From: Prochloraceae cyanobacterium PL24a_bin.78 | GTDB taxonomy: Bacteria > Cyanobacteriota > Cyanobacteriia > Cyanobacteriales > JANQIW01 | Assembly (NCBI GenBank): GCA_028281945.1 | Contig: JANQIW010000037.1 | Span: forward strand, 494-64,493 | Reading direction: 5' to 3' | Length of the DNA: 64,000 bases | Shown: in pieces, positions 1-64,000 of the stretch | Numbering within the stretch: position 1 is the stretch's first letter | Layout: each line of letters begins with the position of its first letter | The notes under the pieces: generated by a model | Seen by the model: only the letters and a program-made list of their open reading frames with translations | Databases searched by the model: none | Told to the model about the DNA's origin: nothing | Position numbers and translations under genes: made by a program

Positions 1-230
1 TCATTTCCCCAAATCAATCTTTTGGTAGTTTAACTCAAAAAGCCACAGATTATTTAAAAGCTGGTATTTCTATAGTTTGGCTTGTAGATTCTCACCATCT
101 TAGCATTACTGTTTTTTATCCAGATAAACCCCCCGAAACTAAAAGAGGAAAAGATAATTTACAAGATGAAACTTTGCCAGAATTAAATTTAACCGTTGAA
201 CAAATTTTCCAAGAAGCCGGTTTATTTTAA
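1..230 (+). CDS. Uma2 (DUF820) family putative endonuclease, C-terminal fragment cut by the window edge
   Basis: The frame starting at nt 3 reads ISPNQSFGSLTQKATDYLKAGISIVWLVDSHHLSITVFYPDK...TVEQIFQEAGLF and stops at TAA 228-230. It shares 53/75 identical residues with the C-terminus of the complete ORF at 56825-57382. Confidence 0.7.
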   Translation, partial: ISPNQSFGSLTQKATDYLKAGISIVWLVDSHHLSITVFYPDKPPETKRGKDNLQDETLPELNLTVEQIFQEAGLF

Positions 231-231
231 A

Positions 232-1146
232 TTACAAACAAGATGCGATCGTCGCCAAAACTGAATCACTTAAAGACTGTAAATCATAACCACCTTCCAA
301 GCCGAATAAAATCTTACGAGTAATACCAAGACAATAATCAGTAAAAACTCCATAATCTTGAGGTAATAAATTAATATCAGCCAAAGGATCATCACGATTA
401 CCATCATAACCCGCACTAACAATAAGTAAATCAGGCTGGAAACCTTCTAGAAAAGGAATAATTTTACTCTCAAAAGCAACTTTATATTCATTAAAAGAAC
501 TCCCTGGAATCATAGGTATATTAAGAATATTTTCCCATTTTCCACCATAACTTGCCTCCCCGGTACCAGGGTAACAAGGATACTGATGAGTAGAACAATA
601 CCTAATATTAGCATTACTTTGAATAATAGATTCTGTCCCATTACCATGATGAACATCCCAATCAAGTATAGCTACCTTATTGATATCGGATTTTTCTAGA
701 GCATAATAAGCAGCTATAGCGGCATTTGAAAATAAACAAAACCCCATACCTCTTTCCGATATAGCATGATGACCTGGAGGCCGTGCCAAAACAAAGGCAG
801 GATTGCTGGTATTCAATACCTCATCAACCCCATCTAACCAAGCACTTACCGCTAATAAAGCTATCTCATAACTAAGAGGAGAAACAGGAGTATCTGAATC
901 TAATCTCCCACCACCATTACTAGCAATATTTTTAACCCCATTAATATAATCAGGAGTATGAACTTTTTCTATAAAAGGTAATACATTCCTGTGATTTATA
1001 TCAGTCGGTAACTGCCAATTAATAGATTTTGCCATAGTAGATTCTTTAAGAGTTTTAACTATAGCTGTAAGACGTTGAGGGCATTCTGGATGAAAACTAC
1101 CAGTGTCATGTTTGAGAAATTCTTCTGAATAGATAACTGGAATCAT
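232..1146 (-). CDS. histone deacetylase / acetoin-utilization (AcuC-like) family deacetylase
   Basis: 304 aa with an ATG start. Carries the RPPGHHA, DWDVHHGNGT and SAGYD zinc-deacetylase motifs. Confidence 0.85.
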   Translation of the reverse strand: MIPVIYSEEFLKHDTGSFHPECPQRLTAIVKTLKESTMAKSINWQLPTDINHRNVLPFIEKVHTPDYINGVKNIASNGGGRLDSDTPVSPLSYEIALLAVSAWLDGVDEVLNTSNPAFVLARPPGHHAISERGMGFCLFSNAAIAAYYALEKSDINKVAILDWDVHHGNGTESIIQSNANIRYCSTHQYPCYPGTGEASYGGKWENILNIPMIPGSSFNEYKVAFESKIIPFLEGFQPDLLIVSAGYDGNRDDPLADINLLPQDYGVFTDYCLGITRKILFGLEGGYDLQSLSDSVLATIASCL

Positions 1147-1443
1147 TGGATATTTTTAAATAAAATAATCAGCTATTTAAAAAGGAAAATCTAAGGAGTA
1201 GAATTTTCTCTTTTAAATTATAGATTTCTGTTGACAAGAATTTTACCTCAAAAACCTCATCAATATCAAAAACATGGGCATTTTTTTCTACAATGACAAA
1301 ATTAACTGGAATGATTTTTCAAACTGGGCAATCTCGTTATCCTAAAAAATTTTGAGTTATGAATTTAATGCTTTTGAAACAGTAAAAAATAATTCTCCAG
1401 TCTATTTTGCTGCCCTAGTTTTTTTTAATAAAATATTTTACAA

Positions 1444-3102
1444 TTATTTTTCTAAAACAATTATAGGATTTAACCCCATATTAAGTAGATTTTGCTTAAC
1501 TTCATCAACATTTTTAACATCACTAAAAAGCCCTATTTGTAATACTCTTCGTCCATTATAGACAGAATTAAACACATCAGGATAAAGTGATCTCACTCTG
1601 CGTTCTTGAATTTTATTACTTACAGAAACCATAACTCGATAAGTTTGATTTATATTTCCCCTAGATTCAGGTTGAATAATTAAAATTTCTGATAAATTTC
1701 TTCTTCCATCGTTAGAATTATTAATTCCTTGACTAGTAGAAGAATTTCGATTAGTAGGAGAACTAATAACAGGAGGTGGAGGCAAAGTAGAACCATTGTT
1801 ATTACTGTTATTAAAATTACTATTATTACTATTATTAGAAGGGATATTTAAATTATCTTCAGCCGAAGGAGCAATAATATCAATTACCCTGCTTCCTGGA
1901 GGTGGTGGTGGTAAAGGAGGTAAATCTCTTCGAGATTGTGCGATAGTATTGCGATTAGAATTACGATGGAGATTTTGAGACGTTAGATTTATATTTTCAC
2001 CCCTTGCTGCAATGGGAAAAGCCCTTTGTAAGCCTGAATTATCTCCAAGAGAAACATTAGAAAGAGAATTATTAACCAAAGAATGATTTGGGATAATAGG
2101 GATATTACTGGTTACACTATTAAAATTAATCCTACCATTAGTAGCACCAGCTAGCTGATTTCCATAGGCACTAATAACCTCATTCTGATTACGATTATCA
2201 ATATCAGTAATACGATTGCCTAGAAAAGTATTATTACCCGGATTATTTCTAATACCAATATCTACTTGAGAATTTCCCTCTAAAACTAATCCTGACTCAC
2301 CAGAATTTTCAAATCGATTATTGCGTAAAATGCCCTTAGCATTAGCTTTCATCATTACCCCAACGTCATTACCTAAAAACTGATTACCTCGTAAAACAGC
2401 TTGAGAATTACCCACTAAAGTTATACCAAAACTATTTTTTTGAAATTCATTTTCAAGTAAATCTAACTTAGAATTATCTTTAAGCAATAAACCATTAACA
2501 CCATTATCTGAAAAATGATTGTTAGAAATCCTAGCATTACTACTACCTGTAACCAAAACTCCAGAATTACGATTACGAATGAATCTATTATTAGTAACCA
2601 TAGTACTAGCAGATTCCAATAATAATCCATATCCTGAATTGTGAGGATTAATTACAGTTATTCCAGAAATAGCTTGAGTAGACTTAGTTGCCACAATAGC
2701 AACATTTTGTAATCCACCAGTTGGGCTAGTATACCATCCACCACCTTGAATAGTAACAGTAGTACCTTTAGCAGGATTATCACCTTTAAAAATTATATTT
2801 TTATCAATCACCAAAGGAAAAACTTCACCAGTGGAACTATTATATGTTCCCCTTGCCAAAGAAATGATTCCGTTAGAAGGAGCTACTGATAGGGCTTGAG
2901 TAATAGTCTTAAAAGGATAAATTGAAGATCCTTTACCCTCCTTATCACTTCCATTATAAGGATTGACGTAAATAATATTGTGATTTTGAGATAATTCTTG
3001 CCTACTTCTATCACTAAACCTATTTTGAGCAAGAGCACTTTCAACAACAGAAAAAGGAATAATAATAAGAAGTAGGAAACTTAAATATATATTTTTATTC
3101 AT
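1444..3102 (-). CDS. secreted right-handed beta-helix (DUF1565 / pectin-lyase-fold-like) protein with Pro/Asn-rich linker and C-terminal SPOR-like domain
   Basis: 552 aa. Has an N-terminal signal peptide (MNKNIYLSFLLLIIIPFSVVESALA). Contains many NNxFxxNxxxGxxL beta-helix turns, a PPLPPPPPG/NNSNN linker, and a C-terminal YRVMVSV...LQIGLFSD...NLLNMGL segment resembling SPOR. Confidence 0.6.
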   Translation of the reverse strand: MNKNIYLSFLLLIIIPFSVVESALAQNRFSDRSRQELSQNHNIIYVNPYNGSDKEGKGSSIYPFKTITQALSVAPSNGIISLARGTYNSSTGEVFPLVIDKNIIFKGDNPAKGTTVTIQGGGWYTSPTGGLQNVAIVATKSTQAISGITVINPHNSGYGLLLESASTMVTNNRFIRNRNSGVLVTGSSNARISNNHFSDNGVNGLLLKDNSKLDLLENEFQKNSFGITLVGNSQAVLRGNQFLGNDVGVMMKANAKGILRNNRFENSGESGLVLEGNSQVDIGIRNNPGNNTFLGNRITDIDNRNQNEVISAYGNQLAGATNGRINFNSVTSNIPIIPNHSLVNNSLSNVSLGDNSGLQRAFPIAARGENINLTSQNLHRNSNRNTIAQSRRDLPPLPPPPPGSRVIDIIAPSAEDNLNIPSNNSNNSNFNNSNNNGSTLPPPPVISSPTNRNSSTSQGINNSNDGRRNLSEILIIQPESRGNINQTYRVMVSVSNKIQERRVRSLYPDVFNSVYNGRRVLQIGLFSDVKNVDEVKQNLLNMGLNPIIVLEK

Positions 3103-3308
3103 TGTTTAAATTTTAAAGAGATTAATTTAAATGTAACAACTCATCATTGAATACAAATGATTCTCTAGAGAAGGGTTAGATTGTAAAGAAACGTAAACTG
3201 CCACAGATGTTACAAACAACCTATATTTTATCTTAAAAAATCTTGAATTGGATAGAGATTTAGAGAAAAAATGATTTTTTCTGCCATGATGATTAATAGG
3301 AAAAGACC

Positions 3309-3354
3309 ATTGCAAAGGATAGAGAAACCCAACGATTGCAAAGGATAGAGAAAC
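3309..3354. repeat. perfect 20-bp direct repeat (attgcaaaggatagagaaac) x2, 26-bp period, in a divergent promoter region
   Basis: Copies at 3309-3328 and 3335-3354 are identical. They lie between the divergent starts at 3102 (-) and 3467 (+). Confidence 0.9.
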
Positions 3355-3466
3355 AATAGACCTAGTAATATTTAAAATTACCAAAACAAATATAGAAAAT
3401 TATAAATAGGTTTTGTAGGAAGATTGCTATACAATAAAACCGCACCAATTTATGTAGAATTCTCAA

Positions 3467-4189
3467 GTGAAGCTTTTTGTTTATCATACCCCAGAGTCAA
3501 CACCTGAAGACAGTTTGCCCGATTGTGCAGTTGTCATTGACGTTTTGCGAGCCACAACTACAATTGCTACCGCCTTAAATGCCGGAGCCGAAGCAGTTCA
3601 AGCCTTCAAAGACATTGACGAATTAATGACAGTAAGTTCTCAATGGCTGCCCCAAAAGAGATTGAGAGCGGGGGAAAGAGGAGGGGCAAAAGTAGACGGT
3701 TTTGATTTAGGCAATTCACCCTTGGATTGTACCCCAGAAGTAGTACAGCACAAGCGATTGTTTCTGACTACCACCAACGGCACTCGTGCATTGGAACGAG
3801 TTCAATCTGCCTCAGTATTGATTACAGCGGCCTTTGTTAATTGTCAAGCCGCGGTCAATTATCTTCTGGAAAAAGAACCTTCCACTGTTTGGTTAGTAGG
3901 CTCCGGTTGGCAAGGAGGTTATTCTCTTGAAGATACCGCTTGCGCTGGAGCCATCGCTCATTCCCTTGTCTCAAAAATTGATTATCAAGTAGCTAATGAC
4001 GAAGTTATTGCTGCCATCGCCCTTTATACCCAATGGCAAGATCGAATGTTAGAAATGTTTGAACAATCTACCCATGGCCAACGTTTATTGAAATTAGACT
4101 GCCATCGAGATTTAGAGTATTGTGCCCAAAGCAATATTTTAGATGTTCTTCCAATTCAAAATGAGGCCAAAGTTTTAATAAAAAGTTAA
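3467..4189 (+). CDS. comB: 2-phosphosulfolactate phosphatase family protein (ComB)
   Basis: 240 aa with a GTG start. Motifs [31 protein letters not shown] and TTTNGT are typical of the ComB family. Confidence 0.8.
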
Positions 4190-4198
4190 GTAATAGGG

Positions 4199-4233
4199 TT
4201 TAACAGTAATTTTTTATTTTTATTGCTGTTAAA
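4199..4233 (+). terminator. possible stem-loop terminator after comB
   Basis: tttaacag (4199-4206) pairs with ctgttaaa (4226-4233). The loop is long and T-rich, and the trailing T-run is weak. Confidence 0.3.
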
Positions 4234-4310
4234 TACTTATTAAAAGACATCAGAATCATCAAGTTTTACCTTAAAAGGAGCAGCTTTTTGATTCATCTTC
4301 TAATATCATT

Positions 4311-4475
4311 TTTATTTAATTGATGACAGAGTTGGAGAATGGGAAGATTGGGAAGATTGGGAAGATTGGGAAGGTAGGGAAGATAGGGAATTATTGTTTA
4401 ATACCAGAGAGTGGGGAAAATAAATTTTGGTTAATTATCTTAGATTTAGGATTTTCAAAGTATATCATTATTTTT
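4311..4475 (+). repeat. MITE-like dispersed element, copy A (G-rich 9-mer core gggaagatt x5-6)
   Basis: Left end tttatttaattgatgacagag. Core at 4341-4390. Conserved internal block aataaattttggttaattatcttagatttagg. Right end gtatatcatta. Confidence 0.7.
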
Positions 4476-4750
4476 GATAATCGATATAAATTAGAAGATT
4501 TCAAATTAGCATTTGCTAAAAGACAATTTTCAAAATTAACATCTTTTAAATTAGTACTTCCTAAATTTATAGAACATAAACTTAAGATTGTAAATTCGGT
4601 TTTTCTTCCTTTATAATTTTTGATAAGTTCTTCTATCTATTTTCAAAACTTTAATTAAAATTAAGATCTAAAGAGACTATGGTATGGAATTATAGGTAAA
4701 AAGATCTTAAAACAATTATTAAAAAATATTAATAGAAATAATACTAATTT

Positions 4751-4875
4751 TCTAAAATGATGATAGAGTTAAAGCTAGATAAAACCTGCTGATTCTCAAC
4801 CCAAAATCCCTCAACCGAAGTCTTCCTTGTCTCCCTTGTCTTCCTTGTCTCCCCCTCACCATTGTATATTATACT
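4751..4875 (-). repeat. MITE-like dispersed element, copy B (inverted relative to copy A)
   Basis: tctaaaatgatgatagagttaaagctagataaaacc... is followed by the C-rich core cttccttgtctcccttgtcttccttgtctcc. The end sequence matches copy G at 45609. Confidence 0.6.
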
Positions 4876-4899
4876 TTTGGAAAAATGATATAAGATGCC

Positions 4900-5508
4900 A
4901 TGTTAATACTTTCTCCAGAACAAGTGAAATACTGTCAAGTAATTCGTCAAGTAGAAGATAAAGAAGAAATTCTCTCAGGGTTAATTTATAAAAATAAACT
5001 TTTTGTTAAAGAAGCTACATATGGTATTAATGAACAAGAAAAAGCATTACAAATGTGCCGTCAAAACTTTTTAGATCGTAAACCACCAATATTACCTTTA
5101 ATAATTGAAGAAAAAAATGATTTAGGAGTTTGGATAGAAGATCCAACATTAAGATTAGCAAAGGAATTATCACAAAAAATTATCAAAAAATCAGCAGAAA
5201 AAAAGGAAAAAAAACAAGAACCAAAGCAAAAACAAAAGAAAAAACCTCAAAGTTTGAAAGAAATTGCTCAGAAAATGGGAGGTGAAACAGGAGTAAACAT
5301 CAAAACTCGTTGGCAAAATTTTCAACCTCATGATGAATCTTTTCTTGGTTCCGAGGCAGTATCTTGGCTTGCTAATGAATTAAATCTCTCGCGAGAGGAA
5401 GCAATTCAATTAGGGCAACAAATGCTTGAGGAAAAAATTATTCAAGGAATAACAGATGGCAAAAGATTTACTGATAGAAAACTTTTATATCGATTTACTA
5501 AAAACTAA
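4900..5508 (+). CDS. hypothetical protein with C-terminal DEP-like winged-helix domain
   Basis: 202 aa with a Lys-rich linker. The C-terminus FLGSEAVSWLANELNLSREEAIQLGQQMLEEKIIQGITDGKRFTDRKLLYRF fits the DEP consensus (F.G.E.V.WL...R.EA..LGQ.L...G.I......F.D....YRF). Confidence 0.6.
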   Translation: MLILSPEQVKYCQVIRQVEDKEEILSGLIYKNKLFVKEATYGINEQEKALQMCRQNFLDRKPPILPLIIEEKNDLGVWIEDPTLRLAKELSQKIIKKSAEKKEKKQEPKQKQKKKPQSLKEIAQKMGGETGVNIKTRWQNFQPHDESFLGSEAVSWLANELNLSREEAIQLGQQMLEEKIIQGITDGKRFTDRKLLYRFTKN

Positions 5509-5657
5509 AAAAATAACTATATATCAATTATGAGTGATTAAAAATTTTAAATTCTCTTTAGAAATATAATAATAAGGGTTTATGAATTATTTTTAGTAGT
5601 ATATTGACTTTGATCTATACTTTTTTCTATTACCATCTGGACAACTGACTAAGATCA

Positions 5658-5812
5658 TTTTTCTTTAATAGTGATAGACATCTTCGTGGAGAATTGGGGA
5701 GATTGGGGAGATTGGGGAGATTGAGGAGTCAGAGTTTATACTGGAATTAAGCAAAAAAGTTTTTCTTAACTATCCTAAAATTAGGAAATTTTAACTCTAT
5801 CATTAATAAAGC
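5658..5812 (+). repeat. MITE-like dispersed element, copy C (core tggggagat x3-4)
   Basis: Left end tttttctttaatagtgatagacatc. Core at 5690-5727. Right end ttaactctatcattaataaag is an inverted match to the left end. Confidence 0.7.
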
Positions 5813-5914
5813 CTTTCTTGATATAAGATATTTTTTCAAACATGATGGAAAATTGATAAATATCTTGACTGAAAAATGATAAAATAGGAAAAAATAATTA
5901 AGAAAACTGCAATA

Positions 5915-6577
5915 ATGTTAATTTCTTCCCTGAAAAAAAAATACTCCAAATTATTGACTAGTTGTATTATAGCTATAGCTACCGGTGCAACAATCATCGT
6001 AAATCTTCCTGCAAAAGCAGAAATCTTGAATAATCCTTTAGATCAACTTTCAAGAGAAGAACAAAATGTATTACAAGATGGAAAGATTTTTTTAGTAGGA
6101 GAAGATGGAAAATATACAGTTAAAGTGTTGTTAACTGCCTCCATTGCCACTGTTTGGGAAGTTTTGACTGATTATGATAATTTTGAAAATTTTCTTCCCA
6201 ATATTGCCGAAACTGAAATTCTCGAAAACAATGATAATCATCTCGTTTTTGAGCAAGTTAATCTAGTAGATATTCTCTTTTTTACCCAAAAATCTAAAGT
6301 CACAATTGCAGTTAAAGAAAATTATCCTCAACAAATTAATTTTAATGTTATTGAAGGTGATATTGAATCTTTACAAGGAAAATGGTTACTTGAACCAATC
6401 TTGTCTCAATCTGCCTCTTCATTAGATCAAGTATTGATTACTTATCAAGTTAATATCGATCCGGGCATGGAATTTAGTTCTAATAGAGAGTTATTTTTCT
6501 ATATTTACCAAGATATTTTACAAAATACTTTCCAAGCATTAAGGCAAGAAATCAATAATCGAAATGCTTTACCATGA
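5915..6577 (+). CDS. SRPBCC (START/cyclase-dehydrase-like) family protein with signal peptide
   Basis: 220 aa with an N-terminal hydrophobic signal. VWEVLTDYDNFENFLPNI is typical of polyketide_cyc2/SRPBCC proteins. Confidence 0.65.
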   Translation: MLISSLKKKYSKLLTSCIIAIATGATIIVNLPAKAEILNNPLDQLSREEQNVLQDGKIFLVGEDGKYTVKVLLTASIATVWEVLTDYDNFENFLPNIAETEILENNDNHLVFEQVNLVDILFFTQKSKVTIAVKENYPQQINFNVIEGDIESLQGKWLLEPILSQSASSLDQVLITYQVNIDPGMEFSSNRELFFYIYQDILQNTFQALRQEINNRNALP

Positions 6578-6635
6578 TTTTACCATAATATTTTATCAAA
6601 CTCTAATAATATTTTATGATTTTTCTCTGAATTTA

Positions 6636-6930
6636 TCTTTAATAATGATATGCTTGGAAAATCCTGAATCTAGGATTATTAACCAAAATTTATTTTCCCT
6701 ACTCTCGGCTATGAAACTCTAATTCTTTATCTTCCCATTCTTCCCATTCCTCCCATTCTCCCCATTCTTGATTAAGTAATAAGTAATAAGTAATAAGTAA
6801 ATTAAGATGCACTTTTTTTCTCCCAAGTCTCCCTTGTCTCAAGAAACACCCACTCTCCCATTCTCCCAATCCTCCCATTCTCCCCATTCCCCTTCCTCCC
6901 ACTATCCATCTATATCACTATAAAAAAAAG
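6636..6930 (-). repeat. composite MITE-like element, copy D (two C-rich cores plus (aagtaat)4)
   Basis: tctttaataatgata...aatcctgaatctaggattattaaccaaaatttatt is the reverse complement of the conserved internal block. C-rich cores lie at about 6730-6768 and 6854-6900. The far end is catctatatcactataaaaaaaag. Confidence 0.65.
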
Positions 6931-6933
6931 ATA

Positions 6934-7851
6934 TCATATCTGTTTCCAATGCCTTACACAAGGGGCAAGAGTAATTAAATCATGAATATTAACCTCCATC
7001 GTTTTACAAATATCGTCTAAAGGTAAATCGTTAGGATCATAACCAAAAGGATTTTCGATTTGGATACCAATTTCTTCAATGCCAAACACAGTAAATGCAA
7101 TAATACCAACAATAATACCTGTCCACCAATGAACCTCATCTATCACTTGAAAAGGCAAAGTCAAACAATAAATTAACAATAATTGCTTAAGATGAATGGA
7201 ATAAGCGATAGGAATAGGAGTTTTCTTAATTCTTTCACAAGCTCCCAATACATCCACCATGATGTCGAGGAATTTCAACATACTGGTAAGCTGAATCACA
7301 TTAATACATTGACGATCGTATTGTTGTTGAAGATAATCACCAATCCAAAAAGCAACTTCCAAAGGAGGATTATTCATCTCTCTAAGTTTTTCAAACCATT
7401 GCCGAGGCATTAAAACTTCTAATTCACTATTAACTTTCTCCTCTCGAAGATGTAATTTAGTTGCTACAGCAAAGGCTATTAATAAACGCAAAGTAGCTAT
7501 TTTTTCTTGTCTATCTTTTGCTTCATTTTCTTCAATACTAACCCAAATTGTCCGAGCAAAATTACGAACAGTATTAACTAAACTTCCCCACATTTTTCGC
7601 CCTTCCCAAAACCTTTCATAAGCGGTATTTGTCCGAAATACTAATAATAAACCTAATACAATACTAGGAAAAATAGTGCTTAAAATTGGTAAAGAAACAT
7701 TGATACCAAAACTATCCAATAAAGAAATAAGAAACCCAAATAAACTACAACCAATTACTCTTGGTAAAATATTTAGCAAAACAGACGATCGTAACTGCAA
7801 TACTATTCGCCACCAATTACGTCTTTCTCGATCCCAGTTTTTCAGTAACAT
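6934..7851 (-). CDS. bestrophin-family (UPF0187/YneE-like) anion channel
   Basis: 305 aa with TM helices and the FRTNTAYERFWEGRKMWG signature. Confidence 0.8.
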   Translation of the reverse strand: MLLKNWDRERRNWWRIVLQLRSSVLLNILPRVIGCSLFGFLISLLDSFGINVSLPILSTIFPSIVLGLLLVFRTNTAYERFWEGRKMWGSLVNTVRNFARTIWVSIEENEAKDRQEKIATLRLLIAFAVATKLHLREEKVNSELEVLMPRQWFEKLREMNNPPLEVAFWIGDYLQQQYDRQCINVIQLTSMLKFLDIMVDVLGACERIKKTPIPIAYSIHLKQLLLIYCLTLPFQVIDEVHWWTGIIVGIIAFTVFGIEEIGIQIENPFGYDPNDLPLDDICKTMEVNIHDLITLAPCVRHWKQI

Positions 7852-7866
7852 TATTTCTTGAGATAT

Positions 7867-7948
7867 TTTTAGTTTGAATTTAGTCTAATTTAGTTTAGTT
7901 TAGTTTTAGTTTTAGTTTGAATTTAATTTGAATTTAGTTTAAATTTCA
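7867..7948. repeat. AT-rich imperfect tandem repeat (tttagt / gaattta units)
   Basis: tttagtttgaatttagtctaatttagtttagtttagttttagttttagtttgaatttaatttgaatttagtttaaattt. It lies between the ruvX stop and the bestrophin gene start. Confidence 0.85.
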
Positions 7949-7952
7949 TTGT

Positions 7953-8384
7953 TTATCTTGAGAGCGAGCGACGAATATCTAACCATTGTTGCAAAATAAT
8001 TACGGCTGCAATACGATCGATTTGTCCTTTATCTCGAGAAGAAAAACGCTTATTGGCTTTCAAATGCTGTTGTGCTTCTACAGAAGTTAATCTTTCATCA
8101 ACATATTCTATAGGTAACTCTAAAACTTTGGTTAATTTTTGAGCAAATTTTTCCACTTTTTTGCCTTGAAAACCGATGGTTCCATCTAGAGAATAAGGCA
8201 TACCCAAGACGAGAACATCGGCTTGTCTCTCATCAATTAAAGATTTGAGTTGTTCTAAATCTTGTTTAAAAGAAGTTCTATTTATGGTAGTCAAACCTGT
8301 TGCAATCAAACCTGTTCCATCGCATCCTGCTACTCCAATTCTTTTTTCCCCCACATCTAAACCCAAAGCTGATACTTTCTTCAT
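7953..8384 (-). CDS. ruvX: Holliday junction resolvase RuvX (YqgF)
   Basis: ALGLDVGEKRIGVAGCD is followed by VLGMPYSLDG. The ATG at 8384 is preferred over the TTG at 8396 given in the track. Confidence 0.85.
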   Translation of the reverse strand: MKKVSALGLDVGEKRIGVAGCDGTGLIATGLTTINRTSFKQDLEQLKSLIDERQADVLVLGMPYSLDGTIGFQGKKVEKFAQKLTKVLELPIEYVDERLTSVEAQQHLKANKRFSSRDKGQIDRIAAVIILQQWLDIRRSLSR

Positions 8385-8408
8385 TTTTTTCACCAATCAA
8401 CTAAGCTA

Positions 8409-9677
8409 TTATTCAGGATCATTAGAAGAATCTGAAAGTTTTCCTGAAGAATTCACGTCATTAGATTTATGATTAAAATTAGAAGGACTCTGAGAAATCT
8501 TGGTATCATTATTCTTAGAAGAACGATCTTGATTATCTGACATATATTGCAACCAAGATATTCTGGTAGGAATAGGAGTTCTAACAGGTTGAAGACCTTT
8601 AAGCATTCCTGATAACTGAAGAGCATCTAAAGGTTTAGACTCTCGCAATTTATGCCATACCGATCGTGACATAAGTAAAGTATGTTGGGAGCGAGTTGCC
8701 CCTAATTTTTCTAGATATTCTTCTCTTTCAGGTTGATAGTCAGCGGAAGCCAACTTCAAAGAAGCATTAGGATAACGTTGAATAATCTGAGCCATTTGGG
8801 TTAAAATCTTAGGGTATAACCAAGTATAAGCAGGATGAACGGTCAACTCTGCTTGATGAGTAGAAGAACCATCTTTACTACATTGGAGTTTAAAATAACC
8901 AATAGCGGCTTTTCTTTGAGGTTCAAAAATATAACCACTTTTAACTTCAATATTTTCCAACCAATACTTAAATTGATTAATCAAACCACTAAAAAAATTG
9001 GTTTTAAAATCCTGAATATGACGATCGAAAACTTGACGTAAAAGAGGAGGCATAGAGACAGTATCTAACTGATATAGTAAAGAAGCATCAGCATTACTTA
9101 CAGGTAGAATATTAGGAAGCTCAGATTCTACAGTAGCTAATTCCTGCAATTTTTCTTCTGAAAGTAACCAGTAGGTCATCTGTGCTAGAGGTTGAAAACC
9201 ATTTTGACGATAAAGAGCTAAGATATTTTTATCATTAATATCAACTTCAAGAATCCAAGTTCGAGCTTCCCAAATAGTTTCAAAACAATGGCGTAAAAGT
9301 AGAGATCCAATATCTTTTTTATTAGTTAATAAATTAGGATCTCCTTGAGCAAGAATAGGATCAACTAAAACCCATTCTACACGCCAAGTAGTACGACTGA
9401 TATTAAAGGGTGAAACTTGAATCAAACCACAAATAAGATCCAAATTTTGAGCAAGATAGATACAGAAATCATATCCGACGGCATTACGCAATAATTTCAC
9501 AAAACAACTTAATCCGTACCAACGTTGCAATTTCTGTAAAAATTGAGTAAAACCTACTATGGAATTATCTGGAGAAGACTTAGAATAATTAGATACAAGA
9601 GTTGCGATGGCTTCTAAATCGCGATATTGAAGTTTACGGATTACAATGTTCGTATTGTTTTTTATAGATAAAGTCAT
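8409..9677 (-). CDS. GNAT-family N-acetyltransferase domain protein (two-domain, 422 aa)
   Basis: IRKLQYRDLEAIATLV and ALYRQNGFQPL are GNAT-like motifs. The gene ends 13-25 nt upstream of the ruvX start, so the two are probably co-transcribed. Confidence 0.55.
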   Translation of the reverse strand: MTLSIKNNTNIVIRKLQYRDLEAIATLVSNYSKSSPDNSIVGFTQFLQKLQRWYGLSCFVKLLRNAVGYDFCIYLAQNLDLICGLIQVSPFNISRTTWRVEWVLVDPILAQGDPNLLTNKKDIGSLLLRHCFETIWEARTWILEVDINDKNILALYRQNGFQPLAQMTYWLLSEEKLQELATVESELPNILPVSNADASLLYQLDTVSMPPLLRQVFDRHIQDFKTNFFSGLINQFKYWLENIEVKSGYIFEPQRKAAIGYFKLQCSKDGSSTHQAELTVHPAYTWLYPKILTQMAQIIQRYPNASLKLASADYQPEREEYLEKLGATRSQHTLLMSRSVWHKLRESKPLDALQLSGMLKGLQPVRTPIPTRISWLQYMSDNQDRSSKNNDTKISQSPSNFNHKSNDVNSSGKLSDSSNDPE

Positions 9678-10407
9678 CTTAAAGTCATCATTAAAATCAA
9701 TAAATAGGATTTAGGGAATAATGGTGGAAAATCATCCATCAAGAGAATCAGAGCTAATCTATATGGTTTTTATTCTTGCAAACAATTATCACCTCTACTT
9801 AGTTTTTCAATGTTGCATTAGTGCAACATTCAACCAAGTGATCATCTAATCAAAAGAGGGTAAATTCAAGCTAGGCATAACATCACTTTGACAAATAAAG
9901 GTGGTTGCCCACAAAGTTAAACCAAAAAGTTTAACGCTATTTTTAATCAAGTTATCTTTTTTTGTTCTCAGAATAATAGATTTACGCGGGTGTTTGGGCG
10001 TAAGGATAGCTATAGTATTCCTTGATTTTCCCACCAACCTTCAATCGTACGAAACTGTTTCCAAAAGAGTTAATTTTTGTTATAACACATTAAAAACAGT
10101 TAATGTTAGAGACATTTAATAGTTGAAAACGAAAAAACATATAGTATAGAAAATTGCTTTTGTGCACTATCTCCATTTTAACTATTTTTGGGATTTTCTG
10201 GTGAAATTTCCCAAGTTAGGAAAATCTAACTAATTGAAGCATTCCTAGAAATTTGTCTTATATCAGTACATTTTCTTAATTAAATAAAAATAATATGAGT
10301 ATGTCTTGGGAGTCAGGAAAGAATGACTTAATCAAAGCCAAAAACATAACCCTTCAAAACATACCACACTGAATAGCAAAAGCTAATTATTCATGATCAC
10401 TATTAAG

Positions 10408-10683
10408 CTAATCCACCTTTTCTAATTGCCAAAGAATTTGATTTCCTTCACGTCTTACTCGTGATACCACCCAATTACGCCAAGACCAATTATCGCCTCT
10501 GGAAGTTACAGCACTGGCATTAATATCCATTAAATCAGCTAATTCTGAACTAGTGATTAAATAACCATATTTAGCTATTTCATCAGCAATTCTTAACGTT
10601 TCGATAAGGTGATTGAGTCTTTTAATTCTTTCTTCACCTAGTAAATTGTTTTCTTCAATAAAATTTCCAGAAGATTCGATCAT
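10408..10683 (-). CDS. hypothetical protein
   Basis: A 91-aa ORF in an otherwise ORF-poor 1.1-kb stretch. No recognisable motif. Confidence 0.35.
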   Translation of the reverse strand: MIESSGNFIEENNLLGEERIKRLNHLIETLRIADEIAKYGYLITSSELADLMDINASAVTSRGDNWSWRNWVVSRVRREGNQILWQLEKVD

Positions 10684-10813
10684 AATTATCTAATTAACAG
10701 TTTTTTTTGTTTAATCTATTTTTAAGTTCTCTTGAGACAAAAAATGAGATTAAATAACATTCTTACTTAAAATTTTACTGATTTTCGAGGGAAATATGTG
10801 GTTTTTGCGAATA

Positions 10814-12025
10814 TTAATTAGAATTTTGTTGGTTAAGATTCTCTAACAACCTCTTTCTTCTTTTCAGAGCTGGCTGAAAATCGGGCTTGATTTTTAGGGC
10901 TTTTTCATAACTCTTAAGAGATTCTTCTTTTTTGTTCAAATTTTCTAAAGCACAACCTCGATTGTACCAAGACTGATAGTATTCTGGTTGGATTTCCACT
11001 ACGTGATTCCAACAAGATAAAGCTTCTTCCCAATTTTGTAAGTTATAAAATACATTACCGCGATTATTCCATGCCAAATGATCATTAGGATTGATTGCAA
11101 TAGCTTGATCGAAACTGGCAATAGCATCATCTAGTTTCCCTAAATTGGCCAAAGCACTACCGCGATTATGCCATGCCTGAGAAAAGTTAGGATTTAATTC
11201 TAAAACTTTATCCCAAGAAGAAATTGCCCCAGCTAAATCTCCCGCTCTTGCCATATTCAAACCTGTATTAAACCAAGCTTCTACAGGTGAAGAGTATTCT
11301 TGAACATCAGTAGTTTGATTATTAACAGTATTGAGTTGATTAATTAATGTTTCTATGATCTTAGAAGGATCTGTGGTTTCTATGCCTAATTGTTGAGCCA
11401 TTTGTGTCACTAAATTAGCATCTTCTTGCAATTTAACCAACAATTCATCTATCCTGATCACTTCTCCTTGTGGTTGGCCTTGTGGTTGAGGAGAATTAGA
11501 ATCTGTTGTAGGTTTTGTATTTTTTTCTAAGGAAACAGCATTAGTAGAATGGGTAGAATTAATATAATTAGGAGAATTAGAATCTACTCCTGAATATTCC
11601 CAAATTGGGTTAGAGGTAATTTTTGATAAGATTTGGTTGCCAATTTTATAAACTGTATTAGAAAAATTTTCCAAATTAGGAATAGATTCTGTCACTTGGC
11701 TAAAATAAACCATTCTTGATGCCAATTCTTGGTTAGGAGCATTTGAGTTTAAAATTTTGGCTTGAAAACGTTTTAACCAAGCAATCCATTGGGCGCGATT
11801 AGCTCTTGTTTCCAACCTTTCAAAAAATTTGACTATTTGCCCTTGATGCCACCCATGGGATACTCCTTCCAAAAGTTGCATAAATAAGAATTCATAGTCA
11901 GTATCTGTTAATTCTTTTTCCTCTACTTTTTCTTTTTTTGTTTTTGTCTTTTTTCCTTGATTAAACAGTTGATTAAACAGTTGTTTAAAAAATCTTTTGA
12001 GCCATTTAAATATTCTCGATAACAT
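10814..12025 (-). CDS. TPR-repeat protein
   Basis: Five to six canonical TPRs (AW.N.G.AL..LG....A...FD.AI...P). ATG at 12025; the track uses the TTG at 12031. Confidence 0.8.
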   Translation of the reverse strand: MLSRIFKWLKRFFKQLFNQLFNQGKKTKTKKEKVEEKELTDTDYEFLFMQLLEGVSHGWHQGQIVKFFERLETRANRAQWIAWLKRFQAKILNSNAPNQELASRMVYFSQVTESIPNLENFSNTVYKIGNQILSKITSNPIWEYSGVDSNSPNYINSTHSTNAVSLEKNTKPTTDSNSPQPQGQPQGEVIRIDELLVKLQEDANLVTQMAQQLGIETTDPSKIIETLINQLNTVNNQTTDVQEYSSPVEAWFNTGLNMARAGDLAGAISSWDKVLELNPNFSQAWHNRGSALANLGKLDDAIASFDQAIAINPNDHLAWNNRGNVFYNLQNWEEALSCWNHVVEIQPEYYQSWYNRGCALENLNKKEESLKSYEKALKIKPDFQPALKRRKRLLENLNQQNSN

Positions 12026-12393
12026 TCTCAAACTTTCCTACAAAATGTAAATTATATTTATTTTGGATGGAAAAACTAATTTTAAATTTCTCCCCTTGAT
12101 TATTAAAACTATGCTATAATTTAACTATAATCATAATCCAATTTGTCTTAAAATCTATGGTGAAGTTTAATTTTCAAATTTACCATTATACATTAAAAAT
12201 ATCTTATTTGTTTACTTAATTAAGTATAGCTAGACTAATGAACAATTGAGAATAGACAATTAAAATTAATAATTATATATCATAACCTATATTATCTACT
12301 ATCTAAGAAATTTTTTATTTTTAGATTATTTTACACAAAATTTATCGATAGATTTATATCTTAAATTTTCCATTAAAATCTATTATTATTGTT

Positions 12394-12413
12394 ATAAATA
12401 AATAAATAAATAA
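12394..12413. repeat. (ATAA)5 tetranucleotide microsatellite abutting the dnaX start
   Basis: ataaataaataaataaataa lies directly 5' of ttgatg (the dnaX start region). Confidence 0.9.
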
Positions 12414-12416
12414 TTG

Positions 12417-14756
12417 ATGTCCTACCAACCTCTTCATCAAAAATATCGTCCCCAAACTTTTGCTGAATTAGTAGGGCAAGATGCCATCTCTTCCACCCTA
12501 ACTAACGCTATTGTTACCCAAAGAATCGCTCCTGCTTATTTATTTACAGGGCCTCGCGGTACTGGGAAAACTTCCTCGGCTCGAATTTTTGCTAAATCTC
12601 TTAATTGTCAAAGTGTCGATCGTCCTACCCCTAATCCTTGTGGCAAATGTGAAGTGTGTCGCAGTATTTCCAAAGGAGCAGCCCTTGATGTAATTGAAAT
12701 TGATGCAGCTAGTAATACAGGAGTAGATAACATTAGAGAAATTATCGAAAAAGCTCAATTTGCTGCCCTATCTTGTCGCTATAAAGTATATGTAATTGAC
12801 GAGTGTCATATGCTTAGTACGGCAGCTTTTAATGCTTTACTGAAAACTTTAGAAGAACCTCCCAAAAATGTAATTTTTATTCTAGCAACTACAGATCCAC
12901 AAAAGGTTTTACCGACTATTATTTCGAGAACTCAACGTTTTGACTATCGAAGAATTGAATTAAATTCAATGGTATCCCATCTCAAAAACATTGCTTCTCA
13001 AGAAAATATTCAGATAACGGATGAAGCTATTACCATAATAGCTCAAATGGCTAACGGTGGTCTTCGAGATGCTCAAAGTCTTTTGGATCAATTAAGTCTA
13101 TTATCTGGGGAAATAACTCCACAAAAAGTATGGGATTTAGTCGGGGCAGTTCCGGAACAAGATTTATTGTGTTTGATAAATGCAATAGAATCAGATAATA
13201 GTATCACTTTATTAGAACAAAGTCGAAGAATTATGGATCGAGGAAGAGAGCCTTTAATTATTCTTCAAAATCTAGCTAATTTTTATATAAATTTATTAAT
13301 TGCAAAAACTGCTCCACATCGTCAGGATTTAGTGCAAATTACTAATGATACATGGAATAAATTATGTGAATTAGCTAAATCTTGGTCTGATGAAACGATT
13401 TTGCAAGGGCAACAGCATCTTAAAAATAGTGAAACTAAAATTAAAAATACTAGTCAGCCTCGTTTATGGTTAGAGATTAGCTTATTAGGATTATTGCCTT
13501 CAGCTTTGAGAAAGACTACCATTCATACTAATATTCCATCTCCTCAAGCTGATATTACAGGTAAAATATCAAAGACACTCCCAAAAACTCCTCCAAGTCA
13601 AAATCCAACTTCATCACCATCTTCTAATTCAACTCAACCTTCTGATTCAACTCAACTTCCAACTCAACCTCCAACTCCATCATCATCTTCTAATTCCAAT
13701 TCAAATACCTCATCTCCTATTAAACCTTCAAAAAATATTTCTAAGTCTCAATCCAATTCATCATCAAATTTATCATCAGCATCATTGTCTTCATCACTTT
13801 CCCAGCCATCAAGTAATCAATCATCTCTTAAGAATAATTCACCTCAAAATCTAGTTGAAATTTGGAATAAATTTATTAATCAACTGCCAAATTTTAGGCA
13901 AGCATTAATAAAACCTCATGCCTATTTGATGATTTTTGAGGGTGAAGTTGTTGTTATTGGGGTAAGATCACAAGGTTTACTCATACAAGTAAAACGTTTT
14001 CTTGACGAATTTCAAGAAGCTTTTTATAGAGTTCTAGGATATCACGTAAAAATTTATTTAAAATTAGGAGATTTTCCTGAGTCTTCAAAAAAAAATACCA
14101 AAGATAATGACTTAAATTCAGGATCTTCTTCCAATCAAAATCCTTCTAATAATTTAGATAGCTTACCTAAAGAGAATTCATCTATTAACCAACAATCAAT
14201 TAATCAATCTCCTGAGAAATCTCCACCTCATCCAGAAAATATTTACTCTGATAATAAAATTAATCATAAAAATTATTCTCAACCTAGAGATATTAATCAA
14301 GCTAATTCTCACAATAACTCTCCAAATAATTATGGAAATCAAGTTAATGAAGCTCAAAAAAATAGATCTAAATATAGTTCAGAAGTGGTTGGATTTAATC
14401 GTAAATTTAGTAATAAAAAACCTAATAAGATTGATGGAAACAATAATCAAAGTAATCAAGGTAATCAAGAGAATAAAATTCAGTCTAAATTGGAGTCAGA
14501 GTCTCAGGCTAATCAAGTTGGAGTTAATGAGGGAATTAATCAGGATAATAATTCTTTACTCAAAAAGGCTGCTGATAATTTAGCTAGGTGTTTCAAAGGC
14601 GAAATTATTCCTTTTGATGAAATTTTACCGAATAAAGATAGATTGGATTCTTCTACTGAATCTCCTACTAAAGATGAGGAAAATAATCAAGGAGAAATAT
14701 ATGGTATAATCACAGGAAGAGATCGTTATATTCCAGAAAGTGAAGACGATTTTTAA
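12417..14756 (+). CDS. dnaX: DNA polymerase III subunit gamma/tau
   Basis: YRPQTFAELVGQ, the Walker A motif GPRGTGKTS, the zinc module CGKCEVC, DECHMLS and LEEPP. Contains two long S/N/P/Q-rich low-complexity tracts. No intein is present. Confidence 0.9.
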   Translation: MSYQPLHQKYRPQTFAELVGQDAISSTLTNAIVTQRIAPAYLFTGPRGTGKTSSARIFAKSLNCQSVDRPTPNPCGKCEVCRSISKGAALDVIEIDAASNTGVDNIREIIEKAQFAALSCRYKVYVIDECHMLSTAAFNALLKTLEEPPKNVIFILATTDPQKVLPTIISRTQRFDYRRIELNSMVSHLKNIASQENIQITDEAITIIAQMANGGLRDAQSLLDQLSLLSGEITPQKVWDLVGAVPEQDLLCLINAIESDNSITLLEQSRRIMDRGREPLIILQNLANFYINLLIAKTAPHRQDLVQITNDTWNKLCELAKSWSDETILQGQQHLKNSETKIKNTSQPRLWLEISLLGLLPSALRKTTIHTNIPSPQADITGKISKTLPKTPPSQNPTSSPSSNSTQPSDSTQLPTQPPTPSSSSNSNSNTSSPIKPSKNISKSQSNSSSNLSSASLSSSLSQPSSNQSSLKNNSPQNLVEIWNKFINQLPNFRQALIKPHAYLMIFEGEVVVIGVRSQGLLIQVKRFLDEFQEAFYRVLGYHVKIYLKLGDFPESSKKNTKDNDLNSGSSSNQNPSNNLDSLPKENSSINQQSINQSPEKSPPHPENIYSDNKINHKNYSQPRDINQANSHNNSPNNYGNQVNEAQKNRSKYSSEVVGFNRKFSNKKPNKIDGNNNQSNQGNQENKIQSKLESESQANQVGVNEGINQDNNSLLKKAADNLARCFKGEIIPFDEILPNKDRLDSSTESPTKDEENNQGEIYGIITGRDRYIPESEDDF

Positions 14757-14814
14757 ATTTTATTATGAAGTTATTGATAAATTAGTTTGATAAAAATTAG
14801 GAGAAAGTTTTTAA

Positions 14815-15222
14815 ATGATTAAAAAGTTATGGCTTTTAATGATAATTTGTTTGTCTATTACACTATTAGGCTATAAAAATACTGAAAATTGTCGAGAGTG
14901 TTTTAGTCTTAAAGAAAATGAAAATGCTAATTTCTCGGAGTTTATAGAAGATAATAATAGCAGTTTATCCCCTATTGTTTATGGTAGATTAACTTGCAAT
15001 TTTACAAATAAAATGATGAAACAATTGGCTAAGAATAAGATTCCTTATAAATTTAAAGATATTAGTAATAATACAAATCGTATGGAAATGAAAACGGCTT
15101 TATCCAATGCGGATATTTCTGGTAGAATTCCTTTGCCTGTAGTTTCTATTAAGGATAAAATTATGCTTCGACCAAAAATTTCAGAAGTTATCGAAGAACA
15201 TCAGAATTTGAATAATCAATAG
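14815..15222 (+). CDS. signal-peptide-bearing glutaredoxin-like fold protein (degenerate CxxT site)
   Basis: IVYGRLTCNFTNKMMKQLAKNKIPYKFKDI...IPLPVVSIKDKIM follows the Grx pattern, with CNFT in place of CPYC. Confidence 0.4.
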   Translation: MIKKLWLLMIICLSITLLGYKNTENCRECFSLKENENANFSEFIEDNNSSLSPIVYGRLTCNFTNKMMKQLAKNKIPYKFKDISNNTNRMEMKTALSNADISGRIPLPVVSIKDKIMLRPKISEVIEEHQNLNNQ

Positions 15223-15374
15223 TGTAAGGATCAACTTTTCTATTTTTTAGAGTTGAAGAGAATCATAATTCATGATCTTCAATAACTTTAACGAGGAAAA
15301 CTTACTTACTTAAAGATTGATGAAGATAAAAATAACCGTATCTATATAGATTAGATTTATTTTTATAGATAAAA

Positions 15375-15776
15375 TTAGTCTTCATCTAAAGCAGGAAAAG
15401 CTTCTTCAATCTCCCATAACATATTCTTATGACCAATAAACCAACTACGAGTTTCTGGAGTTAATTGCTCCCAAACGATATCGATAGATACATGAGGAGA
15501 TTCATATTGATATTTTTGGCCAAGGAATCTTAAATTTTCTACGACTCCTTCAGGAATACCAAAATATAACCAATCTACTTGAACAAATTTCCCACAAACA
15601 CCACCACTAGGATCGTAAATCAGTTGAGCAACTCTAATTAAATCAGCAAAATTAGTAGGTTTTAACCCTGTAATTTTTTGAATTTCTCTAATTCTTTCTT
15701 TATTCTCTTGTAATCTCATGATTTTCTCTTGGTTGTTGTTAAGTTTTTTCTTGGTTTTTCTACACCAATAAATCAT
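15375..15776 (-). CDS. hypothetical protein (start possibly at the internal ATG, 15719)
   Basis: A 133-aa ORF lying 27 nt downstream of the NifX-like gene on the same strand. No motif recognised. Confidence 0.45.
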   Translation of the reverse strand: MIYWCRKTKKKLNNNQEKIMRLQENKERIREIQKITGLKPTNFADLIRVAQLIYDPSGGVCGKFVQVDWLYFGIPEGVVENLRFLGQKYQYESPHVSIDIVWEQLTPETRSWFIGHKNMLWEIEEAFPALDED

Positions 15777-15802
15777 AACATCTTAGTGACACAAATTAAT
15801 TA

Positions 15803-16534
15803 TTAATTATCGGCTTTATAATTTTTCAATCTTTCCTCCGCTGTTACTCCTAGTATTTTCGCTAACCAAGGGGGTGGGGAAGTTGCAATGGCTTTTTGTA
15901 ATTTGGCTAATTCTTCTCTTGCTAAACCCCCTGTTTCAACTTTCATGGGATAAATATTAGCTTGGATAACTTTAGCAGCAGCAGGCCCTCCAATGGAAAC
16001 CACATAAACAATGGCACAATCTTTAATTAATTCCATTCGGAATCGATTTTTTTCTTCTGCTAAATCGGCTTCGATTGTCGATCGAACATCAATCAATTTA
16101 ATTTGGTCTGGTGATAACTGATAAATTAAATAGCGATGACAGGAACCAAAGTGGCCATCTAATTTTTCTCCAGTATTGGAAGACACTGCAACACGTATGG
16201 AGTTGGGCATATCTCCTTCTTGATATGGTTCAATCGGTAAAGATTCTTGTGATTGGCCTTTTTCACCCCATAAGATTTCAACTGCTTCTTTGAGGGCGGC
16301 AATTTCTTGATTATCAGCATCTTCACTTTCCCATCCACCTTCAGCGTCATAAATATTGCCAAAGGATTTTTTTAATTGAGTGACGGTAATTTTACTGAGA
16401 GATTCTTCTGTTATCTCGTCTTCATTTTCCCCTTGTAAGGCTTCTATTAATTGTTTGACGGATACATCGGGTAATACTTTGGCTGCTAGTGCAATTCTGA
16501 GAGCGACTTCGTTAGAAATTGATTGATTGGTCAT
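15803..16534 (-). CDS. NifB/NifX/NafY-family iron-molybdenum-cofactor-binding domain protein with NafY-like N-terminal domain
   Basis: 243 aa. GHFGSCHRYLIYQL...IDVR and AIVYVVSIGGPAAAKV are typical of the dinitrogenase FeMo-co biosynthesis domain. Confidence 0.65.
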   Translation of the reverse strand: MTNQSISNEVALRIALAAKVLPDVSVKQLIEALQGENEDEITEESLSKITVTQLKKSFGNIYDAEGGWESEDADNQEIAALKEAVEILWGEKGQSQESLPIEPYQEGDMPNSIRVAVSSNTGEKLDGHFGSCHRYLIYQLSPDQIKLIDVRSTIEADLAEEKNRFRMELIKDCAIVYVVSIGGPAAAKVIQANIYPMKVETGGLAREELAKLQKAIATSPPPWLAKILGVTAEERLKNYKADN

Positions 16535-16990
16535 TATTTAATTCCTAAATTTAATGGTTAATTTTTAGTCATTAGGTTTTTTATACAGAGGGATTTTAAT
16601 TATAAATATTGACAATAAATATTTTGGTTTTGACTTTATTTTGAAGGGATAACCTCTACATCCCAAATGAGCCTAGAAAATCTATAATTAGGCTTTGATT
16701 TTAGCTTATCTAGCTTATTCGGCAATTAATAATATCAGTAATTGATTTTGAGGGAAAATTTAAGACTTAAATCAATATTAATTATGGTTGTATTCACTGG
16801 CTTCAAACACCCTTATATTGGGTTAAATTAATTTTTTTTGGGGAAAGATATGAGTATTTTTAAGTAGTAGTTAGGGGATTTTTACTGAGGGAATACAACT
16901 AAAAAAAATTGTGCTCAAATTTAGTTAAGACAAAAAGATTAAGCAATTATCTGATAGAATATTTGGGAATTTTTTTGTACTTACCAATCT

Positions 16991-17011
16991 TTAAAAGGGG
17001 AATTATCCCCT
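16991..17011 (-). terminator. intrinsic terminator after mgdA
   Basis: The minus strand reads aggggataattcccct followed by tttt, starting about 10 nt after the stop codon. Confidence 0.6.
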
Positions 17012-17020
17012 AAATTATGA

Positions 17021-18454
17021 TTAAGTAAAATCCAAACTTTCAGCTTCATTTCCTTCATGCACCGTCTTAACCCACTTGAGACGCTTAGGCCGTACAGACA
17101 TTCTTGCCATAGTACTAGGTATTACTAAAAACCAATGGAACATATATATTAGACCTTTGAGGGATTGTAAACCCATCATAAAGATATCAAAAACATTAAC
17201 TTTCTCTTGAGTACGAGTGCGACATAATCCTTTAAATATTCCCCAACAAGTAAAAGATAGAAGAACAGTCGTCATAGGACTAAATATAGGTAAGCGATGA
17301 CGGTAAATAGCCATCAACATATCTGGTATTCCTGCGGTAGGTAAGAGGTATTGAAAAATAATAAAACAAAATAAATCCACCTTTTTACCAAAACTAATTC
17401 GTTTACCAATGATAAAACGCCAGTAATCCAAATAACGTTGATAACCACCTTCAGCCCAGCGATTGCGTTGATGCCAAAGAGAAAGAGGATTTTTCACTCC
17501 TTCTTCACCAACAGCAGGGAATTCAAGACAATCAATATTCCATCCATCTAAATGCAAACGAATAGTCAAATCCAAATCATCAGTAATAGTTTGTTCACAC
17601 CAACCACCACAACTTTCTAAAGCCTGACGACGCACAAATTGGCCATTTCCTCTTAATTCTCCAATACCGCCGATGGCAATTCTTTTTTGCTGAAAATAAC
17701 TATCTAATGCCATTTCCGCCATTTGGCCTTTTGTCCAAAAATTGAGAGAAGCATTAGAAATCCCCTTTCTCACTTGCACTGCGCCCATGTCTTCTGGGTT
17801 AAATAGGGGAATTAATCGTCGCAATAAATCATTTGGAACCGTAGCATCTGCATCAAAAACTCCTATGATTTCCCCTTTAGTTAGAGGTAATACCTGATTG
17901 AGTGCCCCTGATTTTCCTCCTCCTGCATTTGCCTTACGGTGAAATACTTTTAATTCTGGATATTCTTGAGCTATTTGATCTAGTATTTCTGGAGTTTTAT
18001 CAGTACTGTGATCATTTATTGCCCATACTTCATACTTATCTGTGGGATAGTCTAGGTTATGGAGCATTTTGAGTAGGTTTCCAATCACAGGTTCTTCATT
18101 TTTAGCTGAAACTAACAGGGATACATAAGGAGCACTTTCCAACTCTTCTGAGCCTAATAAAGTAGGAATTGATTTTTCTTTCACTATCAGTAAACGAATT
18201 ACTTGAATTGTAAGTAATCCCGTCATACTAATTCCAATCCAAGTACCCCAAGTTACTAAGTGGAGTCCAATAGTAACCCCCCATACCATGGTAAAAATAA
18301 AAGCGGCTTTTTTTCTTCTACCAGATAAACCTTGGAAAAATTCACTTCTAAATTCTTCTTCTTCTTCTTCTGGATCGGAAAATTCAGATAAAATAGAACT
18401 AATTGGATCAATTTCTTGTTCAGATTCGTTGTCTAACCAATATTTTTTTGTCAT
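17021..18454 (-). CDS. mgdA: family-2 glycosyltransferase, likely monoglucosyldiacylglycerol synthase
   Basis: 477 aa. Has N- and C-terminal TM segments and a GT2 core (VSAKNEE, FDADA, QRNRWAEGGYQ = the QxxRW motif). Size and architecture match cyanobacterial MgdA. It is divergently paired with an MgdE-like gene. Confidence 0.6.
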   Translation of the reverse strand: MTKKYWLDNESEQEIDPISSILSEFSDPEEEEEEFRSEFFQGLSGRRKKAAFIFTMVWGVTIGLHLVTWGTWIGISMTGLLTIQVIRLLIVKEKSIPTLLGSEELESAPYVSLLVSAKNEEPVIGNLLKMLHNLDYPTDKYEVWAINDHSTDKTPEILDQIAQEYPELKVFHRKANAGGGKSGALNQVLPLTKGEIIGVFDADATVPNDLLRRLIPLFNPEDMGAVQVRKGISNASLNFWTKGQMAEMALDSYFQQKRIAIGGIGELRGNGQFVRRQALESCGGWCEQTITDDLDLTIRLHLDGWNIDCLEFPAVGEEGVKNPLSLWHQRNRWAEGGYQRYLDYWRFIIGKRISFGKKVDLFCFIIFQYLLPTAGIPDMLMAIYRHRLPIFSPMTTVLLSFTCWGIFKGLCRTRTQEKVNVFDIFMMGLQSLKGLIYMFHWFLVIPSTMARMSVRPKRLKWVKTVHEGNEAESLDFT

Positions 18455-18707
18455 AATCTATATATGTTATTTTTAATTGTACTTATCCTATTTGGTAAGA
18501 TGAGATTTACCAGTATTTTTTCTCAGACTTTGGAAAATCTTAAGAAATTTTTAAGTTATTGCCCCATTAGTTATAATGGAGAATCGTTGTTGTTTAAACC
18601 ATTAATTTACTTTGAATTTTGATTTGGTTTTCCTTACTATATATTTTAACAAAATTGTCTTAAATTAAAGTTAAAACATTTAGATTTAGAAATTTCTATA
18701 GGATTTT

Positions 18708-19967
18708 ATGATAAACACTGGTATTATAATAATAATCATTGCACTTATTTCTGTATTATGGGCAGAGTTCATCAGGGATTTTTATCACACTTTATCCCAT
18801 TATTGGCAGCCATTATATAATTTGCATAATTGGCATCATCGGGTTTTTCGGCGAGATTTATCAGTCATTAACGAAACAATCTACCGTAAAGCTCATTGGT
18901 ATAACGATGTGCCAGAATCTTTAGTCATGTTGTTATTTAGTTTCTTTCTTGTAGGGTTGATGTATACTCTCAGTATATCATATTATTGGGTAGGATGGTT
19001 TGGTTCCTTGTATTGTTTAAGTTTTTCTATAACTGCAATGGCAAGGGGTTTAGGCATTCCCTCTGCTGATGAGTTGACAGATATTACCCATCGTCAAGGA
19101 GATTTTGAGAGTATTCCTTCAAATTGGTTTGTGAATCGATCTTATCATTGGCGACATCATTTTGATAATCAAAACGCTTATTTTTGTGGCACATTTACTT
19201 TGGTAGATAAAATTATGGGCACCGCTTTATCTTTAAAAAAGAAAAGAATTGGAGTTACTGGCGCATCGGGAAGTTTGGGGAAGGCTTTATTAAAAGAATT
19301 GTCTTTGAAGGGGGCAAAAGTAGTTGCTTTTACGTCTTCTTCTGAGGAAATTACTATCAATATTGATGGTAAAAATACACCGATAAAAACCATTTGTTGG
19401 AGTGTTGGATCGGAATCTAAATTGTTAGCAAATTTAGCAGAAATAGATATTTTAATTCTCAATCATGGTATTAATGTGCATGGTGAAAAAACTGACGATG
19501 CTATTAGAAAATCCTATGAAATCAATGCTTTTTCTAGTTGGAGATTGATGGAATTATTTTTAAAAAATATCTCTAGTAATGAAGATATTGTTAGAAAAGA
19601 AATTTGGGTAAATACTTCTGAAGCGGAAGTAAATCCTGCTTTTAGCCCTCTATATGAGTTAAGTAAACGTACCATGGGAGATTTAGTAACTCTACGGCGT
19701 TTGGATGCACCTATTATTATTAGAAAATTAATTTTAGGCCCTTTTAAAAGCAATCTCAATCCCATTGGTGTTATGTCTCCTGATTGGGTAGCAAAGCAGA
19801 TTGTGAATTTAGCAATTCGGGATTTTCGAGATATTATTGTGACAATTAATCCCATAACTTATCTAGCTTTTCCTGTTAAAGAGTTGTTGGTTTCTACTTA
19901 CTTTAAACTATTTACTAAAAATCAAAAAAATTTGCCCACAATTAAGGATTCCACCATTAATAATTAA
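18708..19967 (+). CDS. mgdE: fatty-acid-hydroxylase-like / SDR fusion protein, likely glucolipid epimerase
   Basis: The N-terminal part carries His boxes (HTLSHYW, HNWHHRVF, HWRHHF). The C-terminal part is a Rossmann domain (GVTGASGSLGKAL). This is the domain fusion described for MgdE. Confidence 0.55.
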   Translation: MINTGIIIIIIALISVLWAEFIRDFYHTLSHYWQPLYNLHNWHHRVFRRDLSVINETIYRKAHWYNDVPESLVMLLFSFFLVGLMYTLSISYYWVGWFGSLYCLSFSITAMARGLGIPSADELTDITHRQGDFESIPSNWFVNRSYHWRHHFDNQNAYFCGTFTLVDKIMGTALSLKKKRIGVTGASGSLGKALLKELSLKGAKVVAFTSSSEEITINIDGKNTPIKTICWSVGSESKLLANLAEIDILILNHGINVHGEKTDDAIRKSYEINAFSSWRLMELFLKNISSNEDIVRKEIWVNTSEAEVNPAFSPLYELSKRTMGDLVTLRRLDAPIIIRKLILGPFKSNLNPIGVMSPDWVAKQIVNLAIRDFRDIIVTINPITYLAFPVKELLVSTYFKLFTKNQKNLPTIKDSTINN

Positions 19968-20025
19968 CCATTTTCTATCAATAATTCACCCTAAATATCA
20001 ACCATTAACTATCAAGAATTTCCCC

Positions 20026-21120
20026 ATGCAACAAACCTCAAATCCTGTATTATATATAGCTATAACTAGCCATGGTTTTGGCCATGCCGTGCGTATTTGT
20101 TCGGTAGTAGAAGCAGTAAAAAAACTCTATCCTGAGATATTATTAGTATTAGTTACAACTGCGCCTCGTTGGTTATTAGAATCTTATATTCAAGCTGATT
20201 TTATCTATCGCCCTCGCACTTTTGATGTAGGAGTAATTCAAGCTGATAGTTTGAAAATGGATAAAGTTACTACTTTGGAAAAATTGCAGCATATCTATCA
20301 GAAACAAGATGCAATTATTGCTGGGGAAGTTAACTTTATTAAGACAAATGGTGTGGGTTTAATTTTGGCTGATATTCCTCCCTTGGCGACAAAAATTGCC
20401 GAAGCGGCAGGGATTCCTTGTTGGATGATGAGTAATTTTGGTTGGGATTTTATCTATCGAGATTGGGGTGAAGATTTTGAAAAAATTGCTGATTGGATTA
20501 GTAAATGTTATGGCAAATGTGAGCGTCTTTATCGTTTGCCGATGTCTGAAGAAATGAGTGCTTTTCCTAATATTATTGACGTGGGTTTAACAGGTGGAAA
20601 ACCTCATTATTCTGATGCAGAGTTAAGGGAGGATTTTAATCTTAATTCCCCAAAAGATAAAACTATTTTACTCACTTTTGGTGGCTTAGGTTTGAATGCA
20701 ATTCCTTATCAAAACCTTGAAAGTTTTCCTGATTGGCAATTTATTACTTTCGATGCTAATGCCCCAGATTTAGGCAATTTAGCGAAGATTACTAAGACTA
20801 ATTATCGCCCGGTGGATTTTATGCCTTTGTGCGATTTAGTGATTTCTAAACCTGGCTATAGTACTTTTGCTGAGGCTTTACGAATGGATGTGCCTATCAT
20901 TTCTCTTACTAGGGAAGGTTTTGCAGAAACGCCTTTATTATTATCAGGAATTAAGAAATTTGCTAAGCACAAAATTATTTCAACAGAGGAATTTTTTCAA
21001 GGTAATTGGAGTTTTTTAAATCAGGATTTAGAGATGCCAACTGATGATTTTTCTCTCTCTAAAAATGGCACGGAAGTTATTGCTAATGCTGTGGTTGATT
21101 ATTTTAAACATTTAACTTAA
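20026..21120 (+). CDS. GT-B fold glycosyltransferase-like protein (GT1/GT28-like)
   Basis: 364 aa. Has ITSHGFGHAVR at the N-terminus and KPGYSTFAEAL in the C-terminal half. Confidence 0.5.
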   Translation: MQQTSNPVLYIAITSHGFGHAVRICSVVEAVKKLYPEILLVLVTTAPRWLLESYIQADFIYRPRTFDVGVIQADSLKMDKVTTLEKLQHIYQKQDAIIAGEVNFIKTNGVGLILADIPPLATKIAEAAGIPCWMMSNFGWDFIYRDWGEDFEKIADWISKCYGKCERLYRLPMSEEMSAFPNIIDVGLTGGKPHYSDAELREDFNLNSPKDKTILLTFGGLGLNAIPYQNLESFPDWQFITFDANAPDLGNLAKITKTNYRPVDFMPLCDLVISKPGYSTFAEALRMDVPIISLTREGFAETPLLLSGIKKFAKHKIISTEEFFQGNWSFLNQDLEMPTDDFSLSKNGTEVIANAVVDYFKHLT

Positions 21121-21242
21121 AAGATTTTTAACTACAAAAAAAACCATCAAGAATTTAAATTGAAAACTGACTAAATCCATCAATCCAATTGTCTATTTTA
21201 AAACATAAAGCCAGATACTTTGTATCCAAGAAAAACTCTTTG

Positions 21243-21455
21243 TTATCTCTCATAAATTTTTCTAGTTAAAAAAGTTTTATCTTCAATTTCAAGAGGATTT
21301 TCCATCAATTTAGCAATAATACCTTTTACTTTATTTGAGGATTGAGAAGTAATTATTATTCCTGCTATTTCTGCATTTTTAATGGTGTTTAAATATTCTT
21401 GAGGTATTTCAATTTCCCTATTCTTGACTTGAGTCGTAAATTTAATTGTTGACAT
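21243..21455 (-). CDS. small antitoxin-like protein (orphan)
   Basis: 70 aa. The pattern ...IEIPQEYL...II.....LMENPL....FLTRKIYER resembles small cyanobacterial antitoxin-type proteins. No partner toxin ORF is adjacent. Confidence 0.35.
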   Translation of the reverse strand: MSTIKFTTQVKNREIEIPQEYLNTIKNAEIAGIIITSQSSNKVKGIIAKLMENPLEIEDKTFLTRKIYER

Positions 21456-21583
21456 TTTTCTTTGCTTAGATTTAGTTTAATCTTGATAAGATATTCTATG
21501 ATTATTCCGACAAAAAATATATTGATTAGAGTATGATTTAACCTTTAAATCTAAAGATTAATAACCAAAGTATTTATTGTCAA

Positions 21584-21612
21584 TTGTCAACATTGGATGT
21601 TTTTGTTATAAT
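21584..21612 (+). promoter_or_regulatory. candidate sigma70-type promoter for the YjbQ gene
   Basis: TTGTCA (21584-21589), a 17-nt spacer, then TATAAT (21607-21612), about 55 nt upstream of the ATG at 21667. Confidence 0.35.
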
Positions 21613-21666
21613 ATAAAGGCAAAGCAATTTCTTTAAAACTAGAAACAAATTATCTATAAAATTATT

Positions 21667-22086
21667 ATGAATCACTATCAACAAGCTATCAGAATTCAAA
21701 CTAATGGCAAATCTTTACACAAAATAACTCCAAAAGTAGAAAAAATTGTATCAGATGCTAATATTAAAACTGGTCTTTGTACAATTTTTGTTAGACATAC
21801 ATCTGCTAGTTTAGTAATACAAGAAAATGCTGACCCTAATGTACTTAAGGATTTATCTAATTTTTTCGCTAAACTTGTTCCAGAAGATTCTATCAGTTAT
21901 ATCCATGATGACGAAGGCCCTGATGATATGCCCGCTCATATTCGATCGGCATTAACTCACACTTCCGAACAAATTCCTATCAGTGGAGGGAGATTAGTAT
22001 TAGGCATATGGCAAGGAATTTATCTTTGGGAACATAGGCAACGTTCTCATCAACGAGAAATAGTAGTTCATGTAACTGGTACTTAA
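21667..22086 (+). CDS. YjbQ/UPF0047 family secondary thiamine-phosphate synthase
   Basis: FVRHTSASLVIQENADP, EGPDDMPAHIRS and LGIWQGIYLWEHR. Confidence 0.8.
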   Translation: MNHYQQAIRIQTNGKSLHKITPKVEKIVSDANIKTGLCTIFVRHTSASLVIQENADPNVLKDLSNFFAKLVPEDSISYIHDDEGPDDMPAHIRSALTHTSEQIPISGGRLVLGIWQGIYLWEHRQRSHQREIVVHVTGT

Positions 22087-22179
22087 AAATAATAAAAATT
22101 CTTCCTTTAAAAAAAATATATTTAGATAGCATATCCTAAAGAAAAAAAGTACATTGCAAAAGTATTTTGCCAAATTTCT

Positions 22180-23847
22180 TTATTCAGATTTAGATAAATT
22201 TTCACCAGATATCAAAGTATGAACTTCCCAACGAGAGAGAGTATTAGGAAAATCCTCACGAAAATGCCCACCTCTGCTTTCTTCACGAAAAGCCGCAGAC
22301 TTAAGAATCAAATAAGCAATATCGACAAGATTGATAGTTTCAGCATAAAATCTCAATCTTTCCTCCGCATTGGAAGCATGGAATTTAACCATATGGTTAG
22401 GAGATAAACGAGATAAATACTTACTCAATTCTAAACCTTGTAACTTATCTCGCCATAAACTAATCTTTTCAATTCCAGATTCTAATAGATATTTTTTTCT
22501 ACAAATTCCAGCGCAATCCCACATAACCACTGGCATTTCCTCACGAAGTAAGTGAATAAGATCTAGATCTTTATCCCAATTATCTTGGAATTCAATACAT
22601 TCTGGAATAGAATCATCTCCAGAAGAATGTTGCTGAATTTTAATCTTAGATAACTGAGAAGCAAACACCAAACATTCTAATAAAGAATTACTAGCCAAAC
22701 GATTAGCACCATGTACACCTGTACTAGCAGTTTCACCAATAGCATATAAACCCCGAATAGAGGTACGATTCAATAAATCTACCTTAATTCCACCCATCCA
22801 ATAATGAGCAGCAGGAGCCACTGGAATAGCTTCTTTGAATACATCAATCCCCCATTCCTTGCATTTTTGAATAATATTAGGAAAACGATAACGAATCTTT
22901 TCCTCTGGAATTACTCGTAAATCCAAATAAACCCTATCATCAAGACCTGAATTTTTTTGTAAATGATTAAAAATTGCCCGACTAACCACATCTCTAGGAG
23001 CAAGTTCACCCAAAGGATGATAATCAAAAGCAAAACGCTTACCATCCTTATCCACCAAATGAGCACCTTCACCCCTTACCGCCTCACTAATCAAAAAATG
23101 AGGAGCACCAGATTTCATTAAAGCAGTAGGATGAAACTGAAAAAACTCTAAATCCCTCAAAACCGCACCAGCGCGCCAAGCCAAAGCCACACCATCTCCG
23201 GTGCTAACAGTAGGATTAGTGGTTTTGGCAAAAACTTGTCCCCCTCCACCAGTAGCTAAAATCACTGCATTAGCCCTTACCCAAAAGATTTGATTATCAT
23301 ATAACAAACAAATACCACAACAATCACCAGTATTTGTATCCATCCACAAATTTAAAGCCAAAGCCTGTTGATATACTTGTATATGACTAAGACTTAAAAC
23401 CTTTGCTTTTAAAGTACTAACAATAGCCTTTCCCGTAGTATCAGCCGCATGAAGCACTCGATGCCGAGAATGAGCAGCTTCTAAAGTCATAGCCAACTTG
23501 TCATTATGACGATCGAAAGCCACCCCCATTTCCAAGAGAGAATGGATAGAAGCCGGGGCATTTTCCACCAAAAACCTTACCGCTTCAGCATCACAGATTC
23601 CGGCACCAGCTTTGATAGTATCCTCAAAATGTAGAGAAGGAGAATCATCAGGATCCATAGCAGCAGCAATACCACCTTGGGCCCAATCACTAGCACCTTT
23701 TTTCAATTTAGCCTTAGTTACCAAACCGATGGTTAAATTTTCAGGCAAACAAAGAGTAGCATATAAACCAGCAGCCCCGGAACCGACTACCAGGACATCA
23801 AAACTAGGGGGAATGGTTCTATTGGAGGGAGTTGGGGGGAAATTCAA
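22180..23847 (-). CDS. nadB: L-aspartate oxidase
   Basis: 555 aa. DVLVVGSGAAGL is the FAD motif. FHPT, RGEG and HGANRLASNSLLE are also present. Uses a TTG start. Confidence 0.9.
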   Translation of the reverse strand: MNFPPTPSNRTIPPSFDVLVVGSGAAGLYATLCLPENLTIGLVTKAKLKKGASDWAQGGIAAAMDPDDSPSLHFEDTIKAGAGICDAEAVRFLVENAPASIHSLLEMGVAFDRHNDKLAMTLEAAHSRHRVLHAADTTGKAIVSTLKAKVLSLSHIQVYQQALALNLWMDTNTGDCCGICLLYDNQIFWVRANAVILATGGGGQVFAKTTNPTVSTGDGVALAWRAGAVLRDLEFFQFHPTALMKSGAPHFLISEAVRGEGAHLVDKDGKRFAFDYHPLGELAPRDVVSRAIFNHLQKNSGLDDRVYLDLRVIPEEKIRYRFPNIIQKCKEWGIDVFKEAIPVAPAAHYWMGGIKVDLLNRTSIRGLYAIGETASTGVHGANRLASNSLLECLVFASQLSKIKIQQHSSGDDSIPECIEFQDNWDKDLDLIHLLREEMPVVMWDCAGICRKKYLLESGIEKISLWRDKLQGLELSKYLSRLSPNHMVKFHASNAEERLRFYAETINLVDIAYLILKSAAFREESRGGHFREDFPNTLSRWEVHTLISGENLSKSE

Positions 23848-24060
23848 CGGTTGTTCCTAATCTAATATAGTCTTTATACTTTAACACTTAATTATGGAAT
23901 TTGGCATCTTCTGCCTTTGATAGCTAATAACTGATGACATACATCACAATTGCTCAAAAAATTCAACAATTAACAAAAAATAGTAAGATATATAGCACCA
24001 TTGTTGATTGTCAATAGTACAAAAATCAATAACATTTGCCCTGGCAAACCTTATATCGTT

Positions 24061-24180
24061 TTTCTTTAACTATGATAGACACCCTCGCGGGAGAATGGGA
24101 GAATGGGGGAATGGGAGAATAAATTTTGGTTAATTATCCTAGATTTAAGATTTTTACACTCTATCATGCTTAAAGAGAAA
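24061..24180 (+). repeat. MITE-like dispersed element, copy E (compact archetype)
   Basis: The left end tctttaactatgatagac matches the reverse complement of the right end (tctttaagcatgatagag). The core is gggagaatgggagaatgggggaatgggagaat. The internal block is aataaattttggttaattatcctagatttaag. Confidence 0.75.
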
Positions 24181-24233
24181 TTGATATTAGAGTAATAATT
24201 TACAGTAATAATTTAAAGTAATAATACAAATCG

Positions 24234-25418
24234 ATGAGTTTAAATTGGATTAACCGAGCCGAACGTATCAAAACCTTACCACCCTATGTATTTGCCCGTC
24301 TAGACGAGCTTAAAGCAGGTGCGAGAAAACAAGGAGTAGATTTAATCGATTTAGGGATGGGAAATCCCGATGGAAGTGCCCCACAACCTGTGATAGACGC
24401 AGCCATTGCCGCCTTATCTAACCCCGATAATCATGGATATCCACCTTTTGAAGGCACAAGTAGTTTTCGCACTAGCATTACCGATTGGTATGAAACTTCT
24501 TACCATGTGAAATTGGATCCAGATAGTGAAGCTTTACCCCTAATTGGTTCCAAAGAAGGATTAGGTCATCTTGCCTTAACTTATATTAACCCCGGAGATG
24601 TCATTCTTGTACCAAGTCCTGCCTATCCTGCCCATTTTCGCGGCCCTTTAATTGCCGGTGCCGAAATTTACGAACTCATGCTCAAACCTGAGAATAACTG
24701 GTTAATCGATTTACAAGCCATTCCCTCTGAAGTTGCCCGCAAAGCCAAAATCCTTTATTTTAATTACCCCAATAATCCTACCACCGCTACCGCCCCTAGG
24801 GAATTTTTTGAAGAGATTGTTGAGTTTGCCCGTCATTACGAGATTATGTTGGTACATGATTTGTGTTATGCAGAGTTGGCTTTTGATGGTTATCAACCTA
24901 CGAGTTTATTAGAGATTCCAGGGGCGAAAGATTTTAGTGTGGAATTCCATACTCTCTCGAAAACCTATAATATGGCTGGTTGGCGTGTTGGGTTTGTGGT
25001 GGGTTCTAGTGAAATTATTCAAGGGTTACGTACTTTAAAAACTAATCTGGATTATGGGATCTTTGCAGTAATTCAAAAAGCGGCTGAAACTGCTTTACAA
25101 TTGCCCAATAGTTATATTGAAGAGGTTCAACAGCGTTATCAGGTTAGACGAGATTTTTTGATTAAGGGTTTAGCTGAGCTGGGATGGGATATTGTTCCTT
25201 CAAAGGCGACTATGTATTTATGGGTGCCAACTCCTACGGGAATTAATTCTACTGATTTTGCTCTTTCTGTTTTACAGCAAACTGGGGTTGTTGTTACTCC
25301 CGGTGTGGCTTTTGGTAATGGTGGTGAGGGTTATGTGAGGATTAGTATGATTGCTGATTGCGATCGTTTGGGTGAGGCTTTGGCTCGTTTTAAAAAGGCT
25401 GGTATTGTTTTTCAGTAA
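24234..25418 (+). CDS. class I/II PLP-dependent aminotransferase (AlaA/DapL-like)
   Basis: 394 aa. LPPYVFARLDELK, GMGNPD, NYPNNPT and SKTYNMAGWRVG (PLP lysine). Confidence 0.8.
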   Translation: MSLNWINRAERIKTLPPYVFARLDELKAGARKQGVDLIDLGMGNPDGSAPQPVIDAAIAALSNPDNHGYPPFEGTSSFRTSITDWYETSYHVKLDPDSEALPLIGSKEGLGHLALTYINPGDVILVPSPAYPAHFRGPLIAGAEIYELMLKPENNWLIDLQAIPSEVARKAKILYFNYPNNPTTATAPREFFEEIVEFARHYEIMLVHDLCYAELAFDGYQPTSLLEIPGAKDFSVEFHTLSKTYNMAGWRVGFVVGSSEIIQGLRTLKTNLDYGIFAVIQKAAETALQLPNSYIEEVQQRYQVRRDFLIKGLAELGWDIVPSKATMYLWVPTPTGINSTDFALSVLQQTGVVVTPGVAFGNGGEGYVRISMIADCDRLGEALARFKKAGIVFQ

Positions 25419-25424
25419 TGCTTT

Positions 25425-25473
25425 CCCGCGCTTTTATCATTGTGATTTCTCATGGGTAGGCGTGGGGTTTTTT
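25425..25473 (+). terminator. possible terminator after the aminotransferase gene
   Basis: cccgcgc (25425-31) pairs with gcgtggg (25460-66) including one G-U pair. It is followed by tttttt (25468-73). The loop is long. Confidence 0.35.
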
Positions 25474-25483
25474 ATAATAAGAA

Positions 25484-25888
25484 TTAATTTCTCCAGTTTT
25501 CGATCGTCAACCCATCAATCCTTTGAAATTCACGAACATTACTAGTAACAAGAATTAAGTTATGAACTAATGCCGTTGCACCAATTAGGAGATCATATGC
25601 TCCGATAGGAGTTCCCGCCTGTTTTAAATCACTACGAATCCTAGCTGCATATGCTGCTTCTTCATTTCCAAAAGGAATTTGAATTATTTGAGATAACAGT
25701 TTATTAATACTAGGCTCTATTTTTCCTGCTTTAGCTGGCTTAAGATTTAGACCAAATTTTATTTCCATTATTGTTATGGTTGATACAGCCAAATTCAAAG
25801 GATTAAAGGATTTAAAGTTAATAATAGTATTAGGATCACTTTCAACTATATCACTGATAGCACAAGTATCAAGCAAATATTCAACCAC
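25484..25888 (-). CDS. vapC: type II toxin VapC (PIN domain)
   Basis: 134 aa. The YLLDTCAIS start, TIMEI, and the DLLIGATAL...LVTSNVREF PIN acidic-residue pattern are present. The GTG start overlaps the antitoxin stop (TAGTG). Confidence 0.8.
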   Translation of the reverse strand: MVEYLLDTCAISDIVESDPNTIINFKSFNPLNLAVSTITIMEIKFGLNLKPAKAGKIEPSINKLLSQIIQIPFGNEEAAYAARIRSDLKQAGTPIGAYDLLIGATALVHNLILVTSNVREFQRIDGLTIENWRN

Positions 25889-26241
25889 TAAAATACGCCC
25901 TCAGAAGAAGGAGGAATAAGATCATCACGATAGGATTCAAAACGAAGATCTTCTTTCATTTCCCTAAATTCATTAATGGTTTCTAACCAATAAGCCCTTT
26001 TTTCCTCATCTATTTCAGATTCTACTCCATTAAAATTTAAGAATTCTTCTGACCACTTACTGTTCTTTTTATTGTTACTTTCATTTTTAAATCCTTCCTC
26101 CTCTAAATTATTTCCCAATTTTTCTTCAACCAACGATCGAACTGCTTCTTTCACTAAATATTCTTTAGATTTACCACTTTCAAGAGCAATTTTTTCCAAT
26201 TTATTAACTAGGGTATCTTCAAGATCGATATTTATTATCAT
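25888..26241 (-). CDS. ribbon-helix-helix-type antitoxin (VapB-like)
   Basis: 117 aa. IDLEDTLVNKLEKIALESGKSKEYLVKEAVRSLVEE is RHH-like. The gene overlaps vapC by 1 nt. Confidence 0.65.
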   Translation of the reverse strand: MIINIDLEDTLVNKLEKIALESGKSKEYLVKEAVRSLVEEKLGNNLEEEGFKNESNNKKNSKWSEEFLNFNGVESEIDEEKRAYWLETINEFREMKEDLRFESYRDDLIPPSSEGVF

Positions 26242-26369
26242 ATTCCCCCCTGAAATAACTTTTTTTCACATTATTAATTATAACATATTTTCTCCTATAA
26301 AATCCTTCCTCAAGGGAAACTTTATCCTCTGAGAAAGAAAAGAAATATTATTTAGACAATCAATAATCA

Positions 26370-26624
26370 TCAACTTTTAGGAAACTTAAGTCGAATTTTC
26401 TTAGCAAATTGCCAACATTTAGCACAAGAAATTAGATTACTAAAACAAATAACACAAATCCAACTAAGCTTACCAGAAATTAATAAAATACCACCGAATA
26501 AACTAAAACCAAAAGATATAGCTGTTGCTGCTAAGGCAAGATTAAAGCTTAAACGAATTTGACGAAGATATTCTTGAGCAAATTCTAATTTAATTTTTGA
26601 GTCTAAATTTTTGTTATTTTCCAT
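26370..26624 (-). CDS. small two-TM membrane protein
   Basis: 84 aa with two hydrophobic helices (LALAATAISFGFSLFGGILLI and WICVICFSNLISCA). It lies upstream of vapBC on the same strand and diverges from the pentapeptide array. Confidence 0.5.
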   Translation of the reverse strand: MENNKNLDSKIKLEFAQEYLRQIRLSFNLALAATAISFGFSLFGGILLISGKLSWICVICFSNLISCAKCWQFAKKIRLKFPKS

Positions 26625-26808
26625 CGTTTAATTCTTGAATGTTTTATTACAATTTAATTATCATCTACAATATTTATCAAATAGACTATGTCAAGAATTT
26701 GTTGCGATCGATGTTTGCTTCTCTTGTGCTTTTCTTCTGATTGGGATGAGAATAAACTCCAATTTTAAGATTTAATAGAAATTAAATAACCTAATTTAAA
26801 ACAAATAA

Positions 26809-27759
26809 ATGGGGAGAATAACTTACATTGCTACTGAAAAAGGCATAGAAAAAGCAGAAAAAGCACTAGAAAGACTGGGTTTTGGATCAAAACAAAATTT
26901 TGCCAAATGTATATATGTATCGAGATCAAGTGTTACACATTTTTTTAATCGTTCAAAAGGGCTTCAATTAGATACCTTTGAGAGAATATGCGAAGAACTA
27001 ATGCTAAATTGGAAAGAAATAGCAGGAATAGAAGAAGATCAAGAATCTTTTTCATCAAAAAAAAGCAATGCTAGTAGTTTAATTGTTAAAGAAAATATCG
27101 AACAAGAAAGACAATCAAGCCGTGAAATAAAGGTATTAGATACAAATAATCAAAAAATTAAAGCAGTTATAACCTTACAGGGGAATCTTGATTCTGTTGA
27201 AAATAAACAAATTTTTGAGACTATCTTAAAACAATACTCAGGAGATACTATCCAAATTAATGATATTAAAGAAGGAAGTATTAAGCTACACATAGAAGGT
27301 TCTCAAGAAGATATTCAAAAACTAGTATCTCTTATTAAAAATGGTGAATTAAAAGAATTAAATAGTTTTCCTATTGAAAATATTCAAATCAATAAATGGG
27401 ATTTAGTAAAACGTATTATTGATAAAAACCTATCTTTGATTGAAAAACGCTCCTTACAAGGTGTTGATCTCAGTGATGCCGATCTCAGTGGTGCCCATCT
27501 CACAGCTGCCCATCTCAGTGGTGCCCATCTCAATTTTTCCGATCTCAGTGGTGCCCATCTCATAGGTGCCAATCTCAGTTTTTCTAATCTTATAGATGCC
27601 GACCTTAGAGATGCTGATCTTAGAGATGCCGAGGTATTAGAAACTCGTTTTGGCAATAATTTAGGTATGACACAATCTTTAAAAGAGGATTTAATTTCAC
27701 GTGGAGCAATTTTTGGAGAAGAGGATTACTCTAAGAAAAAAATTCTTACACCTATTTAG
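26809..27759 (+). CDS. HTH-like head + alpha/beta middle module + pentapeptide-repeat protein (paralog 1, ~12 pentads)
   Basis: 316 aa. The N-terminus GIEKAEKALERLGFGSKQNFAK...SSVTHFFNRSKGLQLDTFERICEELMLNWKEIAG is shared with the two downstream genes. The repeat region is DLSDADLSGAHLTAAHLSGAHL... and the tail is RFGNNLGMTQSLKEDLISRGAIF. Confidence 0.85.
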   Translation: MGRITYIATEKGIEKAEKALERLGFGSKQNFAKCIYVSRSSVTHFFNRSKGLQLDTFERICEELMLNWKEIAGIEEDQESFSSKKSNASSLIVKENIEQERQSSREIKVLDTNNQKIKAVITLQGNLDSVENKQIFETILKQYSGDTIQINDIKEGSIKLHIEGSQEDIQKLVSLIKNGELKELNSFPIENIQINKWDLVKRIIDKNLSLIEKRSLQGVDLSDADLSGAHLTAAHLSGAHLNFSDLSGAHLIGANLSFSNLIDADLRDADLRDAEVLETRFGNNLGMTQSLKEDLISRGAIFGEEDYSKKKILTPI

Positions 27760-28018
27760 GCATTAATCAAACAAAACGAACCTCTCAAACAAGCATAGGA
27801 TTCCCCAAAGAAACCAACCTATGCTTAACCCTAACCCAAACCCCAGAGATAACCGAGAGAAAAATAAGGTATAATAGAAGAATAAAGTCAATGGAAAATC
27901 GAACAACACAAAAGATTAGAAAATAGACTTAATAAAACCCCGACGAGAATGTGGTATTTTTAGCATAAAAGCCGCCCAAACTGCTTTAAACTAACCATTA
28001 GAAACAAGAGGGTAAAAA

Positions 28019-29488
28019 ATGGAGAGAAAAACATACACAGCCACAGCAGAAGGAATAGAAAAAGCAGAAAAAGCATTAAACACACTAGGTTTTGCCTCAC
28101 AGATACTATTTGCAAAATCAATCAACGTCGCCCGTAATATCGTCACCAAATTTTTCAACACCTCATCAGGAATCCAACCAGACACATTCCAAAGGATATG
28201 CCAACACCTCAACCTCAACTGGGAAGAAATCGCAGGAATAAAACCAGAAAAAGAACCCCAACCATCCACCACACAAGAGCCAAATAAAACAAAACTTCCG
28301 GAAAATCAAACCAAAGAAACAATAAAAAAAACACAAATAACCCTACTCAACAAACAAGAACAAACCATAAAAGCAAATATAACCTTTAAAAGTATATTCT
28401 CATCCAAAGAAGACACAGAAATTTGTGCCAATATCCTCAAAGACTACTCAGGAAATCCCGTAAAAATAGAAGATACAAACGAAGGAATTACCAACCTATA
28501 TATAGAAGCCTCCACAGATGAAATCCATAAACTCATATCCAATATCAAAACAGGAGAACTAAGAGCAGTAAATAGCCTAATCATCGACAACATTCAAATA
28601 GACAAATGGGATCTCGTCAAAATCATCATCAATAAAGTAGAACCCTTCATCAACGAAGACTTATTCCAAAACATAGACTTAACAGACGTAGATCTAAGCT
28701 TTACCTATATAGGAAACACAGACTTAACAGAAACCGATTTAAGTGATGCCGACTTAAGCGATACCAACCTAACTAGAGCCAACCTTACCAACGCCGATTT
28801 AAGTAAAACCTCCCTCATTCGCGCTAATCTAACCCGTACATACCTAATCGATGCTTATCTAAGAGAAGCAGATCTCAAAGATGCCAACCTCAGTCGAGCA
28901 AATCTTACTCGTGCCAACCTCAGAGGAGTTAACCTAATTCGTGCCAACATCCAAGATGCCGATCTCACTCGAGCAAATCTAAGAGAAGCAGATCTCAAAG
29001 ATGCCAACCTCAGCCGTGCAAATCTAAGTCGCGCTAACCTCAGAGAAGTCAACTTTAGTGGTGCAAATCTAAGTCGCGCTAACCTCAGCGATGTTAACCT
29101 CAGTAATGCCAATCTCAAAGGAGCCAATCTCAGTGATGTTGACTTAGGAGATGCCTATCTTAGTGATGCCGACTTAAGTGATTGCGATCTCAATTTTACC
29201 AACTTTCGGGATGCCAACCTCAGTGGAGTTAATCTGACTCATGCCTCCCTAATTCGCGCCAACCTAATTCGTGTCAACCTCAGTGATGCTAACTTGATAG
29301 GTACAAATCTTAATCGTGTTAACCTTAGTGATGCCTGCCTGATTGATGCCAACTTGATTCGCGCTAATCTCACTGATATTAATCTCAGTGGTGCGAAAGT
29401 TAAAAACTGTCGTTTTGGAAATAATACCGGCATGACAGAATTTTTAAAAGAAGATTTGATCCAACGTGGTGCAATTTTTTATGATTAA
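28019..29488 (+). CDS. HTH-like head + middle module + pentapeptide-repeat protein (paralog 2, ~50 pentads)
   Basis: 489 aa with the same head, middle module, DKWDL junction and RFGNNTGMTEFLKEDLIQRGAIF tail. Carries about 250 aa of A(D/N)LxR-type pentads. Confidence 0.85.
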   Translation: MERKTYTATAEGIEKAEKALNTLGFASQILFAKSINVARNIVTKFFNTSSGIQPDTFQRICQHLNLNWEEIAGIKPEKEPQPSTTQEPNKTKLPENQTKETIKKTQITLLNKQEQTIKANITFKSIFSSKEDTEICANILKDYSGNPVKIEDTNEGITNLYIEASTDEIHKLISNIKTGELRAVNSLIIDNIQIDKWDLVKIIINKVEPFINEDLFQNIDLTDVDLSFTYIGNTDLTETDLSDADLSDTNLTRANLTNADLSKTSLIRANLTRTYLIDAYLREADLKDANLSRANLTRANLRGVNLIRANIQDADLTRANLREADLKDANLSRANLSRANLREVNFSGANLSRANLSDVNLSNANLKGANLSDVDLGDAYLSDADLSDCDLNFTNFRDANLSGVNLTHASLIRANLIRVNLSDANLIGTNLNRVNLSDACLIDANLIRANLTDINLSGAKVKNCRFGNNTGMTEFLKEDLIQRGAIFYD

Positions 29489-29725
29489 TTATTGACTTTT
29501 AACTATAATTCATCAATAATATTGGGAATATTAAATGTTATTTTGTCAATCTATATTTACATATTGTTACTTTTAAATAATTAAGAAAACCTTTGATTGT
29601 ATAAAAAATAGCACAATCATCATTCTACAACTGTTATTGTATAATCTATAGTAGATTTATAGTAATTTAAAACACTGCTCAAACTACTTGACAACTGCCA
29701 AATAGTTATATTCAAGAGGTTTAAA

Positions 29726-30982
29726 ATGGATAAAATAACTTGCACTCCAACGGTAGAAGGAATAGATAAAGCAGAAAAAGAGCTACAAAAATTAGGGTTT
29801 GAATCTAGAGAAAAATTTGGTCAAAAGACATTAATATCTAATATTGCAATAAAAAAGTTTTTTAATCGTTCAAAATTCATTCAATTTGATACATTTAAGA
29901 AAATATGTCAAGAACTTAACTTGAATTGGAAAGAAATAGCAGAAGAAGAAGATAAAGAATCCATAATAAACTATCTAAACAATCTCAATTCTCAAGAAAA
30001 TGAAAACATAGAAACAGAGATAGAAACAGTTGTAACCCTTCAGAATAATACTGATAAGGAAAATCAAAGCTTAAATCAAGTCATTAACTTAGAAATAAGT
30101 CATCATTTTGCAGATAAATGGGAATTAGCTGAAAAACTTCTTTCAGAAACAGAAAATTTTATCGATCGAAAACTACTCAAAGGAATTGACTTAAGCGATA
30201 CAAGTCTAAAAAATGCTGATCTTAAAGAAGCAGATCTAAGATATAGTAACCTTTATAATGCAGACTTAAGCGGTGCAAACCTAATTAAATCTAACTTAGT
30301 CCATGCTAATTTTAAGAATGCAAATCTGAAGAAAGCTGATCTTAGCTATAGTAGCCTTAGATATGTTAACCTAATCCGAGTTAATCTCAGACAAGCCAAT
30401 TTAACTCGTGTCCATTTAAGTAATGCCAACCTCACCAAAGCAGATCTCAGATCTGCCAATCTTAGTTGTGCCGATCTCAGATATACTAAATTAACTGATA
30501 TTAACTTAAGTGGTGCAAACCTCAGTAATGCCAGTCTTAGTGGTGTCAACCTAAGTGGTGTTGACTTAAGCGGTGCAAATTTGAGCGATGCAGATCTTAG
30601 TAATGCCAATCTCACTAATGCTAACCTCAGTGGTGCAAATCTCAGTAAAGCAAACCTGAGCAAAGCAAACCTTAAAGGAGCTGATCTTAGCAAAACAGGA
30701 CTCAATTTTTCTAACTTCAGAGATACCAACCTCAAAGATGTCAATTTTAGTGAAGCTTACATGATTTGTGCCAATCTTAAAGGAGCTAATCTCAAAAACG
30801 CTAATCTGAGTGAAGCCCAATTGATTCGTGCTAATCTGAGTAAAGCTGATCTCAAAAATACTAACCTAATTGATGCTAATCTCAATGGAGCTAATTTCTC
30901 TGGAGCGAAGAAAAAATTTGCTCATTTTCAAGTTGATAGTGAGATCAAACAACCTTTACCAGAAGATTCTATAGCAATTTAA
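29726..30982 (+). CDS. HTH-like head + pentapeptide-repeat protein (paralog 3, ~49 pentads, middle module deleted)
   Basis: 418 aa with the same head (GIDKAEKELQKLGFESREKF...FDTFKKICQELNLNWKEIA) and DKWEL junction. The C-terminus is different. Confidence 0.85.
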   Translation: MDKITCTPTVEGIDKAEKELQKLGFESREKFGQKTLISNIAIKKFFNRSKFIQFDTFKKICQELNLNWKEIAEEEDKESIINYLNNLNSQENENIETEIETVVTLQNNTDKENQSLNQVINLEISHHFADKWELAEKLLSETENFIDRKLLKGIDLSDTSLKNADLKEADLRYSNLYNADLSGANLIKSNLVHANFKNANLKKADLSYSSLRYVNLIRVNLRQANLTRVHLSNANLTKADLRSANLSCADLRYTKLTDINLSGANLSNASLSGVNLSGVDLSGANLSDADLSNANLTNANLSGANLSKANLSKANLKGADLSKTGLNFSNFRDTNLKDVNFSEAYMICANLKGANLKNANLSEAQLIRANLSKADLKNTNLIDANLNGANFSGAKKKFAHFQVDSEIKQPLPEDSIAI

Positions 30983-31057
30983 ACAACTTATCAGGGTTTA
31001 TAATTTATTCTTTTTTGTTAATTATAAATTATTAATTCTGTAAAAAACCATAAAAAA

Positions 31058-31118
31058 AATCCTACTCCTATTATAAAGTGAATTTAAAAAAACAGGACTT
31101 TTAAATAGGAATAGGATT
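31058..31118. terminator. long inverted repeat between convergent genes (bidirectional terminator candidate)
   Basis: aatcctactcctatt (31058-72) pairs with aataggaataggatt (31104-18), 14/15 complementary. It is flanked by A/T runs. Confidence 0.45.
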
Positions 31119-31129
31119 CTCTTCAAATA

Positions 31130-33661
31130 CTATTTAAAATTATTAGGATTATATTCAGGAATTTCAATCTGAACCGGTTTCACCTTCCAAATTTCCTCAC
31201 AATATTCCCGAATTGTACGATCGCTAGAAAACTTACCCATACGAGCAGAATTGAGAATAGACATTTTAGTCCAATTATCCTGATCCTGATAAGCAATAGA
31301 AACTTTCTCTTGACATTCAATATAAGCTTGATAATCAGCTAAAAGCACATAGCGATCGTCATTCAATAAAGAATCCACAATAGGCTTAAAGAAATCAGGA
31401 TCTCCATAACTAAAATCACCATTAGCAATACGATCGATAGTCGCCCTTAATTCTGGATTGCTGCGATAATAATCCATGGGATTGTAACCAGAAGCCTTAA
31501 GATCATAAACCTCCTGAGCCGTTAAACCAAACAAGAAGAAATTCTCAGGTTGAGCTTCTTCACGGATTTCAATATTAGCTCCATCAAGAGTACCAATAGT
31601 CAAAGCACCATTCATAGCAAACTTCATATTTCCAGTGCCAGAAGCCTCCTTCCCAGCCGTAGAGATTTGTTCAGAAAGATCCGCTGCTGGATAAATTTTT
31701 TGCCCTAAAGAAACATTGAAATTAGCCAGAAAAACTACCTTCAAACGACCTCTAACATCAGGATCCTTATTAACAATCTCCCCTACAGAATTGATTAACT
31801 TAATAATCAACTTAGCCATAAAATAACCCGGTGCAGCCTTACCACCAAAGATAAACGTACGAGGATAAATATCCACATCAGGATTATCCTTAATGCGATT
31901 GTAGAGAGTAATAATATGCAATACCGCCAATAATTGACGCTTATACTCATGAATTCTCTTAACTTGGATATCAAAAATAGAATTAATATCCACATTAATC
32001 GCTTGATTCTTCTCAATATAATCCGCTAAGATTTGTTTATTTTCTTGCTTAATATCACGCCAACGACGACAAAAATCTGCATCATTAACAAACTTCTCTA
32101 GACTTCTCATTTCGTCTAAATTCTTAGGCCATTTTTCCCCAATAGTATCAATAATTAATTGTGATAATTTTGGATTACTTAATAAAATCCAACGACGTGG
32201 AGTAACACCATTAGTCTTATTAATAAATTTTTCAGGCCAAAGTGCCGCAAAATCCTTTAAAGTATCCTGTTTCAGAAGTTTTGTATGTAATGCAGCCACC
32301 CCATTAATGGAATGACTACCCACACAAGCTAAGTTAGCCATGCGAATTTTCTTTTCTCCACCTTCTTCAATCAAAGATAGACTAGCAAGTAAATCCTCAT
32401 TGCCAGGAAACCAAGTTTTCACATTTTCTAGGAAACGACGATTAATTTCATAAATAATTTCCAAATGTCTGGGTAATATTTTCCCAAATAAATCCACTGA
32501 CCAACGCTCTAATGCTTCAGGCAAAAGAGTATGATTCGTATAAGCAAAAGTCTTTTGAGTAATACCCCAAGCTTGAACCCATTCATAACTATTTTCATCA
32601 ATCAATAAACGCATTAATTCAGCAATTGCTACTGCTGGATGAGTATCGTTTAACTGAATAGCGATCTTTTCGTGGAAATCATCTAAGTTATCATGATTCT
32701 TTAGATGAATCCTAACTAAATCCTGTAGAGAGGCCGAAACAAAGAAATATTGTTGTGCTAGACGTAATTCTCTTCCTGCGGGAGTATTATCATTAGGATA
32801 TAAAACCTTAGATATAGTCTCCGAATTCATCTTTTCGGCTACAGCACTATCATAATTTCCAGCGTTGAAAGCTTCAAAGTTAAACTGTTCACTAGCTTCT
32901 GCCTTCCATAAACGCAGAGGATTTACCGTATTAGTTTTATATCCCGGTACAGGGGTATCATAAGGAATAGCAATAGCTGTACGATCGGGAATCCAAGAAA
33001 CTTTAAATTTCCCTTGAGGATCTCGATATGCTTCAGTATATCCACCAAGCTTAATTTCTACCGTTTCATCAGAGCGAGGAATTTCCCAAGGATTTCGGAA
33101 ACGTAACCAATTATCTGGTACTTCTATTTGAAAACCATGCTTAATTAACTGATAAAAAATACCAAACTCATAACGAATTCCATAACCAATAGCAGGAATT
33201 TCTAAGGATGCCAGGGAATCCAAAAAACAAGCCGCTAATCTACCTAAACCACCATTGCCTAAACCGGGATCCGGTTCCTGTTCAATTAACTCATCTAAAT
33301 CCAATCCTAATTCTGCAATAGCCTGACGCACAGTATCATCAATACCGAGGTTAACCAAATTATTCCCCAATTGACGACCCATTAAAAATTCTGCTGAGAA
33401 ATAACAAACTAGCTTGACTTTTTCTTTTTTGTAAGTGCTAGTAGTTTGAAGAAAACGCTGAAGTAATCGATCTCTAATGGTATAAGCTAAAGCTACATAA
33501 TAATCATATGGGCTAGCATCTTCGCGATCTTTTCCTTGAATATAGAATAAATTATCTAAAAATGCACGTTTGATCGTATCTAAATTCATCCCCGTGCGAT
33601 CGTCTTCTATTTGTATTTGAGGAGATCCAGGGTTGCTTTTTTCTATCTCGTAAGCTGTCAT
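31130..33661 (-). CDS. glgP: glycogen/alpha-glucan phosphorylase
   Basis: 843 aa. GLGNGGLGRLAACFLDS and EASGTGNMKFAMNGALTIGTLDGANIE (PLP lysine region). Confidence 0.95.
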   Translation of the reverse strand: MTAYEIEKSNPGSPQIQIEDDRTGMNLDTIKRAFLDNLFYIQGKDREDASPYDYYVALAYTIRDRLLQRFLQTTSTYKKEKVKLVCYFSAEFLMGRQLGNNLVNLGIDDTVRQAIAELGLDLDELIEQEPDPGLGNGGLGRLAACFLDSLASLEIPAIGYGIRYEFGIFYQLIKHGFQIEVPDNWLRFRNPWEIPRSDETVEIKLGGYTEAYRDPQGKFKVSWIPDRTAIAIPYDTPVPGYKTNTVNPLRLWKAEASEQFNFEAFNAGNYDSAVAEKMNSETISKVLYPNDNTPAGRELRLAQQYFFVSASLQDLVRIHLKNHDNLDDFHEKIAIQLNDTHPAVAIAELMRLLIDENSYEWVQAWGITQKTFAYTNHTLLPEALERWSVDLFGKILPRHLEIIYEINRRFLENVKTWFPGNEDLLASLSLIEEGGEKKIRMANLACVGSHSINGVAALHTKLLKQDTLKDFAALWPEKFINKTNGVTPRRWILLSNPKLSQLIIDTIGEKWPKNLDEMRSLEKFVNDADFCRRWRDIKQENKQILADYIEKNQAINVDINSIFDIQVKRIHEYKRQLLAVLHIITLYNRIKDNPDVDIYPRTFIFGGKAAPGYFMAKLIIKLINSVGEIVNKDPDVRGRLKVVFLANFNVSLGQKIYPAADLSEQISTAGKEASGTGNMKFAMNGALTIGTLDGANIEIREEAQPENFFLFGLTAQEVYDLKASGYNPMDYYRSNPELRATIDRIANGDFSYGDPDFFKPIVDSLLNDDRYVLLADYQAYIECQEKVSIAYQDQDNWTKMSILNSARMGKFSSDRTIREYCEEIWKVKPVQIEIPEYNPNNFK

Positions 33662-33751
33662 ATTTTTTCCAAAAGTTAAACTTTAAATTACACTTATTCT
33701 TTACTATTAATTTAGTTTTTTTCTGATTTTTTTATTACATAACTCCTTGCT

Positions 33752-35068
<1,317 letters not shown>

Positions 35069-35096
35069 TTATTTTATTTATTTATTTTAAAAAAAT

Positions 35097-36122
<1,026 letters not shown>

Positions 36123-36439
36123 TTATTAATTTTAGTCTTATTTGTAGCTTACTGAAATTTAATTATTCCAGTGTTTTTCAATGCTATATTCTTTCTGAAC
36201 TTTTACTGGCTAGATAAATAAAAATTTTTGATTTCCCTAATTTTCTCTTTCTTTTTTCCTAAGCCTTATCTTATATAGCAGATTTTTTCTAAAATCCATA
36301 TTAATTAAAGATTAAGAATCTTGAGAAACCAAGTTCAATTTTTAATTTAAACTACAAATATTTTTGTCAATATTAGGTTTTTTTGAGAGATTATTCTCAA
36401 GTATTTTAGGTTATAAATTATAAAGGAGATGCAATATCA

Positions 36440-36572
36440 TTTTTCTTTAACTATGTTAGACATTGAGTAAGGGAATGGGAGAATAGGAGAATGGGAGAAT
36501 AGGGGAATGGAAGAATAAATTTTGGTTTATTATCCTAAATTTAATTTTTAAAATCTATCATACTTTTAGAAA
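36440..36572 (+). repeat. MITE-like dispersed element, copy F
   Basis: tttttctttaactatgttagacattgag is followed by the core gggaatgggagaataggagaatgggagaataggggaatggaagaat, then aataaattttggtttattatcctaaattta, then aaatctatcatac. Confidence 0.75.
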
Positions 36573-36605
36573 TTTGATGTAAATATCATTTTTTTTCTTT
36601 TTTAC

Positions 36606-39600
36606 TTATTCAAGTTTCCGCCAATCTCCGGAAAGTACAAAGGCTGACCAGAAAAATGGATGTTCATATTCAGGATTATTTAACATTGACAGTTGAGTTT
36701 GTCGCAAAGCAAGGGATCGATCGACATTTTCTTTGATAATCAATTGATAATAGTTAGTCATCAAATCCTTAGTTCCCTGATCTGATACACTCCATAAACT
36801 CATTAATAAAGTTTCCGCACCTGCAAGTACAAATGCCCGTCGCAATCCATACACACCTTCTCCGTTGTGTACATCTCCTAATCCTGTTTCACAAGCACTT
36901 AAAACTACTAATTTTGTCCCCCATAAGTCTAAACTAGATGCTTCTAATCCCGTTAATAGTCCTTGTTGTTTGCCTTCAGGAGTGTTAAATCCTGCAAATA
37001 TTAATCCCGATCGTAATAAAGGATTTTCGTTTCTGACAGGTTGCCGTGAATTATTATCGAATTTCGTGGGATTTTCTATTTCTTGATCCGGTAAGAAAAA
37101 TCCATGGGTCGCTATATGTAGGATTTTAGGTGCTTCAGCAGCTTTGATAACTTCATCAATTGCTTCTCCTTCAGTAAAAATACGAGCATTTGGAAGTAAA
37201 GGTTTAATGGCTTCGGCTTCTGCTGCTGTGCCCGGTAAAGGAGTACAACAATTCAGTTGATCTAAATCTGCCGAACGACGATCTTTCCCAAGAATACTAC
37301 TTGCTGTTAAAGGGGCGTTATTATTCTGACTAACAAAATTATAGTCAGGATTAGCTACGATGAGAGAATTAGAACGAGAAGGAGCGGATTCTTGTAATTT
37401 AATCAAGTCACGTCCGCTAGTGAGATTAGTAAAGAGGTAATTTTCTACTAAATAATCACCATTTTCATCTACCAATGCAGCAAAAGGAATGCGATTTAGT
37501 AGTCCATCAGGAGATATAAATATATGTTCTTTATCTTTTAAAAGAGGACGTAAAGGTTTCATCACCAACTCATCTACTTCACGAGCAATTTCTTTAAACC
37601 GTGAAATTTGTCTTTGTAATTTTTGTATGTTGGAAGATGGCTGGCTACTACTAATTAAGAGAAGGCTTTGTATTTTTTCGTCAATGATTTCAGCTTCACC
37701 TAAATCGATAGCTTTTGGTTCACCATTGGGATGCAAAATATAGGCAGCATAACGGAGTTCTTCTAATTCCAAAGTTTTGGTATTGCCAAGACGATAAACA
37801 ATAAATTCAATCAAAACAGTATCATCTGGCATAGCTTTTTGCACAGCTTCCATGGTGACAGGTTTTAATTCCTTAGCAAATTGGGAATTGCGATTAGATA
37901 GAGAGGTTTCTAGGGTTTGAATTTCTGTTTCTAAAGTAGTAAGTTGTTCTTGGTATTGTTGTAAAGGAATTGTCTCTGATTTTTCAAATACAAGGTTAGA
38001 TAATTGAGTGCGTTTCTCTGATATTTTATCTAATAAAGCTTTGTCTTCAGGATTAAGACGCTGACGAATATTTTGGACGATATTACCTAAAGAATCCAGA
38101 ATGCGACCTTTTCGACGTAGGATCGTAGTCATAGCAAGGCGTGCAGCTTCTTGGTTATCAGGTGCATTTTGTAAATGAAGAGATATTGTCCAATAAGTTG
38201 TACCAAATAGACTATTAAGATAAGCTGTTTTGCGTGCTTCTGAGCCAATGGTGGTTAAAAAAGCACTTAAATTTTTTTCTTCAATGTCAGTACTTCTAGT
38301 TAGATATTTTAGAGCAAGAGGAATATTATTTTGTACTAAGTATAATCCTGAGAGATTGCTAAGATAACTAGTAGTCTGAGGATGTTCTGCCCCTAAAACT
38401 TCTTCATTGATAGTAAGAGCACGTTGAAATAAATACTCCGCTTCACTGTAATTTCCTTGTTCTCTGTATAAATCTCCTAAATTGTTGAGAGAAATAGCAG
38501 TATGGGGATGTTTTTCTCCGAAGATTTCTTCTCGAATCCCAAGAGCACGTAGATATAATGGTTCTGCTTTACTGTAATTTCCTTGACTGCTGTATAACAC
38601 TCCCAGATTGTTCAAAGTTGTTGCAGTTAAGTGATGATTTTCTGGTAATACTTCCTCAAATATGGCAAGAGCACGTAGATATAATGGTTCTGCTTTACTG
38701 TAATTTCTTTGTGTCCTGTATAATTCTGCCAGATTGTTGAGAGATTGAGCAGTTAAGTAATGATTTTCTGGTAACACTTCTTCAAATATGGCAAGAACAC
38801 GTTTATATAATGGCTCTGCTCCACTATAATTTCCTTGCTTGCTGTATAATTCTGCCAGATTATTCAGAGTTTTTGCAGTTAAGGAATGTTTTTCTCCTAA
38901 GACTTCTTCTTGAATAGCAAGGGCACGTTGAAATAAAGGCTCTGCTTTACTGTAATTTCCTTGTGTACTGTATAAATTTCCCAAGTTGTTGAGAGAAATA
39001 GCAGTATGGGGATGTTTTTCTCCGAAGATTTCTTCTCGAATGGCAAGAGCGCGTTGATATAAAGCCTCTGTTTTACTATAATTTCCTTGTGAATTGTATA
39101 ATAGTCCCAAAGTGTTGAGAGATTGAGCAATATCGGGGTGTTTTGGTTCTAAGATTTCTTCTCGAATCCCAAGAGATTGTTGTGCTTTGCTTCTGGCTTC
39201 ATCATATTTCCCCTGTTGGTATAATTGTAGTGCTTGTATATTTAAATCTTCTGCTTCTGCTAATCGAAAATCTTCTGGTGTTGCTTCTCGAAAACTTAAG
39301 CTATAGTTACCCAATTCTCCGGGTTTAATAGCAAGAATACCGAGTGTATAAGTTCCAGTCTCAGGCAAAGTGATAACAATTCTTGAATTATTGCCTTCAC
39401 CTCCATCATTGTTGTCAGCTATTGTTTTATTATCGGAATCGAGCAAAACTAACGAGGGATCGAATTCTGAGCTAGTTAAATCGATCGTCAACTTTTCTCC
39501 TGCCATTCCTTCAAAAGTATGGAGATTAAAATAAGTCCCATTTTCAAGACTATTACTATTGCTATCTAGTGTGCCATTAATAGTAGAATTCCTTTGAGCT

Positions 39601-39731
39601 AACTGTTGTGGTGAATTTAAGTTAACTTGGGCGATCGCCTCAATATTAGTTCCAGAGATGATGACACTGCCAACTAAAAGAGAATAAAAAATATGAGGTA
39701 TTTTACTTTTAAGGATATTAAATTTTAGCAT
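36606..39731 (-). CDS. secreted PPC-domain / TPR-repeat / CHAT-domain (caspase-like) protein
   Basis: 1041 aa. Has a signal peptide and an N-terminal pre-peptidase-C-like beta domain. Carries about 8 TPR_12-type 42-aa units (NNLxxLYxxQGNYSKAEPLYxRALAIxEE). The C-terminal CHAT domain has HIATHGFF and LVVLSACETG (His/Cys dyad). Confidence 0.85.
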   Translation of the reverse strand: MLKFNILKSKIPHIFYSLLVGSVIISGTNIEAIAQVNLNSPQQLAQRNSTINGTLDSNSNSLENGTYFNLHTFEGMAGEKLTIDLTSSEFDPSLVLLDSDNKTIADNNDGGEGNNSRIVITLPETGTYTLGILAIKPGELGNYSLSFREATPEDFRLAEAEDLNIQALQLYQQGKYDEARSKAQQSLGIREEILEPKHPDIAQSLNTLGLLYNSQGNYSKTEALYQRALAIREEIFGEKHPHTAISLNNLGNLYSTQGNYSKAEPLFQRALAIQEEVLGEKHSLTAKTLNNLAELYSKQGNYSGAEPLYKRVLAIFEEVLPENHYLTAQSLNNLAELYRTQRNYSKAEPLYLRALAIFEEVLPENHHLTATTLNNLGVLYSSQGNYSKAEPLYLRALGIREEIFGEKHPHTAISLNNLGDLYREQGNYSEAEYLFQRALTINEEVLGAEHPQTTSYLSNLSGLYLVQNNIPLALKYLTRSTDIEEKNLSAFLTTIGSEARKTAYLNSLFGTTYWTISLHLQNAPDNQEAARLAMTTILRRKGRILDSLGNIVQNIRQRLNPEDKALLDKISEKRTQLSNLVFEKSETIPLQQYQEQLTTLETEIQTLETSLSNRNSQFAKELKPVTMEAVQKAMPDDTVLIEFIVYRLGNTKTLELEELRYAAYILHPNGEPKAIDLGEAEIIDEKIQSLLLISSSQPSSNIQKLQRQISRFKEIAREVDELVMKPLRPLLKDKEHIFISPDGLLNRIPFAALVDENGDYLVENYLFTNLTSGRDLIKLQESAPSRSNSLIVANPDYNFVSQNNNAPLTASSILGKDRRSADLDQLNCCTPLPGTAAEAEAIKPLLPNARIFTEGEAIDEVIKAAEAPKILHIATHGFFLPDQEIENPTKFDNNSRQPVRNENPLLRSGLIFAGFNTPEGKQQGLLTGLEASSLDLWGTKLVVLSACETGLGDVHNGEGVYGLRRAFVLAGAETLLMSLWSVSDQGTKDLMTNYYQLIIKENVDRSLALRQTQLSMLNNPEYEHPFFWSAFVLSGDWRKLE

Positions 39732-39960
39732 TGATAATATTGTTTTTTAAGACTATTATATATACTCTACATCAGTTACTGAATATTTGACAAAATTTTC
39801 GAGAAAGATTCTGACTTAGTTTAAATACTTAATTTTCATAAAATTTTCTAGTATTTTCTTCATATTTTCTTACTAATTCTTCTATTAATTTCCTTTGATT
39901 ATGATATATACTGTAATTATGAATTAATCTAGATAAGAATACTACTAAAAAAGAGCTATC

Positions 39961-40686
39961 ATGAAAAGACTCCTTACTTTTATCTATGGAATCATTGCCT
40001 ACTTAATATTTTTCATAACTTTTCTTTATTTGATTGGTTTTGTTGAAAATCTAATTGTCCCTAAATCTCTAGATTCAAATGGAAATGGAAACTTTATTGT
40101 AGCATTGTTAATTGATTTGGGATTAATTGGTTTATTTGGACTTCAGCATAGTGGTATGGCACGTCCGAGATTTAAGCAATGGTGGGACAAAATTGTACCT
40201 AAACATCTCGAAAGAAGCACTTATGTTTTGTTGGCTTCACTAATGTTAATTTTGCTATTTTGGCAATGGCAACCTTTAGGAGGTATAGTTTGGCAAATAT
40301 CTAATCCAACTTTGATTTACATCATCTACGGAATTTCTGCTGTAGGTTGGCTAATAGTTTTGGCAAGTACCTTTTTAATCAACCATTTTGATCTGTTTGG
40401 ATTAAGGCAAGTTTATCTATATTTTATAGGGAAAGAATATATAAATTTGGAATTTCAGACTATTGGGTTATATAATTATATACGTCATCCTTTAATGTTA
40501 GGATTTTTAATCGCTTTTTGGGCTACCCCAACAATGACAATTACCCATTTATTTTTTGCTATTGGTATGAGTATTTATGTTATAATTGCAATTTACTTAG
40601 AAGAGAAAGATTTAATCGATATTTATGGCACTTTGTATGAAGAATATAAAGAACGAGTTTCTATGCTAATTCCTCGAATTTTATGA
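39961..40686 (+). CDS. mddA: ICMT/PEMT-type membrane methyltransferase, methanethiol S-methyltransferase (MddA)-like
   Basis: 241 aa and polytopic. FITFLYLIGFVENLIVPK, LQHSGMARPRFKQWW, INHFDLFGLRQ, RHPLMLGFLIAFWATPTMT and LEEKDL resemble MddA as I recall it. Confidence 0.55.
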   Translation: MKRLLTFIYGIIAYLIFFITFLYLIGFVENLIVPKSLDSNGNGNFIVALLIDLGLIGLFGLQHSGMARPRFKQWWDKIVPKHLERSTYVLLASLMLILLFWQWQPLGGIVWQISNPTLIYIIYGISAVGWLIVLASTFLINHFDLFGLRQVYLYFIGKEYINLEFQTIGLYNYIRHPLMLGFLIAFWATPTMTITHLFFAIGMSIYVIIAIYLEEKDLIDIYGTLYEEYKERVSMLIPRIL

Positions 40687-40692
40687 TTTTTC

Positions 40693-41055
40693 TTACTTTA
40701 AAGGGATATAGCTGATAAAATTTCTATACCTTTCAGCATCACTGGTTTGAGCAATTAAAACCAAATTATTGATTATTTCCCCAATAGTAAATTTTTTTCG
40801 CAAAACAAAGATTCCACAACAATAATCATATTGTTTTAAATGTTCTGCTAAATGAACTGGCATAGAAGTACGGTTATTTGTAACAATAATAAAGTCATTT
40901 TTTTGACACCAGATTAATATTTCAGGATCTAATGTACTTTTAGGAGGAGCATTTGGATCACCAATAGTAATAACTGTTAGATTCGGTAAATGGCGCAATA
41001 ACCCTTCTTTATAGAGAGGCGATAAGTTTTCATCGATTAAATACTTAATTTTCAT
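40693..41055 (-). CDS. DUF5615 (PIN-like, Mut7-C-related) putative toxin
   Basis: 120 aa with the MKIKYLIDENLSP start. Overlaps the upstream DUF433 gene by 4 nt (ATGA). Confidence 0.65.
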   Translation of the reverse strand: MKIKYLIDENLSPLYKEGLLRHLPNLTVITIGDPNAPPKSTLDPEILIWCQKNDFIIVTNNRTSMPVHLAEHLKQYDYCCGIFVLRKKFTIGEIINNLVLIAQTSDAERYRNFISYIPLK

Positions 41056-41375
41056 ATAATTTGCCGGTTTTGGGCTTTAAGCTTTGCTAACTTAACAAGA
41101 TGAGGAGGTGGATTTTCGTCAAATTGCCTTTCTGATTCCTCACAATATTGTAACCAATCTGCCATATATTGAGTTACTTTGCCTTGGTAGTGTAAAAAAT
41201 ATATAATAGTAGCATAAACTTGCTCTAATGTAATAGTTGGATATGTATGGGCGATGGTTTCTGGAGATTTACGATCGTAGATATAGTCATACAAAACCGT
41301 TTCAATACCCACTCTTGTTCCTTTTAAGCGAATATCATTGTCCGCTAAAAAATCAAAATAGTCTTCAAGTTGCAC
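41052..41375 (-). CDS. DUF433 domain protein (putative antitoxin partner)
   Basis: 107 aa. IRLKGTRVGIETVLYDY....SPETIAHTYPTITLEQVYATIIYF matches the DUF433 pattern. Confidence 0.65.
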   Translation of the reverse strand: MQLEDYFDFLADNDIRLKGTRVGIETVLYDYIYDRKSPETIAHTYPTITLEQVYATIIYFLHYQGKVTQYMADWLQYCEESERQFDENPPPHLVKLAKLKAQNRQII

Positions 41376-41588
41376 AATTAAACCTCACATTAAAAATTAG
41401 ATGGAATTTTCTAGATAGAAATTTCTAGATTTAAATATAAATATCTTAATTATTATAACATCACCATAGTCTTGATATAACACATCCTTAAACCTCAAAA
41501 TCCAATGTATCGATGGAATTATAAAAAGGAGAATTTCCAAGATGGTTGATTATTTAATTGCTGATAAAAACTTGCTTATAAAAACCAA

Positions 41589-41686
41589 AGGATCCGGAGA
41601 CCACGCCTATTCCAAGCATCCCGTATTGCTGCTACCTTCCGGTCCTGACAAGGTTAGGGCGTTGTAATCGCATGGGTCCGAATCAA
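41589..41686 (-). ncRNA. ffs: signal recognition particle RNA (small bacterial 4.5S type)
   Basis: The minus strand reads ...CUUGUCAGGACCGGAAGGUAGCAGCAAUACGGGAUGC..., which is the conserved domain IV GGAA-tetraloop motif (E. coli: GUCAGGUCCGGAAGGAAGCAGC). The 5' GAUUCGGACC pairs with the 3' GGUCUCCGGAUC to close the helix. Confidence 0.8.
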
Positions 41687-41739
41687 ATCTATTATAACCA
41701 AAATCAAATCAAAATGTCAACTAATTTACCAAACAAATA

Positions 41740-42006
41740 CTATTGAACCACCACGCACCATTGGTGAAGCTCGTATTTGACGCAATTATTGATTATCAAA
41801 GGATCTTCTTCCACAATAGCCTTAGCCTCTTCCATAGAAGCAGCTTCAAATAAAAGCATTCCTCCTTCAGCTTCTGCCCAATAACCAGTTTTAGCCTTAT
41901 GGCCTTTAGCGATTAAATCTTTAACATAAGCGGTATGGGCGGGTACATAAGTATCAAAGATCTTTTTCTCTACGATACCTTCTTCAATCTTGACAAACCA
42001 GGGCAT
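41740..42006 (-). CDS. YciI family protein
   Basis: 88 aa. AHTAYVKDLIAKG......GG.LLFEAASMEEAKAIVEEDPLI...V.YELHQW fits the YciI pattern. Confidence 0.7.
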   Translation of the reverse strand: MPWFVKIEEGIVEKKIFDTYVPAHTAYVKDLIAKGHKAKTGYWAEAEGGMLLFEAASMEEAKAIVEEDPLIINNCVKYELHQWCVVVQ

Positions 42007-42071
42007 TGTATTATATTAGTAATAGTATAAATTGTACCAGTCTTTATTAGTAATAGTATATTAATTAGTCC

Positions 42072-42638
42072 ATGGTGGTTACTAGCAAACAATTATTTTT
42101 TATCGCCCTACTTCCTCCAGAAGAAGTACAACAGAAAGCTAATGAGATTAAAGAGCATTTTAGTCAAGTTTACAATAGTAAAGCTGCTTTAAAATCTCCT
42201 CCTCATGTTACTTTACAACCACCTTTTAAATGGGAATTGGAAAAGTTAGCTATTTTAGAGGAAAAACTACAGGAATTTGCCATAAATCAAGTTTCAATTC
42301 CGATGATTCTTGATGGTTTTGGTGCTTTTAAACCAAGAGTTATTTACATTAATGTCTTAAAAACACCGGAACTTATGGCTGTGCAAAAACAGTTAATGAA
42401 GGATTTAGAATTATCATTAAATCTTGTGGATCCAGTTTCTAAAACCCGCCCGTTTTCTCCCCATCTAACAGTAGGATTTAGGGATTTAACTAAGGAGAAT
42501 TTTTATAAAGCATGGTCAGAATTTAAAGAGGGTAAATTTTATTTTCAATTTACCATACCAAAATTAACTCTTTTAATCCATAATGGCAAACGCTGGGAAA
42601 TCCAAAATGAGTTTGATTTTCTAACTAATATTAATTAG
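42072..42638 (+). CDS. 2H phosphoesterase superfamily protein (2'-5' RNA ligase / cyclic phosphodiesterase-like)
   Basis: 188 aa with two HxT motifs (PHVTLQPPF and PHLTVGF) at the expected spacing. Confidence 0.75.
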   Translation: MVVTSKQLFFIALLPPEEVQQKANEIKEHFSQVYNSKAALKSPPHVTLQPPFKWELEKLAILEEKLQEFAINQVSIPMILDGFGAFKPRVIYINVLKTPELMAVQKQLMKDLELSLNLVDPVSKTRPFSPHLTVGFRDLTKENFYKAWSEFKEGKFYFQFTIPKLTLLIHNGKRWEIQNEFDFLTNIN

Positions 42639-42844
42639 GATTAATAATTAATTATTGATCATAAAAGAGATTCTATTTTGGGATTTTTAGTCCATATTTT
42701 TTGTTGTTTAATTTTAGCAAATATCTAATAATATTAATAATTATTTGTCAGTTATTAGCTAAAGTTATTAATTTAATTTCAGCCATTATTTAGTAGATCA
42801 AAAATAGATTATAAATTTCAATTCCATCAGCAAAAGAAAAGATA

Positions 42845-43666
42845 ATGAATAAAAGTAAAAGACATTTAATAGCAAATCAAACTCTAGAAATTTTAAAAAC
42901 AGGAAAATATTGGTTTAAAGATAGGCAAATTGATTTAAGTAATGATTTATCTAGGTGTTATGATTATACCTATTCTTCACCATATAACGAAAATATAGAA
43001 ATAGAAATAGAAAAACACTATGAAAAAACCATTTTTACAGTAGAGGAAGAAACAACTTTAAATGGAATAGAATATGCCAACAAAAAATATTCCCAAATAG
43101 GAGTATTAAATTTTGCTTCAGCCAAAAACCCCGGTGGTGGTTTTCTCAAAGGTAGTCAAGCACAAGAAGAAAGTTTAGCGAGATCTTCAGGGCTTTATAA
43201 TAGCCTTATTTTATGTCGAGATTACTATGAATACCATCGACATCAGGGAAATCTTTTATATTCAGATTATATGATAGTCTCACCAAATGTACCTTTTTTT
43301 AGAACTGATGAAGGAGAATTACAAGAAAATCCTATTTTGTGTACGGTATTTACTTCCCCTGCTGTTAATAAAGGTGCAATAAAAAATCAAAAAATTTATC
43401 CTCAAATTTACCCAACAATGATTAAAAGAACTAAAAAATTACTTTCTTTAGCTTATCAAGAAAAAGTAGAAATTCTCATTTTAGGTGCGTGGGGATGTGG
43501 AGTGTTTCAAAATAATCCCAAAGAAATTGCTAATATTTTTTACGAGGTAATCATGGCAGATTTTATGGGTGCATTTCAAGAAATCAGATTTTCCATTTTA
43601 GATAAAACCCAAGGTAAAACTACATTAAAACCTTTTCAAGATTATTTTCTAGCAATGAATCATTGA
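42845..43666 (+). CDS. TIGR02452/DUF2263 family macro-domain-related (microbial PARG-like) protein
   Basis: 273 aa. GVLNFASAKNPGGGFLKGSQAQEESLARSSGLY and LGAWGCGVF signatures. Confidence 0.75.
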   Translation: MNKSKRHLIANQTLEILKTGKYWFKDRQIDLSNDLSRCYDYTYSSPYNENIEIEIEKHYEKTIFTVEEETTLNGIEYANKKYSQIGVLNFASAKNPGGGFLKGSQAQEESLARSSGLYNSLILCRDYYEYHRHQGNLLYSDYMIVSPNVPFFRTDEGELQENPILCTVFTSPAVNKGAIKNQKIYPQIYPTMIKRTKKLLSLAYQEKVEILILGAWGCGVFQNNPKEIANIFYEVIMADFMGAFQEIRFSILDKTQGKTTLKPFQDYFLAMNH

Positions 43667-43878
43667 GAATTTGTGAATCTTATTTTAATTTTAATGTTTA
43701 TGATGGCAATCATATCTCAAAATAGACTTTTATAAGAGGTTTATTCTTCAAGAAGAAAGTATTTAAAATACAAGGTAAAATTAACTTATAAAAGTTAGAA
43801 GAAGTTGAATTCCTAATGCAAGATTGAATTAAATAACCTCAATTATTTTTCTTTTAGCAAAACATTAATGGATTAGGG

Positions 43879-45597
43879 ATGAAAAAAGTCCAAAAAATAG
43901 AAAAGCCATCTTTAATTAACAAAAAAACAAGGTGGGGAATATTATTTTTAATAGCAATATTAATATCTATTTATCAAACAGGAATCTTTCAAAAAGATAT
44001 CTTTAATCCAGGAGGATTATCATTACTCTGGCAATTTTTATCAGCTAGTTATCAACCTGATTTAACACCAGAATTTCTAAAACTAACTCTAGATGCAACA
44101 ATTACCACTTTAGCCTATGCTGTTTGTGGAACATTTCTCAGTATTCTAATAGGAATAATCGGTGGAATTTTCACCTCTCGAATCTGGTGGTTAACCCTAT
44201 TTCCTAATAAAAATACTCAAAATTTTTGGTTAGTAATTCGAGGATTATTAGCATTTCCTAGAGCAATTCATGAGGCAATTTGGGGTTTAATTTTGATTAA
44301 TATTTGGGGCTTAGATTCCTTGACAGCAATAGTGGCAATCGCTATACCTTTTGGGGCAATAGTTAGTAAAGTTTTCTCGGAAATCCTTGATGAAACCCCA
44401 CGAAAACCATTAATGGCATTACTAAATAGCGGAGTTGCACCTTTAATGGCATTTTTTTATACTTTAATTCCCCAAGCTTTTCTTAACTTAATTTCTTATA
44501 CATTTTATCGCTTTGAATGCTCTTTACGATCAGCATCTATCCTAGGAATAATAGGGGCGGGAGGATTGGGATATCAAATATTTTTAAGCTTACAATCTCT
44601 AAAATACCAACAATTATGGACCTTATTTTATGCTTTAATTTTATTAAATGGAATAGTAGATATTAGCAGTGCATTATTGCGTGAAAGATTAGGTTTTGCA
44701 AATCGAATTGATTTAAATTATCGGAGATTATCTAATCAAAATTCCTCTCAAAATTCGCCAAATTTTCAGCTAAAACAAGATGGATATTCTTGGATAATAG
44801 GATTAAATTTAGGACTAATATTATTAGTACCATTTTGCTTTTGGTATATTGCCCCAGATATTAGTAAAATAACTTCACCTCGTAGTTTAAAACTATTAGG
44901 AAATTTGCTAAAAGATGCCTTTCCTCTAGAAATTAATCTCCAAATTTTGCAGGAATTACTAACACTTTCAGGGCAAACCTTAGGTATGTCAATTTTAGCC
45001 ATATCTATAGCAGGAATAGGAGGAATACTGTTATCATTTCCAGCGGCTCATAATTTTTTCTTACCTGGTGGCTTATTCAATCCTAATTATCATAAAAAAA
45101 ACCTCAATTTAACTTGGATTCAAACTTGGTTAACCTTTATAATTACCAGACTATTTCTGTTAATTTGCCGATCCATACCTGCACCTATTGGGGCATTTAT
45201 ATTATTATTGATTTTCTTCCCTGGAATTTTACCGGGAGCCATGGCTTTAGGATTCCACAATTTAGGCATATTAGGGCGTTTAATGGCAGAAGTGACTGAA
45301 AATGTCGAAAAAAAACCCATTCAATCCTTAAAAGTTCAAGGAATATCAGCAGAGTTAGTATTTTTATATGGGGTATTGCCTATAACTCTACCACGATTTT
45401 TCGCATATATACTTTATCGTTGGGAAGTTTGCTTGCGAGAGACAATTATTGTAGGATTGGTAGGCGCAGGGGGTTTAGGTCGTTTATTGACAGAACAATC
45501 TACCAGTTTTGATTATGCTGGAATGTTTGTTACGTTGGGATGTTTTATGATTTTGACTTTTTTAGTAGATTGGGTGAGTGGGAAGATAAGAAAATAA
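43879..45597 (+). CDS. phnE: phosphonate ABC transporter permease, duplicated PhnE-PhnE fusion
   Basis: 572 aa with two tandem permease halves. One contains EILDETPRKPLMAL and the other EVTENVEKKPIQSL (EAA-loop regions). Confidence 0.75.
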   Translation: MKKVQKIEKPSLINKKTRWGILFLIAILISIYQTGIFQKDIFNPGGLSLLWQFLSASYQPDLTPEFLKLTLDATITTLAYAVCGTFLSILIGIIGGIFTSRIWWLTLFPNKNTQNFWLVIRGLLAFPRAIHEAIWGLILINIWGLDSLTAIVAIAIPFGAIVSKVFSEILDETPRKPLMALLNSGVAPLMAFFYTLIPQAFLNLISYTFYRFECSLRSASILGIIGAGGLGYQIFLSLQSLKYQQLWTLFYALILLNGIVDISSALLRERLGFANRIDLNYRRLSNQNSSQNSPNFQLKQDGYSWIIGLNLGLILLVPFCFWYIAPDISKITSPRSLKLLGNLLKDAFPLEINLQILQELLTLSGQTLGMSILAISIAGIGGILLSFPAAHNFFLPGGLFNPNYHKKNLNLTWIQTWLTFIITRLFLLICRSIPAPIGAFILLLIFFPGILPGAMALGFHNLGILGRLMAEVTENVEKKPIQSLKVQGISAELVFLYGVLPITLPRFFAYILYRWEVCLRETIIVGLVGAGGLGRLLTEQSTSFDYAGMFVTLGCFMILTFLVDWVSGKIRK

Positions 45598-45608
45598 TAA
45601 TCAATTTG

Positions 45609-45690
45609 TCTTTAACGACGATAGAGTTAAAGCCATCCAAAACCTGGTGATTTCTAAGCCAAAACCTATCTCTCTTATTATTTCTCCATT
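45609..45690 (-). repeat. MITE-like element, partial or solo end, copy G
   Basis: tctttaacgacgatagagttaaagccatccaaaacctggtgatttctaagccaaaac is collinear with copy B (4751-4810). The G/C-rich tandem core is absent. Confidence 0.55.
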
Positions 45691-45760
45691 AACATATATT
45701 TTTTATAGTATTATATGATAACTAAATATCTTGAAGATTTACTTTTTTATTCTTAATTAT

Positions 45761-46522
45761 CTATCCTTGATTTCCATACAAATCTTGAAGCATTGAAGAA
45801 GAAATATGTTGAGGAGGACTATCAAAAATAACTTTACCATGACGCAAACCGATAATACGATGGCAATGAGTACAAGCAAATTCAACATTATGCAAACTAA
45901 TAACTAAATTTATCCCTTTAAATATGTTCATATTCAAGAATAAATTCATAATATCTCTACTTAAGTGTGAGTCCAAACTAGAAATAGGTTCATCAGCCAA
46001 AATAACCAAAGGATTTTGAATTAAAACCCGCGCCAAAGCAACCCTTTGTTTTTGCCCGCCAGAAAGCTTGTAAGTAAATTCATAAAGCTTCTCAGGGATT
46101 CCCACCTTAGTTAAAGCAGCCATTGCCGTATCCACTTCCAAAGGGTTAATGAGAGAAACCAAAGCTTTAAAAAAAGACCAACGCCCTAAATGCCCAGCAT
46201 TAACATTATGAATTACCCTAAGATTTTCCACAAGATGTAATTCCTGATAGATAGTGCCGATTTTTTGTTGTAGTTGACGCAACTTTCGAGGAGATAATTG
46301 TTGAGGATTTGCGCCTAAGATGGAGATTTCCCCTGTGGTTGGCATTTGGCTACCATTAAGTAAATTCAAAAGAGTACTTTTACCTGCACCAGAAGATCCA
46401 ATCAATGCCACTCTTTCTCCCGGATAAATGGAGAGATTAATATCTTCTAAAGCTAGAAAATTACCAAATTTTTTACTTACTTGTTTTAACTGAAAAACTG
46501 GTAAATCTTGCTTTTGGCTCAT
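45761..46522 (-). CDS. phnC: phosphonate ABC transporter ATP-binding protein
   Basis: 253 aa. Walker A GSSGAGKST, signature LSGGQKQRVALAR, Walker B ILADEP. Confidence 0.85.
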   Translation of the reverse strand: MSQKQDLPVFQLKQVSKKFGNFLALEDINLSIYPGERVALIGSSGAGKSTLLNLLNGSQMPTTGEISILGANPQQLSPRKLRQLQQKIGTIYQELHLVENLRVIHNVNAGHLGRWSFFKALVSLINPLEVDTAMAALTKVGIPEKLYEFTYKLSGGQKQRVALARVLIQNPLVILADEPISSLDSHLSRDIMNLFLNMNIFKGINLVISLHNVEFACTHCHRIIGLRHGKVIFDSPPQHISSSMLQDLYGNQG

Positions 46523-46574
46523 TTTTCATTTTTAAATAAGGAGTTTCAATATTGATTAAAGATATCTACTTAAA

Positions 46575-46853
46575 TTACATATGAACTTTTAGATTCTTTT
46601 CTAATTGAATACGATATTGTTTCTCTCTATTGAGCCAAAATTCTGCCGTACTACCTAAAATTTTCTCTAGTAAAAAGGCAAGTTTTTGATCTATTGCAAC
46701 TTTGCCATCAATTAATTCGGTAATAAATTCAGTAGTGTAACCTAAGTTTTCTGCTAGTTGGTCTTTTGTCCAATTGTATTCTTCTAATAAATCAATAATA
46801 GTATTCCCTAGAGGTGAAATCCAATTAGGTGAAAATGATTTTAATTCAGTCAT
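46575..46853 (-). CDS. HigA-like XRE-family HTH antitoxin (orphan)
   Basis: 92 aa. ...LAENLGYTTEFITELIDGK..I....A..LEKILGSTAEFWLNREKQY matches the HigA pattern. No HigB-like ORF lies upstream. Confidence 0.65.
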   Translation of the reverse strand: MTELKSFSPNWISPLGNTIIDLLEEYNWTKDQLAENLGYTTEFITELIDGKVAIDQKLAFLLEKILGSTAEFWLNREKQYRIQLEKNLKVHM

Positions 46854-47106
46854 GATAGTCTTTTTTTGAAGATCTTATTCTAGTTTAACAAAAAATCAAA
46901 CTTTTATACTAACTTTTTACTGTCAAACCTAAAAGGAATAATAAAAATTTTGTCAGACAATCCGGTTATTTTTTACTTTATTAATTGGGAACTATTTATT
47001 TTATAGTTTCGTCAAAAAACAAGTCAGGGAAGAAAAGATTAACTAAAAAAATATTTATTAAATCCTCAACTAAAGATCTGAAATTAATCTCAGGAGGATA
47101 TCAATA

Positions 47107-47253
47107 ATGAATAAATCAAAAAATAAAATACTACTTAAAATATTTGTCTGGTTAATAGCAGAAATTATCCTCAATTTTGTTGGTTTAGATGATTTAGCCG
47201 ATTATAGTGAATATATTTTCGAGAAAAATCTTGTTATGATTAATACTCTGTAA
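47107..47253 (+). CDS. small (48 aa) single-TM protein, not in the ORF track
   Basis: MNKSKNKILLKIFVWLIAEIILNFVGLDDLADYSEYIFEKNLVMINTL. A strong AGGAGG lies 9 nt upstream of the ATG. Confidence 0.45.
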   Translation: MNKSKNKILLKIFVWLIAEIILNFVGLDDLADYSEYIFEKNLVMINTL

Positions 47254-47275
47254 TTATTAAACACTATATTAAAAA

Positions 47276-48199
47276 CTATTTAATTTTACCAATTTCTCTA
47301 CCAACTGCCTCAATTTGATTGTAATTGGCATTTTCAGTAGGAATAAACTTAACAGCACCAAATAAATCTAAAATTTCTTTCTCTTCTGGGATAGAGGAAT
47401 CCAATTCTAATAAAGCATTTTGTAGACGATCAATAAAATCATTTCCATAGCGATCTTTTACTTGAGGATTAATCACCCAATGATAATCATAATAAGGAGG
47501 AGTACGCCAAATTACTTGAACTTTATCGAGATCAACTTCTCCAGAATCGACTCTACTTTTCCAAACTTGCTCATTTAAAACCCCCACTTGATAAGCACCT
47601 GCTTCTACTAATTTAATAGTCTTATCATGGGACCCAGAAAATCCGACATTTCCCTTAAAATCCTCAAGATTAATACCTGCTTTTCCCAGAAAATACTGAG
47701 GCATTAAACGTCCAGAAGTTGAAGACTCACTACCAAAAGTCAAACTATATCCTTTAAGAGTTTTCAAATCATTAATCTCGGAAATAGGAACAATATTACT
47801 ACTTTTATTAGCAATAAAAACACTATGAAAATTAGCATCAATATCTCGCTGAGCGATAGCCTGGGCATTTTCAACCTGCAAACGGGCTTGTGTGCCTGTT
47901 AAACCCCCAAACCAAACAAAATCTAAATCTCCTACTCGAAAAGCCGTTACCGCCGCTGCATAATCTGTAACGGGTTTATACTCAACTGTTAAATCTAATT
48001 CTGCTTCTAGATAGTCAGTTAGCTTAGTATAGAGACGTTGCAACTTTTCTGGATCTTGATCTGGTATTGCACCTATCACTAAAGGTATTACATTAGTGTT
48101 ATTAGTATTAGAAGATAGGGTATCTGATGGGTTGGAAAAACAAGCTGTTAAAGGTAATAATAGGATTAAGGTTAATCCTTGACTTAAAAATTGTTTCAT
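47276..48199 (-). CDS. phnD: phosphate/phosphite/phosphonate ABC transporter substrate-binding lipoprotein
   Basis: 307 aa with lipobox LTAC. Also GAIPDQDPEKL, GDLDFVWFGGLT, and a YHW...P segment near the C-terminus. Confidence 0.8.
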   Translation of the reverse strand: MKQFLSQGLTLILLLPLTACFSNPSDTLSSNTNNTNVIPLVIGAIPDQDPEKLQRLYTKLTDYLEAELDLTVEYKPVTDYAAAVTAFRVGDLDFVWFGGLTGTQARLQVENAQAIAQRDIDANFHSVFIANKSSNIVPISEINDLKTLKGYSLTFGSESSTSGRLMPQYFLGKAGINLEDFKGNVGFSGSHDKTIKLVEAGAYQVGVLNEQVWKSRVDSGEVDLDKVQVIWRTPPYYDYHWVINPQVKDRYGNDFIDRLQNALLELDSSIPEEKEILDLFGAVKFIPTENANYNQIEAVGREIGKIK

Positions 48200-48255
48200 G
48201 GTTTTAAAAAAATTTCTTTATTACTAATTGTAATTAACTATTAAAAAAATTGTAT

Positions 48256-49806
48256 ATGAATTTTAATCAAATATTAGTTTGGATTGTCTGTTTTTCTTGT
48301 GGAATTTATTGTTATCGTGCCATTTGTTCTTCAATAAAAAATAATATTGGTTGGATTATTATTAGTTCCTCTATTTTTGTTTTAACTTTGATTTTCTCCT
48401 TTTTATATTCTGATGTAGCAGGTTATGTCGGTGGATTTCTGTGGTTTATACTTCTGTTTTTACCCATGATGGGATTTAGTTTCGTCAATCAATTAGTTTT
48501 TCAACAACGCTATCACGAAGCTAGAAAATTAAGCACTTATTTAAGATGGCTACATCCTTTAGATGGTTGGCTTGAACAACCGGGGTTATTATTAGCATTA
48601 GAAATGGCTAAAGAAGGAAAATTTGAGAGAGCAACTCAAATTATTAAATACTATGAAAAAAAGAATTCTCCTTTATTTTTTTATACTTGGGTTTTACTAT
48701 ATTCTATCAAAGCAGATTGGGAAAATTTATTAACATGGATCCAAAATCACACCTCCAAATCAGCCCTTTTTAATCAGCCTAAATTATTTATGTATTATAT
48801 TCGTTGTTTAGGAGAAATGGGGGAGTTAAATCATTTACTTCAAGAGTTAGAAATGGCAACCCCAACTCTGGAAAAATCCGGGGATAAAATTAGTATTAAT
48901 TTAGTACGAATGTTTGCTTTAGCATTTTCTGGAAAAACTGAATCTGTTAAGCTTTTACTGAATAATTCTTTGAAAATTTATCCTGAAAAAATTAAACGAT
49001 TTTGGTTTTTTACAGCGCAAATGGCAGCAGGAAATTTACAAGTTAGTCGCCAAGGGTTGTTAGAATTACGTTTAAATTCTGATCTGATTTTAAATAATGC
49101 TATTGAGCAGCGATTGTGTGATCCTATTCTTGAATCTAAAAGACAATTATCTCTTGATTCAATCCATATTATTAATAATATTGAAACTAAAATTAATCGA
49201 GAAATAAAATGCGATCGAATTGTTGATTTTCGTAATTCTAAAGCAGATGCTACTTATGTTTTAATAGCAGTTAATTTAATCTTTTTTATCTTAGAATACA
49301 CAGGTGGAGGTTTCACCAATGAGGAAACTTTAACAAATTTAGGGGCTTTAATTCCTCAAGCAGTAAAAGCAGGGGAATGGTGGCGTTTATTGAATGCAAA
49401 TTTTCTTCATTTTGGTTGGATACATTTATTAAGTAATATTATTGCTCTATATTTTTTAGGGAAAATTGTTGAACCAAATTTAGGAAGATTATGGTATTTG
49501 ATTACCTATTTTGTAAGTGGAATAGGTGCAATGATTGCTTTTACCTTTTTAGCTGAACCTGATCAGATTTTAATCGGTGCATCGGGAGCAATTATGGGCT
49601 TAATTGGGGCAATTCTTGCGATTTTTCTGAAAGTTTGGCGCAAAGATAATTCTCGAATTGCTCGTCAAAGAATGCTGGTAATTTTGTTTATGGTTGGCTT
49701 ACAATTTGCTTTCGATTTGGCTAATCCACAGGTGAGTTTTTTATGTCATCTTTTTGGCTTTATTATTGGATTTATTACTGTATGTTTGTTACTAATTCGT
49801 TCTTAG
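48256..49806 (+). CDS. rhomboid-family intramembrane serine protease with N-terminal TM/TPR-like extension
   Basis: WWRLLNANFLHFGWIHLLSN, GASGAIMGLIGA (catalytic Ser) and a downstream His (CHLFGF). ATG at 48256; the track uses the TTG at 48250. Confidence 0.8.
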   Translation: MNFNQILVWIVCFSCGIYCYRAICSSIKNNIGWIIISSSIFVLTLIFSFLYSDVAGYVGGFLWFILLFLPMMGFSFVNQLVFQQRYHEARKLSTYLRWLHPLDGWLEQPGLLLALEMAKEGKFERATQIIKYYEKKNSPLFFYTWVLLYSIKADWENLLTWIQNHTSKSALFNQPKLFMYYIRCLGEMGELNHLLQELEMATPTLEKSGDKISINLVRMFALAFSGKTESVKLLLNNSLKIYPEKIKRFWFFTAQMAAGNLQVSRQGLLELRLNSDLILNNAIEQRLCDPILESKRQLSLDSIHIINNIETKINREIKCDRIVDFRNSKADATYVLIAVNLIFFILEYTGGGFTNEETLTNLGALIPQAVKAGEWWRLLNANFLHFGWIHLLSNIIALYFLGKIVEPNLGRLWYLITYFVSGIGAMIAFTFLAEPDQILIGASGAIMGLIGAILAIFLKVWRKDNSRIARQRMLVILFMVGLQFAFDLANPQVSFLCHLFGFIIGFITVCLLLIRS

Positions 49807-49842
49807 TTTTTATCTTAATATTTGTCTTAATAATAGTTAACT

Positions 49843-49902
49843 ATGCCAGCAAAAGATATTTATCATAATGTTAAAGGCTTTGCTGAAAAATGCTATGATT
49901 GA
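49843..49902 (+). pseudogene. 19-codon remnant resembling the N-terminus of XisH
   Basis: MPAKDIYHNVKGFAEKCYD* compared with the XisH family start MPAKDI(F/Y)HD.VK.AL.KDGW. It is truncated after 19 codons. Confidence 0.3.
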
Positions 49903-49958
49903 AAATAGCTAGTTTTTATTGTATATTAATTTTATAAACTATTAATAAAGAGCAAAAA

Positions 49959-50768
49959 ATGCAATTTTTATCTAGAAGTCTTATAGTTACTAGTACTGTT
50001 CTTGGGGTGCTAAGTACTACAAACAATGTTGTAAATGCTTCTAATTTCTTCTTTGATTTTGAAGATGGTATGCTACCTGAAGAGGCCTTATTTCTACAAC
50101 AAGATTCAGACGATGAAACTATATCATTTGAGCCGACTATTGAAACATTTAATGGCAATAATGTCTTACGCTTGAGTGATGATCTGCCAAGTTCAGAAGG
50201 TGGAGCTTCTATTAGCTCTCTTGTTAATCCTACTGTGATTATTGAAGATGTTACGGTTTCTGCTTTGTTGAATCCTGCTGAAGAAGATACTAACGATCGA
50301 ATATTATTATTTGCCAGATTAAATTTAGAAACCTCTGACACCTATGTTTTTGGAATTGACTATGAAACTGACGAACTATTCTTAAGTAAAGTAGTTGCAG
50401 GAGTTGTACCAGAAATTTCTTTTATTGATATTTTTAATGTTTCCCTCGATCCAAATGAAGCCTTTTTTGCTGAGTTTACCGTCATTGGCAATGAATTAAC
50501 AGGACGTTTATTTGACGAGACTGGCACTAATGAACTATATGAACTGTCATTTGTCGATAACGGGGATGTTTTACCAGCTGGAGCTACAGGGATTGCAGTA
50601 GATATTAGTGATGGTTTCCCCGCTGGAGATGATGTCAATAATACAACGATTGATAATTTCTCAGCTACAGCAGTGCCAGAACCTAGTTCTGTACTCAGTC
50701 TTTTACTCCTTGGTGCATTGGGAACTAAAATTTCACAAGGTACTAAGAAGGTAGATCGATCTCAATAA
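49959..50768 (+). CDS. PEP-CTERM sorting-domain secreted protein
   Basis: 269 aa with a signal peptide. The C-terminus has VPEPSSVLSLLLLGALG followed by basic residues. Confidence 0.8.
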   Translation: MQFLSRSLIVTSTVLGVLSTTNNVVNASNFFFDFEDGMLPEEALFLQQDSDDETISFEPTIETFNGNNVLRLSDDLPSSEGGASISSLVNPTVIIEDVTVSALLNPAEEDTNDRILLFARLNLETSDTYVFGIDYETDELFLSKVVAGVVPEISFIDIFNVSLDPNEAFFAEFTVIGNELTGRLFDETGTNELYELSFVDNGDVLPAGATGIAVDISDGFPAGDDVNNTTIDNFSATAVPEPSSVLSLLLLGALGTKISQGTKKVDRSQ

Positions 50769-50867
50769 AGGTTCAAGTAATAAGTAATAAGTAAGACCAA
50801 AGAGAAAAAAAAGGAAGAATAAAATCAAAAAATATTTTAAATCTTCCTTCACAGTATCAACTAATTA

Positions 50868-53471
50868 TCAATCATTATTATTGGCTTTATTATTAGCCTT
50901 AACAGCTTCTAACTTAACCAAACGACTTTTGAGATCTTGATTTTCCTGCTTAAGCTTATCCAAATCCTCCCTCAAACCCTTAATCGCCTTATCGGAACCA
51001 ATATTCCTTTGCACCCGATTAACAGCCTCCTCCGCCATACGACGCACTCGCCCATCAGGAGTTGCATCAGCCAAAGAAGAAAGAATCCCAATCGCTTTAG
51101 GAGTTTCCATTCTTCCCAAAGCAAACACCACCGCTACTTGAGTCAAGAAGAAACTTTCCCCAGAAATTATCTCCAAACACTCCAAGATTTCCTCTAATTT
51201 ACTAGGATTTTGACCACTAGAAATTATTCCTAATGCCCGAATTGCTGCCAAACGTAAAGCTTGAGGTACACCTTTTTTGGTATATTCTAGAATCAAATCC
51301 GCCGCTACTTCAGAAGTTTTTATTTGACTTAAACCCCCAATAGCACCCGATCGTACAACTTCATTCCAACCCGATCGAGTTTCGAGGATATTTTTTAATA
51401 AAGCAATAGCTTCAGATTCCTTCTCTTTCAAATTACCTAAAACCATTCCCCCCAAAACACGAGCAGTAGAAGCCTCCGTATAATAACTCTCATCACCTTT
51501 TTCTAGAAACTCTTTCAAAGTCTGATAACTTTCAGGAGTTTTAATCTCACTTAAAGCATCAACTACAGCACGACGAACGCGGGTATCGGAATCTTGCAAA
51601 CCACTAATTAAAGCATCAGCCGCCAAATCTAACTTAAGTTTTCCTAATTGTTTAGCAACTTCTACACGCACACCCCAAAAAGAATCATTCCCAAGAGATT
51701 CAGCTAAAGCCTTCATGGCTTCCAAACCACCCTTTTTAGCTAAAGCCGCAGCAGCATTAATTCGAGATATAACATCAGGATCGTATTTAAGTTGAGATTT
51801 TAATTCAGCCAGTGGATATTCCAAAGTTACTGTTTTGAGATAAAAATTCTTAACATCAAAGCTAACAAAATCAGGTTTTTTCTCTAAAGGTAAATAAAAA
51901 CTTTGCTCTTTCTCGTGGACTCTGAGAGTAAAAGTTTTAACTTCAACAGAATTGTTTACATAGCCAAAGCCGATAGGAATTTTCAGATCAAATAAATCAC
52001 CCTTCGTGCCACTTTTAGTATCCTTAAATTGAGTTTGATTAACCACAAGCTTGGCTAAATTATTATCACTATCCCAAGAATAACTAACTTTAAAATCTGG
52101 ATGACCACCTCGGAACACATATTGATCAAATAAGAAACCTAAATTTACACCTGTCGCCTGATCAATTGCCCTTAAAAGATCAATTGTTTCCACCGTTTGA
52201 TGAGCATGATTATTTACAAAAGTAGCAACTGCTTTATCAAATAACTCATCTCCCAAAATACCTCGAATCATATGATAAACACAAGCACCTTTTTCATAAA
52301 GATGTCGATCGTAAAGTTCTATAGCCTCACGATAAATATTAGTCACAATCGGACGACGGTATCTGGTTTTATCCTCTTGTAAATAAGAGCGAGCCTCCCT
52401 TAAAAGATAATAAGCTGCATCATCCTGTCCATATTCATACTCAGTCCATAAAACCTCACAATAAGAAGCCATTCCTTCTTTAATCCAAGCATGAGACCAA
52501 TGCTTAATTACTACTAAATCTCCAAACCATTGGTGAGCCAGTTCGTGAGCAACTAAACTTTCTGTTCGTAAATTATCTAAAGCAGCCCTTTCATCTAAAA
52601 GACAACGATCGGTTAATAAAGTAGTAGAAGTATTTTCCATGCCACCAAAAATAAAATCAGCCACACAGACTTGAGCATACTTAGGATAAGGATAAAGATA
52701 ACCAAATTTTTGACTAAAAAACTCAATCATTTTAGGAGTTTTCCCCATACTGCGGCGGGCATCAGACTCCCTAGGCTTTTCTACATAATAAGTAACAGGA
52801 ATATCATTCCACTTGTCCTCTATTTTCGCAAAATCCCCCACAGCCAAAGTCATTAAATAAGTAGGATGAACTTGCTTTTGATGCCAATGGAAAATGGCCT
52901 CTTCACCTTCATTCTTAACCGAGATTAACTCCCCATTAGAAATAGCTTGATATTGTTTAGGAATACGAATCCGGATTTCACTAGTAGCCAATTGTCCAGG
53001 ATAATCAAAACAAGGAAACCAGAAACGAGAATCTTCATCTTCACCCTGAGTCCAAACTTGATAAGGTTTATGAGGATAATCTTCATCTGGTTCAATAAAA
53101 TAAATCCCCCTTTCAGGATGATCAACAGCATAAGAAATACTAAGAGTTATACTAGCATCTGTAGTAGGCTGTAATAAATTAACCTTGAGAACTTCCCCAT
53201 CATACTCAAAAGGTTGACTAACATTCTCGATAAATACGGAATCAATCGTAAGAGCAACCCCATCTAAAGATAAGCATTTAATTCCTTCACGAACAGGTTT
53301 AAGAGTAATATTACAACTACCCTTACAAATCTTATTGGTAAAATCAATTGCCAAATCTAAAAATATATGTTCCACTTGACCTGGACGATCGGGATTATAG
53401 TGAGGTTTTGCCCCTGGCAACTCAAAAGATTTGCGACCTTTTTCTTCCGTATCAAAATACAATCGTAACAT
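50868..53471 (-). CDS. pepN: M1-family aminopeptidase N with C-terminal HEAT repeats
   Basis: 867 aa. GGMENTS, HELAHQWFGD and WIKEGMASY. The C-terminal region has repeated DxxVRxxAxxALG HEAT units and a coiled-coil tail. Confidence 0.9.
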   Translation of the reverse strand: MLRLYFDTEEKGRKSFELPGAKPHYNPDRPGQVEHIFLDLAIDFTNKICKGSCNITLKPVREGIKCLSLDGVALTIDSVFIENVSQPFEYDGEVLKVNLLQPTTDASITLSISYAVDHPERGIYFIEPDEDYPHKPYQVWTQGEDEDSRFWFPCFDYPGQLATSEIRIRIPKQYQAISNGELISVKNEGEEAIFHWHQKQVHPTYLMTLAVGDFAKIEDKWNDIPVTYYVEKPRESDARRSMGKTPKMIEFFSQKFGYLYPYPKYAQVCVADFIFGGMENTSTTLLTDRCLLDERAALDNLRTESLVAHELAHQWFGDLVVIKHWSHAWIKEGMASYCEVLWTEYEYGQDDAAYYLLREARSYLQEDKTRYRRPIVTNIYREAIELYDRHLYEKGACVYHMIRGILGDELFDKAVATFVNNHAHQTVETIDLLRAIDQATGVNLGFLFDQYVFRGGHPDFKVSYSWDSDNNLAKLVVNQTQFKDTKSGTKGDLFDLKIPIGFGYVNNSVEVKTFTLRVHEKEQSFYLPLEKKPDFVSFDVKNFYLKTVTLEYPLAELKSQLKYDPDVISRINAAAALAKKGGLEAMKALAESLGNDSFWGVRVEVAKQLGKLKLDLAADALISGLQDSDTRVRRAVVDALSEIKTPESYQTLKEFLEKGDESYYTEASTARVLGGMVLGNLKEKESEAIALLKNILETRSGWNEVVRSGAIGGLSQIKTSEVAADLILEYTKKGVPQALRLAAIRALGIISSGQNPSKLEEILECLEIISGESFFLTQVAVVFALGRMETPKAIGILSSLADATPDGRVRRMAEEAVNRVQRNIGSDKAIKGLREDLDKLKQENQDLKSRLVKLEAVKANNKANNND

Positions 53472-53968
53472 AAGATGATTATAAACTTTCCAAATTATAG
53501 ATTAACAAAAAACAACTAAGAGGGTAACAAAAATTGACCATCTGATTACTAGGTTAACTGTATTCTTTCTAGTATGCTGGATATATAATGCTTAAAGCAG
53601 CGATGCTAATGTTGGGATTTACCTCAATACTGCACCGTGGAAATAAATTATCTCATTTAGGGGGAATGAATTTTCGCTAATTATAAAGGATAGACAATTC
53701 TAGAGAAAATTGATAGAGGCGTTGATTTTAGGGTTTTAAGTATAAATCAACCTTAGGCTAAAACCCCTACTGATTTGTTGCCTTTGCATCTGCATCTAAA
53801 TTAATCTAACCTACCTTGCTAATTTTTGCCTTGCTAATTGCTCAAAAAGTAAGCTTGTTTGAGATATTTCACCTAAAAATAATAATTTTTTTTAACCAAA
53901 CTTGCAGTATAGAGAATCAAGAAAAGGCGTCGATCGATCTAAATATAGAGCCAATACTTCAGAAAGTT

Positions 53969-54230
53969 ATGAGTGAGAATACTGAATTACTTAGACGTTA
54001 GAACCTTAAATTTAGTTTCATTAAAATTGAGGAAAAAACTAATCATAAGTAATCACCCCAAAAATTTAGATAGGGAGAAATAGTCTCTAAGCTCTGTAGC
54101 CTAGAATACAATAACTTTATTCATCTTCCATACCAAAAGAGAGATTGAAACAGAAGTAAAGGTCAAATCAAGACTCCATCGTGCCAGAAACCGATTAATT
54201 AGCCAAAAGCCGCTGATCAAGAAAAACTAA
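53969..54230 (+). pseudogene. possible decayed ECF-type sigma factor remnant
   Basis: MSENTELLRR* looks like a sigma N-terminus. Further downstream and in a shifted frame, ...EIETEVKVKSRLHRARNRLISQK* resembles the region 4.2 motif GTVKSRLHRAR..L. Stops and frameshifts lie between them. Confidence 0.3.
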
Positions 54231-54263
54231 CTAAAGTATAGAAAATACATTAGATAAATTACC

Positions 54264-54641
54264 ATGTCAAGAAGAAAAAAGAAATTTCCCTGTGGTCACA
54301 AAGGTTACGGTCAAATTTGTCATAGATGCGCCGAAAAACAAGCAACATTTGATCGAAGGAAAAAGAAAAAAAATGAATGGGAACAAACCTTTACAACAGA
54401 TCCCATTGATTTAAGTACATTACCGAAAAACGTTGTAATCAAAGCTAGAAATATCATCCAAGGATTACAAACGCAAAAAAGTTATCGAGAATACCATGGC
54501 AAGAGATTAAGGCACAATCGCTTTGTCATCAGTATCCCCGTTACTCGTAACTACAGATTAATTTGTAAAGATTGCGGAAGTATTTTGATGCCAGAAGCAG
54601 TAGTTTCCCATGAAGATTACAATGTATGTAAACCGGGATGA
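54264..54641 (+). CDS. zinc-ribbon + RelE/ParE-like fold small protein (ParE-family toxin-like)
   Basis: 125 aa. The N-terminus is CGHKGYGQICHRC. The C-terminus is GKRLRHNRFVISIPVTRNYRLIC. Confidence 0.4.
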   Translation: MSRRKKKFPCGHKGYGQICHRCAEKQATFDRRKKKKNEWEQTFTTDPIDLSTLPKNVVIKARNIIQGLQTQKSYREYHGKRLRHNRFVISIPVTRNYRLICKDCGSILMPEAVVSHEDYNVCKPG

Positions 54642-54786
54642 TCTTAAATCCGAGAGGATCGAAAATTCATCCATAAAGTTACGAAATTATCGAGTTAGAG
54701 AATTGCCAAAGAATCATGAGGCTTCTATAACCCAAAACAGATAACGAAAAATAGTTGGAATAAAAAATTCAGATAGAATAATCATC

Positions 54787-55947
54787 ATGCAAATATACCT
54801 AGATCATAGTGCCACAACTCCACCTCGAGGGGAAGTGATTGCTACCATTAGCAAAACCCTTAGTCAACATTGGGGAAATCCTTCTAGTCTACATTCATGG
54901 GGCGATCGCGCAGCAACAATCATCGAAAAAGCGAGATTTCAAGTCGCAAGTTTAATTAATAGTCCCAATGCCGAATCCATTATCTTTACTTCTTCTGGCA
55001 CGGAGGCAGATAATCTGGCAATTTTTGGTATAGCCCAACAATTCAAAACACCACAACATCTAATTATTTCTAGTGTAGAACATTCAGCTATCGCTAATCC
55101 AGCAAAAATTTTAGAAGAATGGGGCTGGGAAATTACTAAATTACCAGTAAACTCATTAGGAAAAGTAAACCCTCTCGATCTAATGGCGGCTATTCAACCC
55201 AATACAGCTTTAATTTCTATAATTTCTGGGCAAAGTGAAGTAGGAACAATTCAACCCATATGGGAATTAGCCAAAATAGCTAGAGAAAATAACATTCTTT
55301 TTCATACCGATGCCGTGCAAACTGCTGGTAGAATTGCTATAGATGTGCAAAAAATACCAATAGATTTATTATCAATTTCTAGCCATAAAATTTATGGAAG
55401 TCCTGGTAGTGGTTGTTTATATATTCGATCGGGAGTAGAAATCAAGCCTATTATCCATGGAGGAGGGCAAGAATTAGGCTTAAGATCAGGTACTCAAGCA
55501 GTAGCAGAAATCGCCGGCTTTGGAATAGCAGCAGAATTAGCAGCCTCAGAAATGGAGATGGAAATACCTAGATTAATTAGATTACGTGATCGTCTCTTTG
55601 AATTACTAGAAGATTGCCCATATCTAGAAGTAACAGGAGATAGAATCAACCGCTTACCCCACCATGCCAGCTTTATCCTGAAAAATCTCCCAGAATCAGT
55701 CACAGGAAAAACCATGGTTAGAGAATTAAAATTAGCAGGAATTGCCATTAGTGCCGGTTCGGCCTGCCATAGTGGTAAAATAAGCCCATCTCCTATTTTG
55801 TTAGCGATGGGTTACAGTCCATCAGAAGCAAAACAAGGAATCCGTTTAACATTAGGTAGAGAAACCACACAAGCTGATATAGATTGGACAGCTATGGTTT
55901 TAAAACAAGTTATCCAACGAACTATCCCTGAATTAGTTACAGTTTAA
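54787..55947 (+). CDS. cysteine desulfurase (NifS/IscS-like, class V aminotransferase)
   Basis: 386 aa. YLDHSATTP, SSHKIYG (PLP lysine) and GSACHSG (active-site Cys). Confidence 0.9.
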   Translation: MQIYLDHSATTPPRGEVIATISKTLSQHWGNPSSLHSWGDRAATIIEKARFQVASLINSPNAESIIFTSSGTEADNLAIFGIAQQFKTPQHLIISSVEHSAIANPAKILEEWGWEITKLPVNSLGKVNPLDLMAAIQPNTALISIISGQSEVGTIQPIWELAKIARENNILFHTDAVQTAGRIAIDVQKIPIDLLSISSHKIYGSPGSGCLYIRSGVEIKPIIHGGGQELGLRSGTQAVAEIAGFGIAAELAASEMEMEIPRLIRLRDRLFELLEDCPYLEVTGDRINRLPHHASFILKNLPESVTGKTMVRELKLAGIAISAGSACHSGKISPSPILLAMGYSPSEAKQGIRLTLGRETTQADIDWTAMVLKQVIQRTIPELVTV

Positions 55948-55995
55948 ATCCTGTTTAATTACCTTTTAAATTTATCAAAATACTAGTTATTTATT

Positions 55996-56739
55996 ATGTC
56001 TAATGTACCCAAAAGTCTAGAAGAAACCATCATCCAAGCCAAAGAAGCGACTGTCAAAGCATTAGAAGCAGGATATGGCAGATTACAAATCGAAATAGTT
56101 ATCCCAGAAATCGCCCTGAAAGCCCAAGCTTTAGCCCTTGAATTTTCATCTATCTTTGAAGATTATGGTTCAGGATTGAAAATCTTATTCCCCGATACTG
56201 GAGCAGCATCTCTGGCACGTCGGGATTGGGGAGAAACAACTTTTCGAGTTAGTGATTTGGGTAGCAGTCGTATGCCGGTAGAAAATAAAATCGCCGATGA
56301 GGATCAAATCTTCTTGGTGGTTTGTCCATCCGCGGTGGAAGTTTCTCAAGTGGAAAAACTCTGTAATTTGGCAGTCGATCGACCCGTAGTACTTTTAATT
56401 CCCCAGTTAGAGGATATATCTATTGTCGGGATTGGTTATGCTGCCCGTCAGTTAAGGGAGCGTTTTCTGAGTACTTTAGAAACTTGTTATTATCTGCGCC
56501 CAATGGAGGAATCGGTGGTTATGCGGTGTTATCCTTCTCTTTGGCAAGTCTGGGTGGAAAAAGGTGAGGAATATGAATTGATTGCTGAAGAGCCTCAAAA
56601 ACCTATGGGTGACAATCTGGAGTTGATTTTAAAAGGTAAGGCTGAACCTGAAATGGCTAGTTCTGGTAAAATTCCTCCTCAGAAAAAGCAGAATATTTTT
56701 GGTGGATTACAAAAGTTTTTACGTGCTTTAAGTAAGTAG
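55996..56739 (+). CDS. DUF1995-like conserved cyanobacterial/plastid-lineage protein
   Basis: 247 aa. RLQIEIVIPEI...LFPDTGAASLARRDWGE is recalled as a DUF1995 pattern. Confidence 0.5.
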   Translation: MSNVPKSLEETIIQAKEATVKALEAGYGRLQIEIVIPEIALKAQALALEFSSIFEDYGSGLKILFPDTGAASLARRDWGETTFRVSDLGSSRMPVENKIADEDQIFLVVCPSAVEVSQVEKLCNLAVDRPVVLLIPQLEDISIVGIGYAARQLRERFLSTLETCYYLRPMEESVVMRCYPSLWQVWVEKGEEYELIAEEPQKPMGDNLELILKGKAEPEMASSGKIPPQKKQNIFGGLQKFLRALSK

Positions 56740-56824
56740 ATTAATAATAAAGTGTATATCTTAAAATAAGAAAGGAAAAGTTTTATAGATGAATTAAAAT
56801 TTGTTTTGATATTTTATACTTATA

Positions 56825-57382
56825 TTAAACTAAATCAGCTTCTTCAAAGATTTGTTCAACAGTTAAATCTAATTCTGGTAAAATTTCATCTTGTAAACTA
56901 TCTTTTCCTTCTTTAATTTCTAAAGATTTATCAGGATAAAAGATAGTAATATTTTTGGCAAATGAATCTACCAACCAAACTCTAGAAACACCCGCTTTTA
57001 AATAATCCATCGCCTTCTGACTCAAAGTACCAAAAGTTTGACCGGGAGAGATAATTTCAATAACTAACTCTGGTGGTTTTGGACAAGCAGTATCCTTTAA
57101 CTCATCTTTTGGTAACCTATCATAGGAGATATATAATAAATCCGGAACCGGTACCCAATCTTGATTGTTTCTTTTGAGAATAACACTCCATTTTAGTCCT
57201 AATTCTCCTCTATTTTTTACCCAATTTTCTAGCAAAATACATAAAGCTAAAGTCAAACGGGAATGGTTTAGTGTTGGAGTTATTTTAGGAATTGCTTCTC
57301 CTTCGATTAATTCTAAATTACAATCCTCCTCTGGTAGGTTTAAAAATTCTTCTAAGGTTAGTTTTTGGGTTGATATTGTCAT
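56825..57382 (-). CDS. Uma2 (DUF820) family putative endonuclease
   Basis: 185 aa. LELIEGE start, PDLLYIS, and ELVIEIISPGQT (the PD-(D/E)xK-like core). Confidence 0.8.
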   Translation of the reverse strand: MTISTQKLTLEEFLNLPEEDCNLELIEGEAIPKITPTLNHSRLTLALCILLENWVKNRGELGLKWSVILKRNNQDWVPVPDLLYISYDRLPKDELKDTACPKPPELVIEIISPGQTFGTLSQKAMDYLKAGVSRVWLVDSFAKNITIFYPDKSLEIKEGKDSLQDEILPELDLTVEQIFEEADLV

Positions 57383-57719
57383 ATTTTTTTTAATATACTG
57401 GTAAATGTATTTACTTTACTTTATATTATAACACACTCACCAATGGCAAATAATTGAGAATTCATGATTTATTGCCAGCTTTGAGTAAGTAGGTTTATTC
57501 TGCAATATATGCCTTAAGTTAGCAAAACAAATTTAGAAATAGAAGTATTGTCTGAAATTTCCTGATTTTTTATTTTTGAAATTTCTTGAATTTTTGTAAC
57601 CGAATTAATGGTATAGTTTTTAGTGAGATTTGATTAATTATAAAACAACTTTTCATAGTGTTTTACTTCAAATTTGAACACATAATAAACTTCTAAAACA
57701 AATCAAAGAGGACTTATAT

Positions 57720-58832
57720 ATGGTTACGACTAATACTATCATTGGGATGACTGGAAATAACGACTATGTTGGTATCAATAGCGCTGATGTTAATATTCTT
57801 GACTATTCAACATTAGGAGAGAAAGTAACTCTTCTTCCTGAAGGAAATATCCAAAAAATATCAGGAACTGATACCATTCAAAATATCGATGTCATTATTG
57901 GTGATAGTAATTTTGATAATCTTATTGATGGGAATGGAGGCACTAATGGGACTTTTAACATTGATTTGGAGACTGAATCCCTTGAAATTATAGGAATTCC
58001 CACATTAGGAGATCTTCAATTTACAGTTATCAACTTTGTTAATGTTGATGGAACAAGAAATGATGATGAAATCAGAGGTGATTCTAAAGATAATGACTTC
58101 TTTGGAGATGAAGGTAATGATACCCTAGATGGTAAAGATGGTAATGATACCCTCAATGGCGCAAATGGCAATGATAGTCTCCTTGGTGGATTGGGCAATG
58201 ATAGCATCCTTGGTGGATTTGGATTTGATACCCTTAATGGGGGAAATGGTAGTGATACTCTCTTTGGTGGAGAAGGTGATGATCTTGTCAGTGGTGGAGA
58301 AGGTAATGATACTGTAAATGGTGATAATGGGGATGATACCCTCAATGGGGGAAATGGTAATGATCGCCTCTTTGCTGGAGAAGGTAATGATCTCCTCAAT
58401 GGTGAAGGTGATGATGATAGCATCCTTGGTGGATTGGGATTTGATACCCTTAATGGGGGAAATGGTAATGATACCTTAAATGGTCAAGATGACAATGATA
58501 GCCTCAATGGCGGAGAAGGAAATGATTCTTTAATTGGTGAAAATGGTAATGATAACCTTGATGGTGGATTAGGTAATGACACCCTAATTGGTGGAAATGG
58601 TAATGATATCTTTGTTTTACAACTTTTTAATGGAACAGATATAATAACGGATTTCGATACTACTGATGATTTAATTGGTTTATCTGGATTAACTTTTTCA
58701 GATTTAACCATACAAGCAAATAGCATATCAACTATTGATTCAGATATTTTTAGTGGTAGTGATTTATTGGCAACAGTTCAAGGAGTAGATTTTAACACTC
58801 TTGATAATTCAAGTTTATTTACAGTAATATAA
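57720..58832 (+). CDS. RTX-type calcium-binding repeat protein
   Basis: 370 aa with about 20 GGxGNDxLxG nonapeptide repeats. Confidence 0.85.
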   Translation: MVTTNTIIGMTGNNDYVGINSADVNILDYSTLGEKVTLLPEGNIQKISGTDTIQNIDVIIGDSNFDNLIDGNGGTNGTFNIDLETESLEIIGIPTLGDLQFTVINFVNVDGTRNDDEIRGDSKDNDFFGDEGNDTLDGKDGNDTLNGANGNDSLLGGLGNDSILGGFGFDTLNGGNGSDTLFGGEGDDLVSGGEGNDTVNGDNGDDTLNGGNGNDRLFAGEGNDLLNGEGDDDSILGGLGFDTLNGGNGNDTLNGQDDNDSLNGGEGNDSLIGENGNDNLDGGLGNDTLIGGNGNDIFVLQLFNGTDIITDFDTTDDLIGLSGLTFSDLTIQANSISTIDSDIFSGSDLLATVQGVDFNTLDNSSLFTVI

Positions 58833-58931
58833 TGAAAAAATAACATTATTTTCTGAATAAATGCTAATAATTGACTTTACTTAATCTCCTATAGCTATGG
58901 CGATCTCTTTATTGAGATCGCTGGCAAACCC

Positions 58932-60314
58932 TCAAGAAACAATCATGCCCTCCAAAGCCGATCGAATATCTCCTGTAAGAGTAGAAATAGCAGACTTGCG
59001 CTTACTCTTATAATCATCCCAACGCCCAGAAACAGAAATAGGTTCACCCACAGTCAGATTAACCACCTGCTGCCCCAAACTAGGACGAGAACTAGGATCG
59101 CCCCCCTTAATACGAGTAATGAGATCCCATAACAAAAGAGTAGTATCAGCAAACCTTTCCAACGTAGGTTTTTCCTTAACATAAGAACCAGTCACCGCAA
59201 CAAAAGACTCAACCAACCGCATATGCCACATACGAAGACTAGCTTCCTCCGCCACCAAATTAGCCAAACCTCGCTCAAGTGCAGTAATAGGTTGCTTAAG
59301 TTCCTGCCGATAGATGCGATCCCATCCCGCTTGTTCCAGACGACGGCAACGATCACTCGCATTACCTTTAGACTTAAGACAGAAATAATCCTCAGCAACC
59401 TCAAGAGCGACATCAAGTAAATTATGCAACCTATCAGCTAGAACCGCATTAGTAACCTCTTTATCTTCAAACTTAGGAATATCCTTACCATAAAAATTAC
59501 GATAAAAATCCTCCATAAAACATAAAACAAATACACCCAAACCATAAAGACGAGAATAAAGAGAATCAATATTCAACTTATCACCCTTAGATTCAAGAGA
59601 ATTACCCTTATCTTCTGGCTTTAAACCACAATCAGACTCCAAACTTGTCAGAAGTTGAGCCAGAGAATCCCATGGAGAATCCACATAACTATACTGAATT
59701 CCCAGAGGTAAAATGAAAACTTCCTCCGATCGACCAGCCTTGAGTAAATCTTCAACACACCAGAAACCCATTTGAGCAATACCCGGTTCCAAAGGACTAA
59801 TAATCTCATTATGGCCATTAGTAGCACCTTCCGGAGCCGCCGCAATAGGAAAATTAGAATTAGCAAAGAGATTCCGAGCAGATTTCAAACCAAAAATATC
59901 CAGTTTTCCTCGTTGAATAGATGTACCACCCAAATTAGAAAAAAGCCATCCAATCCAGTTTCCCGCCCATAAAGGAATACCTCTATCATAAATAAAATGA
60001 GAATGAGTAGAAGATTTAAAAGAAATATCATTCTCTCTAGCAACTTGAGGTAAAATTTTCCACATCAAATAAGCCATAGACAAAGGATCCAAAGCATTAG
60101 GATGACGAAACGCCATCATCAAACGAATTTTTCCCCCTTCAAAATCAGAATAAAGCCTTGCCAAAGTCTCAACGTTATGAGCTTTAACCTCAGTAATATT
60201 AGTACCCAATTTCAGCCACCAAGGTAAAACTACCTTACCAAGAGATAAAACCAGAGGATTAAATGCAGGAGGAATAAATTCCAATGGAGGTTGAGCCTTA
60301 ACTAAATCAGACAT
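58932..60314 (-). CDS. lysophospholipid/glycerol-phosphate acyltransferase family protein
   Basis: 460 aa. HPNALD (HX4D motif) and AAPEGATNG (PEGT-like motif III). Confidence 0.6.
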   Translation of the reverse strand: MSDLVKAQPPLEFIPPAFNPLVLSLGKVVLPWWLKLGTNITEVKAHNVETLARLYSDFEGGKIRLMMAFRHPNALDPLSMAYLMWKILPQVARENDISFKSSTHSHFIYDRGIPLWAGNWIGWLFSNLGGTSIQRGKLDIFGLKSARNLFANSNFPIAAAPEGATNGHNEIISPLEPGIAQMGFWCVEDLLKAGRSEEVFILPLGIQYSYVDSPWDSLAQLLTSLESDCGLKPEDKGNSLESKGDKLNIDSLYSRLYGLGVFVLCFMEDFYRNFYGKDIPKFEDKEVTNAVLADRLHNLLDVALEVAEDYFCLKSKGNASDRCRRLEQAGWDRIYRQELKQPITALERGLANLVAEEASLRMWHMRLVESFVAVTGSYVKEKPTLERFADTTLLLWDLITRIKGGDPSSRPSLGQQVVNLTVGEPISVSGRWDDYKSKRKSAISTLTGDIRSALEGMIVS

Positions 60315-60546
60315 AATCCTAAAAATTCTCTAAATAAATTTAAATTTGATAACCAAAAACTTTTTTTTAAAAGAAATCATTACTTAATAAACTATCAAAA
60401 AGCTATTAATTCCTAAGCATTAAAGCGAAACTGCAAAAAATAAAATAAAAAAATTCTATCTTTAAATCATTATGATCAAAATATATAATTTTTCTTTAAA
60501 ATATAATCTAGCATTAACTATTAATTAAATGATTATTTATTACTTA

Positions 60547-61626
60547 TTAATTATATATTTCCATTTGTTTTTCTCGTTCCATTTTAGGTTTTAAATAAAG
60601 ATTTTCTAAAACAACACTAGCACCAGCCACCCAAGGAGGAATAATCAAAGCACCAAGAATTCCTAAAAGTTGTACCCCACTAAGCACTCCCAATAACTGA
60701 TATAAAGGAGTAACCTTAACCGAAGAACCAACCAAAAGAGGATCTAACACATAAGTTTCTATATTTTGGATAATAACAAATAATAACAAAGTCCATAAAA
60801 AAGTCCAACCACCAAAAGAAACCGCCACAATCAAAGCAGGAATTGCCCCTAAGACAGGACCAAAAAAAGGAATTAGATTAGTAATACCAGCAATTACACC
60901 CAAACCCAAAGCAAATTCAGAAATACCTACAACTCTTAAACCAAAACTAATAGCCACACCCAAGATAAAAGAAACTAAAAGTCTTCCTTGGATATAACCA
61001 CCCATTCTTTGGCTAATAGGTTTAACTTGCTGTGCCAAACGCTCATCCCAAGGCTTAGGAAACAAGCTCACAAAGCCTTGAATTAAATTTTTCGAGCCAG
61101 ATAAGAGATAAGCCGAGAGTAACAATGCTAAAATTATATTTAAAACTCCACCGAGAAAACCCCTTGTTAAGCCTAAAGAGCGAACTAAAAGCCTTTGAGA
61201 AGAGCGTAAAGTCCAAGAAATAACCGCCTGAATATCAAAAAAGCGATCGATCAAGCTCAAATTTTCCGGTTCAGCCATACCAAAACGTACAGTTAAATTC
61301 GTAAAAATAGATTTTAACTCTTCAATATAATTAGGTGATTTTTGTACTAAAGCTTGAATTTGTTGTATAACAGTAGGACCAAGTAATAAAACCAATCCGG
61401 TTAAAATAGCAATTATCCCTAAATAAACCAAGATTACACCTAACCAACGAGGAATTTTAAACTTTTCAGCATGATCAATAATTGGTGCTAAAGTAGAAGC
61501 TATAACAATAGCAATCATTAAAATCAAGATTAAACTTCTTAATTGCCAAATTAAAATTGACAACAAAACAGTAGCAATAATTAAAAAAAGGTTGGATAGA
61601 GAAATTCCAATTTTTCGCTCAGACAT
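60547..61626 (-). CDS. AI-2E family transporter (PerM/UPF0118)
   Basis: 359 aa and polytopic. NLIPFFGPVLGAIPA is the characteristic motif. Confidence 0.8.
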   Translation of the reverse strand: MSERKIGISLSNLFLIIATVLLSILIWQLRSLILILMIAIVIASTLAPIIDHAEKFKIPRWLGVILVYLGIIAILTGLVLLLGPTVIQQIQALVQKSPNYIEELKSIFTNLTVRFGMAEPENLSLIDRFFDIQAVISWTLRSSQRLLVRSLGLTRGFLGGVLNIILALLLSAYLLSGSKNLIQGFVSLFPKPWDERLAQQVKPISQRMGGYIQGRLLVSFILGVAISFGLRVVGISEFALGLGVIAGITNLIPFFGPVLGAIPALIVAVSFGGWTFLWTLLLFVIIQNIETYVLDPLLVGSSVKVTPLYQLLGVLSGVQLLGILGALIIPPWVAGASVVLENLYLKPKMEREKQMEIYN

Positions 61627-61919
61627 AGAAAGATAATTGATTATTTAAGGACAAAAAAATGATAGACAAAAATTAAATATTAGATGCAGTTCAAGTTTAT
61701 ATTAACAAGGGATAGATTGGATCCAATTCTTCTTAAATTTTGTCAATAATTGGATTATAATGAAAAGAGGAATTTCCTTGTTTTGCAAAGCTTACCCTGT
61801 TTTAAAATTTTAATTGTTTAAAATTAACCTAAATTCTATCTATAATACTATGTCAAAAGAACGGTCACAATTACACTTGCTAACCTAAATAATAACTTAT
61901 ACCTTTGCCAGTACATTTT

Positions 61920-63581
61920 ATGAATAACAGTATAATAGGTGGGCGATATCAAATCATTAAAAGAATAGGAAGGGGAGCATTTGGTGAAACCTTTCTATCA
62001 GAAGATATAGAAACAAAACAAAAGTGTGTCGTCAAAAAGTTAAAACCTATGGTAAAAGACGAAAACACTTTAGAAATAGCAAAAAGATTATTCAAAAAAG
62101 AAGCAGAAACTCTCGAAAAATTAGGGAATCATCCTCAAATTCCTGCATTATTAGCCTATTATGAAGAAGAATTATCCATCGTTCAAGAATTTATTGAAGG
62201 TAGGAGTTTAGAAGAAGATATTCATCGCGGTAAAATATTAAACAAGAGCGAAGTAGAACAGATTTTAGAAGAAGTTTTAGAAATTTTAGTATTCGTCCAC
62301 GACCGACAAGTAATTCATAGAGATATTAAACCTTCCAATTTAATTAGACGTTATAGTGATGGCAAATTAGTATTAATTGATTTTGGTGCAGTAAAAGAAA
62401 TTAGTACCTTAGAAACCAATATTCAAACAGGGCAAACATCTGTAACCGTTGCCATTGGAACAGTGGGATTTATGTCTCCAGAGCAACAACAAGGCAAGCC
62501 TAAATGTAATAGTGATATTTATGCTTTAGGAATGATGGGAATTCAAGCCTTAACAGGGAAATCTCCTAAGGAAATTGTAGATGATGAACGTAGTTATAAA
62601 GAAATTTTACAACGTCATAGCAATGCCAGTTCTAAATTGATCACCATTTTAGAAAAAATGGTACGCCCTGATTGGAAAGAGCGTTATCAAAATTCATCTG
62701 ATGTGATTAATGATCTTAAACATGGGATGTTACCATCTTCTACTTTAAATATGGGCATTAAATTTGCTGTAGCAGGAACTTTAGGTGCATTACTATGGTT
62801 TGTTTTTCCATTTGTTCGCTCAGTGTTCTTATTTCAGAAAGGTATTGAGTTAATCAACCAACAAGAATATATAGAAGCAGTACAGTTCTTTGATCAAATT
62901 ATAGAAATTAATCCTAATGCAGCCAACAGCTTGTACTATAAAGGATTTGCCCTCTCTCAATTAGGGCGTTTTGAACAACAACTTATATCTTGTCAGCGAG
63001 CATCCCAAATCCAACCAAATTTTGTTGAGGCTATTAATTGCCAAGGCCTTGCTTTATATAGTTTAGGAAAATATCAAGAATCTCTGGAATTTTATCGCAA
63101 GACTACTGATATTCAAATTGATTTTTATCAAGGATATTATAACTTAGGAGAAAGTCTTGTGAAGCTTAAACGTTTTGAAGAAGCTCTAGAAGCTTTCGAT
63201 CGAGCAAAACTTTATCAACCAGATTATGTTATTGCTTGGAATAATCATGGGAATGCTTTATTTGCATTAGAAAGATATCCAGAAGCCATTGCTTCTTACG
63301 ATCAAGCAATTAAAATAAATCCAAATTATGCTTATGCTTATTTAGGTAGAGGTAATGCCAAAAGAAAACAAGGACGTTTTCAAGAAGCTATTTTAGATTA
63401 TAATAAAGTAACTGAACTAGAACCTCAATTATATGAAGTATATTATACTAAGGCATTAGTCCATAGATCCTTGCAACAGTGTGAACTTAGTATTGAAGAT
63501 CTTGATCGAGGGATTGAAATTAAACCTGACTATTTAGCCGCTATTAGATTAAGAGAACAAATACTAAATAATTGTGAATGA
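61920..63581 (+). CDS. Ser/Thr protein kinase with TM segment and C-terminal TPR repeats
   Basis: GRGAFGETF, VVKKL, HRDIKPSNL, DFG and SPEQ, followed by a TM helix and about 7 TPRs. The ATG at 61920 is preferred over the TTG at 61905. Confidence 0.85.
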   Translation: MNNSIIGGRYQIIKRIGRGAFGETFLSEDIETKQKCVVKKLKPMVKDENTLEIAKRLFKKEAETLEKLGNHPQIPALLAYYEEELSIVQEFIEGRSLEEDIHRGKILNKSEVEQILEEVLEILVFVHDRQVIHRDIKPSNLIRRYSDGKLVLIDFGAVKEISTLETNIQTGQTSVTVAIGTVGFMSPEQQQGKPKCNSDIYALGMMGIQALTGKSPKEIVDDERSYKEILQRHSNASSKLITILEKMVRPDWKERYQNSSDVINDLKHGMLPSSTLNMGIKFAVAGTLGALLWFVFPFVRSVFLFQKGIELINQQEYIEAVQFFDQIIEINPNAANSLYYKGFALSQLGRFEQQLISCQRASQIQPNFVEAINCQGLALYSLGKYQESLEFYRKTTDIQIDFYQGYYNLGESLVKLKRFEEALEAFDRAKLYQPDYVIAWNNHGNALFALERYPEAIASYDQAIKINPNYAYAYLGRGNAKRKQGRFQEAILDYNKVTELEPQLYEVYYTKALVHRSLQQCELSIEDLDRGIEIKPDYLAAIRLREQILNNCE

Positions 63582-63888
63582 AGTTATTAGAAAATTTTAG
63601 AAAAGAATCCTAATTAAGATAACAACCGAGCTTTTGATTTAACTGAAAATAAAGACTAAAAAATACAGTTTTAAATTTTAGAGTGAGTTGTGGTCAAAAT
63701 TTTTATCTCAGAGAATTAATAGTATTCCTAAATATTTCTTTGGATAAGACTGAGAAAATAAAACAGAAAGGATAATTGTCACTAATATTCTCCTCAATTT
63801 AAGTAAGAATCATTCCAGAAAATTTCCCAAAAAAAATCTTGCCACAAAAATCATAAAGTGTTATCCTAGGAAAGTTGTAAAAATCGCA

Positions 63889-63949
63889 CATTCAGGATTT
63901 CGGGTGTTTCTCGAAAGCGAAATCCACCTGAATGGAGGTATAACCCGAA
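63889..63949 (+). promoter_or_regulatory. structured 5' leader of rpsB (hairpin plus alternative or pseudoknot pairing next to the SD)
   Basis: cattcaggatttcg (63889-902) pairs with cgaaat-cca-cctgaatg (63918-934). ttcgggt (63899-905) is also complementary to acccgaa (63943-949), which abuts the AAGGAG SD. Confidence 0.45.
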
Positions 63950-63962
63950 AGGAGAAAAATCA

Positions 63963-64000
63963 ATGCCAGTAGTTTCATTAGCAGAACTTTTAGAATCAGG
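63963..64000 (+). CDS. rpsB: 30S ribosomal protein S2, N-terminal fragment (window edge)
   Basis: MPVVSLAELLESG matches the conserved S2 start (M..VS...LLE.GVHFGHQ). An AAGGAG SD lies 8-9 nt upstream. Confidence 0.7.
   Translation, partial: MPVVSLAELLES

Follow-up and report, generated by a model that had tools for sequence, protein, structure and literature searches.

The closest described relatives of the locus analyzed here are cyanobacterial proteins catalogued by Kaur, Iyer, Burroughs & Aravind (eLife 2021). The source data of that study list the architecture "TRADD-N-aHTH1+TRADD-N+Pentapeptide", including tandem arrays in Moorea and Microcystis, and in its tables the gene mostly stands alone or next to an unnamed '<-?' neighbour. 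The first of three paralogs (P1, P2 and P3) in the window, i.e. the whole 64,000-nucleotide stretch of DNA that was analyzed, agrees with these listed proteins in domain order, taxa and the family of its partner, a small protein with two transmembrane segments (2-TM). In contrast to the listed architecture, TRADD-N is degenerate or deleted in two of the three window copies. Judged by their sequences, the three genes belong to this already catalogued family, and the view of an earlier note that the architecture was undescribed had to be given up: TRADD-N (PF20694) and the 2-TM family (PF20712) are both in Pfam, and the combination is in the data of Kaur et al. The tables of that study record neither the cis-element described below, nor the occurrence of the head in NACHT, AAA_35 and SAVED proteins, nor a patatin or nuclease gene in the divergent position. 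Our best explanation, which taken as a whole we hold to be slightly more probable than its negation, is that P1 together with the divergent 2-TM gene represents one copy of a two-gene module found widely among cyanobacteria, in which a sensor-gated XRE-type regulator controls a divergent membrane-damaging effector gene, and that P2 and P3 arose locally by old duplications, retaining the head while the rod grew longer.

Further likenesses extend to immune and regulatory systems. CBASS with SAVED and TM effectors is comparable in that one relative of the head is joined to SAVED, has a CD-NTase as its neighbour and comes with the same 2-TM gene; for immunity that uses a ligand-gated transcription factor, Csa3 (CARF plus wHTH, type III CRISPR) sets a precedent. 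However, the window proteins contain neither SAVED nor CARF, no cyclase gene lies in the window region, and their presumed sensor is TRADD-N plus the pentapeptide rod. NACHT/STAND antiphage proteins likewise carry sensor, switch and output in a single chain, and in two loci (L070, L072) the head with its element takes their N-terminal 'effector' position; the window proteins lack an NTPase, with TRADD-N in place of the NTP-dependent switch. The best structural matches of the window head are restriction-modification C proteins, HipB, CapH and ImmR, small repressors that gate a harmful gene through an operator next to it. None of these has TRADD-N or a pentapeptide rod, whereas here the HTH is the N-terminal part of a 300–950-aa sensor, with phased direct repeats as its candidate sites.

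The three paralogs are consecutive ORFs on the forward strand, with the coordinates that had been assigned to them (P1, 26809–27759, 316 aa; P2, 28019–29488, 489 aa; P3, 29726–30982, 418 aa). Their common N-terminal head of 75 aa was borne out by a three-way alignment in which 33 of the first 72 columns do not vary, including those of GI.KAEK.L..LGF.S and FFN.S...Q.DTF..IC..L.LNW.EIA. By sequence comparison, the similarity is far beyond chance: the P1 head as phmmer query retrieved P2 (6e-25) and P3 (9e-21), and the P1 middle module retrieved P2 (5e-17). Pentapeptide repeats (PF00805) were detected by Pfam in all three proteins, and a recount gave solenoids of about 13, 50 and 49 pentads for P1, P2 and P3, close to the earlier 12, 50 and 49. 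In the alignment, the middle module is common to P1 and P2, as is the tail RFGNN.GMT..LKEDLI.RGAIF; P3 has a 61-column gap exactly at the module and a faint remnant of the tail. Of the DKW(D/E)L junction proposed for all three, KW(D/E)L is kept throughout, but the preceding D is N in P1. On the reverse strand, the ORFs and Pfam agree with a 2-TM gene (26370–26624, 84 aa) divergent from P1 and, next to it, an RHH antitoxin gene (25888–26241; RHH_1, VapB_antitoxin) overlapping by 1 nt with a PIN/VapC toxin gene (25484–25888; Pfam PIN, NCBIfam VapC 104 bits).

The neighbourhood survey covered 75 genome loci and 45 metagenome loci, and all named ones are cyanobacterial. The family, with 130 clusters at 50% identity (E<=1e-30), was found in cyanobacteria only, in mostly filamentous genera. 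Multi-copy arrays recur, as had been anticipated. VapBC, which the earlier note placed beside the array, was seen at none of the other 75 genome loci, where a single stray PIN ORF (L075) was all that turned up; VapBC is an ordinary type II toxin-antitoxin pair and an unrelated neighbour of the module. This bears on the model of the earlier note, which combined the DNA-binding head with a Qnr/MfpA-like mimic rod acting on gyrase or DNA enzymes and working with VapBC. Pentapeptide beta-helices of MfpA and Qnr are capable of DNA mimicry, their right-handed quadrilateral beta-helix repeat type (PF00805) is shared with the window proteins, and VapBC directly adjoins the 2-TM gene in the window. However, NCBIfam Qnr/MfpA scores reach only 20–127 bits against cut-offs of 240–500 (e.g. 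127 vs 240 bits), the window proteins carry extra domains and show no gyrase link, and no topoisomerase (gyrase) gene is linked to the surveyed loci. Moreover, rod length varies about 10-fold across orthologs (roughly 3 to over 30 coils, judged from proteins of 220–950 aa), which fits poorly with a mimic whose shape is fixed by gyrase. With its VapBC link contradicted as well, this model appears highly improbable.

On the evidence of its sequence, P1 is a canonical member of its family, and its orthologs show 46–53% identity with an unchanged layout. All its parts are on the forward strand. The head (26809–27033, aa 1–75) models as a Cro/XRE-type HTH, in line with the DNA-binding role suggested for it: AlphaFold2 gives five helices at a pLDDT of about 80–92, and Foldseek matches HipB, C.BclI, SinR-N, ImmR and CapH-N with target TM-scores of 0.6–0.75. 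Pfam HTH_26/HTH_3 matches fall just under threshold, and a basic N-terminal arm (KKKR) of the orthologs is missing from P1–P3 in the alignment. A disordered linker leads to TRADD-N (27154–27390, aa 116–194; Pfam TRADD-like_N, E 2e-17). The middle module, described before as alpha/beta, is real as a shared unit, but its identity is TRADD-N according to Pfam; its AlphaFold2 model is moderately confident (pLDDT 60–75) and its Foldseek E-values are weak (0.02–0.08). A cap helix KWDLVKRII (27394–27420), the pentapeptide repeats (27451–27663; Pfam Pentapeptide, E 1.5e-15) and a C-terminal helix with the tail (27664–27723) follow.

The divergent 84-aa protein belongs to PF20712 CyanoTRADDas_TM, named "Cyanobacterial TRADD-N associated 2TM" (39.8 bits, cut-off 24.3), and an HMM from orthologs with the window sequence left out found it at E 2e-18. 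Its hydropathy shows two hydrophobic segments; the family motif AKDANDRLDK is absent from its C-terminal half. Of the 75 genome loci, 56 have the 2-TM gene upstream in divergent orientation (57 if the frameshifted L066 copy is counted), as do about 36 of the 45 metagenome loci; the gap is mostly 100–270 bp, and independent gene calls confirmed this association. Present in about three quarters of loci, it is a true partner, as supposed earlier; no other conserved neighbour was found across the surveyed loci. We regard the window 2-TM gene as a candidate for a regulated membrane effector. Alternatively, the 2-TM protein could be an anchor or anti-factor for the regulator, comparable to a transmembrane anti-sigma factor and its partner: with TRADD-N or the rod bound to its cytoplasmic helix at the N-terminus and to its acidic tail, the regulator would be kept at the membrane until a membrane or envelope signal freed it. 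Such a role would suit the conserved cytoplasmic segments of the family (IAQERLRQARYSFNLAL and AKDANDRLDK) and the short loop, because of which no obvious sensor or enzymatic part is left, as well as the tight one-to-one pairing, arrays included, and the role of TRADD-N as a protein-protein adaptor in its eukaryotic prototype. However, head-SAVED and head-only proteins, which have neither TRADD-N nor a rod, have the 2-TM gene as a partner too, non-homologous small hydrophobic ORFs freely substitute for it, and the patatin phospholipase and the nuclease found in the same slot are effectors, not anchors. A tethering role is decidedly unlikely.

Between the divergent genes, a cis-element, i.e. 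an intergenic block of 110–130 nt, lies upstream of the head gene in 73/77 loci and is present in 40 of the 45 metagenome loci. Its TGATT repeats are strand-specific (2.6 vs 0.33 per region) and spaced by 11, 22, 33 or 55 nt; neither a consensus RNA structure nor an Rfam match was found for the element. As direct repeats, these candidate operator sites are unusual for XRE dimers. The window copy is atypical, with both cis-element and 2-TM protein unusually diverged. Its intergenic region (26625–26808) has an element remnant at 26682–26744 with one TGATT at 26738, weak but collinear (5.7 bits and E 0.0025 when nhmmer was run on 1.6 kb); over the whole 64-kb window, the element profile had no nhmmer match. 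A promoter-like site for the 2-TM gene is located at 26694–26667 on the reverse strand, promoter-like sites showing no enrichment over shuffles.

The head also occurs on other sensors. It is fused to NACHT+NCH2 in L070 and L072, where the element is accompanied by a different small hydrophobic ORF, to AAA_35 in L003, and to SAVED in L078, which adjoins a CD-NTase and has a PF20712 gene and the element (E 1e-24). The divergent slot holds other small hydrophobic ORFs in Moorena and at L001, L013 and L041, a patatin phospholipase at L006 (E 2e-37) and a PD-(D/E)XK nuclease at L074. At this last locus the head is matched only distantly (E 3e-8) and no cis-element was detected; the patatin, nuclease and SAVED/CD-NTase contexts were each seen once. 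Head, element and divergent gene move between sensors as a cassette, and the conflict-type role put forward earlier is plausible.

In the mechanism that we propose, the regulator would be a single chain of XRE-type HTH head, disordered linker, TRADD-N adaptor, pentapeptide beta-helix and C-terminal helix. The head would bind the phased TGATT array in the divergent intergenic region and thereby control the gene of the regulator itself as well as the effector gene transcribed in the other direction. The fast-changing rod might offer a surface binding a ligand or invader, and TRADD-N, located between rod and head, would pass this binding on to the head, corresponding to the bridging switch proposed for this domain in Kaur et al. 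2021. Upon activation, the small membrane protein would be made and damage the membrane, leading to cell arrest or death in an abortive-infection type of output deployed by transcription. The regulator probably switches on the small membrane-protein gene as a cell-damaging defence output.

A different explanation could be a lineage-specific transcription factor and membrane protein with a housekeeping or developmental function and no conflict role, serving filament physiology (cell-cell communication, differentiation, stress) like other cyanobacterial pentapeptide proteins. The confinement to cyanobacteria, mostly filamentous genera, would fit, and the neighbours of the module in the window are housekeeping genes, with no defence island. 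PADLOC had no match for the module, the family is absent from viral contigs, and the conservation of the cis-element across orders suggests stable long-term regulation. However, such a function sits poorly with a head common to the NACHT, SAVED/CD-NTase and AAA_35 proteins and with patatin and nuclease genes in the divergent slot. Genomic context also differs among loci and copy number within genomes, one locus adjoins integrases and a reverse transcriptase, and rod length changes rapidly, differing even between close Microcoleus relatives (396–475 aa) and altered by block duplication. We consider a purely housekeeping function unlikely and prefer the defence reading; a literature search found no experimental paper on the module.

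The duplicates P2 and P3, both on the forward strand, might act as additional sensors on the same or altered operators, or be decaying copies. P2 has a conserved head (28019–28243), closest to that of P1 (64% identity), and its repeats (~28664–29413) are followed by the conserved tail. P3 consists of the head (29726–29950), the repeats (~30176–30916) and a diverged C-terminus; VVTLQNN and ADKWEL remain in the alignment as flanking remnants of its deleted TRADD-N core, and aa 73–151 had no match in a Pfam search. If only P1 and the 2-TM gene were functional, P2 and P3 would be drifting to loss and the triplication would have no system-level meaning. In agreement with this, the P2 TRADD-N (~28364–28600) is degenerate and stays under the Pfam threshold (16.8 bits, cut-off 23.7), with S157, I158, K159 and G164, invariant in seven canonical members, replaced. 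P3 is without the TRADD-N core and the tail, and two conserved residues of its recognition helix are changed (R39 and T43, the same in all eight sequences of alignment A2, are N and K). Neither copy has its own 2-TM gene or cis-element, and no relic 2-TM gene was found for P2. However, neither reading frame is interrupted (489 and 418 codons), the repeat arrays in both are long and regular, and head-plus-pentapeptide proteins without Pfam-detectable TRADD-N are known (e.g. P0114). In addition, a perfect inverted repeat, TGATTGT-N12-ACAATCA, is located at 29594–29619, 106 nt upstream of P3, as the sole match in the 64-kb window (0.01 expected by chance); it contains the family TGATTG core and is a candidate operator. 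Decay of both copies is possible but rather doubtful. Within P2, a 120-nt (8-pentad) duplication of 2.3 copies is found at 28859–29133.

The gene array belongs to an already catalogued family. The six open reading frames of the region were recovered at exactly the positions described in the earlier note. The three paralogs P1 (26809-27759, 316 aa), P2 (28019-29488, 489 aa) and P3 (29726-30982, 418 aa) follow each other on the plus strand, and the minus strand carries the small 2-TM gene (26370-26624, 84 aa), which is divergent from P1 at a distance of 184 bp, together with the RHH antitoxin gene (25888-26241) and the PIN toxin gene (25484-25888) of a VapBC pair. A three-way alignment confirmed a 75-aa head and a KW(D/E)L junction common to P1-P3, a middle module and a tail common to P1 and P2, and the loss of this module from P3, where the alignment contains a 61-column gap. 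Using the head of P1 as phmmer query, P2 was recovered at 6e-25 and P3 at 9e-21, while the middle module of P1 recovered P2 at 5e-17; the likeness between the three proteins is therefore far above chance.

The middle module of P1 matches the Pfam family PF20694 (TRADD-N) with an E-value of 2e-17 and 63.1 bits against a gathering score of 23.7. The corresponding part of P2 reaches 16.8 bits and thus stays under the cut-off, yet it is homologous to that of P1 according to the phmmer comparison; P3 gives no PF20694 match because the core of the domain is deleted. In P1 and P2, the head (aa 1-75) precedes TRADD-N (aa 116-194) and the repeats follow after aa 215, so that TRADD-N sits between an N-terminal domain and C-terminal repeats, as is characteristic of the family. 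In the AlphaFold2 model, TRADD-N adopts a beta-alpha-beta-beta-alpha-beta topology (pLDDT 60-75) with Foldseek matches to acylphosphatase and RRM folds (E ~0.02), in agreement with the published RRM/ACT-like description. The module called alpha/beta-looking in the earlier note is hence a catalogued domain.

According to Kaur, Iyer, Burroughs and Aravind (eLife 2021, PMC8195603), bacterial TRADD-N proteins consist of a variable N-terminal domain (effector, adaptor or HTH), followed by TRADD-N and by C-terminal repeats including pentapeptide repeats, and TRADD-N is proposed to be a bridging switch between its flanking domains. The source data of that study comprise 118 entries of the type "TRADD-N-aHTH1+TRADD-N+Pentapeptide", including two- and three-copy arrays from Moorea and Microcystis that are accompanied by a divergent gene without a name ("<-?"). 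Since the architecture is listed there and both the middle module and the 2-TM protein have Pfam families, it is not an undescribed one. The gene array is real and was accurately described; it belongs to a known, computationally described kind, for which a literature search found no experimental work.

As to the head, the AlphaFold2 model predicts a five-helix bundle (pLDDT ~80-92) with Foldseek matches to HipB, C.BclI, SinR-N, ImmR and CapH-N (target TM-score 0.6-0.75, rmsd 2-2.8 Å). At the level of the modelled fold, the proposed Cro/C1 (XRE) type of HTH is thus supported; in Pfam searches the head scored 13-19 bits against HTH_26, under the 22-bit cut-off, and all matches to Cro/C1 HTH profiles were sub-threshold. 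A basic N-terminal arm found in orthologs (e.g. MTDPSLGRKKRKITI) is missing from P1, P2 and P3 (starts 26809, 28019 and 29726), and none of the three has an in-frame upstream start.

Pentapeptide repeats (PF00805) were detected in P1, P2 and P3 with Pfam E-values of 1.5e-15, 1e-68 and 1.5e-73, respectively, and all three carry more than the eight contiguous A(D/N)LXX-type repeats of a quadrilateral beta-helix that define the family. Our recount of ~13, 50 and 49 pentads agrees with the very unequal rod lengths reported before. The rod of P1 was modelled as a regular beta-helix (pLDDT 81-93); the model of the complete protein shows KWDL as a short helix that caps its start and the conserved tail as a helix beyond its end. 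The P2 rod contains a 120-nt unit (8 pentads) in 2.3 copies, protein length among close Microcoleus relatives varies by up to 79 residues, and the rods lengthen through block duplication. The earlier note had further considered a DNA-mimic function as known from Qnr and MfpA. This reading was not sustained, as the best scores were 127 bits against a cut-off of 240 for Qnr and 73 against 360 for MfpA (NCBIfam), and the three proteins have 316-489 aa and extra domains, compared with the ~180-220-aa gyrase-shaped rods typical of these families. The minus strand of the pentapeptide arrays contains long antisense ORFs with a high content of L, R, S and A (27384-27656, 28855-29127, 29239-29433 and 30346-30744); the same ORF family is present in antisense at 21 other loci and results from the codon periodicity of the pentapeptide repeat.

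The three copies differ in their state of conservation. P1 has kept all residues invariant among canonical members, including G156-S157 at the beta2-beta3 turn, which is invariant in seven canonical members; the position of S157 corresponds to the site of the conserved serine described by Kaur et al. P2 has an I at 157 and further substitutions at I158, K159 and G164, all of them invariant in the seven canonical members; its head is most closely related to that of P1 (64% identity). In P3 the TRADD-N core is gone, with the first strand (VVTLQNN) and the junction (ADKWEL) still present; its putative recognition helix has changed at R39 and T43, two residues invariant in all eight sequences of alignment A2. 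P2 and P3 each lack a 2-TM gene of their own, and a six-frame HMM search found no relic of one between P1 and P2 or between P2 and P3. Altogether, the array in the window represents the catalogued family in a diverged and partly degenerate form. Simple decay of P2 and P3 is one of the main rivals to the functional model given below, favoured by the changes in TRADD-N and in the recognition helix; against it, both copies have intact reading frames with long repeat arrays.

The window 2-TM protein belongs to PF20712 ("Cyanobacterial TRADD-N associated 2-Transmembrane domain" in Pfam), with 39.8 bits against a cut-off of 24.3 (E 5e-10). It shows the combination of features expected of CyanoTRADDas_TM, namely a profile score above cut-off, two hydrophobic segments and an adjoining TRADD-N gene. 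The conserved C-terminal motif AKDANDRLDK is missing from it; a frameshift as the cause was rejected, as no alternative frame restored the motif. A word-indexed search for homologs returned the protein itself as the sole match.

The association of this gene with the regulator was examined by scanning species-representative genomes with a head+TRADD-N alignment, which yielded 75 loci, and by a metagenome scan adding 45 further loci, some of them redundant with the genome set. The 2-TM gene was located directly upstream and divergent in 56/75 genome loci (57 with the frameshifted copy of L066) and in ~36/45 metagenome loci. Independent gene calls and precomputed Pfam annotation confirmed the pairing in Calothrix PCC 7103. 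In this genome (KB217480.1, L076:3250-9489), three modules are adjacent, with PF20712 intact in two and truncated in the third; in two regulators, a short pentapeptide stretch is followed by long TPR arrays, and the sensor part itself is therefore swappable. At three other loci, head-only ORFs of ~97 aa (L069:7968-8267, L071:7974-8264, L073:7962-8255) adjoin an intact 2-TM gene and the intergenic element described below; these represent truncated regulators or, alternatively, a minimal module made up of HTH and 2-TM protein.

The neighbourhood survey thus recovered the 2-TM neighbour and the multi-copy arrays as recurring features, but not the VapBC neighbour. The RHH/PIN pair is a type II toxin-antitoxin pair of the VapBC kind, with RHH_1 at 23.7 bits (cut-off 20.5), PIN at 56.8 bits (cut-off 23.6) and a 1-nt gene overlap; the NCBIfam VapC equivalog scored 104 bits, under its cut-off of 140. 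As RHH and PIN genes are not present at the other surveyed loci, save one stray PIN ORF, the pair is a bystander and not part of the system as had been proposed. That P1 and the 2-TM gene belong to the family, and that VapBC is not part of the module, is in our view close to certain.

Clustering of all flanking ORFs revealed no further conserved neighbours except local synteny among close relatives. All named loci are cyanobacterial, mostly from filamentous genera (Nostoc, Calothrix, Fischerella, Rivularia, Microcoleus, Moorena, Symploca and others), and at 50% identity the family comprises 130 clusters (E<=1e-30) or 353 clusters (E<=1e-10). No relatives were found in the viral contigs of IMG/VR, leaving phage carriage unsupported. 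PADLOC-DB v2 returned no system, the lone match being a sub-threshold HTH_VI hit for P1 (E 0.005), and exact-sequence look-up of P1 and of the head-carrying relative P0114 gave no identical record.

In the relatives, 2-TM gene and head gene are separated by an intergenic region containing a block of 110-130 nt that is conserved across orders, with the consensus ...ACTTCTAAT..TTGACTA..CAATGATTGTGTTGT..CTTGTGATT..CTATGATTGT..TATGC..AGTTTTGATTGCG. Its profile was detected on the plus strand just 5' of the head gene in 73/77 loci of the set at that stage and in 40/45 metagenome loci, counts that refer to mutually related loci and not to independent events. The regions contain on average 2.6 TGATT copies on the plus strand versus 0.33 on the minus strand, and these are spaced by 11, 22, 33 or 55 nt, which places them on one face of the helix. 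As RNAalifold predicted 0 pairs and no consensus structure, and Rfam gave no match, a DNA-level element consisting of promoters plus candidate binding sites is the better reading. The window's own copy is collinear and weakly recognisable (5.7 bits), being detected in a small search space only. The missing N-terminal arm and this diverged operator remnant suggest that the DNA-binding mode may have changed in the window's lineage. A unique inverted repeat, TGATTGT-N12-ACAATCA, lies upstream of P3. A promoter/terminator scan of the window region was uninformative, since its counts equalled those of shuffled sequences.

The head is also found with other sensors. It is fused to NACHT and NCH2 in L070:7989-10301 and L072:1795-4143, where the intergenic element is kept and a different small hydrophobic ORF of 82 aa occupies the divergent slot, to NCH2 alone in L074, to an AAA_35 ATPase in L003:1602-3008 and to SAVED in the protein P0121. 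The latter locus (L078:541-3650; JGI metagenome 3300081624, contig Ga0671644_0000873) comprises a canonical divergent PF20712 gene, the element (E 1e-24), the head-SAVED gene and, directly downstream, a DncV-like CD-NTase with AGS_C. It is a CBASS-type operon with the same output cassette, apparently a CBASS in which an HTH serves as the output of the SAVED protein.

The divergent slot is variable as well. TRADD-N loci without PF20712 (Moorena, L001, L013, L041) contain other small hydrophobic ORFs, for which hhalign found no remote homology to PF20712 (probability <1%). In one single example each, the divergent gene encodes a patatin-like phospholipase (L006:6940-7806, minus strand, E 2e-37), with the element in between, or a PD-(D/E)XK nuclease (L074:7125-7835, minus strand, E 5e-5), the latter at a locus with a distant head match, in which the search did not detect the element. 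Effectors of abortive-infection systems typically include patatin lipases, nucleases and small TM proteins. Head, phased TGATT array and divergent gene might form a portable transcriptional kill-switch cassette in cyanobacteria, a reading that we consider tentative and on balance somewhat doubtful. If true, the cassette would serve no fewer than four sensor types (TRADD-N with pentapeptide rod, NACHT, AAA_35, and SAVED with CD-NTase) and would define a class of immune system whose toxic effector (2-TM or other small membrane protein, patatin lipase, possibly nuclease) is transcribed on demand instead of being pre-made and allosterically activated. P1 and the 2-TM gene of the window would then represent one member, in which the rod senses an invader molecule directly, and P2 and P3 would serve as additional sensors or as decoys.

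For the TRADD-N module itself, the genomic context suggests a model in which the head would bind the phased TGATT array, the pentapeptide rod would sense a ligand, TRADD-N would pass this signal to the head, and the divergent, putatively membrane-damaging gene would then be turned on. We regard this model as a whole as plausible, at slightly short of an even chance. A main rival would take the 2-TM protein as a membrane tether; the exchange of the 2-TM gene for a lipase gene at one locus favours a switched-on effector. Another is a regulatory role outside conflict. In the window, the weak operator remnant, the atypical 2-TM C-terminus, the lack of the orthologs' basic arm and the housekeeping surroundings (aminotransferase, flavoprotein, glycogen phosphorylase, enolase, GAPDH) count against the switch model. 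The CD-NTase/SAVED operon and the NACHT link provide a concrete hypothesis on the nature of the output.

For the window, the result is mainly corrective: it assigns the array, in diverged form, to a catalogued family and leaves the toxin-antitoxin pair as incidental. The added value is modest and lies in the conserved candidate operator array, the head cassette common to NACHT and SAVED/CD-NTase sensors and the variable effector slot, which together yield a directly testable hypothesis on a TRADD-N system. Bacterial TRADD-N domains have been proposed to be ancestral or related to a cell-death adaptor of animals, and the family offers a simple case with one regulator, one conserved candidate operator array of ~120 bp and one small membrane-protein gene.

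Some further observations concern the surroundings. In Trichocoleus sp. DQ-A3 (L077:878-5152), the neighbours of the module are a reverse transcriptase with an HTH gene and three fragments of integrases; this context resembles a mobile region or defence island and differs from the housekeeping surroundings in the window. The window also encodes, 6 kb downstream of the array (36606-39731, minus strand), a protein of 1041 aa that combines a PPC domain and many TPR repeats with a caspase-like CHAT domain at its C-terminus, an architecture typical for conflict-type proteins of cyanobacteria. The enolase (33752-35050, minus strand) shares at most 84% identity with any protein in a collection of 5.8 billion sequences, its nearest named relatives being from Pleurocapsa, Xenococcaceae, Symploca and Stanieria; together with a G+C content of ~33%, this divergence looks like that of a poorly represented cyanobacterial lineage.
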